Shown: positions 1-64,000 of the stretch, one piece after another
Position numbering within the stretch: the stretch's first letter is position 1
Layout: the number at the start of each line of letters is the position of its first letter
NCBI RefSeq assembly: GCF_009914755.1
Contig: NC_060935.1
Reading direction: 5' to 3' (one strand)
Source: the human T2T-CHM13v2.0 reference genome, Homo sapiens
DNA length: 64,000 nucleotides
Program-made: the position numbers and the translations under genes
The notes under the pieces: generated by a model
What the model was told of the DNA's origin: nothing
Databases searched by the model: none
The model's input: the letters and a program-made list of their open reading frames with translations, nothing else

Positions 1-927
1 CTGATTTTCCCTTGACAATATATTCCTAATGCCAGAGGTCAAGGCTTTTATTAAGCCATTCTGAACTTGCCTTCAAGTGGTTAATGAAAGATCCCTAGAG
101 CACAGCTTTGACCTTAGCCTGCGTTGCATTTTATTTAATTGAATTGTATTTTGCTCCCTTCCTTTGTTTCTCTAGGCTCCAACCAGAGAAGGAAGCCAAT
201 TGAACTCCTGGGATATATTAATTACATGTTTTATTTGACGATGTTTTGGTTTTCCATTATGTTCTTGTCATCTTTTTATTGTTCTATACCACAAAACGTC
301 ACATGGACTAACTCTCTGGGAGTCTCTTATTTGCATTTAGTGAGGAGAGGACAACCTACCCCAAGTGGGTGGGGAAATTCCTGTATATCAAGTTATAAGG
401 CAGGGGGTTCCCTTTCCACATTCGTAAAGCTACCCCGAGCTCAGGATACCCCCCAGTCAAATGGGTAAATGCTAGACAATTTCCTGTGGGAGACCTGGCC
501 TTCTTGGAAGGAACTGAAATCTGCTGCTAAACAAGAAATCTAGAAATGTTTTGAAAATCTAAACGTGATAAAAATGGAAGAGAGCTTTCTTATTAATAAT
601 GGCACACAGATACACAGACCTTTGTGGTTAACAAACTGTTCACACTTGATACTCCTAATTGTCCTTAAGATAGGCATGGTGAGTACCAAATTCATGTTAC
701 AGAGGAGAGCACGATACTGACAGAACCTGGTGACTTGCTCAAAGCCACACAGTCTATTCTGCAGTAGAGCTGGGACAAGTCTTATGCTATTTACGCTGCT
801 TTCTTTCCATTTATCTATAGTAAAATCATCAACCAGAGTTTGCTGACCTATCAGGTGGCACAGTACAGACTGCTCTAAGCTGTGGTTGTCAAAGGTGTTA
901 GATCTACAGAATTAAATTGCATACCTG

Positions 928-1775
928 TGAACAGACACTTTTCAAAAGAAGACACACATGCAACCAACAATCATGAAAAAGAGCTGAACATCACTGATTA
1001 ATAAAGAAACGCAAATCAAAACCACAATGAGATACCAACTCACACCAGTCAGAAGGGCTATTATTAAAAAATCAAAGAACAACAGATGCTGGTGAGGTTG
1101 CAGAGAAAAATGAAAACTTATACATTGTTGATGGGTGTATAAATTAGTTGAAACATTGAGGAAGACAGTGTGGCAATTCTTTAAAGACCTAAAAACCGAA
1201 CTGCAATCCCATTACTGAGTATATACCCAAAGGAATATAAATTGTTCTATCATAAAGACATATGCATGCATATGTTTGTTGCGGAACTACTCACAATAGC
1301 AAAGACATGGAATCAACCTAAGTTACCATTGACAGTAGACTGGATAAAGAAAATGTGGTACGTATACACCATGGAACACTATGCAGCCACAAAAAAGAAC
1401 AAGATCATGATATTTTCAGAAACACAGATGGAGCTATAAGCCATTATTCTTAGCAAACTAATGCACGAACAGAAAACCAAATACCACATGTTCTCACTTA
1501 TAAGAGGGAGATAAATGATGAGAACTCATGGACACACAAAGGGGAACAAAACACACAGGGGCCTATTGGAATGTGGATCAGGAAAAATAACTAAAAAAAG
1601 GGGAACAAAACACACAGGGGCCTATTGGAGTGTGGATCAGGAAAAATAACTAATGGGTACTACAGTTAATACTTGGGTAATGAATGTATCTGTACAACAA
1701 AACCCATGACACAAGTTTACCTATATAACAAACGTGCACAAGTAACAGAGAACTTAAAATAAGTTAAATTTAAAA
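928..1775 (+). mobile_element. 5'-truncated old primate L1 (L1PA13-16/L1PB-like): ORF2 C-terminal remnant and 3'UTR
   Basis: L1 3' sequence (gaacagacacttttcaaaagaagac...tgtacaacaaaacccatgacacaagtttacctatataac). ORF 1242-1439 has 'TIAKTWNQPK...WIKKMWY'. Degenerate TSD aaattgcatacctg (914-927) / aaactgcatgtctg (just after the A-rich tail). Confidence 0.9.
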
Positions 1776-2049
1776 AAACTGCATGTCTGAATCCATTTTA
1801 TTTCTTTCCCTCACTTACACAAACAGCATTTTTCCCTTACCTCCAAAATCACTCTAGTATATATTGATACTTCACCAAACTACTCTTCACTCCACAAATA
1901 GACCATGCCATCTATATATGGCTACCACTTTATTCATATTGCTCTTTTCACTGGATTGCTCCTTCCACACCCTATCTGTCCTAAAGCCTCTTTTGCTTCT
2001 CTGTCTGTGTGCTTTACAGTTTGTTGCTTCTTCCTTAAAACACTCATAG

Positions 2050-2150
2050 TATAATGTTTAATCATGAATTTGTGTAATTGAGATAATGGATCTAAAAAGC
2101 TAGTGCAGAGTAGAGGACATTGTGTGTGTTCAGTTAAGTGTTAGCTATGA
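2050..2150 (+). mobile_element. MIR 3' fragment
   Basis: aattgagataatgg...taagtgttagctatgatgat resembles the MIR 3' end; boundaries approximate. Confidence 0.5.
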
Positions 2151-2441
2151 TGATGACGATGATAAAGATGAGGATAATGATGTATTTTCTATTAGTCTCC
2201 TAACTAAAGTTTTGTATTTAGCACAACACATGTCACATGGTAAGAAATCAGATGTTTTTATTTAATTTGCGGGGTTATTTATACTGGTAGTTTATAGATA
2301 GAAATGAAGGCAATCTTTATATTAGTCTAGAATGGGAAATGACAGCATAGATATAAAACCACAGCAATGATAATTTTAAAATGGTGTAGTTGAATCACAA
2401 ACATAGTGTGTATGAGTTTGAAACTACCTTAGCATCTAGTC

Positions 2442-2616
2442 GAGTGGTTTTTGAAGTGTGGGGCCCGAACTAGTAGCAGCACCTCAGAACTTATTAGAGA
2501 TGGAAACTCCAACCATATTCAATATTTACTGAATCAGGAACTCTGGGAATAGGATCTAGAATTACATTGTTTCTGCAAGTCCTGTAGGTGATTGTGATAA
2601 AATTGGAGAATGACTG
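2442..2616. mobile_element. MER5A (hAT-Charlie MITE) inserted in a minus-strand MIR
   Basis: Termini gagtggtttttgaagtgtgg...ttggagaatgactg and internal actgaatcaggaactctggg. Perfect 8-bp TSD ATCTAGTC at 2434-2441 and 2617-2624, typical of hAT. MIR-like sequence continues to ~2725. Confidence 0.85.
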
Positions 2617-2919
2617 ATCTAGTCCAATCATCATCTAGCTTAACACTTGAGAAAAGTAAGGCACAAAGGTCAAATGAGTCTGCCAAAGTCACATACCTTG
2701 TTAATGGCAGACATGAGGCTAGAGTTGTGATCACATGACTACATTACCTTTATATTTCTTCTCATTGCTTTAAAAAATTCTTACTGTGTTTCTTTATTCA
2801 GTTAATAGCAATATAATTATATTAAAAGTTTTGCTGTAGCCAGCAATACACACTATCATAGCAGAAAGCCTTAGTACCAGGACACCAGAACTTGTATTCT
2901 GGCTTGTCCAATTACTGTC

Positions 2920-3355
2920 TGTACAGCTATCTGAGGCAGCCCTTCAGAAGAAAACCTGTGGTGCCGAGTGCAGTCAATTGATGGCCTCAGCTGCAGCATC
3001 TCTGGGACCTGCCTCAAGATGAGAGCTAAAAACGTGGCTCCCAGTCAGTGCCTGAGCGTGGCAGGGGTCCTAGGGCCTGGCCATTTCTATGCAATGTGAG
3101 ACTCCTCCAACTGTCCATCTGTCCTTGGGAGCTCCTGTTGGGCTAGCTGCAACTCTCAGGGCTGCTCATCACCCGAGGCTGGCTCTTCTTTTCCTCCATC
3201 CTCTCACACTGCCAGAGTTACACCATGGGCTGAAGGCTTTCTGTGTCTTACTTTGCTCTCTCCCCTGTGTTTTTCAGAGAGGTTGGCCCTATCAAATCTC
3301 TGCTACTTCTAACTGTACCGTGGCTCCTGATTCCAGGATGACCTGAAGTGACACA
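2920..3355 (+). mobile_element. ERVL solo LTR, LTR41/LTR33-like
   Basis: tgagcgtggcaggggtcctagggcctggccatttct, and 3' end gacctgaagtgacaca; 5' boundary approximate. Confidence 0.55.
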
Positions 3356-3509
3356 CTACTCTCCTTGAGCCTCAGTTTCTAGATGAGTAAAACGAGGTTT
3401 CAGGAGTTCATTGCTAATACAGAACTGGGAAATGATAAATGGTTTCTCTGTTATTGGTAGTAGCAAGAGCATCAGTGTCACAAGGTCATTATGGTCATGG
3501 AAGACATTG

Positions 3510-3884
3510 GTGTAAGTGTGTGTGTCAGAGACACCTGTTGCTTATGGAATATCCAAGTGACCACCCATGCCTCCAGCCCAGGTGGAGCCATGTGACAAAT
3601 TCTGGCCAATATGCTATGAGCAGAAGTGATACATTTTCAATTCAGTCTAAAACACAAAAGAATAAATGTCTCCTAAGGCTGGCACAGCAAACCCCAAAGA
3701 CACGTGTTTAGGATGATGGAGCCTTCATCAGCCTGTGATTTGTGAGCTAATGCGGAACCCAGCCCCCAGCTCACTCACACTGAAAATGTCTCACAACAAG
3801 AAATAAAGCTTTAGTGTGTTAAGCACTGGGATTTCAGGATTAATTTGTTACCACAGCCTAAACTATCCTATCCTAACTGAAACA
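3510..3884 (+). mobile_element. MLT1-family (MaLR) solo LTR
   Basis: gccatgtgacaaattctggccaat...gagcagaagtga; AATAAA followed by tgtgttaagcactgggatttc...tttgttaccacagc...aactgaaaca. Confidence 0.7.
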
Positions 3885-4059
3885 ATATGTTTGGTAAAAC
3901 AGACAGCACAATGAAAAAAATACATTTTCATTTTTAACTGTTCATTTTCAGGCATTCTTTTTGGTTGTACTTGGAAGAAACCATATCATCATAGAGAAAA
4001 GATGAAGATATAATTCAGAGACAGAAGAACAATGGAACTTGACTTAGAAATAAAATCCT

Positions 4060-4806
<747 letters not shown>

Positions 4807-4843
4807 ATCCTCAATATTAAGATAGAAAAATGTAGTCATTTTG

Positions 4844-7054
4844 CAAAATTCAGCAGCCCTTCATGCAAAAAACTCTCAATAAACTAGGTATCGATGGGAT
4901 GTATCTCAAAATAATAAGAGCTATTTATGACAAACCCACAGCCAATATCATACTGAATGGGCAAAAAGTGGGAGCATTCCCTTCGAAAACTGGCATAAGA
5001 CAGGGATGCCCTCTCTCAACACTCCTATTCAACATAGGTTTGGAAGTTCTGGCCAGGGCAATCAGGCAGGAGAAAGAAATAAAAGGTATTCAATTAGGGA
5101 AAGAGGAAGTCAAATTGTCCCTGTTTGCAGATGACATGATTGTATATTTAGAAAACCCCATTGTCTCAGCCCAAAATCTCAAGCTGATAAGCAACTTCAG
5201 CAAAGTCTCAGGATACAAAATCCACTTGCAAAAATCACAAGCATTCCTACGCACCAATAACAGACAGAGAGCCAAATCATGAGTGAACTCCCATTCACAA
5301 TTACTTCAAAGAGAATAAAATACCTAAGAATCAAACGTACAAAGGATGTGAAGGACCTCTTCAAGGAAAACTACAAAATACTGCTCAATGAAATAAAAGA
5401 GGACACAAACAAATGGAAGAACATCCCATGCTCATGGATAGGAAGAATCAATATCGTGAAAATGGCCACATTGCCCAAGGTAATTTATAGATTCAATGGC
5501 ATCCCCATCAAGCTACCAATGACTTTCTTCACAGAATTGGAAAAAACTACTTTAAAGTTCATATGGAACCAAAAAAGAGCCCACATTGCCAAGACAATCC
5601 TAAGCAAAAAGAACAAAGCTGGAGGCATCATGCTACCTGACTTCAAACTATACTACAAGGCTACAGTAACCAAAACAGCATGGTACTGGTACCAAAACAG
5701 AGATATAGAACAATGGAATAGAACAGAGCCCTCAGAAATAATACCACACATCTGCAACCATCTGATCTTTGACAAATGACAAAAACAAGAAATGGGGAAA
5801 GGATTCTCTATCTAATAAATGGTGCTGGGAAAACTGGCTAGCCATATGTAGAAAGCTAAAACTGGATCCCTTCCTTACACCATATACAAAAATTAATTCA
5901 AGATGGATTAAAGACTTAAATGTTAGACCTAAAACCATAAAAACCCTAGAAGAAAACCTAGGCAATACCATTCTGGACATAGGCATGGGCAAGGACTTCA
6001 TGACTAAAACACCAAAAGCAATGGCAACAGAAGCCAAAATAGACAAATGGGATCTAATTAAACTAAAGAACTTCTGCACAGCAAAAGAAACTACCATAAG
6101 AGTGAACAGGAAACCTACAGAATGGAAGAAAATTTTTGCAATCTACTCATCTGACAAAGGGCTAATATTCAGAATCTACAAAGAACTTAAACACATTTAC
6201 AAGAAAAAATCAAACAACCCCATCAAAAAGTGGGTGAAGGATATGAACAGACACTTCTCAAAAGAAGACATTTATGCAGCCAAAAGACACATGAAAAAAT
6301 GCTCATCATCACTGGCCATCAGAGAAATGCAAATCAAAACCACAATGAGATACCATCTCACACCAGTTAGAATGGCAATCATTAAAAAGTCAGGAAACAA
6401 TAGGTACTGGAGAGGATGTGGAGAAATAGGAACACTTTTACACTGTTGGTGGGACTGTAAACTAGTTCAACCATTGTGGAAGACAGTGTGGTGATTCCTC
6501 AAGAATCTAGAACTAGAAATACCATTTGACCCAGCCATCCCATTACTGGGTATATACCCAAAGGATTATAAATCATGCTGCTATAAAGACACATGCACAC
6601 GTATGTTTATTGCGGCACTATTCACAATAGCAAAGACTTGGAACCAACCCAAATGTCCATCAATGATAGACTAGATTAACAAAATGTGGCACATATACAC
6701 CATGTAATACTATGCAGCCATAAAAAATGATGAGTTCATGTCCTTTGTAGGGACATGGATGAAGCTAGAAACCATCATTCTGAGCAAACTATCACAAGGA
6801 CAGAAAACCAAACACCGCATATTCTCACTCATAGGTGGGAATTGAACAGTAAGAACACTTGGGCACAGGGTGGGGAACATCACACACCAGGGCCTGTCGT
6901 GGGGTGGGGGAGGGGGAGATATAGCATTAGGAGAAATACCCAATGTAAATGATGAGTTAATGGGTGCAGCACACCAACATGGCACATGTATACATATGTA
7001 ACAAACCTGCACATTGTGCACATGTACCCTAGAACTTAAAGTATAATAATAAAA
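4844..7054 (+). mobile_element. 5'-truncated L1PA (L1PA5-like), ~2.2 kb
   Basis: Perfect 18-bp TSD aaaaatgtagtcattttg at 4826-4843 and 7055-7072; canonical L1PA 3'UTR (gtaccctagaacttaaagtataat). Confidence 0.97.
4863..6494 (+). pseudogene. Frameshifted L1 ORF2p (RT C-terminal part and Cys-rich domain)
   Basis: Three ORF pieces in different frames (4863-5282, 5279-5779, 5769-6494) with [13 protein letters not shown] and '[17 protein letters not shown]'. Confidence 0.93.
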
Positions 7055-8529
7055 AAAAATGTAGTCATTTTGAGGGGAAGGATAAGTTAGACAAGTCATA
7101 TCCCTCCATGAACTACATAATCAAATTATACAGTGGAAGGTAGTTTTTTTTCTATATTAATTTGCTTTAGGGTGACTAATCAGTATTATTCAGATTCTTT
7201 ATTTTTCTAGTGCAATAAAACTAGAACAGAACATATCTAAAGTGAGGCTGCTTTCTGTGTAAGTGGCTTGTACTCACTGGGGATGGCTCAGTATGCAGCT
7301 ATTGAGAACAGCTTGTGCTGGCCTTTTTGATAGCTGGAATGCAAGTCAGCTGGTGATTTAGCTCTTCTAGTTCTTAGAAGACAACCAGCCTCCAAGCGGG
7401 GCTGGCAATGGCCAGTCAGTCAGAATAGGGGAGAGTGAAAAAGTTGAAACAGGTCTGGGCAAGGGACAGATTTCAAGACTGGATGACGTTTGAAATTTCA
7501 TTGCCGTCAGACAAATGGCAATTAGCAGAATATGTCCATGTGCTGCCTTTCCAGGGATAAGATTTCAATGAGAAATACCTTGGAGGAAGCCAATATTTTG
7601 GATTTGGAAGTAGGGAAGGAATGCTTCTCTGACTCTGGACAGAGAGAATCAAAACATAGAACTTGGAGCTTCTACCTGACATAACCTAGAAAGGTATTTT
7701 ATATAGCTACTACCTTTTAACTACTCTTGGGTGCTCATAACACTGGAGCAAGTGATACTAGGTCACTCACTTTGTGGTTTGCCATAAATTAAGGAATGGT
7801 GCAGCTATCCTTATGGCAAAAGTGGAGAAGGGGTGAGTTCAAGGGCCCTGAAAGCAAACTGTACTCCAGGAAGAAATCTCCAACTAAAACAGAGATGTAG
7901 GAAATTTTCATACAATGAAATGATAGTAGAATGAGGGTAACTGTAAATCTCACAGTATTTTAAAGTTACAAGTTGGTACTGAATCTAGTTTCAGAGGAGC
8001 TTCATATAAAATATGTAACATCTTGTCTGGATACAGATTTCACATAATCTTACATCTTAGGAAAGAGTTGCTTCTAACAACCTTCTCCCTTACTTCTTCC
8101 CTCCCTTTGTCACTTCTTTCCTTCTTGCTGTATTTGTGAGTCTGCACAGTTGTCTATTGATGTGTTTCTGTACTAAAGTCACTGGATAATTTGGCCAACC
8201 TATGAAATTGGAAGAATAAAATGACAGGTGGTTTTGCTATATTAGAAGTAAAACAAAACAAAAAATTAAAATAAAACTAAAACTTAAGGATTAGTTGTCA
8301 CTTTTTTTTTTTTTGTTTGTTTGTTTTTTGGTACTATTGACTCTTAACCTTAGAAGTTAGAAAAACCACGCCTAGCTCACAACTCTTCCATTAACTTTCT
8401 GGGCAACTGGACTTTCAGATGCAGAGTTAACCAAAATTTGCTCTGCACTTTCTATATATGTGCCCGGCATTAATCTAGGTGCTTGGAAGTATGCCATTTT
8501 ACTTCATTGTCATAAATTTACAAAGAGCT

Positions 8530-8659
8530 TAGAATAACTATATGTTTTGGTTTGCCTGGGACAGTCCCAGTATCTATTTCCCACCATCCTATCCAGGTGG
8601 CACCTCTTTTCACTCTTGAAAGTCTCATAGTTTGGAAAAGGAATGTCCTAGTCATCTTA
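8530..8659. mobile_element. MER94-like hAT-Blackjack MITE
   Basis: tggtttgcctgggacagtccc...ttcactcttgaaagt...agtttgga...gtcatctta matches the remembered MER94 layout. Confidence 0.6.
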
Positions 8660-9277
8660 CATAGGGTAGGTATTACTGTAACATTCTCTTTATAGGCCTT
8701 TCTGGGTCTTCATTTTCTCACTGATAAAAACTGGATGCTTAAGTAAGACATTGGATGCTTAAGACGTTACTATCTATGATTTCTTGCACATTCATAGATT
8801 TCTTTGCATCAAAGTTTTCTATCTGCTTTAAGTGTCTAAAAATGCAAAGATTCTGCCCCAGCAACCTGTCAACACTGAAAAGGAGAGAAAGAATTCACCA
8901 CTTCGGTAGAAGAAATAGAATTTCTAGAGAGAAAAGGAGAGTGAAAAGAATGCCTAATTAATGTACATGTGTGAACGATGCAAGACTGTCTATTCAATCA
9001 CCAACAGTTTATAAAAGATATGCAGAGAAGAGGGGATATACCAAGAAAAATGGGGTGATATAAATTCCTAAAATAATTTGATGATATCTGTTTTGTAATA
9101 ACATGGTAAGTTCTAGTATATTTCAATTTAGAATCATTGCAACAATGAAGAATTATGAACTGTTTCAGTTATAGGTTACTCGTCTTGTATTATAGGGCTT
9201 AAAAATATATACATTTGCAAATGTCATATCAAGAACATAGTTTTCACTTTACCCACAGGCAGCCTCCTGGGTAATAT

Positions 9278-9480
9278 GTTATGGTGAAAAAAGCATGGGT
9301 TTTAAAATAAAACATTTAAGTTTTAATCCTGGCTCTGCCAGAATTAAAATGTGTGCTGCTTACTCTTTCTTTAAGACTCAGTTTCTTTATTCATAAAATA
9401 AGAATAACAATCTGAATGTACAGGATAATGCTGAAAATTCAGTGAGGTAGTGCTGGCGCATTGTAATCCCTGAGCAACTA
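9278..9480 (+). mobile_element. MIR
   Basis: aatcctggctctgcca...ctcagtttctttattcataaaataagaataaca. Confidence 0.6.
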
Positions 9481-10667
9481 TTAATTCATTCCTTTTCCCC
9501 AACCTGCTCCCAAAGAGGCTCCCATAAGAAATGCATCAAATATGTATTGTGTTGCAGGATAATCAGACACCGATAAGAAATGTATCAAATATGTATTGCA
9601 GAATAAAGCATGTCGTTATAAACCTAAATCTCTCATGTTTCAATGGCCACGCAAATACCAGTAGGAGGGATTTCATCTGATAATGGCTTTATGATTAGCA
9701 GCAAGTAGTGGCTTGGTTTTTGGCTCTGCCTTACATTAAAGTTCTTTAGAGTAAAGTCTCTGTCTTCTACAAGGCTGTCCATAAGTCTGTTGATCCTCCA
9801 AGGTGGAACATGTTCTCTTTTCAGAAGGTGCTTAATAAAGTCAATCTGTCATCAGTTCTCCAAGTTCAAAATATCTTCCCAAATGGAATTTACATGCCTT
9901 TCAAGAAAAGAGAAGGCTAGGATCAGATCTCACCTGTGGTATCGAGTTCTGTTCTGGATTCCATACTTTAAAAATGCCACATGTGTAGTCTTGGGATTAA
10001 TGGGCCTGAAATGATTAGAGGGTAAAATCTTGAGCAGCTGTAGGCAGGAAGTATGTTTAGAAGTGTTTTGGATAAATGTTTTTCTGATGGGAGCACATTT
10101 TTTAACCTAAAAATGGCCAATTCTGGCTGAAAATAAGGAGAATATTCCTCCCTTCTGGAAATACAATACAGATAGAACAAAGAGTCAGGCATCTGAGGGA
10201 GAGACAGACAGACACAGAGACAGAAAAATGCAGAGGCACTTAGGGAGAACAAACCATTGCCAGAATAAAAGGTAATTGGTAGCAGACACTTCATAATACA
10301 TATACAAAGAAGTATTTCTCTATGACCACAACTAACAAAGTCTTGCTATTCAAGCAAGTGTTAAACAGTTGCATCACAGAGACTGAAACCTTCTTTCACA
10401 GTTTTTGGCATCTGTGAACATCGTAAACCCAATGCAGAATTACCTAGAGCAACAAAAACAATAACGTGAGAAATCTGAGTAATAGTGGCTCCAATAGCTG
10501 TCTTGATGAGAGGATGGCCCTAAACTTTCCAGAATCTCCCTCACCTTCCAAAGCTACCCTAAATAAAAATAATCACTTCTAATATTGACAATGGGTCATC
10601 TCTTAATCTTAGGTGCTCTATGTGTAAAAGTATCTTTAGAGAACTTCTTTTACTCACACATCACCCA

Positions 10668-11632
10668 AGACAACCCACAGTGTGGGAGAAAATATTTGCA
10701 AACTAGGCATCCAACAAAAGACTATTATCCAGAATCTACAAGAAACTCAAATGAGTCAGCAAGAAAAAAAAAAAACCCACACACACCAAAAAGTGGGCTA
10801 AGGACATAGACAATTCTCAAAAGAAGATATACAAATGTCCAACAAACCAATGAAAAAATGCTCAACATCACTATTAATAATTATCAGGGAAACACAAATC
10901 AAAACTACAATGTGAAACCACATTACTCCTGCAAAAAATGGCCATAATTTAAAATCCAAATAACAATAGATGTTGGCATGGATGTGGTGAAAAGGGAACA
11001 CTTTTACACTGCTGGTGGGAAGGTAAACTAGTATAACCACTACGAAAAACAGTATGGAGATTCCTTAAAGAACTAAACATAGAACTACCATTTGATACAG
11101 CAATCCCACTACTCAGTATCTACCCAGAGGAAAAGAAGTCATTATATGAAAAAGACACTTGCACATGTTTTCTATAGCAGCACAATTCACAATTGCAAGG
11201 ATATGGAACTAGACCAAATGCCCATCAACCAAGTGTATAAAGAAAATGTGGTATGTATTTATACACCATGGAATACTACTCAGCCATAAAAAAGAATGGA
11301 AGAATGGCATTCACAGCAACCTGGATGGAGTTGGAGACCATTATTCTAAGTGAAGTAACTCAGGAATGGAAAGCCAAACATCCTATGGTCTCACTTATAA
11401 CTGGGAGCTAAATTATGAGAATGCAAAGGCATAAGAATGATGTAACGGACTCTGGGGGAATGGGGGGAAAGGGTGGGAGGCGATGAGGAATAGAGAACTA
11501 CACATTGGGTGCAGTGTACACTGCTCAGGTGATGGGTGCACCAATCTCAGAAATCACCACTAAAGAACTTATCCATGTAACAGAACACCACCTATTTTCC
11601 AAAAGCTATTGGAATAATAATAATAACAAAAG
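10668..11632 (+). mobile_element. L1PB-family 3' fragment
   Basis: gacaacccacagtgtgggagaaaatatttgcaaac...gtacactgctcaggtgatgggtgcacc...aaatcaccactaaagaacttatccatgtaac, then an (AAT)n tail. Confidence 0.9.
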
Positions 11633-13569
11633 AAAACCTCACTACCTTAACTGATTTGTCATGTATAATATAGGCAAAAATAATTCCTATGCAGAGTTTT
11701 AAGAGAAACCCTCTAGTTCCTCTTTCCAACATGATTGCCTCCCCCAATACCCCTGTAGACTGAAACCATCATCAAATCTCCTAGAAAATTCTTCCAGCCT
11801 TTCATAGCATTCCTATGGCTTTGCACCAATATTTAGCGGATGGGAAATTTGAAATTCATATACAAATGTCTATTATTTATTAACAAATATTTACTGAGTA
11901 CTGTCTAGGTGCCAGACACTGACCTTGGTACTGCTTATCACTGCTTTATGGCATATCAATATGTTCATTATCAAATTTATAGAAAATTAAATACTGTTTT
12001 ATTATATTGTATGAATTAAGTCACTCCCGCTTAACATCTTTTATTTTTTTACTTTTCTAAAACCCCATTTACATTTAGAAAGTGTCAGAGATAGCCATTA
12101 CTCATAGTCATTCCTATATGGACTCTCATGCCAAGGGGTGGACATTTCATGGGTAACACCTCTTCCAAAATGTTGCTCACTATGTAACCCAAACACATAG
12201 TGAGATACCAACTAGATGATAAAGGGATTTGAAACCATTTTCTATGATGAATGATGGAAAGAACAGGGGATATTTAGTGCAGAAAGGCAAATGCTTCTTG
12301 GAAGGCAATGAGTTCAAGAATAGACTCGGAAATTGGTAGGGAAAGCATAGGACAGTTCCAAACATCAGATTTAGGCCTGGGCCATAAATCCATCCCAGTT
12401 CCGAGAGGTAATAATTTTAATGAAATAAAATGAACATGAGGAGTAAGACAAAAACCAAGTTCTTTGGGTCACAGAAGATGGAAAATTATAAGATTTAGAG
12501 AGGAAAAGTCATGGGGCTTTAAAAAGATCTTCTGTTAGAGAAGAACAAAATCACGCAGAGATGACAAGGCCAATGTCCCTAGTGAATAATCTCCAAATGC
12601 ATTGGGATTGGGCAGCCAGGCTCTGACACTGTGTAGAAAACAAAGGTAATTTAATACTAAGGAAGAGACATATAGTGGGTCAAATAATATAAAATCTGAG
12701 CACATTAATATTTCTGTCAATTTAACCAAGAATGTTATGGCATATGTGTCGCTGGGAGTGACAGAAGCTATTACTGAAATGAGATTAGAATCTTTTTGAA
12801 ATATCAACAGAAGCATTATAGTCAGTAACATTCCCATATAAAATAGATGACATTGATGCTACACAATCAACATACTAGGGGAATAACATACAGAATTACA
12901 GACTAGATTATTTTGCTCTATCTAGATTATTTTGCTCTATATAGATTTTTTTTTCTCTTTGGAGTTTTTGGTTAGCTGTCAACTCAGTTAGTTTTTCTCA
13001 GCCCCAAGTACAATATCAAATTTATCTAATTTTTAAACAGAAGTGGGGTGAGTATGTTTGGGTTTCCTTTTATTCATCATGACCACCAGGGTTTGAATCG
13101 ATTGGCCAAATCAATGGGTAAATTAACCTGTAAAAATAATTATCAGGCTGGGGGTGGAGGGCTTCTTCTGTCACCTTCACAGGATTGGTCAGGACTGTCT
13201 TGCCCTTTGGCTGGGCCAGTGCAATGTGAGTTCTATGTTCCAAGTTTTACAAACCCCTTAAGAAGCAAAACACAGTAGGAGGATATTTTAATATTGATGT
13301 CTATTTAATCTCATTTTCCCCGTTCTCTAATGATGCAAGCAGCTTCAACAACTTGCTATAGTGCTGTCTTCAAAGTAGAGCTGATGGCAGACGAAGAGTT
13401 AAATGCCTCTCTTTGGAGCTCTTCTGTATATTTGGGTAGATCTAAAGCAGGGAAAAAGTCCTTAAAAGCCGTGTCTTTTATTGCAAGTACCAACTACTTG
13501 AAATAGAATTATTTTACTTCCTTGGCTTTAAATGTGAAAGTGCCAAGGCCTAGAAGATTCAAAACATAG

Positions 13570-14662
13570 TATAGCAAGAACAGATGGGTAATGTAAGCAG
13601 AGATGGAAACTCTGAGAAGATAATCAAAAGAAAATGCTAAGAATAATAAACATTGTAACAGAAATAAGAAATGCCTTTGATCAGTAGACTGGATATGACC
13701 AAGGAAAAAATCAGTGAGCTTGAAGATAGATCATAGAAATTCCCAAAACTGAAATGCAGAGGAAAAAAAATGAAAAAGATGGAACAGAATATACAGGAAC
13801 TGTGGGACAATTTAAAAAGGTGTAACATATGTGTAATAGGAATAACAAAAGGGGAAGAAAGAGAGGAATGAACTGAAGAAATATTGGAAGTAATACTGGC
13901 TGAGAGTTTCCCAAAATTAATAATAGGCTCCAACCACAAATCTAAGAAATTCAGAAAACCACCAAACTTGATAAAGTACAAAAAACCCTACACCTCAGCA
14001 TATCATATTCAAGCTGCAAAAATAAAAAAAAAGAAAAGAAAAACAGACTCTTGAAAGAAGCTAGGGGCTGGGGGGACCCACCTAACCTATAGAGGAATAT
14101 GAATAAGAATTATATCAGACTTCTCTTCACAAACAAGCAAGAAGAGAGTGGAATAAAATATGTAAAGTATTAAAAGAAAGCAAAATACCCAACAAAGTAC
14201 AATTCTTTATGCAATGAAATTATCCTTCAAAAGGAGAGTGAAAGATTTTCTTGGACAAACAAAATTTGAGGGAATTTGTTGCCAGTAGATCTATCTTATA
14301 AGAAAGTTAAAAGTTGTTCTTCAGAGAGAAAGAAAATGATAGAGGTCAGAAACTCAGATCTACATGAAGAAGGAAGAACATTACAAAAGGAATAAATGAA
14401 GGTAAAGTAAAATCTTTCATTTTTCTTATTCTTAATTCATCAAATGATAATAGTTTGTTCAAAATAATAATAGTGACAATGTGTTCAGAGTAGAGCTTGT
14501 CGATAAGTGAAAAAAATGACAATAACATTGTAATAGATGGGAGTTAGGTACTGGGAATCCTCTACTATAAGGTACTTCATCTACTGATGAAGTGGTATAG
14601 TGTTATTTAAAAATGAACTTGGATTAGTCATAAATGCATATTGCATACTCTGAAACAACCAC
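13570..14662 (+). mobile_element. Ancient L1M (L1MC/MD-like) ORF1/inter-ORF fragment
   Basis: A-rich degenerate ORF1-like sequence (aatgcctttgat...atcagtgagcttgaagatag...ctgtgggacaatttaaaaaggtgtaacata...gaatttgttgccagtaga). Confidence 0.75.
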
Positions 14663-15869
14663 AAAAACAAACCAAACCAAACACCCCACCATGTATACCA
14701 TAAGCCAGAGAGTCAGGAAGATGATGCAGTGACACTAGAATTTATTAACTGGAACAGAAGGGGGAAAAGGTGAATTAGTGGGGTGCTCTGTAGTCTCTGA
14801 GACGTGGCCTGGGTCCCAGCTGTGGTTGGAGATCATAGGAACACTAGAGCCCCTGATAGAAATTTCAGATGATCTGGGAGCATTTCAAAATAGAATGTAA
14901 AGATTAGCACAGACCCTGCGCAAAGATAACACGCAAATTCGTGAAGCGTTCCATATTAAAAAGAAAAGGAATGTACCATTTTCTCTTTCGCTCTATGCAG
15001 TCTGGAAGACTGCAAGCCTCACAGAGAAACCCCAGGTCCAATATGGCATTTGGGTGGTAGAGTAGCAACTGCTGAGGAAATCAACAGATGGGTCAGAGGA
15101 CAGCTTTGAGTCCCTCAAGCCACAACATGACATGAGAAAAGCAGCTGAGTATTCAGAGACCTCCAAAAGAAGCCTCAGAGTTGGGATGAGGGACACAGGT
15201 GCATGGGATTTTTAACAGGAGTTCATCAGGAGATTGTCATCATAAGCAGCAAATGTGCCCTCATGGCTTCTGCTAGTTTTTTCTGCTAAGCATGTCTTCT
15301 ACTAAGTAATTTTCCATTTCTCATAACTCCAGCATATGCCCTCACTCTACTTCATGGAGTCTTTCTGTGACTCCTTTCAGAATTCGGCTCACACTGTTAA
15401 TAACCTAATCTTCTCCACAATTCCAAAGCATAACTGCAGAGTTGAGAGAATCTTATCAGATTAGCTTGTTCCTGAGCAGAGATTTAGAGATTTCACAGGC
15501 CACTGGCGAGCCTGGGCACTGGCTCCTCTCAAGCCATTTGCTCACCCATGGCCTCATTTGGTGAGGTGAGAAGCAGGACCACTTGGTTGAGACTATGTAT
15601 GTCCAGGAATGCTCTTTTTAATCCCTCAGCAAGAGATGTCTACAAGGTGGTTTCCCTGAGGAAAGGCCATGGGCATGGCAAGCATGATAGTTGACCTTGA
15701 CTTGCTTGATTACAGATTGATGCATAGAGAAATATCAAAGCAAAACTGTTCTGTAATCACTAATCTATGGTAAGAAGGGATCACAGATCTGAAAATAATA
15801 ATACTGTAGAGCGTAGAGTCATGGTGGTAGTACTTTTTCTTTTTTCTGTCATTCCTTAAGCAAATCATG

Positions 15870-16055
15870 TTAGTATTAACAGTAATAAGAGCTAACATTT
15901 GGTAAATGCCTATTATATATGAACTAACCTATTTATATAAAATTACTTAATAAATTAATTAAATGATTGATTTAATTTCCATAATAATTCTGTGAGGTAA
16001 GTACTGATATTTTTATCGCCAATCAGAAAATTGAGAGATTGAAAAATCTAGCAAC
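15870..16055 (-). mobile_element. MIR
   Basis: agctaacatttggtaaatgcctattata...tttaatttccataataattctgtgaggtaagtact. Confidence 0.55.
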
Positions 16056-16199
16056 TCACACACATAATTTTCTTGCTTATAGGAAGTAGCATTTGCACAT
16101 AATGTTTCCCTTGCAAAATATCATTGACTGTACTTCAGAACAGATTTACTTGCACCGAGTAAAGATAAAAGCGAATTTAGAGATAAGAAAAGATAAAAG

Positions 16200-16538
<339 letters not shown>

Positions 16539-17289
16539 CTAGCTGCAGTAATTTTACTAAAACAAAACTCCACTGGCTTGGCAAACACATACAGAATCCT
16601 AGAAAGCTTTAACTGAAATTTAGGCCTCTATGAGATTTTTATAATCTTGGTGTTTAAGAGGAAACAGTTCACTGGAAAACAGAAAACTGGGTTTTTCTTG
16701 GTTTTGTGACTTATGTACTGCAGAACCTTAACCAAGTCCCATAACGTTTATGACATCATAGTCACCACAACAAATAAGACCTCATCAAATGCTTTTAAAA
16801 TGAACATGGACTGTCAGGAAGGAATCTGAAGATGCTTCAGATGAGCAAATCTGAGTCCTTTTCCTAAAGACCAGAGAATAGCATTATGTATGTAATGTGA
16901 CGAGCATGCAAAAGTGGGACACAGTCCCAGTGAGTCCTCAATGAACCCACTAATGAACATAACAGAGATGTAAACAATGATAAGACAATGTGTAGTGAGC
17001 TATATTACAAGTCTTTAATAAAAATATATGAGAGCAAAACTAGTTCCCCACCTCATACCCATTGGCAAAGACACAATGATTGCCAATACGATTCACCTTG
17101 CATGCCAACTCCCATCAATTATTAGCAGCCCAGAGTCCTATGTGGAGAGATCTGTGACTCTGTCCAGGCCAAGAAGGAAAGAGTGCTAAAAGTTATTAAA
17201 AATGTCTGATGCGGATATAGGTGGGAAAGCCCAGGGACATGCGTGTAGAATAAGAACTGTTCAAATGCACAGAAACCTTTGAAGTTACC

Positions 17290-17470
17290 AGGAACTAGGT
17301 TGGAATTCTTGCTTCCTCACTTAACCATGTGACCTTGGACAGCCCAAACCTCAGCTTCTGTATGTATGTAACAAAGGATCTAGTGCCCGTATTTTGTGCT
17401 GCTATCGGTATGTCCTTATATAAAGCACCTAGCACAGTGTCTGACAGGTAGTGGTTATTCAATATATTTT
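17290..17470 (+). mobile_element. MIR
   Basis: tgtgaccttggacag...cctcagcttctg...taaagcacctagcacagtgtctgaca. Confidence 0.6.
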
Positions 17471-18816
17471 AATTTCTTTGACTGGAAATCCAACTTCTTC
17501 CATACAATATGTGGTAGGCATTTTTTTTTAAATAGTGATCATTGTAAATATAGTTTACATGGTCTAGAAATCACATATCAGTGAGGACTCTAGACTCCTC
17601 TCAGCCCTGAAAACATCTCTCAATACTTACACTAAATTTTAACATTCCATTTGCAACTTCACACCTTAGGTTTATGCATTCTCTTATTATCTTCCTCTGC
17701 TTTTCTTCCCTCTGCCTCTTGGATTTCTTATATCTGTGAATGGTACCAACATTTATCTGTGGACTCAACACATAAAACCTGGAATCAAGGATGCCTCCCA
17801 AGCCACCATTTTAACTAAAATGCCTTCTGAGTATGAAGTGGTGAAGGAAACTCTGTCACAAGGTTGCCCTACTGGAGATGTGTTCTGTTCTCTGAAGAAT
17901 CGTTATCCAGTCCCACTGCAATGAAGTCCATCATAGTAGTATGGAGTAGTCATTTTGAAGGCCTTCAAATACCCACTTTACAGTTTAGCTCCATTGTATG
18001 ACTAAACAAATGGAAACAGCCACATGTTTCTTTCCCTTTCCTTGATATGTGAGTTTCCCTAGACCTCCTGGCCTCTTTGTGCCCTTTGCTGCATACATGA
18101 ACAGAAACTGCCTCCCAGAGCAGATCTGCAAATAATTTTTCTGGCTGAGGCAACCTGAGGTCAAGAAACCATACAGCTGTCATCTCACAGTTACAGTCTA
18201 ATGGGAAGAAGCCTGAGGCACGGGTATCAGGCTCCCACACCATCAACCTCCTCACCAGCATTTCAGCTGAACAATAACCACAATTGATATAAGAACAAAG
18301 CCACTTCCCAAATATTTCTTTCTTTCTTTTTCTGCCCAGTATGCAATGCTTCCTGTTTCTCTAGTAATGAAAATGTGTTCATCTGTCAAATGGAAAGCTG
18401 CCCCACTGTCTTAGGTGCAGAGAACTTCAATCACAGCAGCTGCTGCGACCAGACCGAGAGCCAAGCTCCTCATTTGTTTTGGCTAACACTGAAGAATCAG
18501 TTTAGGCATCCCCTAGAACAAAATGGTGCACGGGAACAGAGCCAAGCTATGGAAGAGAAGCAGCAAAGTTGCAACAGATTATTTGTCTGCTAAAGCAGAA
18601 GGAGAAAGATATCAAAACCTGGATTCATTTGAGTCCAGCCTCCCTAACATATTCTCTATTTGCAACACAGATGATTTCCTCTAATATCATTCAACAGGTG
18701 CTAAACTGTAGCTTTTCTGAAGATTAATCATTGCAGCCTTGGCAACAGAGAATTAGGAAGTAACAAGGTGGCTCCCAGAATTCTTAGGCTATTTCTTCTG
18801 AGTACTCAGCACAGGG

Positions 18817-18819
<3 letters not shown>

Positions 18820-18902
<83 letters not shown>

Positions 18903-19403
18903 CTGTGTGTATATATATATACACACACCCAGTATATATGCACACATATATACACACACACATATATAATGTATATATATTATATAGCCATATAGTGTAT
19001 ACTCAGGGCAATATATATATACACTATATATATAACTTTCCATTTGACAAATGAACACATTTTCATTACTAGAGAAACAGGAAGCATTGCATACTGGGCA
19101 GAAAAAGAAAGAAAGAAATATTTGGGAAGTGGCTTTGTTGTTTCTTATATATAGGTATATGACATATATCTATATAGTGCCCTGTGCTGAGTATACACAC
19201 CCACCCACACACACCCACATACATACCACTACAACATATATAGTGATATATAAATATATAGTACATATATAGTACAATATATTATATATATTATAAATAT
19301 ATAGTACATATATGGCATATATGTATATAAATATATAGTACATATATAGTATATATGTGTATAAATATATAGTACATATATAATATATATGTGTGTATAT
19401 ATA
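18820..19403. repeat. Compound (TA)n/(TG)n/(CA)n microsatellite with embedded inverted copies of flanking DNA
   Basis: About 58 bp of pure (TA)n from 18820, then (GT)n; inverted insertions at 19036-19150 and 19171-19193; repeated aaatatatagtacatata units at ~19253-19381. Confidence 0.95.
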
Positions 19404-19419
19404 TGCTTGTTAATTATAA

Positions 19420-19625
19420 GAAAAATATTGTTACCCTCTGTGTTCACAGAGCACCTGTGCATGCCTACATCTTGGCATATATCACATTTATAGGAAGTTA
19501 TATTTGCTTTTGTGTCTCCTGCTTATGCTACAAGCTCTTTAAGATAGGTCTATCTTTAACTTACCTCTTATTTTCAGAAACTAGCTTGTGATAGACACTC
19601 AATAAACGTGGATTGAATGATTTAT
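19420..19625 (+). mobile_element. L2 3' end
   Basis: ...gatagacactcaataaacgtggattgaatga, the typical L2 tail. Confidence 0.55.
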
Positions 19626-20400
19626 TTGCTGAGTTAAACTACAAAAATGCATGAATTATCAATCTTTCCATGTCATTAGGGAGATTTGAGTAAGCATGAT
19701 CATTTTTTGGCAATTTACCAGCACTGATTATCCTTAAAGCTCCATTTAGATTTTTATTTTCACCCATTTGAGACAAGGGCCAAGGCCACACAGATGTAAA
19801 TTATTTAATTGAGTCATTAAACCAAATCCATGTTGTGGTCCAGTTGGCCCACATAAAGAAAAACGTAGAGCTTGGGAATATGATATGGCTTCACTTTTTT
19901 CCAAATTTATCTGAAAATGGCTAACTTTGAACATCCTTTGAATATTGTAGGGCTCATTAGAGAAGGGGAACAGTGAAGCCAAACTCTAGGAAGAACAAAA
20001 AGAGAATTATATAGAAATCTTAGAATACTTAAATGCCTCAAAAATTTTGAGGGTCTATCTCAAGTCTGGCCAGCTTTTATTATAGAAGATTGCTTTCATA
20101 TGGCCAGCCTGTTTGTTCTGTATGGGGATATGTCCCAAGAACTATCTAAGTTAGATACTTTTCTAGGTCAAGATAAGCCAGTACACAGTGCAAGTGGATT
20201 ATGGATGTTGCAGTATGATCTACTGCCTGAATTTCCAAGTCTTAGATGAAGGTAGTGATCTGGAGTGAATGAATGGATCATTCATTCAACACAAAAGGGT
20301 GTCCAGTAGGAACTGAGTCATTGGCCTGGGAAACTGGAATGGAGAACGGAATGGCCTGGGAATGGAGAATCCTCAGCTTTGTCTTTAGTAGTTAGATCTT

Positions 20401-20838
20401 TGTGATGGTTAATACCGAGTGGCACCTTGATTGGATTGAGCGATACGGAAGTATTAATCCTGGGTGTGTCCGCATGGGTGTTGCCAAAGGGGATTAACAT
20501 TTGAATCAGTGGGCTGGGGAAGGCAGATCCACCCTTAATCTGGTAGACACAATCTAATCAACTTCCAGTAAATATAAAGCAGGCAGAAAAATGTGAAAAT
20601 GAAAGATGGGCCTAGCCTCCCAGCCTACATCTTTCTCCAGTGCTGGATGCTTCCTGCCCTTGAACATCAGACTCCAAGTTCCTCAGTTTTGGGACTCAGA
20701 CTGGCTCTCCTTGCTCCTCAGCTTGCAGACAGCCTATTGTGGAACCTTGTGATCATGTAAGTTAATACTTAACAAATTCCCCTTCATATATATGCCTCCT
20801 GTTAGTTCTGTCCCTCTAAGAGAACCCTGACTAATACA
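20401..20838 (+). mobile_element. 5' LTR, MLT2A1-like (438 bp)
   Basis: tgtgatggttaatac...ttgattggattga...agaaccctgactaataca. Confidence 0.95.
20428..20776 (+). promoter_or_regulatory. LTR promoter motifs: double-homeobox-like CAATCYAATCA sites, TATA box, splice donor, mutated poly(A) signal
   Basis: tgattggattg 20428-20438; caatctaatca 20550-20560; tataaa 20573-20578; cat|gtaagt 20757-20762; AACAAA at 20771-20776 where the 3' LTR has AATAAA. Activity is inferred, not shown. Confidence 0.5.
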
Positions 20839-20843
20839 GATTT

Positions 20844-20861
20844 TGGTACCAGGAGTGGTTC
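20844..20861 (+). other. Primer binding site (tRNA-Leu)
   Basis: tggtaccaggagtggttc immediately after the 5' LTR, complementary to a tRNA-Leu 3' end as expected for ERV-L. Confidence 0.8.
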
Positions 20862-20929
20862 TAGAGGAACAGAATACTAAGGATAGAGTTCTTTCATTGG
20901 TTTTAGGGTTTCTGGAATTGGCTGCTTAA

Positions 20930-22662
20930 TATGATTGACCCAAAAATGCTAAGGACTCTACTTCTAATAGTATGCAGAACACTGATAGTCCTTGGCATGA
21001 ACTATGTAGAGAGTTATGTAAAATAAATGCATTTGACACTCGGGATTCACTGCTCATGAGAGGCAAGGAGTTTAGTGACTCTATGCATAATACCTTCGAC
21101 CATATGTGGAGAATCAAGGAACATAATCAACCTGGTTGGTTGCTCCTAAGTTCAGTGACAAAGTGATGAAAGAAAATGATGAACTCAGGGATTCTGTCTC
21201 CCAGTTTCAGAAGCAGATACTGAGCCTCAAATATGCTAAGATTGCCCTGAGTGAGAGTCTTATCTCCTGTAGAGAAACAGCTGAAATTGTGGAAGAAGAC
21301 ATAAGCTTTTATCATGCGAGTGGCTGACCTGCAATGAAAGGTGCATGCACAGCCTCAACAGGTGTCTACTGTTAAAGTGAGGGCATTGATTGGAAAAGAT
21401 TGGGATTCTGAAGCTTGCGAATGGGGATGTGTGGGAGGACCCTGATGAAGCTGGGGACACTGAGTTTGTAAAACCTGATGAAACTTTTTTGCCAGAAGGA
21501 ACAGCTTCCCCATCCCCAGTAATGGCAACATCCCCTCCCTTACCCATGCTACCATCAGCATTTCCACCTCTGTCTGAGGAGATAAACCCTGCGCTGCCTG
21601 AGGCAACAGTGATGGCCTCCCTTGAGGCAGTTGCCAGGCTAAATAATGTTGATTCTCCTCAGGAGCCACGCCAACACCCCTGTTTGCTTCTAGACTTATA
21701 ACTAGACTAAAGTCCCAAACAGGCCCCTGGAGGTGAGGTTGAGATTGTGACCCATGAGGAGGTACGCTACACTCAAAACGAACTGTTTGAGGTCTCTAAT
21801 TTATATAAACAGCAATCTGGAGCACAGGCACAGGAATGGATATTAAGGGTATGAAATGATATGAATATTATTCATATTCATTTCAAGGTATGAAATGAAA
21901 TGAATGGATATTAAGGTATAAGGGAAAGAACACAGAGTTGGATCAGGCTGAATTTATTGACTTGGGCCCACTAAGTAGGGACTCTGCATTTAATGTTGCA
22001 GCTTGGGGAGTTAAAAAAGGTTCTAATAGTTTGTTTGCTTGGTTAGCCGAAACAAAGATTATAAGATGGCCCACTGTGAGTGAGCTGGAAATGCCTGATC
22101 TCCCTTGGTTTAATGCAGAGGAAAGGATCCAAAGGCTTAGGGAGATTGGGATAGTGGAGTGGATTAGTCACTTTAGACCTACTCATCCCAGAGGGTTCAG
22201 AAGATATACCCTTGACCAATGCCTTGCGAAATAGATTTGTGAGGGCAGTACCTGCATCTTTGAAGAGCTCTGTAATTGCTCTTCTCTGTATGTCACATCT
22301 AAAGGTGAGAAATGCAGCCACTCAACTACAAAATTTAAATACAATGGGAATAATTGGATCCCAAGTGGCAGCACTTAACTATCAAAGTCAAGGTGGGCAT
22401 GACTACCATAATGGACAGCAGAGGCAGCAGCAATCAGAATAGTCTGACTCATGTAGAGCTCTGGCATTGGCTAATTAATCACAGTGTTCTCAGAAGTGAA
22501 ATTAATAAGAAGCCTACTACGTTCCTACTTAAATTGTACAAACAGAAAACTTCTAGGTTGAATGGAAAAAAGATTAATTTAAATTATAAAAACAGAGAAT
22601 CACAGCCCCTCAATCAATTTCCAAACTTGAGCCAGTTTACAGACCCAGAACTCCTTGAATGA
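20930..22662 (+). pseudogene. gag: HERV-L gag remnant (many stops and frameshifts)
   Basis: Fragments 'SPWHELCRELCKI', 'GDVWEDPDEAGD', 'DQAEFIDLGPLSRDS', 'ELWHWLINH'; lies between the PBS and the protease. Confidence 0.85.
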
Positions 22663-22680
22663 AGGGGAGGCCAGGTCCCC

Positions 22681-23853
22681 TTGAGGAAGGACCCTACTAC
22701 ATTACCAACAATTTATGCAGTGGATCTTTCTCCCATCCTTCCACAAGGAAACTTCCAACCTTTTACCAGGGTAATTGTGCACTGGGGAAAGGGAAATGAT
22801 CAAACATTTCAAGGACTACTGGACACTGGCTCTGAGCTGACATTGATTCCAGGGGACCCAAAACATCATTATGGTCCTCCAGTTAAAGTAGGGGCTTATG
22901 GGGGTCAGGTAATTAATGGAGTTTTAGCTCAGGTCTTACTTACAGTGGATCCCCAGACTCATCCTGTGATCATTTCCCTAGTGCCAGAATGCATAATTTG
23001 CATAGACATACTTAGCAGCTGGCAGAACCCCCACATTGGCTCCCTGACTGGCAGACTGAGGGCTACTATGGTGGGAAAGGCCAAATGGAAGCCATTGGAG
23101 CTACCTCTACCTAGAATAATTGTAAATCAAAAACAATATCGCATCCCTGGAGAGATTGAGGAGATTAGTGCCACCATCAAGGACTTGAAAGATGCAGGGG
23201 TGGTGATTCCCACATCCTCATTCAACTCCCTGATTTGGCCTGTACAGAATACAGATGGATCTTGGAGAATGACAGTGGATTATTGGAAGCTTAACCAAGC
23301 GGTGACTCCAATTGCAGCTGCTGTACTAGACATGGTTTCATTGCTTGAACAATTAACACATCTCCTGGTACCTGGTATGCAGCCATTGACTTAGCAAATG
23401 TTTTTACTCCATTCCTATCCATAAGGTCCGCCAGAAGCAATTTGCCCTCAGCAGCAAGGCCAGCAATGTATCTTTACTGTCCTACCTCAGGGGTATATCA
23501 ACTCTCCAGCTTTGTGTCATAATCTTATTCAGAGAGACCTGGGTCGCTTTTTGCTTCCACAAGATATCACACTGGTCCATTACATTGATGACGTTATGCT
23601 GATTGGATCCAGTGAGCAAGAAGTAGCAAACACACTGGACTTATTGGGGAGACATTTGCATGCCAGAGGATGGGAAATAAATCTGACTAAAATTCAGGGA
23701 TCTTCTAACTCAGTAAAATTTCTAGGAGTCCAGTGGTGTGGGGCCTGTCGAGATATTCTTTCTAAGGTAAAGGATAAGTGGTTGCATTTGGCCCCTCCTA
23801 CAACCAAGAAAGAGGCACAATGCCTAGTGGGCCTATTTGGATTTTGGAAGTAA
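22681..23853 (+). pseudogene. pol: HERV-L protease and reverse transcriptase remnant
   Basis: Aspartic protease LLDTGSE; RT N-terminal '[16 protein letters not shown]'; catalytic 'HYIDD'; 'VKFLG'; frameshift and stops between 23394 and 23512. Confidence 0.93.
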
Positions 23854-25667
23854 CATATTCCTCATTTGAGTTGTTACTCTGGCCCATTTTTTGAGTGGCC
23901 TGAAAGGCTGCCAGTTTTGAATGGGGTCTACAACAAGACAAGTTTCTGCAGCAGGTACAGGCTGCTGCGCAAGCTGCTCTGTCACTTTGGCCATATGACC
24001 AGCAGATCCATTGGTGCTTGAGGTGTCAGTGGCAGATAGGGATGCTGTTTGGAGCCTTTGACGGGCTCCCATAGGTGAATTGCAGCAGAGGCTTCTAGGA
24101 TTTTGGAGCAAGTTCCTGCCATCTTCTGCAGATTAACTACTCTCATTTTGAGAGACAGCTCTTGGCCTGTTACTGGGCTTTGGTGGAAACCGAATGCTTG
24201 ACTATGGGTCATCAAGTCACCATATGACCTGAACTGCCTATCATGAACCGGGTGCTTTCTAACCCATCTAGCCATAAAGTGGGTCATGCACAGCAGAATT
24301 CCATCATTAGATGGAAGTGGTATATATGCGATTGGGCTCAAGCAGGTACTGAAGGCACAAGTAAGTTACATGAGGAAGTGGCTCAAATGTCCATGGTCTC
24401 TACTCCTGCCACCACCCTGCCTTCTCTCCCCCAGCCTGTACTGATGGCCTCATGGGGAGTTCCCTGTGATCAGTTGACAGAGGAAAAGAAGACTAGGGCC
24501 TGGTTCACAGATGGTTCTGCATGATATGCAGGCACCACCCAAAAGTGGACAGCTGCAGCACTTCAGCCCCTTTCTAGGACATCCCTGAAGAACAGCAGTG
24601 AAGGGAAATCTTTCCAGTGGGCAGAACTTCAAGCAGTGCACCCAGTTGTGCACTTTGCATGGATGGAGAAATGGCCAGAAGTGCAATTATATACTGATTC
24701 ATGGGCTGTAGTCAATGGTTTGACTGGATGGTCTGGGACTTGGAAGAAGCATAATTGGAAAATTGGTGACCAAAAAAATTTGGGGAAAGGTTACCCAGAT
24801 GGACCTCTCTGAATGGCCAAAAACTGAAGATATTTGTATCCCATGTGAGTACTTAACCAACGGGTGACCTCAGCAGTGGAGGAGTTTAATAATCAAGTGG
24901 ATAGGATGACCCATTCTGTGGACACCACTCAGCCTCTTTCCCCAGCCACCCCTGTCATCACCCAATGGGCCCATGAACAAAGTGGCCATTATGGCAGGGA
25001 TGAAAGTTACACATGGGCTCAGAAACATGGACTTCCACTTACCAAGGCTGATCTGGCTGTGGTCACTACTGAGTGCCCAATTTGCCAGCAGAGAGACCAA
25101 CACAGAGACCTCAATATGGCACCATTCCTTGGGGTGATCAGCCAGCCACTTGGTGGTAGGTTGACTATATTGAACCTCTTCCATCATGGAAAGGGCAGAG
25201 GTTTGTCCTCACTGGAATAGACACCCCAGATATTGGTTTGTCTATCCTGCACACAATGCTTCTGCCAAGACTATCATCCATGGACTCACGTAATGCCTTA
25301 TCCACCATTACGGTATTCCACATAGTGTTGCCTCTGACCAAGGCACTCACTTTACAGGTAAAGAAGTGTGGCAGTGGGCTCATGCTCACTGAATTCACTG
25401 GTCTTACCATGTTCCCTATCATCCTGAAGCATCTGGATTGACAGAACAGTGGAATGGCCTTTTGAAGTCACAATTACAATGCCAACTAGGTGACAATACT
25501 TTGCAGGGCTGGGGCAAAGTTATCCAGAAGGCCATGTATGCTCCGAATCAGTGTCCAGTATATGGCACTGTTTCTCCCATAGCCAGGATTCGTGGGCCCA
25601 GGAATCAAAGCGGGGAAGGGAAAGTGGCACCACTCACCATCACCCCTAGTGAACCACTAGCAAAATT
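23854..25667 (+). pseudogene. pol: HERV-L RNase H and integrase remnant
   Basis: 'AWFTDGSA' (RNase H); HHCC zinc finger 'HEQSGH...CPIC'; gcctctgaccaaggcactcacttt (ASDQGTHF); 'EQWNGLLK'; multiple frameshifts. Confidence 0.9.
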
Positions 25668-26087
25668 TTGCATCCTGTGCCTGCAACATTATGTTCTGCT
25701 AGCCTAGAGGTCTTAGTTCCAGAGGGAGGAATGCTGCCACCAGGAGACACAACAATTATTCCATTAAACTGGAAGTTAAGATTGCCACCTGGACACTCTG
25801 GGCTCCTCCTACCTTTAAGTCAACAGGCTAAGAAGAAGGGAGATACAATGTTGGCTGGGGTGATTGACCTGTACTATGAAGATGAAATCAGTCTACTACT
25901 CCACAACAGAAGTAAAGAAGAGTATATGTGGAATACAGGAGATCCATTAGGGTGTCTCTTAGTATTACCATACCCTGTGATTAAAGTCAATGGGAAACTA
26001 CAACAGCACAATCCAGACAGGACTACAAATGACCCAGACCCTTCAGGAGTGAAGGTTTGGGTCACTCCACCAGGAAAAAAACCATGA
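25668..26087 (+). pseudogene. HERV-L dUTPase-like domain downstream of integrase
   Basis: 'LPPGDTTIIPLNWKLRLPPGHSGLL...AGVIDLYYEDEISLLLHN' is a degenerate trimeric dUTPase motif set; this position after IN is characteristic of ERV-L. Confidence 0.85.
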
Positions 26088-26496
26088 CCTGCTGAGGTGC
26101 TTGCTGAAGGTAAAGGGAATACAGAATGGGTAGTAGAAGAAGGTAGTAATCAATACCAGCTATAACCATGTGACCAGCTGCAGAAACAAGGACTGTAACT
26201 GTCATGAGTATTTCCTCCTTCTTTTGTTAAAAACATGTTTGTGCATGCATACACTTGTACTAAGAACATATCTTCATTTTATTTCCTTTTCCTTTATCAT
26301 GTGACATAAGATTTATTGACTTCATATCAGCATTGAAGTATTGTTAACTTTATGTAATAGTATTTAGGTTGGGGATTGGTATGTTTCTGGTTGTACAAAG
26401 GATAGTTGTATTATGTTAGGTGTAACTATGACCTCATTATTGTCTTTATTTGAAGACTATGTATGATCTCAGGAGATGTGTATGGGTTCAAGATGA

Positions 26497-26509
26497 CAAG
26501 GGGTGGACT
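26497..26509 (+). other. Polypurine tract
   Basis: caaggggtggact immediately before the 3' LTR tgtg. Confidence 0.75.
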
Positions 26510-26879
26510 TGTGATAGTTAATACTGAGTGTCAACTTGATTGGATTGAGGGATACAGAAGTATTAATCCTGGGTGTGTCTTTGTGGGTGTTGCCAAAGGA
26601 GAATAACATTTGAGTCAGTGGGCCGGGGAAGGCAGACCCACCCTTAATCTGGTGCACACAATCCAATCAGCTTCTAGCAAATATAAAGCAGGCAGCAAAA
26701 TGTGAAAAGGCAAGACAGGCCTAGCCTCCTAGCTTACATCTTTCTCCTGCTGGATGCTTCCTGAACATCAGACTCCAAATTCTTCAGTTTTGGGACATGG
26801 ACTGGCTCTCTTTGTTCCTCAGCTTTCAGATGGCCTATTGTGGGACCTTGTGATCATGTAAATTAATACTTAATAAACT

Positions 26880-26928
<49 letters not shown>

Positions 26929-27060
26929 CACACACACACTTTATATATAAATATGTTAATACTTAATAAACTCCCAATAGATATATGTTAATACTTTATA
27001 TATATATGTTAATACTTAATAAACTCCCTATATATATATCCCGATTCCCTACATATATCC

Positions 27061-27096
<36 letters not shown>

Positions 27097-27150
27097 GGAT
27101 ATATATAGGGAGTTTATTAAGTGTATATATATATATGTGTGTGTGTGTGT

Positions 27151-30100
27151 ATATATACATAAGTGTATATACATAAGTGTATATATAAACATAAGTGTAT
27201 ATACATAAGTGCATATATAAACATAAGTGTATATACATAAGTGCATATATATACATAAGTGTATATACATAAGTGCATATATACATAAGTGTATATACAT
27301 AAGTGCGTATATATACATAAGTGTATATACATAAGTGCGTATATATACATAAGTGTATATACATAAGTGCGTATATATACATAAGTGTATATACATAAGT
27401 GCGTATATATACATAAGTGTATATACATAAGTGCGTATATATACATAAGTGTATATACATAAGTGTATATACATAAGTGCGTATATATACATAAGTGTAT
27501 ATACATAAGTGCGTATATATACATAAGTGTATATACATAAGTGCGTATATATACATAAGTGTATATATAAGTGCGTATATATACATAAGTGTATATATAT
27601 AAGTGCGTATATATACATAAGTGTATATATATATAAGTGTGTATATATACATAAGTGTATATAAATAAGTGTGTATATATACATAAGTGTATATATATAA
27701 GTGTGTATATATACATAAGTGTATATATATAAGTGTGTATATATACATAAGTGTATATATATAAGTGTGTATATATACATAAGTGTATATATATAAGTGT
27801 GTATATATACATAAGTGTATATATATAAGTGTGTATATATACATAAGTGTATATATATAAGTGTGTATATATACATAAGTGTATATATATAAGTGTGTAT
27901 ATATACATAAGTGTATATATATAAGTGTGTATATATACATAAGTGTATATAAAGTGTGTATATATACATAAGTGTACATATATACATAAGTGTACATATA
28001 TACATAAGTGTATATATATACATAAGTGTATATATACATAAGTGTATATATATACATAAGTGTATATATACATAAGTGTATATATATACATAAGTGTATA
28101 TATATAAGTGTATATATATACATAAGTGTATATATATAAGTGTATATATATACATAAGTGTATATATATACATAAGTGTATATATATAAGTGTATATATA
28201 TACATAAGTGTATATATATGTGTATATATATACATAAGTGTATATATATAAGTGTATATATATACATAAGTGTATATATATCAGTGTATATATATACATA
28301 AGTGTATATATATAAGTGTATATATATACATAAGTGTATATATATACATAAGTGTATATATATAAGTGTATATATATACATAAGTGTATATATATAAGTG
28401 TATATATATACATAAGTGTATATATATAAGTGTATATATATACATAAGTGTATATATACATAAGTGTATATATATAAGTGTATATATATACATAAGTGTA
28501 TATATATAAGTGTATATATATACATAAGTGTATATATATAAGTGTATATATATACATAAGTGTATATATATAAGTGTATATATACATAAGTGTATATATA
28601 TAAGTGTATATATATACATAAGTGTATATATATATAAGTGTATATATATACATAAGTGTATATATATATAAGTGTATATATATACATAAGTGTATATATA
28701 TATAAGTGTATATATATACATAAGTGTATATATATATAAGTGTATATATATACATAAGTGTATATATATATAAGTGTATATATATACATAAGTGTATATA
28801 TATATAAGTGTATATATATACATAAGTGTATATATATATAAGTGTATATATATACATAAGTGTATATATATATAAGTGTATATATATACATAAGTGTATA
28901 TATATATAAGTGTATATATATACATAAGTGTATATATATACGTAAGTGTATATATATATAAGTGTATATATATACGTAAGTGTATATATAAGTGTATATA
29001 TATACGTAAGTGTATATATAAGTGTATATATATACGTAAGTGTATATATAAGTGTATATATATACGTAAGTGTATATATAAGTGTATATATATACGTAAG
29101 TGTGTATATATAAGTGTATATATATACGTAAGTGTATGTATACAAGTGTATATATATACGTAAGTGTATGTATACAAGTGTACATATATACGTAAGTGTA
29201 TGTATACAAGTGTACATATATACGTAAGTGTATATACATAAGTGTACATATATACGTAAGTGTATATACATAAGTGTACATATATACGTAAGTGTATATA
29301 TATATAAGTGTATATATATACGTAAGTGTATATATATAAGTGTATATATATACGTAAGTGTATATATACATAAGTGTATATATATAAGTGTATATATATA
29401 CATAAGTGTATATATATATAAGTGTATATATATACATAAGTGTATATATACATAAGTGTATATATATACATAAGTGTATATATACATAAGTGTATATATA
29501 TACATAAGTGTATATATACATAAGTGTATATATATACAAGTGTATATATATACATAAGTGTATATATATACAAGTGTATATATATACATAAGTGTATATA
29601 TATATAAGTGTATATATATACATAAGTGTATATATATAAGTGTATATATATACATAAGTGTATATATATATAAGTGTATATATATACATAAGTGTATATA
29701 TATATAAGTGTATATATATACATAAGTGTATATATATAAGTGTATATATATACATAAGTGTATATATAAGTGTATATATATACATAAGTGTATATATAAG
29801 TGTATATATATACATAAGTGTATATACATAAGTGTATATATATAAGTGTATATATATACATAAGTGTATATATATAAGTGTATATATATACATAAGTGTA
29901 TATATATAAGTGTATATATATACATAAGTGTATATATATAAGTGTATATATATACATAAGTGTATATATATAAGTGTATATATATACATAAGTGTATATA
30001 TATAAGTGTATATATATACATAAGTGTATATATATAAGTGTATATATATACATAAGTGTATATATATAAGTGTATATATATACATAAGTGTATATATATA

Positions 30101-31180
30101 AGTGTATATATATACATAAGTGTATATATATAAGTGTATATATATACATAAGTGTATATATATACATAAGTGTATATATATACATAAGTGTATATATATA
30201 AGTGTATATATATACATAAGTGTATATATATATAAGTGTATATATATACATAAGTGTATATATATAAGTGTATATATATACATAAGTGTATATATATAAG
30301 TGTATATATATACATAAGTGTATATATATATAAGTGTATATATATACATAAGTGTATATATATATAAGTGTATATATATACATAAGTGTATATATATATA
30401 AGTGTATATATATACATAAGTGTATATATATAAGTGTATATATATACATAAGTGTATATATATAAGTGTATATATATACATAAGTGTATATATATAAGTG
30501 TATATACATAAGTGTATATATATAAGTGTATATATATACATAAGTGTATATATATAAGTGTATATATATACATAAGTGTATATATATAAGTGTATATATA
30601 TACATAAGTGTATATATATAAGTGTATATATATACATAAGTGTGTATATAAGTGTATATATATACATAAGTGTGTATATATAAGTGTATATATATACATA
30701 AGTGTGTATATATAAGTGTATATATATACATAAGTGTATATATATAAGTGTATATATATACATAAGTGTATATACATAAGTGTATATATATACATAAGTG
30801 TATATACATAAGTGTATACATATAAGTGTATATATATACATAAGTGTATACATATAAGTGTATATATATACATAAGTGTATACATATAAGTGTATATATA
30901 TACATAAGTGTATACATATAAGTGTATATATATACATAAGTGTATACATATAAGTGTATATATATACATAAGTGTATACATATAAGTGTATATATATACA
31001 TAAGTGTATACATATAAGTGTATATATATACATAAGTGTATATATATAAGTGTATATATATACATAAGTGTATATATATAAGTGTATATATATACATAAG
31101 TGTATATATATAAGTGTATATATATACATAAGTGTATATATAAGTGTATATATATATAAGTGTATATATATAAGTGTATA
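27151..31180. repeat. ~4 kb minisatellite of AAGTG(TA)n[CA]T monomers, often a 14+18 = 32-bp dimer
   Basis: More than 200 monomers anchored on taagtg; variants are clustered in blocks. Confidence 0.97.
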
Positions 31181-31195
31181 TATATGTGTATATAT

Positions 31196-32118
31196 ATACA
31201 CTTAATAAACTCAATAAAACTAAATAAAAGATATATATATCGGGATATATATATCTCCTATATATATATATCGGGATATATATATCTCTGATATATATAT
31301 ATATCGGGATATATATATCTCTGATATATATATATCTCTTATATATATAAATCTCTGATATATATATCTCTTATATATATAATATATATCTCTGATATAT
31401 ATATCTCTTATATATATAATATATATCTCTGATATATATATCTCTTATATATATAATATATATCTCCCTCCTATATATATATAGGAGATATATATATCTC
31501 TGATATATATATCTCCTATATATAATATATATCTCCTATATATATTATATATATCTCCTATATATATAATAGATATCTCCTATATATATTATATATATAT
31601 ATCCTATATATATTATATAGAGATTATACATATATTGGGATATATGTTAATACTTTATGTATATATGTTAATACTTAATAAACTCCCTATATATATCCCA
31701 ATATATATATCCCTATATTAAGTATATATACTTATATTAGTATATATATACTTATATTAAGTATATATACTTATATTAGTATATATATACTTATATTAAG
31801 TATATATATATACTTAATATATATACTATATATAATATATAATATTTAGTTTAAGTATATATATACTTATATTAAGTATATATATACACTTATATTAGGT
31901 ATAGATATACTTATATTAACTATATATATACTTAATAAACTATTATATACTTAATAAACTAAATAAACTAAAGATATATATATATCTGGATATACATATC
32001 TCATATATATAGATCTCCTATATATATATAATATATAGATCTCCTATATATATATAATATATAGATCTCCTATATATATATAATATATATCTCTCCTATA
32101 TATATATAATATATATCT
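31196..32118. repeat. Patchwork of short AT-rich sub-arrays and palindromes made from LTR junction words
   Basis: Repeated atatcgggat, atctctgatat, ctcctatatata, aagtatatatactt and cttaataaact. Confidence 0.9.
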
Positions 32119-33726
32119 CTCCTATTAATTCTGTCCCTTTAAGAGAACCCTGCCTAATACAATCTTCTACCTTGGCTGCCTCTCTTCCAAATCCACAGTG
32201 CTTGCTGGAATGAAGGCACCACAGAGGAAGCCTCCTTCGTTGAGTCCCTGCTCATTGCTGGACAGCAAGCTCTGCCCAGACCCCTCCGTAAAGGAGGGTT
32301 TAATCTTCTTTGCCCCATATATTTCATGCTTGTTTCCCCTATCTTCCTCTCACATTATCTCAATAGTAAAATGGTCAGTGCTCCACACACAAACTGATCT
32401 GATAACATTTAGTTGAAATGATTAAATTTAGCAAAATATTGGAGTAAAATTATTTAGTTCTGTGATACTATGTGGTTGGATCAAAATGATTTTCATTTCT
32501 TTGCTTAGTTCTGTTTTTCTACAGTATCAGGTTACTTAACTCTATCTTGTCAAATATCAGATTTGGGAATGTCAGGATAATAAAAGCAAGTTTTATTATT
32601 TCAAGATGGATATTTGGCGTTGTGTAGTCATAGCTTATCTGAGATAATATTTTAAGGATTAATATTGGAGCAGAACTAGAAGAAAGACATAGTTATTTAG
32701 CATACATGTGACATTTATGTCAAACAAGCATGGATTGAAATAAACCAATTTAATTTCCAAAAGCCCATTGCATTTAGCAGAAAATTTTGCATAATGCATG
32801 TAAACCTGTGCCATTGCCCCATAAGTCAAACTCTTCAAATTACTACTGGAGATTTCAATTCAACCCAAGCAAATGCATAGTATATATGTGCTTATATATA
32901 TGTAAAAATCTGAAGCCTCTGAGACAAAAGTCTTAAGACAATGTAGCAGGTGTCAATTTTTTACCAAGATAATGATGAGAACCCTAAATCAGAATGTTAC
33001 ATACTTAAAACCAATTTGTTTCAGTGGCATATACTCAAGTGTCAAGTATCAAATGCTTATTCAAAGAGAGACCTCATATGTCAGGTTTGTGCAAGACTGT
33101 TTCTGTTTATTTTCTTCCTTTAAGTATGCTCTTGTATCCCAAAGTATTTTCTTAAGGCTGAAATTTAGCCATCTGTGGTACAGGAACACAGGACTGGGAA
33201 GAACTTGACCCAGTTCCTTCAGGGATTACTTCTTGAACTCCTGAAAACTGTATTTAAAGTGGCTTACAAATGGCTGAGAATTCTTGCTTGATATTTTAAA
33301 ACCTATGATGGGAATCAGTTTTGGCTTTGAAACCAGGACTTAAGAGTATTAACACTAGGTCCTTCTTCTTAATCACAAGGCAAAAACTGCATGTAAATTT
33401 GGTACAACAATGATCGGCCACTTGGAATAAAACTCAAGATGCTGGAAAACATTGATTAGCCTTGAATACCATGTTAAAGGTAGAGTCTTGTTAAGTATAC
33501 CTACCAATACAGAGCCCTGTAATAGTACCAAACTGTTAAAAGGTAGAGGTGACCATAGAGCCCTCCTCCGTATGGGGAGCTCTGTTACTCTTGGGGTATG
33601 GCGTATTATAGTGACTACTGGGTTTCCTTATCAGGAAACTTTGGGTGAAATTTGGCTCTGCCTATATTTGAATCTCAAGCAAGTTACCTTGAGGAGTCAA
33701 CAACTCTGAGGCTTAATGAACTAAGA

Positions 33727-34202
33727 CAGTGATTCTCAAACTTTTCTGTCTCAGGATTCCTTTATACTCACAAAGTTAGTGAGGACCCCAAAGAACCTTT
33801 GTTTATGTACATTGTATCTGTTGATATTTTCCACATTAGACATTAAAACTGAACATTTAAAAATATGTATTCATTTAAAAATAACAATAAACCCACCGTA
33901 GACTAACATAAAATATATTTTTATGGAAAAATAACTATATTTTGCAAAAATATTAGAGAGGAGCATTGTTTCACATTTCTGCAAATTTCTTTAGTGTTTA
34001 ACAGAAGGCAGCTAGAGTTAAGACTGCATTCAATCTGTACTGATATCGTACTTCATGTAGCCTCAGGTAAACACTGCATACTTGAGAGAATGGAAGTGAA
34101 AAAGGCACTCATTTTAGTATCACTATGAAAATTGTTTTCACCTCATGGACTGCCTAAAAAAGGGACCACCAGGGGTCCCCACTCCACACTTTGAGAACTA
34201 CT
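33727..34202. mobile_element. Charlie4a-like hAT DNA transposon
   Basis: TIRs cagtgattctcaaa...tttgagaactact; internal gaggaccccaaagaacctttgtttatgt. Confidence 0.8.
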
Positions 34203-34224
34203 TTCCTTAGAAATGATACCGAAT

Positions 34225-34460
34225 AATAACAATAATAATAAGCATAGCTAATGTTACTTAAATGCTTGCCCTGTGCTTCTCCCTATTTTAAATGTTTTTT
34301 ATTATTATCTCACTTAATTCTTCTAGCAACTGAATAAGGTAGATATTATATAGCATTGTCTTTATTCTCCAGATGAGAAAACTGAAGCAGAAGGAAGTTC
34401 TGACTTCCCAAGGTCACACAGATCATAAATGATAGAGCGAGGATAGGAGCCCAGGTACAG
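34225..34460 (-). mobile_element. MIR
   Basis: cagatgagaaaactgaagcaga...ttcccaaggtcacacag. Confidence 0.7.
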
Positions 34461-34559
34461 TGTTGTCATAAAGATCAACAGTATTAGACAACAGTGTGGT
34501 GGTGGCAGAGGTGACGGTGGTGATCATACAGTGGCACTGTATGCTATCTAATGTTTAGG

Positions 34560-34700
34560 AAACACAGGCTATGTAAAATGCTGGGTGCCTTCCATGCATC
34601 ATCTCATTTTCTCCTCACAACAGATCTAGGATGTACTTTTATTATCATCATCATTTGACAGATAAGGAAACTGAGTCTTTCCTAAGATCATATTTAGTAT
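34560..34700 (-). mobile_element. MIR fragment
   Basis: ctcatttt...cctcacaac...tttgacagataaggaaactgag. Confidence 0.55.
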
Positions 34701-34766
34701 GTAGGAAAACTATATAAACTCTCTAACTATAAAGTTTTGTTACTACTATAATTAAACATAAAATTA

Positions 34767-35078
<312 letters not shown>

Positions 35079-36364
35079 CTAAGATTAGATGCTGTAATCT
35101 GATACCTCATTTAACTGGCATCATAAGATCCAGTTATCTCTGCAGATGTGAATTTCCCAGAGTAGTTCATTTTTACTACTTTGTGGCCCAACTGTTTAAG
35201 GTATAACCATAATGATGGAAGAAATCATTATGAGCATCAATTTGGATGCTACGCCTTCCTGTGGAGATGCACTGGAGGCTGTTGAGATGGGAAAGCGTCG
35301 ATTTCCTGGTCAAATAATTCAAGGATACTCTGCATGCTGTGGCAGTGTTTTCTTTCAGGGTTTGTGTACCTTTCCTGTTTTTACTATCCCCTCCTTATAA
35401 ATTCAGTAGTATTTTTTTTTTTTTCAGATTTAGCCCTTTTGCCTGATTTTAGCCAACTCTCTTTTTGCTTGCTTGTAAATTATTCCTTCCATTTTGTCCT
35501 CTTGGGGAACTAGGCAACCACGTTTGCCTGTACGTATTGCGAGTAAAATAAAGGCAAAACCTATCTGAGTCTATGGACTCCGAATATTTGTTTAGATTGC
35601 TCCAAATTCTTCTGCTTACTTCCACTTGATTGGCCTTACTCACACAAATGCAGTTGCTACCTAAGCACTTTCATATAAGTGAGATTTTACCAAGCGATCA
35701 CAACTTCTGAAAGATGGCGAGTTTTAATGCCATTTACTAGGAGAGTAATTTGCATATGGGCTTTCTTTTCCTGTATTTTTACATTTCAGAGCTCTGCTAT
35801 TAACTACACTTAAAAAAAATCCTTCAGAGGAAACCAAATATGCCTTGTTCCAATTCCAATAAGGTTGCTTTCAATATTTTGAACTTGTAGTCACGGTTGA
35901 GATGACTTAATTTAAAACACATTTGGAAGCGCAACTGAGCCTAACCTATGTAGGTAGCTTCATTATTTTCTTGGAGGGGTTCACTTTCTGTTGTTTTGTT
36001 TTTGTCTAAACTCATGGCCCAGCGTTATTTATGTTCTTCTATATCTGAGATGTATCTCTAGTAAAAATAAAATAAAAGGAAAGCCGCTATTGTCAGATTG
36101 GAACGAAGTGGTAAAAACAAAAACAGAAAACAAAAATAAAGAACAGGAGGAGCCAAAGTCTGAGAAGAAAGAAACATAAATCATTGTTGTACTAGATTAA
36201 AATCAATTCAACAAACAATTATATGCACTGAGGACTGGTCCAAGGGATAAACTTGCAAAGTCTTCTAATCACATCCCTAATAAAACTCAAAGTCTAGGAT
36301 CTGGCGCCTATCTACCCAGCTAGGCTGCCTCTCCTCCTGGCCTTATATGTTCCACAGAAACGCT

Positions 36365-37265
36365 ACCAAAAGCAGTATGAAGCTTCCTCAAAAAATTACA
36401 AATAGAATTACCATATGATAAAACAATTCTGCTCCTGGGCATATACCCAAAAGAATTGAAAGCAGGGGCTCAAACAGACACGCATACACCCATGTTCATA
36501 GCAGCATTATTCACAACAGCCAACAGAGGGAAGCAACCCGTGTGTCCATCAATGGATGAACAAAATGTGGCATATATATGTAATGGAATATTATTCAGCC
36601 TTTAAAAAGAAGGAAAATCGGCTGGGTGTGGTGGCTTTTGCCTGTGATCCCAGCACTTTGGGAGGCTGAGGCTGGTGGATCACTTGAGGTTAGGAGTTTG
36701 AGACCAGCCTCGCTAACATGGTGAAACTCCATCTCTACTGAAAATACAAAAATTAGCAGGGCGTGGTGGCGGGCCCCTGTAATCCCAGCTACTCAGAAGG
36801 CTGAGGCAGGAGAATCACTTGACCTTGGGAGGCCGAGGTTGCAGTTTGCTGAGATTGTGCCACTGCACTTCAGCCTGGACAGCAGAGGGAGACTCCGTCT
36901 TGAAAAAAAAAGAAAAAAGGAAATTCTGATACATGTTACAACATGGATGAATGTCAAAGACATACTAAGTGGCATGAGCCAGTCACAAAAGGACAAATAC
37001 TGTATGATTCCACTTATATGAGGTACCTAGAGTAGTCAAATTCACAGAGACCGAAAGCAGAAAGATGGTTGCCAGAGACTGGAAGGAGAGAGTGATTGGG
37101 AGTGTTTAATCGGTACAGAGTTTCAGTTTTGCAAGATGAAATAGTTCTGGAGATGGATGGTTTCACAACACTGTGAATGTACTTAGTGCTACAGACCTGT
37201 ACACTTAAAGATGGTTAAAATGGTAAATTTTAGGTTATATATATTTTGCCACAATTTTAGAAAAA
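36365..37265 (+). mobile_element. L1MB (L1MB3-like) 3' end interrupted by an Alu
   Basis: acccaaaagaattgaaagcagg...gccagtcacaaaaggacaaatactgtatgattccacttatatgaggtacctagagtagtcaaattc...atggttaaaatggtaaatttt. Confidence 0.9.
36620..36910 (+). mobile_element. AluSx-like
   Basis: Full dimer; degenerate TSD aaaaagaaggaaaatc / agaaaaaaggaaattc. Confidence 0.93.
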
Positions 37266-37998
37266 ATTTTTAAAAATTTTAGAAAGCCTACACATCCTTG
37301 CTGTTGTCATTCTGTTGCTTACTTAATATCTTACAGGCTGGATGCCTGAACACACTGACTTTGGTAAACTATCTTCAGTTTAATTATGCTAAGTAAGGCA
37401 GAAAGAGAGCAACTGACTTGCCACCAACAGGCTGGAAGGTTGCTGACAAAGCTCCACACAGAACCCAAGGGACTGGCCCCTGGCTCTGTGCAAAAGCCCC
37501 CGAGGCTTTGCCACTTCCCAGTGAATTCGTCACAGTAAGCCTGAGAAAGCAAATAGACACTGGGAAGGGGGCTGAGCTGGTTGCTTTGCTGATCATGGAC
37601 CAGCCTCAGAGAGAAGACACCTGTGATGTGACTTGGCCATTGTGTCTCCTCCACAGTGCTAAGCTCCTGCACTTCCATGCTTATTAAAAGTTATAATTCT
37701 GGAGACGAAACAGGGATACACTCATCTGGCTGTAATTCAGGACTGAGAAGAAAGCCTCACCTTCACCCTACCCAGCAAGCCTCCTCCCGCCTTCTTTCTC
37801 CACCCAAGAAATGCAACAAACTACTCTGTCGGGGATTTCTTTCCTCCCCATGACTGTTCTCTAATGAAGTGCAGGTGCGCGTGCAGCCAGTGGAGAATAT
37901 GAGAGGATGGGGCGCCAGGAGGGGTGAAGAATTTCCTGAGAAATTCAAGCCCTTAAATCGCTTCTCTTCCGTTAGCCAAAGAAAGTTTTTGGTTATAT

Positions 37999-38321
37999 CA
38001 GGAGGTTGGCAAAGTTTTTCTGTAAAGGGCCAGATATTAAATATTTTAGACTTTGTAGTTCCCCTGACAAGTATTCAGTTTTGCTCTTCTGTGGCAAAAA
38101 TGGCATAAATAATATGTAAAAAAAAATGTGTTTCAATAAAACTTTATTTATGGACACTAAAATTTGAATTTCACTATAATTTTCATGCGTCTCAAAATAT
38201 TATTTTTTAATTTTTCTAAATCATTAAAAAATGTGAAAACCATTCCTAGCTTGCAGGTCATACAATAAAACAGGCGGTAGGCCAGATCTGGGGACTATGG
38301 ACTGTTGTTTGTTCACCTCTG
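37999..38321. mobile_element. MER58B hAT MITE
   Basis: caggaggttggcaaagtttttctgtaaagggccagat...caataaaactttatttatggacact...aggccagatctgg...cacctctg. Confidence 0.85.
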
Positions 38322-38424
38322 GTTTGAATATTTATAATCTACCTACTTTTAAAAAATTAATGTAGCTCACGTGTTCTTGAGAGGAAAGGCAATACTATTT
38401 ATGGATAATTTGTTTAACGCAATT

Positions 38425-38680
38425 TAGCATAGCATGATGGTGAAGAGCATAGCTTCTGGGAGCAGAATGGTTGGGTTTAAATTCCAGCCCTGCTATTTAC
38501 AAGCTGTGTGACCTTAAGTAAATTACTTAAACTCTCTGAACCTGTGTTTCCTCATCTGCAAACAAGCTGACTCCAACAAAATCTACCCAACAGAGTTGTA
38601 TGGATTAAATGAAATAGTATGTGTTGAGGGCTTAGACTGTTGCCTGGTGCCTTGTAAATGTTAGATGCTATTTGCTATAT
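38425..38680 (+). mobile_element. MIR (near full length)
   Basis: agcatgatggtgaagagcat...gctgtgtgaccttaagtaaattacttaaactctctgaacctgtgtttcctcatctg. Confidence 0.8.
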
Positions 38681-38772
38681 GATAGCATTATCACATTTAA
38701 TCCTGCCAAACGGATATTATCACCATGTGATAAATACAAACAATAAATTTCAAGTCATTTAGGCAGCTTGCT

Positions 38773-39309
38773 TGTTGGGGGTCAGAAAACACTACCCCAA
38801 AGCCCTTTGAGCTGAAGGAGATTGAGAGGGCCTAGGAAGCAAGGTCTCTCTGACCTTCCACCACGTTCCTGTGCGAGAGCCAAACAGAAAGGAATTCTCT
38901 GTCTTACCTTTCCTGCAAGTAGATCGTAAGACCCTCATGTGAGAGATGAACCGCCCTGTATCTGGAGGAAAGAAATGCAGCACAGAGAGGCCGAGAAGCG
39001 TCTGAATAAATAGGCCTCTCTCAGCAACACGCTCCCGCCCCCCACAGTTCATTACCATAAGGCTCTGCCCCTTTCTGTTGTCCAATCACATTTCTTCACA
39101 CTTCTTTCGTCAGATTTACCGTTTCGTCAGATTTACAACGTTTTCCCTGGATCTTTGGGGTTTTTTTTATTTCTGAAGCCTCCTGAGTCACAAAAAACTT
39201 TTAAAATAAATTTGTTATGCTTTTCTCTTGTTAATCTGTCTTTTATTATAGGAGCGTCCACCATGTCCCTTGCAGTAAGTGAAAAAAAGTTATTTTTTTC
39301 TCCCCTCTG
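38773..39309 (+). mobile_element. ERV1 solo LTR, MER34/MER39 family
   Basis: tgttgggggtcagaaaacactaccccaaa...aagaccctcatgtga...AATAAAtttgttatgcttttctcttgttaatctgtc; 4-bp TSD TGCT at 38769-38772 and 39310-39313. Confidence 0.75.
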
Positions 39310-39729
39310 TGCTCAAGCTTCAAACAGAAGGGTGGTTCTAACACAGCCTATCTGCTGTGGTCCAGGCTCTTTCCTTCCATTCAAACCAGGCTGCCTCACT
39401 GCTCCTGTTAAGACTATTTCTGTAGCTTGTCATGTTGTTAATCACATATTTGCTGACAAATCTCCTTTCTCTTTTTGTTCCGTGATTCTTCTTTTGTTAG
39501 GTCTTCTCTTCTATTCCCTTCAAGAGTGCCGCTTCCTCTATCTCCAAAACTTCCCATTGCTGAGGTCCAGAATGTCTACTTTTTTGTCCTCTGCAACATT
39601 CCTCTAGTGTCTCCTGCAGCTTTGACGATAAACAATCGCCTTTTGCAAATGTGTCCCACAGCTCCACGTCTCCAGGTGCTACACAATTAGATGCTTCCAG
39701 AGGGCAGAACGTGCTAGATGGACTGTGAC

Positions 39730-39895
39730 ATCGAGTTGACCTGGCTTCACATCTCAGCACTGCCTCTCATTTACCGGAGGATATTGGGAAAATTGTGTAA
39801 CCTCTCTGAGTCTTGGTTTAGATATCAGTAAAATTGTGATAATAATAAGAACCCCCAGCTAAGGTTGTTATAAAGTGAAACGATGGACATAATGC
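39730..39895 (+). mobile_element. MIR
   Basis: taacctctctgagtcttggttt...gtaaaattgtgataataata. Confidence 0.55.
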
Positions 39896-40721
39896 AAATA
39901 GGAGGCTTATTCATTCATTCCTTTATTTATTTGCTCAGCAAGCATCTATGGTGCCCCTCCTATGTCCCTCTAAGTGCATACTCAGTGGTAGGTGATATTG
40001 CGAAAGCCCTGAGTCTTTTCACCTCAACACATCTTCTAAATGTGCACTTCTCTATTTTTGCCTTTTGCTCGTCTTCCAGTCTTCTAGGTTCAAGCCCATA
40101 ATTCTTGGTAATGCTACCTTCTCTCAGCTCCTGTATTCCAACCATCAAGTCTTGCTTGACTTGCTCATTTTTTTCTTTCTTTTTCCCACCATCCTAGGAC
40201 CAAGCCCATGTCAGCACAAACCTGGATCCTTCTTTCATGCCAATCCTCAAGTTTTGACTTTATTTCAGTTGGAAATTGGCATCCAGGGAAGTGTTTGAAT
40301 AGGGAAGGAAAAGGATCAAAGTGGTGCTTTTGGAAGTTTAATTTTTGCTCCACATGAGTTCCAGTGGGAAGTGGCCAGTGGCAAGGAGACAAGTAAAAAG
40401 TTTTAACAATTTAAATATAAACTGATAAAGACTTAAAGTAAGGTGATGCTATTAGGCATGGAACGGAGAAAGAGGAGGCTGCAAGAGGCATTTTGAAGGA
40501 ACCTGTGTGGGAGTGAATTAGGTTTGAGGTGTGAAGATAACTCCACAATTTAGAGTCTTGGTAACTAGGAGACTAATGATACCTGTTTCACAACTTCAGT
40601 AGCACTTTGTGCTGCTCACGTGTGTCTTTTCACCTACCATCTGGTGTATGTTATTTTTTTTAATGAATAATTGTCTTTCTCTACAAATTGGTTATAAACT
40701 CCGTAAAGCAAGGTCTATGTG

Positions 40722-41149
40722 TGTCCTAGTCTATTTTCTATTGCTTGTAACAGAATACTTAAAACTGGGCAATTTATAAAGAAAAGAAATTTATTTCTTA
40801 CAGCTATGGAAGCTAAGTCCAAGATCAGGGGACCACATCTAGTGAGGACCTTCTTGCTGGGGGGGACCCTGCAGAGTCCTGAGGTGGTGCTGGACATTAC
40901 ATGGCAAGGGGGCTGAGTGCTAGCTAAGGTCTCTCTTCCTGTTTTATAAAGCCACCAGTCCCATTCTCATGATAACTTATTCATCCACTAATCCACTAAC
41001 CCATTAATTCATGAATGGATTAATTCATTCATAAGGGTAGGATCCTTATGACCCAATTACCTCTTAAAGGCCCCACCCCTCAATGGTACTACATTGGAGT
41101 CTAAATTTCAACATGAGTTTTGGAGGAGACAAATATTTAAACCATAAGA
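40722..41149 (-). mobile_element. MSTC-like MaLR solo LTR
   Basis: tgtcctagtctatttt...aatttataaagaaaagaaatttattt...tttcaacatgagttttggagg...aaaccataaga; TSD atgtg/atgtc. Confidence 0.85.
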
Positions 41150-42319
41150 ATGTCCCATCACGCTTTCCTTTTTATTTCAAAATTTGCTTACACTGAGTCT
41201 AGGCAGTGCTAGTAAGTGTTGCTAATTTGTTCATTCTTGTTGTGAGTACTTTGATGATGTTGCAGGAATGGAAGGTGGGGGAGCAAATTTTTTCCCCAGA
41301 GAATTAGAGTTACGTCAGTATTATTAGCTTATTGCTAAACTAAGTCTATTCTATAAAGAAACATAAACATTCACATTATGCAAAAAATTTATTTTCATCA
41401 GTGAAATACAACCCCCATGAAAGCTCCCACACAATCTCAGTAGGCTGGTGGTACAGTGCCTTGGAAAGAGAAATCAGGAGTGACATTCAATAGCCAGCAA
41501 CCCCAGAAAACCCTCTATCTTGATGGAAAGGGCTACTTGTTTTCTGTCTCCTCATCCTCACATGTACATTCCATCTGCCTAATGCTTTCCTCTCTTAATT
41601 GAAAAACAAACAGACATGACACACACAAAAAAGCATTTCTTGCCCCATTTCTTAGCAAGCAAGGTCAACTTATGCCGCACTCAGGCTGTGTAGTAGGTGC
41701 AGGAAAATGTTTTTGTGATTTCTTGAAGCACAGCTTTTACACAGTGTGGCATAGATATGAAGTCCTGCAGACAGCAGCTGCAGGCAGAGTGGGCTGGTAT
41801 GCAGCAGGGGAATGCATGGGAGGGCTTTCTGAGCAGTCTTTGAGCAGATGGCGAGTCTAGGCATCCGGGTGCAAATCACTCCAGTCACATCTGAAAACCA
41901 AACAAGAATTCTTTAGAATAGAACTGTGACGTCTGGACAGTGTTATTCATTCTACAGTGATATCAGAGAAAGGGCTTCCCATCTTTTCTTCTGAGTAGAC
42001 CCCCGCTCCAAAAAAATATCCTAGAGCAATAGCAAGAGTCAAGAAGTCCAAGGCTAAGCAAAAGGAGTAACATTGGCTGGAGGCTGGGGTCCTAGAAAAG
42101 GAAAGGCAAAAGACTACAAAAATGAAGAAGTGCTCATTAAGCTGAGGAATACGTCCAGGGATAGAACTGGGAAAAATCATAGAACAGATAACAGAGTGGT
42201 TAGGGAAATGATTTTAGACTTGCTAGCATCTCTCTTGTTATCTTGGATTGGTCATCTATTCAATACACAGAAAATAAAGGACTTCCTAGAATGATATAAC
42301 AGAAAGATCAGTAGCTCTC

Positions 42320-42520
42320 TTAACAGACGGGCTTAGGTTTTAACCTCACACTCTGTGAGTGATCTTGGCAAGTCACTTCAATTTATTGGGCCTGGGACTC
42401 TTCATCTATGAAAGAGGCAGGATGATATCTACTCCTAGGGTGTTATGAGGATTAAATGAGATAATGTAGGAGAAGCTCAGCTCAGCTCAGCATGGCTTGG
42501 CAAACAGGGGACATTCAATA
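42320..42520 (+). mobile_element. MIR
   Basis: gatcttggcaagtcacttca...gggtgttatgaggattaaatgagataatgta. Confidence 0.7.
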
Positions 42521-42649
42521 CGTATGTGCTCTTTTTCTCTCTTCTCTCTTCTCTTTTTCTCATAGGAGATAGGGCTCACATAGACCTATAAAGGCAGAAT
42601 TCTTTCACAAGCTGCCTTTAGGCAGAGAGAACAGAACTTGGTCAAGAAC

Positions 42650-43195
42650 TGTGAAGGGCTGAAACTTTATACTACTTGTAAGCTCACAAGATAACCTGAC
42701 AGATTCATGGATGCTGGCAGAAGACACAAGATTCCTGGGTCAGAGACAATGGACTTTACTCACAGCACAGCAAGCAGTAAGAGTATTAGCATATTTGCTT
42801 TGACCCTCCAAGCCCCAATTCCCACAGAACAATGTGAAGAGAGCCAGGCAATACCTGCACACACTGTGGGGTGGCTTATGAGAGAGAAGCCCTGAGTATA
42901 GAAAACCCAAATTTTGCATAATGGACCCTAAGTGCACCTGCCCTATGCTCCAGCCCAGCTCCGTTTTTCCATATATGTTTCCACTATGGAAACATCCTTA
43001 AAAAGAGAGCCCAGCACAAGGACTGTCAGCACCTGCCAGATGTAAAAATGTAAGACACATGGAAAATTGTTTCCCAAAAGGGATAACAGAAATAATCCCT
43101 TTCCTTCCTGTCCTCTTACCAGGTTCATTAGCAGTGGCAGGCTTTCTGCACAACATTACTTTTCCCTGTGAACATGCAGTCTCACACATCCCACA
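42650..43195 (-). mobile_element. ERVL solo LTR, MER54/MER73/MER74 group
   Basis: tgtgaagggctgaaactttatactacttgtaagc...catggatgctggcagaagacacaagattcctgggtcagagacaa matches the reverse complement of this group's shared 3' end; far boundary approximate. Confidence 0.65.
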
Positions 43196-43759
43196 CTCCC
43201 CGTGTTTCCCTCTTTATCTCTTCTCCCATTAATGTAAGTGCTCAAGCACCTCATCAAGAACTTTCTATCCCCATTTTGACCTTTTTAGAGAAGTGCCAGA
43301 GCCCACAGTTGGGGAGGCTGCTGGCCTGACCAAAGGACAGGGCTTTTCTCTGGGAATCTCGTTTAAAGTTTTATGAAAAACATAATAAGAGGGGAATAAG
43401 AGAGGAGGTCAAGGGAGAGAATGAGACATCTCTCCTTAACTCTCTGCACTTGGGGAACATTTGATCCCAGCTTGGAGGTGAAAACGGAGCCAAGTTGGTG
43501 TCACTGAAATGAAGCAGGAAGTGTTCTGAGTCTCAGATATCTCCCTTCAGGTGCACGGGCCCAGAGCCAGCTGGATGTTTGGAGAGAGCAAGAGGCCACC
43601 TACATGGAGCTATTTGAGTGACACCAAAACATCTTCCTGCACCTGATATTTCCATTATGGTCTCTTCTCTAGCAGAGGCATGATCTAAAAAGGACACTGT
43701 TCCAATATAAATATGCCATCTGGGAGAAACAATTTCCACTATTTATAAATGCTTCCAGA

Positions 43760-44035
43760 GGTGGCCTATTCATTTAATGTCCTTATTTTAGTACAGCTAC
43801 GTGCTAGACATTGTGTTAGCCACTGGACTTCAAGGGGGATCAACCATATGTCTTGCTCTCAGGAGTCTGCAGTAAGAATCAGGAAGTATACTGGGAATTA
43901 GGATGCAAGTGACAAGCTTTATGACAAGTGAATTGAGAGAATGACATAGGAACATAGACAAGGGGCATTTAATCTTATTTTGGAAGATCAAGAGATGTTT
44001 TTCAGTGGAAGCTAAATGTAAACTAAGACCCTGTA
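43760..44035 (-). mobile_element. L2 fragment
   Basis: tattcattta...gctacgtgctagacattgtgttag...ttgctctcaggagt. Confidence 0.5.
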
Positions 44036-44439
44036 TGTTGAGTCTTTCTTAGCTGTATTTTAGAGGTGAAGAAATGGAAGTTTAAAAAGTCTAAATGTCT
44101 TACCGAATATTATATGGCCTGGGAGTGACAAAGCCAAGACTCAGACATACTATATTTTAATATTGGCTTTATCATGGGTTTTCCCATGTGTATTAACATA
44201 TTGGTTTATCTAGGCAGCTAGGGCCTTAGGAGACAAGACCTCTGAGAGACAAGTCTTAGTGGTGATGGGAGGTGCAGGAGTGTGGAGAGGGTTGGGGTGA
44301 AGATGATTGTGTGGGGTGAGGGTAGAGAGAGGGTGATGCTGCTTGGGAAAGTCTTCCCAGGGGTGGGGTGCTGGTGTAATGGGGGCTTTTGGAGGAGTGA
44401 TCGATGAAGTCTGAAGACAGTGGAGAGTGTGAAGTTTCT

Positions 44440-44580
44440 TAGGGAGAAAAAAAGAGGAAGAAAGAGGGTAGTGGGAGGAGGAGGAGGAGGGAGGAAAGGA
44501 AAAGAAGATTAGGAGGAAGAGGAGGTAAAGGAAAAGGAGAAAGGGGAAAAGGAGAAGGGGAAAAAGGAGAAGGAAAAGGA
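44440..44580. repeat. GA-rich polypurine low-complexity tract
   Basis: Almost pure G/A on the + strand. Confidence 0.85.
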
Positions 44581-44586
44581 TAATTA

Positions 44587-44932
44587 TTTAAGAATGAGAT
44601 CATATCTTTTGCAGGAACATGGATGGAGCTGGAGGCTATTATTCCTTAGCAAACTAACACAGCAACAGAAAACCAAATACGGCATGTTCTCACTTATAAC
44701 TGGGAGCTAAATTCATGATGAGAACTCATGAACACAAAGAAGGAAACAACAGACATTGGGGCCTGCTTGAGTGGGGAGGGTGGGTGGAGGGAGAGGAGTA
44801 GAAATAAATAACTGTTGGGTACAATGCTTATTACCTGGATTATGAAAGTCTGTACAAAAGACTCCCATGACACGAGTTTACCTATATAACAAACCTGCAT
44901 ATGTACCCCAAACCTAATACAAAAGTTAAATA
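44587..44932 (+). mobile_element. Short L1PA (L1PA13-16-like) 3' fragment
   Basis: atggatggagctggaggctattattcc...tttacctatataacaaacctgcatatgtacccc; perfect 13-bp TSD aaaaggataatta at 44574-44586 and 44933-44945. Confidence 0.9.
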
Positions 44933-46104
44933 AAAAGGATAATTAAGGAGAAGTTGTGATAGAAAATTTGATGTGAGCAGCAAAATCTAACTTTCTCTGT
45001 TTTATAATTGTATCCAGTGCTACATGAGTTAGTCATAGCCACTATTCCAGGAAGCAGGAGGCCAACACCTTCTCTGTAAAGAGAGAGAATTCAATCAGAG
45101 CCTCAACACAAAGCCCACTGCTGATTGGGTTCTTCACAGGAGCCTGAATTAGTAGTTCTTCCAGTCCTTTCAAACACTACTACCCCACCCCATCTTGTCA
45201 AGGTTTGCTCTGTTCCAGAAGGAAGTAAAGGAACAGGTGTTAAGAACCAGCTTCCCCACTCTACTTTGACCCTACAGGCGCCTGCAGTTTCCTAGGACTG
45301 ACCTTAGCATTCGGAATGAGCATAGTGTCCTGTAGAGTGCAGGGTCAGTGCATTTCTGAAATAACAACCAAAAAAAGTAAAACTGGTTTTGAGTTGGACC
45401 GGGGCTTATATCATATGCTATGGTTCAAAGCTTTCCTCCTAGTCTTAAAGCCAAGCCAAACTCATTTGGGTTTCGAATATCACCATTTAGCAGTCCATTG
45501 GCCTGGGCCTCCTTCTCTTGACCGAACTCTCATCCAACCTAGGCAACATTTGGATTCAATTTGATAGAAAATGTGGGTGAGCTGCTTGCCAAATTCTTAT
45601 GAATCTGTGTCAAACTCAGTGATTTAGGCTAAGATTTGGGGTGTGGCTGAGTCCCCAGAGGAATTCTGTGGTTGCATAATTCACAGAAAGTGAAGCAAAG
45701 GGTATTTTCAAAACTATTTCCAAAGAAGTGGACTCTGTAGAATCTCAGTCTATGGGGATTAAGATTTTGGAGACTTCACCACAGAATTTAAGTCTTTTCA
45801 CAGTATGTAATGGTCTTTTAGGGATGTTTAACCATCTGTTCATTTTTCTCCCCCATCATTCCACCATATAGGTTATTATCCATTTGAACCAAAGGAAACC
45901 AGTACATAGGAATGATACATTACTTAACTCAAGGTCAAGAGGTAAGAAAATGGCTGGACTAGGCTATAGGCCTGGTTCAATGAATTCTGTTGTACAGGGG
46001 CTACCAAAACCTTGATCTCTGACCCCTTCAAAGATGGTGATTTTTTTTCTTTCATTACAAGACAGGTTACTACAGCAACAACATACAAGCCACAGTAAAT
46101 ATAG

Positions 46105-46512
46105 GGTATTGAGACTGTTCCCTGGGAAATTGACTCTGAGGTGGAGACTTGCATGTAGGGAGTTATCAGGAGTGCTCTCAGGGATGATACTCACGAGAGA
46201 GTGAAGGAAGCAGGACTGGGCAAAGGGAAAAGATGGACATTGGGCATGTACAGGAGAGGGCTACCCAGATTCCTTGGGGCGTTCTGGAGCTCTGATAGTC
46301 ATTCACAGTTGTTTAACATTGTGGCAAACGATCTGGACAGACATTAGTTAAGAGTTACCTCTGGAGAGTAGACATGACCTTGGACTAGGAAGTTCTCTTT
46401 GGCAGAGAGCAATTTTCATGGAAGGCTCAGCTGTGTGAGGTTAGCAGCCAAATTCCTGGCAGCTGGAGTGCCTTGGTCCTCAAGGAGGTGGTGCCCCACA
46501 GCATCCACTACA
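46105..46512 (-). mobile_element. LTR33-like ERVL solo LTR
   Basis: gactctgaggtggagacttgcatg...gaaggaagcaggactgggca...ccacagcatccactaca. Confidence 0.75.
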
Positions 46513-47804
46513 GGAAGGGAAATAGAATTGTACATTGAAAACCCAGAGTACCATAGCCAGTTTCATTGAGGTCATGTCCATAGTGATGTGAAATTGCTCA
46601 TGGGAGCTAGAATGGGGCCTAGAGATATCTAAGGCTCGAGAGACCAAAGAGACAAACACCCAGCAAATGCTAAGGGTGTGTAGGAGTAAACGACTATGGC
46701 TTTTGCATTTTTATACAGGGGGTAAAATCAGGTTTGATAGAGTAAAAGATAATGGGGGAAGAGAAGATGTCAAAGAAGAAATCAAGGACAGACAAAAAAG
46801 TCTGCAAGGGAAAAGGAATGTGATTTAGCTAAGATGAGTGTGGAAACTTCCAGAACAAATTGAAGACACATAATCCTTGAGTTATATTTTGTAAACATCC
46901 TGGAATCCCTACTTTCTTCCCAGAAGCTACTCTAAGGCTTCCCAGAAGCTTGGCCTTGGTGCTACCGTCATACCCTAAAGCTGGCCTAGCTAGCAGCTGA
47001 TCACTGGAGTAGGAGTTAGGACCCCTGAGTTTTTAGGGATCCACTTGAGCAATAGGGTGGCCTTGGACTAATAAATTTGTTTTTGTTACCTATTCTTTTC
47101 CTCTCCTTCCAGTACTAAAATTACTGAAAAATGTGCCCATTGTTTTATACCAAATTACTAGGTGAGTATTTCAATTTTCTAAAACATGAAAACATGAGGG
47201 GTTTTAAAAATGGCTTCCTTCTCTCTTCTCTTCTCTCTCTCATCTCTGTCCCTAACTCTGATTTTTTTATGACAAGATTATGATGCTATTTTGTTTTTTT
47301 GTTGTTACTATTTTCATTTTCGCTTACATTGTTTTCTCCTTGAGCAGATTCTCTTTTCAGATCAACTCAAGGTTCTCTGAACACATCTGGTACGCTCTTA
47401 ACTTTAGCTGCTAGAAGTATTCCCAGCACTTGGAATTCCATCCCATCTACATCAGAGCTGTCAACAAAATGGTATCCAGTTGTTAAGGCCCATCTCAATA
47501 GCAGTGTGCACTTGGTTCCTTACTCACGTCATACGCAGCATATTGAAATTGAAATTGCCCACTGACTTCCATTCGTTCATTCATTAGCCTTTCTGAAATC
47601 TCCTGTTTTTTGTTCCCATCCTGATGTGATTTGACCCTGCCCTGCCATTTCTTATATCTACTTGTCTCATTCTGCCTTACTCTATAGTCACGTGGTTTCT
47701 CATTCTATTCTATTCATCTGGTTTCTATTTTAAACTGAAAACTCTGGAGGGCAGAGATTATATCTAAATATTATTAGATTTTTTTCTTGCAACACAATAT
47801 CATG

Positions 47805-47806
<2 letters not shown>

Positions 47807-47857
<51 letters not shown>

Positions 47858-47877
47858 TATTATACATATATACATAC
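47807..47877. repeat. (TA)n(CA)n microsatellite
   Basis: Direct reading. Confidence 0.95.
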
Positions 47878-48019
47878 GAGCAACCTAGTAGTCAGAGCTC
47901 ATAAATATTTAATTGAATTTGCTTTCTAAGAACAATGAGGGAAACCAGGAAAACATTCAAATAATGAAAAGCTTGATACCCCTTAACTTCTGACTCTCAA
48001 CTTAGTTATCCAAACTGAG

Positions 48020-48200
48020 TGAGATAGTCCTGAGCTCAAAGTTAGCTGCTCACAGTGAGTAGCTTTGTGAACTTAAATTAATAATGAGCCTATATGAGCC
48101 TTAGTTTTCTCATCTGTAAAATAGGAATGATAATTGTAACTACCATGGTAGATGGGACAGTAGTACATAGCCTGGCATTTTATAAATCTACACATGTTCA
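48020..48200 (+). mobile_element. MIR
   Basis: tgagccttagttttctcatctgtaaaataggaatgataat. Confidence 0.6.
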
Positions 48201-49559
48201 ACTGAAGAAGGTTGAAGGATGGAGCTGGAGTACATTAGCTGAGAACTGAGTCCCCTTGGCCCCAGCAACAGATCCTGACTCCTTCACATAGTGCCAGTGC
48301 TACTGGGCTGTGAGAAGTAAAGGATCTTGAGGTCATTTATTTTTGATACCAAAGTTCTCTTTGATACCAGTTTTAACTCTTCTGAAGAGGATAACTAGAT
48401 TTTTTTTAATGTGGACCAAAAAATTGTCCACATGAATTTATAAAACTGAATTATATTCTGATCAGCCCTTTATTATTCATAGGAGCAGTTCCACTTCTAG
48501 ATTATCAGTGGAATTCTTTTCCCTTATTTTTTGGGCTGCCTTCTCCCTGCCACCCAGCATGTGGCTGAGCCACATCCCCCAGTGCGGGCTTAGGGAATGC
48601 AAACTCATTTTAACTTTTTCCTGAGCAGAACATCACTGGGAAGAAAATTGGAACCCCCAAAAGCCATACAAAGCATTCCAAAGTAAAATATAAGAAACAT
48701 TTTGAATGTTTTTCTGTTTTGGATTATCTGTGCCACTATTCATTTCCCTTTTTTGTGGATAATCAAGAACTAGATGTATTATGGTTAACAAGACTTGAAA
48801 ATTGCTGAGAAAACTCTGCAGGGCATTGAAGCATTTTAAAGGTAAAATTCATAATCCTCAACATTTACACTTGACAGCCCATGCTACCCTGGAGGAGGGG
48901 AGTAGGGTAGGTAGATAGCTGCAATAGTTGCAACTGCAGATTTCTTTTTTTTTTTCCCCAAGGAAAAAAAACAGCTTCAGCTGTTTCAAATCATATAATT
49001 TGAATAATGATTAAAATCAGATAAAGCCCCCAAGACAGACAGAAAAGGAAAAAGAAACTCTATCTTGCACTGCAAAGATTTTTTTTTTACATCAACTTAA
49101 CTTTTTAAGAAAGGAAAGATTGTTTTCTTTTTTAGCCAAGGAATTTCTTCATTGCATTTAGCCAAATATAGGTTCCACACCCTTTTCTAACTCCAGCCAT
49201 GTGAATGTCCTGATAAGCACACGGCAAAAAATAAGCTAAGTGAAATATTCTCATTGCCTCATGATCTCTAGAGTGTATGTCATCAAGGCACTCATCCAAA
49301 TATTGCAAGTGAGTTATCTGAAATTCAGTTTTGAGGAATCCAGAGCCACCTCCTCAGTCATGGAGGGCCTCTGGGATCCAGAGGGAGCTTATAATGAAGG
49401 TAAGGATTTGAGCTGGAAGTCAGAGTGCTTGAGCCCTTTCCTTGGTTGTATACTCCTAGGTCAGCTCCAACCAGACCTTAAAAGAGTTAGAAGTTCACAC
49501 CCATTGCTTTTTTCTTCATAGGATTCAATTCCATGAAAACAATGCAATTTCATTTGTGT

Positions 49560-49880
49560 AGTTTTAAAATGTAGGAGGCACAAGTGACTAAGATATAGGA
49601 TCCAAAGCTGAGGGCAGTGCAGTTCCTCTCCTCAAAGAGCTCACGGTCTAATACAAGAGACAGATTATTATCGCTATTGCACAGAGAGATTTGCCCACTC
49701 TCTCTAACACAATTGCGCTTTACTGGTTGCTAAGAGTGCAGTGGGAACACGGAGTAGGTGTTCTGAATGGCATTTTAGGGCAGCCCAGAAAGGCTGCATG
49801 AAAAGTTGGTATTTAAACCGGGCCACGAAGAATAAATAGAATTTTGACAGATAGAGGAAAAAGAGTGAGACTTTCAAGCT
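49560..49880 (-). mobile_element. L2 fragment
   Basis: ctctcctcaaagagctcacggtctaat...gaaggctgcatgaaaagttggtattt. Confidence 0.5.
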
Positions 49881-50244
49881 GTCAGCTGATGTTTCTAAGA
49901 GAAACCTCTGGCCAAGGGACACTAAGAGGTAATACTGGACAAACTCAGTAAGGAACTGATAAAAAGGTCTTCAGAAGGTGATAGGAAGAGGCTGGCAATC
50001 AACAAGTGAGAGGGCTTACAAATATCAGCCTTAACCACCACCCTATTGTGCTTCCACCAGGTACAGTCCCATCTCTCCTTCCATGAATTCCTTTCTCTAG
50101 AGGAAACTGACGGTTCTCAGGAGAAGTCCTAATTCCCCCAACCCCACCAACCTTTGCTTCCTCTGAGATTACTATCGTTATTTTACATAACAAAAATGAC
50201 AACAGTATAAGTTACTCTGCCTTACCTAACAAACAATGATAAGA

Positions 50245-50490
50245 ATAATAATAGCTATCATTATTTAGCATTTATTATATGTTAGGCATTTGTGCTTAGC
50301 ATTTTACATATAAAATGTCGTTCAATCTTTGCAACAGCCCTTTGAGCTATGTACTTTTATTAACACACTGTATTTCACTGCTGAGGAAATTTAGGCTTGG
50401 AAACTTTAAGTAATGTGCCCATCGTCACTCAGCTAGTAGAGTTGAAACTCAAGTTTCTCTAGTAATCTCAAAGCCCAAGTTTTTAATCTC
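50245..50490 (-). mobile_element. MIR
   Basis: aataatagctatcattatttagcatttatt...tgaggaaatttaggctt...gtgcccatcgtcactcagctagt. Confidence 0.7.
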
Positions 50491-50833
50491 TACATCATCT
50501 GGTCTCTCTAGGAATTTCATTCTCCCATAACAATAATATCATAGTTTTATATAGTGCTCTGCAAATGCATACAAAGTTTATTCCTTTTTATTTGTTCATT
50601 TAACGGCAATAGCCTTGTGTTGTTATTTTAATGTTTCATTTTTAAAAATTAACTTATTTTTAATTGACGAAATTTGTATTTGTTTGTTGCTCTCTCCTTG
50701 AGAATGGAGGCATTTAGTAAATATAAATTAAAGGGAAGAAAGGAAAAGGGAGAAAGTTTGGAAAAGAGGAGGAAGGAAGAGGAAGGGAGGAAGGGAGAGA
50801 AAGAAAAGGGAAGAAAGGAAAAAAGAAAGAAAG

Positions 50834-51299
50834 TATAGAGGAGAAAAAATAATATCTTGCTTTATCCATCACAAGGTTGATGGCTGATACCTTTATAACC
50901 AAAGACAGATTAACAACAGAGAAGCATAACAAACGTATGTAATTCATGTTTTATGTGACACAAGTCTTCAAAAATGAAGACCCAAAGACCCAGGAGAAAC
51001 TGTATTTTTATGCTTAGGTTTGATGATGAATGTAGAGGCATGATTGGACAAAAAGGGGGTATGACTTAAAGATAACCTGGAGGGCACTTAGTAAGGCCTG
51101 ATTCTTCAGATTCTTCTTAGTCTCTCTGTGGAACATTCCTTCTCTCTGGATGTAGGGCAGGACACCTGTCACATGAGGGTCTTCAAGAGAGGTCAGAAAG
51201 ACCTTTCTGCTTCTGTGGTTTTCTCTGTTTCCTTCAGCTTAAAATACTCAGCATGCCAAGGTGCCATACTTGGGGGGTAGAATTTCCTGCACTCTGTCA
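50834..51299 (-). mobile_element. ERV1 solo LTR, MER34 family, inserted into a GA-rich tract
   Basis: Reverse complement reads tgacagagtgcagg...cccaagtatggcaccttggcatgctgagtattttaagctgaagg...gaccctcatgtgacagg. Purine tracts lie on both sides (50730-50833, 51300-51410). Shares motifs with the LTR at 38773. Confidence 0.75.
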
Positions 51300-52461
51300 A
51301 AAAAAGAAGGAAAAAAAGGAAGGAAGGAAGAGAGGAAGGAAAGAAAGAGGAAAGAAGGAGGGAAAGATGGGAAGAAGGAGGGGAGGAGGCAAAAGAGAGA
51401 GAGGAAGGACAATTTTCTGATAAATAAATCGAAGATCAGAGAGCTGAAGCAACTGGACTGGAGTTGTGACAAGTCAATTACAATATCAGGATCAGAATCC
51501 AGCTTATGGATTCCTGATGTGACCATCTTTTCACTGGATTGTTGACTTTGGTGATAAAGGTCCAGTATTTTTTTTTTATATATATACACACAGGTGAAGA
51601 GAGATTTTTAAAGTTCAGTTTTTATCTTTGGTCATCAGAAACAGTAGCATCGTGAGGTAAAAGAGTTAGCTTTAGGACAAAAATGAATTCTCTGCAGGAA
51701 AAATGGTGTCTGACCTTACAAATTAAAGTCACATGACTTAGGGCCTATTATTACACAGCAACAGTCACATACCAAGCATTACACAAACAGATGGAGGGGG
51801 TGAAAGACGACTTAATGAGAAATGCATGAGAGGAATGTGAGACATGCATGAAGAAGGAGCATTAAATACCTAGGATAACAGCTATGGCTAAGCTACTCTG
51901 AGTTGGGATAAAATAGGATAGGCTAATAAAGGAGTCAAGAATGAAGAATTCATTCTGCATGCCAAGGGGAAGAAACTTTGTGATTGAACCATTACTCTGG
52001 GACCTTCTCAAAGAATATTGCTTATCCTATCTCAATACTTATCCCCTCCCTGGAATTCTTTGACTGTGAAATCCTTTTATAACCAAGTTTATAATGATCA
52101 AAAGGATATTATGACATCAATTTTAAGGAAAAAAATCACCTATGCATGATGGGAAGGTGAAGTAGAAGTTGCATTAATATTAAGTTGGAAAAATAGGAAG
52201 GTGGGCAGAAAAGGAATCACTCTATGGGGAAAAATTAAGCAATTGGCTGAGGAGATGTGAATCTGCCTGGATCATCTAATCTCACCAAGCCTCAATCCAA
52301 TAGCAGTTCTAATACTGTCACCTCCACACAGTGTCCACAGCCTAACAAAATTTTTCTTGGATGTGAAACCACTATATTCTTTACTGAGGTCTTCACCCTG
52401 AAAATTGACTTCACTCTGAAATATTAGTAAGATAAATGTTATGAATGGAAAAATTCCCTGA

Positions 52462-52814
<353 letters not shown>

Positions 52815-54884
52815 ACTATTCTCTATACATTCTTCTTATTTAGGTCCACTTCACTATTGTCTGTTTCAGATTGTAAAATTGCTGAGTAGAACAGTAATGT
52901 AATATACTCTCTATGAACTATTCCCAGCTAGGAAGCATCAATCTTTAGACAGTTCATAAAGAGGATGAAGAGGAAGATGACAATGACAATAACCAGGAGA
53001 GTGGACATGGGATTCCATAAGGGATGGGAAGAATGGCTGGAATTTTGCTACCTTGTGTATTAATAATTTAAGGCAGCATGGTATAGAGAAAAAAGCCTGG
53101 TCTTTTGAGTGTGAGATAGATATGGCTTCTCATCTTATTTCTCTTCATCATGTGGCCACAGTATAGGGTTTACTCCATGGATTTACAAGGTCAAGATACA
53201 CTTCTAACAGATAGGAACTATATCCATGCCTCAATATTTAAACTATGGATAGATTTATAAACTTCACCTTGGAAAGTCTCAGAAGTATTCTCCAAGCAAG
53301 CTAAAAAAAAAAAAAAAAAAAAAAGCAAATGGCAGCTGACTTAATGGAAAAATATAACAAAACAATAACCTGGAGACAATATCTAGGAGGGAACAATTCT
53401 GGGACAGCATTTCTTTTTTCCCCACCTGACTTCAGAGAGGTGGCAAGTATTCACTGGGAGGCATCACTTTAAGCCAGGTACAAAAACAGGCTCCAACTAC
53501 AAAAAGTGCGTTTTCCTAACAAAAGTATTCCAAGCAACCTCCCTGTACACGGCACATTTTCTGAAAATCAATCAAGCCCTCTCATTCAGCTGAAGTCCAA
53601 TCGCATTGTCTGTCCCTTCCTCCAGAAGCCGATTTCTGCCAGGTAGAAAATTAAGTTTCCTTTACTCTTCTTTCAGACACAATGCTTCAGCATCGCAGAA
53701 CTGTTGTTCTGTGTGGGAAACCGACTTCCTGTCTCAATAAACAAGCGCACACAGGCTTTTCTGGACACATAATGGAGCCTTTTTTATTTTATACAAAAAT
53801 CATTCCACACTTAACACATCAATGAAGCCACTTAAGCTCTACTGCATCTGAATTAAAGAGGAATTGTGTGATCAAAGGGTGTGAAAAGAACCACACAGGG
53901 TGTTCTTCAGATCCTCTACTTTTGTTACATTTGATACATAACAAACCCAATAAATATGCTTATCCCAGGAGCTAGTTTCATTATCTCATACCCTTAAGCC
54001 TGGCGAAAGTATGTCTGTACTGCCCTTCGTTCCACAGTGTCCATTTTATACTGACAGTTTTGGTGAAAAAGTGAAAATTATTTGGCATGTGGGTGAGATT
54101 GGGGGAATGAAGTGGCTTTCCCTTTAGGTTTTGTTTGTTTCTGTTTCACTAACTATAAATGCATATTTATATGTTTATGTGTGTGTATAAATATATATCT
54201 ACATGTATCTATCTATATACACACCCAAAAGAACTATATATAAAAATATGTAATATATATATTACAGATATAAAAGCATGTACATTTCTCAAGTTAATAT
54301 TACACATAAAATGATAACACGGGAAATTTCTTTTTCTTACCAAATATTTGAATATAAAGCAAAAAAGACATGATGAAAATTCTCCAGTGCCTAGAATTGA
54401 ATAGGTGAATAGGACATACTATAATCCTTTTATACCTTTTCATGCTATGAACATAGCTTCTGTGAAGGTTACTAGGTATTTAACATTAGCTGTATTTTTT
54501 TAGTATCATGCATTGTAGGAGATTTGGAAAATTCCTAGAGAGTTCAGGCATCCTCATAAGCCACATATCACAACTACAAATATATTAAAGTGCATTTTGT
54601 GAATAATAATTCAAATACCATAAAGATGTGTCTTCCATGCAGTTGAAAAAAGGCATGAAATGCAAAATATGCAGTCAACGAATTAAAGTTGATTGAACAT
54701 GTTATTTCAATTTATGCAATCCAATCAATATTGAATTGAGATTTATTCCTTTAGCTATCATTTGTATAGCTCTAGTGAATTGTTGAACAAGAACCCAAAA
54801 TTGTTTAGATAGAAATCCTATCAATGAAGAAGTTCACATTGCAATTAGTTCAAATATAATCTGTGGAATGCCAATTATGAGTTA

Positions 54885-55395
54885 GCCAGTATTCTAGGTA
54901 CAGAGGAGTCAAAGATTAAAAAGGCATGTCTCCTACTGTACTCATAGTCCAGTAAGAAAGAGACAACTGCAGACAAAGGTCCCCGTGCAAAGTGTGATGG
55001 TAACTTTCATGAGGTGCCCTATTGGAGTGTGGTGGAAGAAACAACTAATTTAGTATAGAGAAGTCAGCAATGACTTCCCCAAAGGAGTTTATATTTGAGC
55101 ATGGTTTTAAAAATGGATGCAAAGATTAGAAGTTTATCAGACAGACAAATTGGAAGAAAAATATTAGGTAGAATGCAAAGAAGCCAAGGCATGCTTGAAA
55201 ACATGAAAAAGCATCACGGGCTCTTAAATTGGTGCATAGTCTGTATGATTGGATTGTCGAGTTTATAAAGTGAAGAGAAGCTGCAGATGAGGCTGGGACG
55301 ACAGGCGTGATTAAAGCATCCAAACTGTACTCTTGTAAGTAACCAGGAACCAAGTAAGATCTTAACAGATCAGAGTGATTTGAATTAGATGTTCT
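54885..55395 (-). mobile_element. L2 fragment
   Basis: agccagtattctaggtacag...ctcatagtccagt...agagaagtcagcaatgacttcccc...atttgagc. Confidence 0.55.
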
Positions 55396-56389
55396 ATTTT
55401 GTGTCTAGATACAGTGAGGTGTCCATACTAATCAACCCTTTGAATAATTATTCAGATCTGGTTGTATTGGTCTAAATAATTTAGCCAGTTGCATTTTTCT
55501 TTCTCAGTGCTCAGTTGTTTGGCATTGCATATGCCAGCCATGCAGATGACGGGCTGAAAGGTTTGGTTTACGTGCAGATGTTTTCAATGTTGTGTAGACA
55601 ATCACAAACACTGAAAGAAAAAATATTCCAAGGGGGTGAAAGTCCCTTTACCATGCTTTCCAAATACATCATCATTGATGGTATCACTAATAGCAATTCA
55701 GCTTTGTTTAAACACAGTTATTAATATCAGATGACCATCTGTTTTCCGCTACAGTATATATATCATACAAACCTTTCCATGGAGCCTATGGACTGTTCTC
55801 TATTGCATAGACAAATAAAGCTCAATAAATAACCATAAAAATAAAAACATATTGATGCAGTTGTACATTCTCTTCTTAATTCTGTGTGTGTATATACCCA
55901 AGGTCTAGACATACGCAATCTGGCTTTCTCTGTGAAAAAATAAATCAATAAGTGCTTTTCCCCCTTCACTAATCCTATCCTGAATTGCCTGTCAACTTCC
56001 ACTTACACTCACATAAAAAAATGATGTTTCATTTTGCTTTCGAATGATATACAGAGTCTCCTTTTTCCTTATTTTTATTTGGGGTTTATTTGTCCTTGAA
56101 TTGTATGGCTGCACTTGATGTCATGATTTAAATGTGGTCTAAGGTAAGATCTTTCACTCAACAGCCCATAGGAATTCGAAAATAATGAGAATGGAATTTT
56201 CTAGTAAACAAATGCTGACAAACATGCCACTTAGATGTAATAAGCACAGAAAAATCACATTCGTTGGCTACGAGGGAGAGAGCTCGGGAAACAGAAGAAA
56301 ATTTGTCCATGTTCATTTAAAAAATAATGTGACTCCACCATGAATTTTTCAAGATCTGAGCATGAAGAGGCCTGTACATTCGTTTAATT

Positions 56390-56820
56390 AACACATTTAA
56401 AGGATGAAGTGACAAATAGAAGGATTTTCAGAGGAAAACAATCAAGAAAGTGGAGGTATTAGAAGCTATATTTTATGAGGAGAAGTAGAAAGATCCAGGA
56501 AGCTTTCACCTAGAGAGAATCATCAATCACGGAAATCTCCACAGATGGGTCCCCAAACTCACTAAGTTATGTGGGATAAAAGGATTTCACTTACTGTGCA
56601 TATCTTTAAAAGGAAGCATGGCTGGAAGAAACAGAGATAAATATTGCTCCAATACAAGGAGAAACCTTCGAACACTCAGAGCCATCCGTATAATGGGTAA
56701 GCTGAGGAAGCAAAGGGTTTTGTATATACAGAAGTGTTCAAGCAGATGTTGGAGCACCATGAAGCAGGAATGCAGTAATTCAAGAATTAGAAGGGTTCTT
56801 AGGTTTCTAGAGATCCCAAG
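56390..56820 (+). mobile_element. L3/CR1-like ancient LINE fragment
   Basis: ttcagaggaaaacaatcaag...ttttatgaggagaag...cacctagagag...gaagtgttcaagcagatgttgg resembles the L3 3' region. Confidence 0.45.
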
Positions 56821-56895
56821 TTGTAATTCGAACTCATCTCAATCTACTGATTTTCCTTGGGTTCAGCCTATTATGAACTACAGTGCTTTCTCTCC

Positions 56896-57276
56896 TGCTA
56901 TGGTTGAATGTTTGTGTCCCCTCCAAAATTCTTATGTTGGAACTTAAGCCCTAAGGTGATATTATTAAGAAGTGGGACCTTCAGGAGGTAATTAGGTCAT
57001 GAGAGCTCTGTCTTCATGAATGGGATTAACAACTTTATGAAAAGGCTAGAGGAAATTAGCTAGGCTCTTTTTTCCTTTCTATCCCTTCTGCCTTGTGAAG
57101 AAACGGTGTTTGTCCTCTACAAAGGATGCAGCGTTCAAGGCAGCAGGACCTCACCAGACAGCAAACCTGTGGTGCCTGATCTTGGACTTCCTAGTCTGCA
57201 GAACTGTGAGAAACAAATTTCTGTTAATTACCTTCTCTCAGGCATTTTTTGACAGCATCTCAAGCAAACTAAGATG
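56896..57276 (+). mobile_element. MSTD-like MaLR solo LTR
   Basis: tgctatggttgaatgtttgtgtcccctccaaaatt...gatcttggacttcctagtctgcagaactgtgaga...aaactaagatg; TSD tctcc/tctct. Confidence 0.85.
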
Positions 57277-57565
57277 TCTCTTCAGCATCAGTCTGACTGC
57301 TGCCGCTCCTGATTTAGTCAAGCCTGAGTCAGACCTCAGTTCTGGACATCACAGTTATTTTAAAGTAACAGCCTTTTCCTAGATGATGATATTTGGTTGT
57401 TTTTGTTTTGATTTGTTTTTTTTCAGTCATAGCTAGTAATCTCACATCGACTTCTGACTGATGCTCTCATTTGAAGATTTGACTTTAGCATTCTTAATCT
57501 TGAACTCTATCATAGAGAGAAACAAAAAGAAAGACCTCAACCCTTCCTTGTACAGGGTCATTTCA

Positions 57566-57836
<271 letters not shown>

Positions 57837-57849
57837 AAAAGATTGGCAT

Positions 57850-57985
57850 CAAAAAGAGTTATAGAGATGAATGGTGGTGATGTTTGCACATTATGAATGT
57901 ATTTAGTACAACTGAATTGTACATTTAAAAATGGTTAAGGTAATAAATTTTATGTTATGTGTATTTTACAATTCAAAAATTAGAA
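57850..57985 (+). mobile_element. L1MB extreme 3' end
   Basis: gatgaatggtggtgatg...actgaattgtacatttaaaaatggttaag...ttttatgttatgtgtatttt. Confidence 0.75.
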
Positions 57986-58920
57986 GAGGAAATAAAAGGT
58001 ATAGTATGGGATTTTCGCATAGGCAATAATGCAGTTTATGATTTGAATTGGTCCATTCTTACTACTTTTCAAAGTGACCACTATTTTACTTGAGTGTTTT
58101 TCTTTCTAAAATCCTTGGGTCATTTTTACACATTTTAGTCTCATGCCATAAATCTGAAGCCAACCAAGACTGTATAGAGAATTGGGGAAACCTTCAAAGT
58201 TCTGGTGTCGCTCATTGATCTCTTGGGTAATTCAGTCCATTAACTAGTGGCTCATGTCATCTATAGACTATTACTCCCCTCAAGGCTCCTAGATTATTAA
58301 CCAATACTGGAAAAATGTTTTGGGGCCAGCTTACATGCCTCTCTGACTTGTCTGCTTTGGAATTTCCCTGTAAGTCCCTAGATTTTAGTACATGAGTTAT
58401 CTCCCAAAAACAAACTTCCTTGTCAAGAAAAGGAAGCTTAAACAGGCGTCAAACGCATTCATGACACTCAGCAGTTTGATGAATGGAGAGTAAATGAATC
58501 ATAGGCTTATGAATTACATGACTTTCTATGTACTCACATGTCTCAACAGGAAGGGGTGACAAGTTGGAAGCTTCATTCTTGATTCTTGAAAACCAAACTT
58601 ATCTGAACATGCCATCTGAGCCCGTTTAAGGTTAACATGTCCTTGTTTCTAATGCTGACTGCTACCTTTTGTGGCCTTTAATTACTAAAATCTTTACAAA
58701 TTTCTAGGAAATTCACATTGGGGCTGATGGGGGTGAAAAATAAATGACTTCTGAACGTCCTTTCAAGTCAAACAATCTATTATTCTTTTTTTTTTACTTA
58801 GGTAAGCCATACTGATTCCATAGAACAAGTCTGCTAGATCATAGCCTTACTACATGCAAGGGGAAAGCTCATTACCTGTTGGTAAAAGAAAAAGAAATCA
58901 AGCAAAGAGTTCTTTTTCTT

Positions 58921-59720
<800 letters not shown>

Positions 59721-60409
59721 ATTAGGTACTGGCTTTAGTTCACATTTGGTTTCTGCTGTTATTGCTGTATCTGAGCTTGAATGCTGTTAGCATCTGGTTT
59801 AGCCACATGTCCTCAAAGAGCGTGTTTTCCTTTCACCTGCGTGTTTCTCTTAAAAATAATTTATCCTACAGGAAATAGGAGGAGGAGAGGGAGTAGGTGG
59901 GGATTTACTACTTAGTCTTAAGCCCTGGTAGAAACATTTTGACTTTTTATTCCACAGTTCTCGTTCAACGTTGGTTCAGCCCTCTGCATTCCTGGGCCTC
60001 GGTTTCTCATCTGGCAATTGAGATCACTGTGCTCTGTCTCAGACGTGCTGTGCGTCATTTGGAGAAAAGTTGTTATTTGACTACAAATGCTCTCAAGTTC
60101 CTAATCAGATTGTATGAATAATTCACAGACAACATCATCCAGGGATAAATTATATTTGGAACTTTTATGTTGACCATTTCTCAAGCCAGACTGCTGTGAT
60201 TCATAACAACCTTTGGTGACGTTTTCTAAGAGGTAAAGAAAAGTAAACACAAAGAGTTCTTTTTAAAGATGAGGAAAGAATTAAGGAATAAAACAGTATC
60301 GGGGAACTGGAGGGACAGACCAAAAATACAGTGGGGGATTTTATATGTTTAAGAGTCATTAATACAAACAAAAAAAAGTCCAAATTATAGATACAGAGCA
60401 AGACTTTTT

Positions 60410-60880
60410 TAACACCTCCCACCCCAGTCCCTGGTTACCATCATTTCTATTCTCTGCATCTATGATTTCAACTCTTCTAGGTTCCATATATAAATGAGCA
60501 CATGTGGTGTTTGTCTTTCTGTGGCTGGATTATTTCACTTAGCATTATGCTCTCCAGGTTCATTCACATTGTTACAAATGACCGAATTTCCTTATTTTTA
60601 AAGGTTGAATAGTATTCCGTTGTGTATATGTACCGCATTTTCTTTATCCATTCATCCATTAATGGATACTTAAGTTGATGCCATAGCCTGGCTACAGTGA
60701 ATAATGCTGCAATAAACATGTGAGTGTAGCTATCTCTTTGACTTACTGATTTCACTTCCTTTGGATATATATCCAAAAGCAAAAATGCTGGATCATAGGG
60801 TAGTTTTATGTTTAATTTTCTGAGGAATCTCCATATTGTTTTCCACAATGGCTGTACTAATTTGCATTCCCACCAAGAGG
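60410..60880 (-). mobile_element. L1MA-family 3' fragment
   Basis: Minus ORF 60564-60848 'WKTIWRFLRKLNIKLPYDPA...MDEWIKKM' is the L1 ORF2 C-terminus. Confidence 0.9.
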
Positions 60881-60911
60881 AAGGCTTTTATTTGGGATCT
60901 GATACCATTAA

Positions 60912-61249
<338 letters not shown>

Positions 61250-61978
61250 CCATTAAATTTTAAACATTAAGCTGTGACAGATTTAGTAACATGGACAAGG
61301 ACCCGTAGCTTGTGCATGACTGAGCAGGGATTCGTAACTAAGTCTTTCTGGCTTCAGAGGTCTTCAAAATTCTGCCTTGGTGCCTCTACTCATTGCCTCA
61401 GTGATTGATTCTCAAATAAGGACACGGTTTGGGATAAGGGTACAAAGACTTTGCCATACATGGGATTTTGTAAACGGTATCTGGGAAGTGAAGTCAGTAA
61501 TTCTGGGGAAATCACAACTTTCCCAGGCCTTTCCACGGGGCATGAAAGCCACTACTTTAGTAAGATGTCCTGAGCATTGGTCTCCTGGTAAATCCATCTC
61601 AGCCCTGCAGTCACTTCCCATGGGCCCTAAGTACTGCAGGAAAAATCTGACTCATAGCAGCACTTCTTGTAACACATTCTGGCTTTGTGATTAAATTTTC
61701 CTTCTTTATTTTTTGAGTGTAGAAGCAGATAAAGAAGAGAAGAGATGAGTCTTATTCAGCTGATGTTTAAGAGAAGGTCCAATTATACCTCAAAAGAAGC
61801 ACTTGCATAATAAAAAAGATTATTCCCATTTTACAGAAAACCTGAAGAAGTCATATCAAGGACTTGTTTAACTATTTAGTAAGAGCTGTTATCAGAGCAA
61901 AAACAAAAATAGAAGGGCTGTTTAGATGGTGAGGAAAATTGTGCACATACAAAAGCCTAAGGGTTCTTTTCTTCTCTT

Positions 61979-62294
61979 ATTTATTTATTTATTTTATTTA
62001 TTTTTTTTCGAGATGGGGTCTCGCTCTGTCACCCAGGCTGGAGTGCAGTGGCATGATCTTGGTTCACTGCAACTTCTGCCTCAGGGTTCAAGCAATTCTC
62101 CTGTCTCAGCCTCCTGAGTAGCTGGGATTACAGGTGCCTGCCAGCACGCTTGGCTAATTTTTGTATTTTTAGTAGCGATGGGGTTTCACGATGTTGGCCA
62201 GGCTTGTCTCAAACCCTTGACCTCAAGTAATCTGTCCACCTTGGCCTCCCAAAGTGCTGGGATTACAGACGTGAGCCACTCACCATGCCCGGCC
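61979..62294 (-). mobile_element. AluSx-like
   Basis: Full reverse Alu; TSD tcttctctt at 61970-61978 and 62295-62303. Confidence 0.93.
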
Positions 62295-62321
62295 TCTTCT
62301 CTTTTTTTAAAAAAAAATTTT

Positions 62322-62632
<311 letters not shown>

Positions 62633-62634
62633 CA

Positions 62635-63056
62635 AAATTGTGGTAAAAGATGCATAGCATAAAATGTATCATCTTAACCATTTTTGAGTGTATGGTTCAG
62701 TAGCATTAAATACATTCCCATTGTTGTGCAACCATCACCACCATTCATCTCCAGAACTCTTTTCATTTTGCAAAACTGAAACTGAATCCCCATTAAACAC
62801 TAACTCCTCATTCCTTCCATCCCCGGTCCCTGGAACCCACCTTTGTACCTTCTGTCTTTGTGAATTTGACCACAGTAAGTACCTCCTATACGTGGACTCA
62901 TAGAGCATTTGTCTTTTTTGTAACTGGCTTATTTAACTTAGCATAATGTCTTCAAGATTCATGCATGTTGTAGCATATGTCAGAATTTCCTTCCTTTAAA
63001 AGGCTGAATGGTATTCCATTGTATGTATATACCACATTTCATTTGTCCATTCATTA
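62635..63056 (-). mobile_element. L1MB (L1MB3-like) 3' end
   Basis: catcttaaccattttt...cattgttgtgcaaccatcaccaccattcatctccagaactct...aggctgaatggtattccattgtatg; reverse of the element type at 36.4-37.3 kb. Confidence 0.88.
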
Positions 63057-63896
63057 GTTTCTTCTTTGTTGTAGTTCATCTGAAAAATGCTGGCAATCTG
63101 CATTTGAGTATTTGAATGTCAAATTGGCTTGAAGGAATAGAGGTGACAGATAATACATCCCTGTGTTTTTCCAAGTTTGTTTCTTTGTCTTTGTACTTAT
63201 CTGACAGCCATGGCAGAGAACTCCACCTACAAAAGTGTGAGTCAAGCTTCCTATCAGGCCTGATTGGGAAAAACCCTGTTCCTTGTATGGATCTCAAAAC
63301 TTTCCTTGTCAATCCCGCCACCCAATTCAGTATTTAACTGAGTTAACATGTAGCCACATGATACTAGCCATAATACTTTTTAGACATTATGCTCAAGCAT
63401 CAGATTCTGCTAAGGTTTACGGGCAGGTGGGAGAGAAGAGGAACTCCAGACCACCACATTCAGACTGTTGGGTCTTGCAAGACAGTGAAGGAGCATTTGC
63501 TGCTTTCATTACCCTTACTCCAGCCCATGCAGCTGTTTCAGTGACTTCCTGCCATTCTTCTCTCCAGACTCACTCCTCTCTCACAGAGCACACCAAATCC
63601 CCCCTTTTCCTTCATGCCTCAACTACATTAAGTCCTCTCTCATAGCCCTAAAAAAAGTGAAGCACAGTGAACCCAGTAAAATGCATGCTTTAGGTTTTGT
63701 CTGTCTCTTACATTCAAAGTAAGTATTAGAAATAAATTTGACTTTTCTACACCAAGGTGAATTGCCCTCAAGTTCCTAAAAACAGCTGTTTTTTTTCACC
63801 TCTGTTCGACTTAATACTACAAGAACAGAGTCGGTTTCACCAAAGTTAGGATACATTGTTCCAATGGATGATCCTCCTGTATGCTAAAACAAGTCT

Positions 63897-64000
63897 CTTT
63901 TATTAATTTTAATTTGTATGGGTACATAATAGGTGTAAATATATTTATGGGTTACATGAGATATTTTGAAACAGGCATGCAATGCATAATAATCACATCA
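63897..64000 (-). mobile_element. L1MA2/3-like 3' end, continuing beyond the window
   Basis: gggtacataataggtgta...acatgagatattttgaaacaggcatgcaatgcataataatcacatca. Confidence 0.8.

What the first reader, a model, noticed from the sequence alone, without database searches (positions are those of the whole stretch)
26882..32118. A ~5.2 kb satellite born inside a retroviral LTR, with the twin LTR as an unexpanded reference
Seen: in the 5' LTR only about 15 bp (cccttcatatatatg) separate 'atacttaacaaattc' from 'cctcctgttagttctgtccc'. In the 3' LTR the same two junctions (26866-26881 and 32119 onward) are ~5.2 kb apart, while the LTR terminus and ATCTT TSD remain intact. Established: the two LTRs are identical at integration. 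Inference: the array arose in situ after integration, seeded by the LTR's (TA)n tract rather than by an insertion, because it has no TSD of its own and no foreign element. The array's internal homogeneity contrasts with ~11% LTR-LTR divergence, suggesting the expansion is much younger than the provirus and may be a polymorphic VNTR. This is an unusually clean record of satellite birth from an ERV.
Basis: partly seen in the sequence, partly recalled or inferred. Interest (0 to 1): 0.8.

Follow-up and report, generated by a model that had tools for sequence, protein, structure and literature searches.

The report
AT-rich minisatellite grown inside an ERV-L LTR
A short TA run near the end of one LTR of an old endogenous retrovirus has grown on the spot into a 5.2 kb AT-rich tandem array built from the LTR's own bordering sequence, and other copies of this LTR family show smaller growths at the same place.

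Summary
An ERV-L-type provirus (20401-32161) has a 5-bp ATCTT target duplication on both sides. In the 5' LTR, 25 bp separate ...AAATTCC from TTCTGTCCC. In the 3' LTR the same two points are 5,247 bp apart.

The filling is 82% A+T and holds no foreign element. Its non-TA motifs trace to the LTR's two junctions: seven direct copies (the resident one included) and one inverted copy of the left junction, and 11 direct copies of the right one. It is a composite, not one homogeneous satellite. The 4 kb core has 248 units of 12-18 bp in dimer blocks. Perfect 24-nt inverted copies of a left-junction derivative bracket the core, beside a 119-nt hairpin-forming palindrome. The core unit occurs nowhere else in T2T-CHM13.

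The site is a recurrent growth point. In 85 measurable copies of the LTR family the same interval exceeds 100 bp in 24 and 1 kb in 3, often with inverted junction copies. The best explanation is in-situ growth by slippage or unequal exchange plus TA-hairpin fold-back. Polymorphism, age and assembly accuracy were not testable here.

The parts
20396..20400 (+). Left copy of the 5-bp target-site duplication ATCTT
   Evidence: Read directly. Matches 32162-32166.
20401..20838 (+). 5' LTR (TGTG...TACA) with the unexpanded TA tract: 25 bp between ...AAATTCC and TTCTGTCCC
20844..20859 (+). Primer-binding-site-like TGGTACCAGGAGTGGT, 5 nt after the 5' LTR
   Evidence: Read. The assignment to tRNA-Leu is recalled and was not tested.
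20839..26509 (+). Degenerate ERV-L-type interior: RT 23425-23850, RNase H 24525-24809, weak integrase zinc domain 24849-25217, dUTPase 25653-26084, all in broken frames
   Evidence: 27 stop-to-stop frames of 70 aa or more. (Pfam: RVT_1 2.4e-17, RNase_H 6.8e-09, Integrase_H2C2 0.0011 which is below its cut-off, dUTPase 1.8e-09).
26510..26881 (+). 3' LTR, part left of the array, ending ...AAATTAATACTTAATAAACTCC
26882..26941 (.). (TA)n tract, 23.5 AT units by TRF (26882-26928), running into a CATA(CA)n stretch
26942..27061 (+). Direct duplications of the LTR left junction: GTTAATAC starts at 26955, 26987 (partial copy) and 27008. Followed by ATCCCGAT units.
27008..27126 (.). Quasi-palindrome centred near 27078: left junction + ATCCCGAT + (AT)n + ATCGGGAT + inverted left junction GGGAGTTTATTAAGT
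   Evidence: gapless arm of 42 nt. (DNA hairpin -34 kcal/mol, z = -8.6, 0 of 200 shuffles fold as well). (the single inverted copy, at 27111).
27110..27133 (-). Left boundary of the core, GAGTTTATTAAGTGTATATATATA, a perfect inverted copy of 31189-31212
   Evidence: 24 of 24 identities.
27119..31172 (+). Core array: 248 units between AAGTG anchors (18 nt x119, 14 nt x84, 16 nt x32, 12 nt x9, four others), 25 variants, organised as 30-34-bp dimers, all in one orientation (G 549 against C 182)
   Evidence: (unit i equals unit i+2 in 168 of 245 cases, unit i equals unit i+1 in 6 of 246, perfect dimer runs of up to 10 copies). (82 of 82 genome matches lie here).
31189..31212 (+). Right boundary of the core, TATATATATACACTTAATAAACTC. 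This is the left-junction derivative back in direct orientation and marks the second orientation switch.
31235..31625 (+). 22/37-bp units mixing ATCGGGAT (inverted form of ATCCCGAT) with right-junction-derived TATCTCCTAT and TATCTCTGATA. Includes a small palindrome, CTCCTAT...ATAGGAG, at about 31468-31487.
31639..31730 (+). Second copy of block 26980-27079 (left-junction duplications), 4.66 kb from the first and in direct orientation
   Evidence: 86 identities, 6 mismatches, 8 gap columns.
31715..31975 (+). 20/39-bp units CTTATATTAAGTATATATA, then short left-junction fragments (CTTAATAAACT at 31931 and 31950)
32005..32125 (+). 26-bp units (4.7 copies, 97% matches). The last copy is the true right junction ...TCTCTCCT|ATTAATTCTGTCCC.
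32119..32161 (+). 3' LTR, part right of the array, ending ...CCTAATACA
32162..32166 (+). Right copy of the target-site duplication ATCTT

Best explanation
An ERV-L-type provirus integrated with two identical LTRs. Each LTR carried the family's short TA tract between ...TTAATAAACTCC(C) and (A)TCTCCTATTAGTTCTGTCCC. In the 3' LTR this self-complementary tract became unstable.

Shown: slippage or unequal exchange lengthened the tract and duplicated it together with a few dozen bases of either flank, so LTR junction motifs now lie scattered through the array.

Inferred: at least twice, a TA hairpin or fold-back (template switch at a stalled fork, or hairpin-primed repair) copied the left flank in inverted orientation.

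Shown as structure, inferred as derivation: the boundary between that inverted flank and the TA run (..ATTAAGTG-TATATATA..) became the 14-18-nt unit. Amplified as 30-34-bp dimers, it now makes up 4 kb.

The result is an intergenic, locus-private, composite AT-rich minisatellite with no evident function. It is a by-product of a structure-prone microsatellite that every copy of this LTR family carries, and the same position has grown repeatedly elsewhere in the genome.
For: - Junctions, target duplication and twin-LTR reference.
- No foreign sequence: only 1 of the overlapping 40-nt windows, stepped every 10 nt across the array, reaches 35% G+C, and it is junction-derived.
- LTR-derived motifs inside the array: CTTAATAAACT occurs 7 times direct (the resident junction included) and once inverted within 26800-32200, and 0 times in the rest of the 64 kb. 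CTCCTAT occurs 11 times direct and once inverted.
- Fold-back: a 119-nt hairpin at -34 kcal/mol, z = -8.6, and perfect 24-nt inverted boundaries of the core.
- Local amplification: unit i equals unit i+2 in 168 of 245 cases, with perfect dimer runs of up to 10 copies. CpG-bearing variants (units F, G and K) are repeated 10, 10 and 4 times.
- Private core: the 26-mer with up to 1 mismatch matches 82 places genome-wide, all within this array and all on the + strand, with 0 control matches. In one search all matches at 84% or more are self-matches and the best elsewhere is 78%.
- Recurrence: the left-junction 20-mer has 1,263 places against 2 for the control. Of the first 100 exact places, 85 were measurable. 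Their interval is 40 bp or less in 43, 41-100 bp in 18, 101-300 bp in 16, 301-1000 bp in 5 and over 1 kb in 3 (1077, 1138 and 2179 bp).
- A further locus on chr2 has 3.86 kb of AT array between 89-nt inverted arms that are 87/89 identical.
- Inverted left-junction copies lie inside arrays at L026, L047, L073 and L098 (reversed and complemented control motifs: 0 hits), and at L017. Inverted right-junction copies lie at L027, L065, L082, L087 and L104.
Against: - No second human haplotype, ape orthologue or sequencing read was available. The array's true length, age and polymorphism are therefore untested, and an assembly length error cannot be excluded.
- Deriving the core unit from the inverted junction rests on position and a 12-of-13 match (TTAAGTGTATATA against ATAAGTGTATATA), not on intermediates.
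- The order of events is inferred.
- Gapped alignments of palindrome arms in such AT-rich DNA are noisy. The gapless scan found only one centre with arms of 40 nt or more.
- I ran no matched control of TA tracts outside this LTR family. 'Hot spot' may only reflect the general instability of TA repeats.
- One of the five GGAGTTTAT hits (L024) was a chance hit in unrelated DNA.
- The control for the inverted right-junction motif (reversed AGGATAAT) hit 6 times in L082, so short AT-rich motifs are weak evidence on their own.
Confidence: 0.85

Rival explanations
1. Plain microsatellite or minisatellite growth by slippage and unequal sister-chromatid exchange only. On this view the inverted motifs are chance products of a self-complementary AT-rich sequence, and no fold-back is involved.
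For: TA-rich sequence is nearly its own reverse complement, so both strands of other AT arrays match the core at 70-78%. The gapless palindrome scan finds only one centre. Gapped arm alignments are noisy.
Against: The inverted copies contain G/C-bearing, LTR-specific strings. GGGAGTTTATTAAGT occurs at 27109-27123, and the 24-nt inverted boundaries are perfect. AGTTTATTAAG or its complement occurs nowhere else in the window. The same inverted junction recurs at independent loci, with 0 hits for reversed or complemented controls. At chr2 the arms are 89 nt long and 97.8% identical.
Confidence: 0.1
2. The array, or its core, was copied in from a pre-existing AT-rich array elsewhere, by gene conversion, ectopic repair or insertion.
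For: Many AT-rich arrays elsewhere match at 70-78% over 400 nt. Two of eight fetched loci contain AAGTGTATATA (L012 6 times, L014 25 times).
Against: CATAAGTG occurs in 0 of the 8 fetched loci; its reverse complement CACTTATG occurs once, in 1 of 8 (L010). All 82 matches to the 26-nt core unit lie in this array. The array's edges grade into LTR junction copies. There is no target duplication or foreign flank.
Confidence: 0.03
3. Assembly artefact: the true allele is much shorter or differently arranged, and the 5.2 kb is a mis-assembled low-complexity stretch.
For: Long AT-rich arrays are hard to sequence and assemble. No reads could be examined here.
Against: The array has an ordered, non-periodic succession of variant blocks and unique internal landmarks, which is not what collapse or over-expansion of one unit gives. 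Comparable arrays sit at the same LTR position at four other loci in the assembly.
Confidence: 0.05

Closest known systems
TE-derived tandem repeats and minisatellites in the human genome (Ahmed & Liang 2012, PMC3389668; passages read)
   Same: A tandem array initiated inside a transposable element and expanded by local duplication of units. Certain element positions act as hot spots.
   Different: That survey required units of 20 bp or more and G+C of 40% or more, so arrays like this one (12-18-bp units, 18% G+C) were excluded by design. Its hot spots were in AluS and LTR12. My word search of its main text found no mention of ERVL. Its 8 hits for words beginning 'mlt' include the authors' own term 'mlTRs'; not all 8 hits were displayed and its supplementary tables were not opened.
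AT-rich minisatellites of rare fragile sites FRA16B and FRA10B (PMC2875025; passages read)
   Same: A highly AT-rich minisatellite whose strands form stable secondary structures. It grows from a few copies to large arrays.
   Different: FRA16B has a 33-bp unit, 7-12 copies normally and up to about 2000 copies in expressing chromosomes. Here the units are 12-18 bp (dimers of 30-34 bp), the array is 5.2 kb, no cytogenetic fragility is known and the array was seeded by an LTR. Membership was not tested.
Palindromic AT-rich repeats (PATRRs) of recurrent translocation breakpoints (recalled; only search listings seen)
   Same: AT-rich DNA containing inverted duplications around a TA-rich centre that can extrude hairpins or cruciforms.
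   Different: PATRRs are near-perfect palindromes of several hundred bases. Here the only compact palindrome is 119 nt with a 21-nt bulge, and the other inverted pair (24 nt) lies 4 kb apart. This is not a PATRR. The chr2:126.33 Mb relative (89-nt arms, 3.86 kb spacer) is not one either.
ERV-L (class III) proviruses with MLT2-type LTRs
   Same: Paired TG...CA LTRs, a 5-bp target duplication, RT, RNase H, integrase, and a dUTPase after integrase.

Membership tests
ERV-L-type provirus | Two LTRs in direct orientation, TG...CA ends, flanked by a short target-site duplication | tested here: met
   LTRs at 20401-20838 and at 26510-26881 plus 32119-32161. ATCTT on both sides.
ERV-L-type provirus | pol with RT, RNase H and integrase, and a dUTPase domain downstream of integrase (the placement as an ERV-L hallmark is recalled) | tested here: met
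   RVT_1 2.4e-17, RNase_H 6.8e-09, dUTPase 1.8e-09. Integrase_H2C2 reached only 0.0011, below its cut-off.
ERV-L-type provirus | Primer-binding site complementary to tRNA-Leu | not tested
   TGGTACCAGGAGTGGT lies 5 nt after the 5' LTR. It was not compared with a tRNA sequence.
MLT2A LTR subfamily | Best match to the MLT2A consensus in a curated repeat library | not testable with these tools
   No repeat library was available. The left-junction 20-mer has 1,263 places in the genome, which shows a large LTR family but does not name it.
Minisatellite / VNTR | Head-to-tail array of units of about 10-100 bp | tested here: met
   248 core units of 12-18 nt, and further domains of 20-39-bp units.
Minisatellite / VNTR | Copy number variable among individuals | not testable with these tools
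   Only one human assembly was available.
Satellite DNA | Very long arrays (tens of kb to Mb), usually at several loci or heterochromatic | tested here: not met
   5.2 kb at a single locus, with the unit private to it.
PATRR | Near-perfect AT-rich palindrome of several hundred bases with adjacent arms | tested here: not met
   The gapless scan found one centre with 42-nt arms and 8 mismatches. The hairpin is 119 nt.
Fragile-site AT-rich minisatellite (FRA16B-like) | Expanded alleles associated with cytogenetic fragility | not testable with these tools
   Composition and hairpin potential are similar. No cytogenetic data were available.

The most novel reading that the evidence does not exclude
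The TA tract in the 3' part of this ERV-L LTR family (over 1,200 copies) is a genome-wide, family-specific nursery of AT-rich minisatellites and inverted (fold-back) duplications. From the sample, roughly a quarter of copies have grown past 100 bp and a few per cent past 1 kb. That would make an old LTR family a dispersed source of hairpin-forming, potentially fragile and highly polymorphic loci. This provirus would then be the one case where the twin LTR preserves the starting state, so each step of array birth can be read off.
Probability: 0.45. Interest if true: 0.6.

Novelty: new member of a known kind. Interest (0 to 1): 0.45.

Why it matters
Tandem arrays born from transposable elements are well documented. 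AT-rich, short-unit arrays were filtered out of the survey I read, and they are only fully visible in telomere-to-telomere assemblies.

This locus offers an internal control, the twin LTR. It shows that the whole 5.2 kb was built from about 60 bp of the LTR's own sequence, through both direct and inverted duplication.

The family-wide recurrence suggests that where large AT-rich arrays sit is partly predetermined by where one old LTR family landed. AT-rich arrays of this kind are candidates for replication barriers, cruciforms and structural polymorphism. Recurrence is testable in pangenome and ape T2T data.

No gene function is implied. The array lies about 9 kb beyond the 3' end of MIR100HG.

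Tried and rejected
- Rfam scan of 19000-34000 found 0 families, so there is no structured RNA reading.
- The repeat finder returned only overlapping 300-nt families of the array and was uninformative. It was replaced by my own decomposition.
- The gapless palindrome scan found only the centre at 27078. Gapped arm alignments around 27078, 31192 and 31480 were too noisy in TA-rich DNA to define long arms, so I rely on G/C-bearing motifs and the exact 24-nt pair instead.
- First right-junction finder: the fuzzy match missed diverged junctions and mis-placed some. It was redone with local alignment. Four distances were set by eye or from a longer fetch: L017, L038, L075 and L089.
The survey of the roughly 31 remaining array loci was therefore not done, and the figure of 1 in 8 arrays lying in this LTR family rests on 8 loci only.
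None listed a paper on an ERV-L/MLT2 LTR TA-tract hot spot or on this locus. The population tandem-repeat preprint 10.1101/2024.08.07.607105 has no occurrence of 'LTR', 'transposable', 'inverted' or 'hairpin' in its main text. Its supplements are closed and might list this locus.
Full report
**1. Observation**

The window holds a provirus whose 5' LTR runs from 20401 to 20838 (TGTG...TACA). ATCTT precedes it at 20396-20400, and a primer-binding-site-like TGGTACCAGGAGTGGT follows at 20844-20859. The 3' LTR starts at 26510. It aligns with the 5' LTR up to ...TTAATAAACTCC at 26881, resumes at 32119 (CTCCTATTAATTCTGTCCC...) and ends ...AATACA at 32161, followed by ATCTT.

BLAST gives 394 columns at 86.3% identity (45 mismatches, 3 gap openings) and 53 columns at 88.7% (6 mismatches).

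The interval from the end of AAA[T/C]TCC to TTCTGTCCC is 25 bp in the 5' LTR and 5,247 bp in the 3' LTR.

The interior encodes broken RT, RNase H and dUTPase domains plus a weak integrase zinc-domain match. A dUTPase after integrase is, from recall, the ERV-L arrangement. The subfamily name MLT2A could not be checked.

**2. Anatomy of the array**

The 5,237 bp are 82.4% A+T. Only one of the overlapping 40-nt windows, stepped every 10 nt, reaches 35% G+C, and it is junction-derived. There is no foreign element.

The array is a composite. From left to right:

- a (TA) tract of 23.5 AT units by TRF, running into (CA)n (26882-26941);
- direct duplications of the LTR's left junction, GTTAATACTTAATAAACTCCC, with ATCCCGAT units (26942-27061);
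- a quasi-palindrome centred at 27078 whose right arm is the left junction inverted (GGGAGTTTATTAAGT). As single-stranded DNA it folds at -34 kcal/mol, z = -8.6, and 0 of 200 shuffles fold as well;
- a 4 kb core (27119-31172) of 248 units between AAGTG anchors. There are 25 variants, 119 of 18 nt and 84 of 14 nt, arranged as dimers. Unit i equals unit i+2 in 168 of 245 cases, against 6 of 246 for neighbouring units. Perfect dimer runs reach 10 copies;
- a second orientation switch at about 31190;
- 22/37-bp units combining ATCGGGAT with right-junction-derived TATCTCCTAT (31235-31625);
- a second copy of the 26980-27079 block at 31639-31730, with 86 identities, 6 mismatches and 8 gap columns;
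- 20/39-bp CTTATATTAAGTATATATA units, then left-junction fragments (31715-31975);
- 26-bp units whose last copy is the true right junction (32005-32125).

The two boundaries of the core, 27110-27133 and 31189-31212, are a perfect 24-nt inverted repeat of a left-junction derivative, CACTTAATAAACTC + TA.

The 11-mer CTTAATAAACT occurs 7 times direct (the resident junction included) and once inverted within 26800-32200, and nowhere else in the 64 kb. CTCCTAT occurs 11 times direct and once inverted there.

**3. Origin**

All informative motifs trace to about 60 bp of the LTR itself. The core's 26-nt unit, allowing up to 1 mismatch, matches 82 places in the 3.1 Gb assembly. All 82 are in this array and on the + strand, with 0 control matches.

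A 401-nt core query finds only self-matches at 84% or more. The best match elsewhere is 78%, typically on both strands, which is generic AT-array similarity. CATAAGTG occurs in none of 8 fetched best non-self loci; its reverse complement occurs once, in one of them.

In-situ origin is well supported.

**4. Timing**

Perfect dimer runs, together with repeated CpG-bearing variants, show recent local amplification.

The first steps are not necessarily young. The three full internal junction copies read GTTAATAC...CTCCC. That agrees with the 5' LTR and with the family-wide 20-mer, while the resident junction now reads AATTAATAC...CTCC|AT. So the duplications predate at least one substitution in the resident copy.

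Homogeneity measures turnover, not age. Only orthologous loci can date the array.

**5. Recurrence**

The left-junction 20-mer has 1,263 places with up to 1 mismatch, against 2 for the control. I fetched the first 100 exact places, on chr1-3, in genomic order.

Fifteen were dropped, leaving 85 measurable:

- five have an Alu in the tract (L040, L041, L042, L044, L112). The first four lie between chr1 120.9 and 148.8 Mb and carry the same Alu insert, so I take them to be copies of one event;
- one is the inner copy of a duplicated junction (L029);
- nine are rearranged or truncated (L024, L026, L064, L073, L076, L077, L091, L104, L106).

| Interval in the 85 measurable copies | Copies |
|---|---|
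| 40 bp or less | 43 |
| 41-100 bp | 18 |
| 101-300 bp | 16 |
| 301-1000 bp | 5 |
| over 1 kb (1077, 1138, 2179 bp) | 3 |

The median is 40 bp. The 2179-bp value needed a longer fetch.

Among the dropped loci, chr2:126,328,543-126,332,5xx has 3.86 kb of AT array between an 89-nt partial LTR copy and the LTR itself in inverted orientation. The arms are 87/89 identical, against about 85% identity between different copies of the family. L026 has a ~235-bp array followed by the whole LTR inverted.

Inverted left-junction strings (GGAGTTTAT) lie inside arrays at L026, L047, L073 and L098, and at L017. A fifth hit (L024) was chance. Reversed and complemented controls gave 0 hits.

Inverted right-junction strings lie at L027, L065, L082, L087 and L104. 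For these the short control motif also hit L082, so that evidence is weaker, except where a long inverted LTR end is visible, as in L082.

One of the 8 best non-self array loci (chr1:174.585 Mb) sits at exactly this LTR position and has an inverted left junction.

The window's 5.2 kb is the largest case I saw.

**6. Mechanism**

Shown:
- growth in place;
- duplication of flank plus tract;
- two orientation switches marked by exact inverted copies;
- block-wise dimer amplification;
- recurrence at other copies of the family.

Inferred:
- the self-complementary TA tract forms hairpins that promote both slippage or unequal exchange and fold-back template switching;
- the core unit was born at the junction of the inverted flank with the TA run;
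- the order of events.

I ran no matched control of TA tracts outside the family.

**7. Comparison and verdict**

This is a TE-seeded, AT-rich composite minisatellite. It is not a satellite (5.2 kb, one locus) and not a PATRR. It resembles the FRA16B/FRA10B class in composition and structure-forming potential.

The TE-derived tandem-repeat survey I read excluded such arrays by its G+C and unit-length filters. Seven searches that returned listings showed no paper on this LTR hot spot. A library search cannot prove absence, and closed supplements may list the locus.

The locus is a real and unusually legible example of a known process. The family-wide recurrence with fold-back signatures is the part most worth following up.

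Noticed in passing
window 19236-19404: A separate AT-rich tandem repeat (periods 34 and 77, 2-4.6 copies) about 1 kb upstream of the provirus, outside any LTR.
   Followed up: no
L076+L117+L077 (chr2:126,328,158-126,332,958 of the assembly): 3.86 kb AT-rich composite array lying between an 89-nt inverted partial LTR copy and the LTR itself. The arms are 87/89 identical. More TA repeat lies upstream of the partial copy, and the LTR's right junction was not located.
   Followed up: partly
L118+L017 (chr1:6,264,838-6,270,807): 2.18 kb array, 92-100% A+T in 100-nt windows (mostly 96-100%), at the same LTR position. An inverted left-junction copy sits about 100 bp before the intact right junction.
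   Followed up: partly
L040, L041, L042, L044 (chr1 120.9-148.8 Mb) and L112 (chr3:41.33 Mb): Alu elements are inserted exactly at the LTR's TA tract. The four chr1 loci carry the same insert and look like copies of one event spread by segmental duplication.
   Followed up: no
L016 (chr5:119,049,500-119,055,500): A ~1.1 kb TATATACTGTGTG-type array lies 1.2 kb from a related LTR but not inside it. That LTR's own TA interval is only modestly expanded and carries an extra insert.
   Followed up: no
L013 1691-2960 (chr1:174.585 Mb): The 1.1 kb array at this LTR contains a ~170-nt non-repetitive stretch (about 2190-2360 in locus coordinates) of unknown origin between two TA/CA-rich blocks.
   Followed up: no

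What the first reader, a model, noticed from the sequence alone, without database searches (positions are those of the whole stretch)
27014..27125. Fold-back palindrome that appears to create the satellite monomer from the inverted LTR poly(A) signal
Seen: acttaataaactccctatatatatatcccgat (27014-27045) is mirrored, apart from one AT unit, by atcgggatatatatagggagtttattaagt (27093-27122). An inner perfect palindrome atatatcccg-(AT)n-cgggatatat (27053-27104) is centred on a pure (AT)n tract. The inverted arm ends in ttattAAGTGTATATAT, which is the monomer anchor of the following 4 kb array. At the far end, atacacttaataaactc (31196-31212) is the reverse complement of gagtttattaagtgtat (27110-27126), so the array is bracketed by inverted copies of the LTR poly(A) region. 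Inference: hairpin self-priming or template switching at a cruciform-forming (AT)n inverted the junction, the new junction word was amplified, and a second switch restored orientation.
Basis: partly seen in the sequence, partly recalled or inferred. Interest (0 to 1): 0.7.

Follow-up and report, generated by a model that had tools for sequence, protein, structure and literature searches.

The report
Fold-back junction seeding a human minisatellite
Inside the end-repeat of a dead retroviral insertion on human chromosome 11, a short AT run has grown to 5.2 kb and holds a back-to-front copy of its own flank, likely made when DNA synthesis folded back on itself, and the join it left likely became the unit of a 4 kb tandem repeat; the same back-to-front copy sits in several sister elements, so this is a clear example of a known process.

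Summary
The palindrome is real and exact (1 of 2000 shuffles match it). It lies in the (AT)n tract of the 3' LTR of an ERV-L-type provirus. The sister 5' LTR has an 8-nt tract and no inverted copy, so the 5.2 kb grew after insertion. The same inverted LTR word occurs at 8 loci genome-wide against 0.02 expected. One of them (chr4) has the identical junction without an array, and another (L095) has three tandem copies of the inverted word. A second (TA)n tract in the window, outside the provirus, also holds inverted flank copies, so the driver is (TA)n, not the poly(A) signal. The 249-unit array is strictly head-to-tail: fold-back at most supplied the seed, and ordinary tandem duplication did the expansion. 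Caveats: only TAAGT comes from the LTR word; the same monomer arose without any LTR on chr5; the far 'bracket' can arise by direct copying; cruciform extrusion was not tested. Template switching in VNTRs and LTR-born minisatellites are both in print. Verdict: partly supported, new member of a known kind.

The parts
20396..20400 (+). left target-site duplication (ATCTT)
   Evidence: identical to 32162-32166
20401..20838 (+). 5' LTR of the provirus; internal control with an 8-nt AT tract and no inverted word
   Evidence: 42 mismatches in 370 aligned columns to the 3' LTR head, K2P 0.125
20839..26509 (+). broken ERV-L-type internal region: RT, RNase H, weak integrase zinc domain, dUTPase; purine-rich tract before the 3' LTR
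26510..26881 (+). 3' LTR, part upstream of the AT tract, ending in the native word ACTTAATAAACTC (26868-26880) that holds AATAAA
26882..26941 (.). (AT)21 followed by a (CA)n run
26944..27049 (+). two direct copies of the LTR word, 53 nt apart
   Evidence: (family D3)
27014..27037 (+). outer left arm of the fold-back
27053..27104 (.). perfect 52-nt palindrome centred on (AT)16 (27063-27094)
27099..27122 (-). inverted copy of the LTR word (outer right arm); its end is the first AAGTG of the array
27119..31198 (+). head-to-tail minisatellite: 249 AAGTG(TA)n[CAT] units of mostly 12-18 nt, 26 types, dominant 32-nt dimer, no reversed unit
   Evidence: single locus
31189..31212 (+). forward copy of the LTR word with the CACTT variant; exact reverse complement of 27110-27133
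31231..31635 (.). small arrays of CGGG, CTCTG and CTCC words in (AT)n, with local palindromes (31468-31487, 31485-31500)
31640..32115 (+). second block, a direct duplicate of the start (26981-27062) and end (31186-31262) of the first block; holds a short two-way TAAGTA/TACTT array (31714-31930) where the first block has the 4 kb array
   Evidence: (alignments)
32116..32161 (+). 3' LTR tail downstream of the tract
32162..32166 (+). right target-site duplication (ATCTT)

Best explanation
The palindrome is an inverted copy of the LTR sequence flanking a self-complementary (AT)n tract, likely made by fold-back (template-switch) synthesis, and its return junction likely became the TAAGTG(TA)n unit of a 4 kb head-to-tail array that likely grew by ordinary tandem duplication. 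Steps: (1) shown: the tract was short when the provirus inserted and is now 5.2 kb; (2) shown: it is built from LTR flank words in both orientations joined by (AT)n; (3) inferred: a nascent 3' end inside (AT)n pairs with itself or the other strand, copies the flank backwards for about 25-30 nt and returns to the tract on a 2-3 nt microhomology, the G probably coming from a (TG)n interruption; (4) inferred: slippage between the TA runs on both sides of the junction word duplicated it; (5) shown: the array is one-directional, with a dimer period and clustered variants; inferred: it grew by slippage or unequal exchange, not by further fold-backs. No function is proposed.
For: 5' LTR of the same provirus (matching 5-bp TSD) has an 8-nt tract and no inverted word. 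Inverted match beats 1999 of 2000 shuffles. The word followed by its reverse complement within 150 nt occurs at 8 loci, control 0, expected 0.02; the 7 other loci show LTR sequence around the tract by eye. chr4 locus L010/L029 has the same inverted junction with G and no array. L095 has three tandem copies of the inverted word (by eye). L052 and L122 are 2.2 and 1.1 kb tracts with the inverted word at the far end. In 49 scoreable LTRs, 4 have significant inverted flank copies, and 3 have 6 or more informative steps against 0.29 expected. The array's first unit is the junction, and none of 249 units is reversed. The duplicate block holds the un-mutated TAAGTA form paired with TACTT in palindromes. 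A second (TA)n tract at 18820 holds a 23-nt inverted flank copy and a 107-nt inverted insertion.
Against: The LTR contributes only 5 nt (TAAGT) to the monomer. A 4-copy array of the same monomer, interleaved with TATGTG units, lies at chr5 (L123) with no LTR match, so it can arise by point change. The reversed control pattern has 102 genome matches, so arrays of this style are not special. L095 itself is not significant against shuffles (p = 0.15), nor are short inverted words in general (6 observed, 4.0 expected). Forward (TA)n-CACTT copies arose without inversion in L030 and L034. The order of events is read from one haplotype; no other human or ape allele was available.
Confidence: 0.7

Rival explanations
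1. Array first: the AAGTG unit arose by a T-to-A change in a (TA)n(TG)n tract and expanded; a later fold-back ended on it because TAAGT offered microhomology. The palindrome is then a consequence of the array, not its source.
For: L123 shows this monomer arising without LTR, mixed with TATGTG units. TATGTG units also occur in this array (monomers P, W, Z). It would explain the untemplated G.
Against: The G-type junction occurs without any array at chr4, and the G-type word occurs in L030 and L034. Three-copy arrays of this monomer were seen at only one other locus among the listed matches (55 matches unlisted, about 4 not accounted for by the window), so a chance meeting with the junction is unlikely.
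Confidence: 0.17
2. The inverted copy came from repair of a double-strand break in the (AT)n hairpin or cruciform (fold-back priming at the broken end, then end joining) and not from a switch at an intact replication fork. This differs from the best explanation only in the trigger.
For: Foreign or distant inserts inside (TA)n tracts: the 107-nt inverted insert at 19036-19142, about 200 nt of non-repeat sequence in L122, and a whole inverted LTR pair joined at the tract in L071. Yeast DSBs give 5-34 bp fold-back inverted duplications (PMC11724301, abstract).
Against: No deletion of flank or non-templated filler was seen at the 27095-27123 junctions; sequence alone cannot separate the two triggers.
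Confidence: 0.3
3. Chance symmetry of AT-rich DNA, or an assembly artefact.
For: 82% A+T; (AT)n is self-complementary; one assembly only.
Against: (shuffles); recurrence at 7 other loci; ordered blocks of monomer variants.
Confidence: 0.03

Closest known systems
Short-range template-switch mutations (Löytynoja and Goldman 2017 PMC5453318, search listing only; Walker 2021 PMC7954356, passages; Löytynoja 2022 PMC9435742 / bioRxiv 10.1101/2021.11.26.470150, passages and Fig. S2 legend)
   Same: Short inverted copy of nearby sequence leaving a perfect inverted repeat; AT-rich context. The 2022 paper states there is strong evidence of many VNTRs evolving through template switching and shows an AT/GT/AC example.
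   Different: Those studies filtered out low-complexity or repeat-masked sites. The passages read do not trace a junction into a kilobase array.
Minisatellites born inside LTRs or other transposons (mouse Ms6-hm in a MaLR LTR, Kelly 1994, seen only as a table row and reference in PMC6947457; Ahmed and Liang 2012 PMC3389668, passages)
   Same: A tandem array expanded inside an LTR after insertion.
   Different: The model given there is direct duplication between short flanking repeats; here the unit is in reverse orientation to the LTR. Ahmed and Liang excluded repeats under 40% GC, which excludes this one.
AT-rich minisatellites of rare fragile sites FRA10B and FRA16B (PMC9714581, passages)
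   Same: Kilobases of AT-rich, hairpin-prone minisatellite; a 291-nt piece of this array folds at z = -9.2; the whole tract is 5.2 kb and FRA10B is fragile above 5 kb.
   Different: 82% A+T against 91%; unit 12-18 nt against 33-42 nt; the review has no mention of 11q24; fragility untested.
Fold-back inverted duplications at DNA breaks (PMC11724301, abstract; PMC3907307, search listing)
   Same: Microhomology-primed inverted copy of 5-34 bp next to the site.
   Different: Induced breaks in yeast, or megabase rearrangements; no repeat expansion follows.

Membership tests
ERV-L (HERVL with MLT2-type LTRs) provirus | two LTRs (TG...CA) with a 5-bp target-site duplication | tested here: met
   the 5-bp length as typical of ERV-L is recalled
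ERV-L (HERVL with MLT2-type LTRs) provirus | pol domains followed by dUTPase, no env | tested here: met
   RVT_1 E 2.4e-17, RNase_H 6.8e-9, dUTPase 1.8e-9, integrase zinc domain below cut-off; 5 of 14 frames matched, none to env; ERVL encodes dUTPase (PMC5753468)
ERV-L (HERVL with MLT2-type LTRs) provirus | match to a named LTR subfamily (MLT2A1, MLT2A2, MLT2B) | not testable with these tools
   no repeat library; the MLT2 label is recalled, the HERVL-MLT2 pairing is
Short-range template-switch mutation | short segment exactly reverse-complementary to nearby sequence, creating an inverted repeat | tested here: met
Short-range template-switch mutation | ancestral and derived alleles compared to place the four switch points | tested here: inconclusive
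   only the 5' LTR and paralogs serve as outgroups; no orthologous allele
Minisatellite / VNTR | head-to-tail units of 7-100 nt at one locus | tested here: met
Minisatellite / VNTR | copy number varies between people | not testable with these tools
   one haplotype held
Satellite DNA family | very long or multi-locus arrays | tested here: not met
   4.1 kb; 33 of 33 matches of the 38-nt dimer probe lie in this array
AT-rich rare fragile site (FRA10B/FRA16B type) | multi-kb AT-rich hairpin-forming minisatellite | tested here: inconclusive
   5.2 kb, 82% A+T, predicted hairpins; less AT-rich than FRA10B
AT-rich rare fragile site (FRA10B/FRA16B type) | chromosome gap induced by BrdU or distamycin A | not testable with these tools
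   needs cytogenetics

The most novel reading that the evidence does not exclude
The (AT)n tract of ERV-L LTRs is a genome-wide replicated experiment in minisatellite birth: about a thousand copies with a known starting sequence show every stage, from single fold-back junction (chr4) through short array of the inverted word (L095) to 4 kb array (this locus). Fold-back junctions would then be a general, so far uncounted source of new minisatellite units in (TA)n DNA that published template-switch scans filtered out.
Probability: 0.35. Interest if true: 0.55.

Novelty: new member of a known kind. Interest (0 to 1): 0.3.

Why it matters
Where a minisatellite unit comes from is usually unknowable, because the starting sequence is gone. 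Here the sister LTR and about a thousand paralogs preserve it, so the fold-back route to a new unit can be counted and dated with existing ape and pangenome assemblies. The locus itself has no sign of function: no gene overlaps it, and MIR100HG ends about 9 kb away. A long hairpin-prone TA tract is at most a candidate breakage site.

Tried and rejected
Poly(A)-signal-specific or retrotransposition-linked origin: rejected. The inverted copies are absent from the 5' LTR, right-flank words are inverted too (L070, L118), and a (TA)n tract outside the provirus shows the same. Satellite family: rejected. Fold-back as the engine of the 4 kb expansion: rejected, no reversed unit in 249. A first null used match length with a threshold and was dominated by the AT centre; it was replaced by the informative-step null. 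A first paralog survey (inverted match of 10 nt or more in 6 of 53, reversed control 0, complement control 2) mis-called several tract ends and was replaced. A search for three-copy arrays of the A-type word gave 16 matches against 34 for the control: no enrichment. Of its 9 loci outside the window, 4 had an LTR head, mostly with forward or mixed copies. The 17-nt junction words are not much commoner than their controls (6 vs 4; 11 vs 8). Widening the gap to 151-500 nt added no new locus. Literature searches for MLT2 + microsatellite + AT-rich (0 papers), MLT2A + repeats, TA repeats + MLT2/ERVL + WRN and MIR100HG + VNTR listed no paper on this locus or this LTR tract; the WRN preprint has no mention of LTR, ERV or fold-back. 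The Nature 2020 paper on WRN and (TA)n repeats was not held. Earlier scan findings were not available.

Full report
1. Observation. All sequence claims hold. The inner 52-nt palindrome is the only perfect palindrome of 22 nt or more with four or more G/C in 26860-32130. The outer arms match exactly over 24 nt with 10 steps that are not purine-pyrimidine alternation; 1 of 2000 dinucleotide shuffles of the region reached that score. Folding of 27014-27122 gives z = -9.9. About 21 extra nt on the left arm loop out.

2. Setting. A genome search with the unique sequence upstream gave 3427 candidates (40 scored) and one copy 6 kb upstream in the window. That copy (20401-20838) and 26510-32161 are the two LTRs of one provirus: both outer ends carry ATCTT, and the interior has broken frames matching RT, RNase H and dUTPase (5 of 14 frames matched any family). 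This is the ERV-L layout (PMC5753468, passages). The subfamily name MLT2 is recalled, not tested. The LTR heads differ at 42 of 370 columns (K2P 0.125), roughly 25-40 million years at recalled neutral rates. The 5' LTR has an 8-nt AT tract and no inverted word. The whole 5.2 kb therefore grew in place after insertion.

3. Anatomy. Splitting the tract at (AT)n runs shows that the left- and right-flank words of the LTR recur in both orientations. The left-flank word occurs forward five times (26868, 26961, 27014, 31200, 31673) and inverted once (27110). Right-flank CTCC words are repeated, and folded back at 31468-31487. The start and end of block 26981-31635 align to block 31640-32125, so a tandem block duplication is part of the history. 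The second block has a short two-way TAAGTA/TACTT array where the first has the 4 kb array. The history is thus many switches and duplications, not two.

4. The array. It has 249 units of 26 types in 27119-31198; long and short units alternate at 191 of 248 steps (shuffle mean 119, maximum 148 in 10,000); variants come in local blocks; no ACTT occurs in 27119-31190. A 38-nt dimer probe matches 33 times in the genome, all here. This pattern fits direct tandem duplication. The first unit is the end of the inverted arm. The LTR supplies TAAGT; the next G is not in the LTR word.

5. Paralogs as outgroups. The word followed by its reverse complement within 150 nt occurs as 10 pairs at 8 loci including this one, control 0. 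From 679 and 643 occurrences of the word, 0.02 are expected. The 7 other loci show LTR head and tail around the tract, by eye. For a less selected sample, the first 100 listed occurrences were merged into 91 regions; 71 were fetched, and 59 had an LTR head. Eight were dropped (five with insertions, two truncated or unscored, and L071, a whole inverted LTR pair joined at the tract) and two had no tail, leaving 49. Their median tract is 44 nt; 15 are 100 nt or more (one of these, L100, is probably over-called). Four (L052, L070, L076, L118) have inverted flank copies at p = 0.005 against 200 per-locus shuffles; matches with 6 or more informative steps number 3 against 0.29 expected; matches with 4 or more are not above chance (6 against 4.0). 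Sampling by the word favours loci with several copies. L052 (2.2 kb) and L122 (1.1 kb; picked because it held an inverted pair) carry the inverted word at the far end of long tracts. L095 has three tandem copies of the inverted word but is not significant on its own (p = 0.15).

6. Results against. The monomer also forms a 4-copy array at chr5:24.732 Mb, mixed with TATGTG units, with no LTR match. The reversed control pattern has 102 matches. Of 6 genome matches to the G-type junction 17-mer, two are here, one is chr4, two are forward copies made without inversion (L030, L034) and one has no LTR. So the far bracket could be a direct copy, although its 24-nt exact match including the derived C favours a fold-back from the junction made while the array was short. 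In the window, the other long (TA)n locus (18820) holds a 23-nt inverted flank copy and a 107-nt, 98% identical inverted insertion of 18291-18397. This supports the mechanism but removes any special role for the LTR or its AATAAA.

7. Mechanism. Shown: post-insertion growth, inverted flank copies, recurrence, a one-directional array starting at the junction. Inferred: fold-back priming in (AT)n, return on a short microhomology, slippage duplicating the junction, expansion by slippage or unequal exchange. Not tested: cruciform extrusion, break versus fork trigger, polymorphism. Confidence 0.7 for junction-first, 0.17 for array-first; the break-repair trigger (0.3) is compatible with either order.

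8. Known work. Löytynoja 2022 states that many VNTRs evolve through template switching and shows an AT/GT example, then removes such sites (11 of 22 supplements not searched). Walker 2021 reports AT-rich context at switch sites and filters masked sequence. LTR-born minisatellites are reviewed in PMC6947457. Ahmed and Liang excluded AT-rich arrays. FRA10B and FRA16B are the nearest long AT-rich arrays. Ten searches of the open library listed no paper on this locus or on fold-backs in this LTR tract; most subscription papers and VNTR catalogues were not covered.

9. Verdict. A real and unusually legible case that combines two known processes. No function is evident. Interest 0.3; new member of a known kind. 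The most useful outcome is the paralog series, which makes the birth of a minisatellite unit countable.

Noticed in passing
window 18803-19193: A second (TA)n tract, outside the provirus, holds a 23-nt inverted copy of its left flank (19171-19193) and a 107-nt, 98% identical inverted insertion of 18291-18397 at 19036-19142: a templated insertion that probably arose recently.
   Followed up: partly
L071 (chr1:55,611,028-55,612,440): Two LTR heads face each other, joined at the AT tract: a fold-back that copied much of the LTR backwards, or an inversion with a breakpoint in the tract.
   Followed up: no
L122 about 575-760 (chr1:174.585 Mb): About 200 nt of non-repeat sequence sits inside a 1.1 kb LTR tract; its source was not traced.
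   Followed up: no
L012 (chr7:106.148 Mb): An inverted copy of about 60 nt of LTR, with a further partly repeated copy; the fold-back centre is a short GC-containing palindrome, not (AT)n.
   Followed up: no
L104, L105, L106, L108 (chr1:120.9, 144.3, 146.4, 148.8 Mb): The same short Alu-like element (label by eye) is inserted at the LTR word with a duplication of the word, in four near-identical copies, likely segmental duplications.
   Followed up: no
window 27119-31198: The commonest unit contains the palindrome TGTATATATATACA (83 occurrences), so its CAT ending may itself be a small fold-back; a 291-nt piece folds at z = -9.2.
   Followed up: partly
window 20760-20790: The 5' LTR has AACAAA where the 3' LTR has AATAAA.
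   Followed up: no
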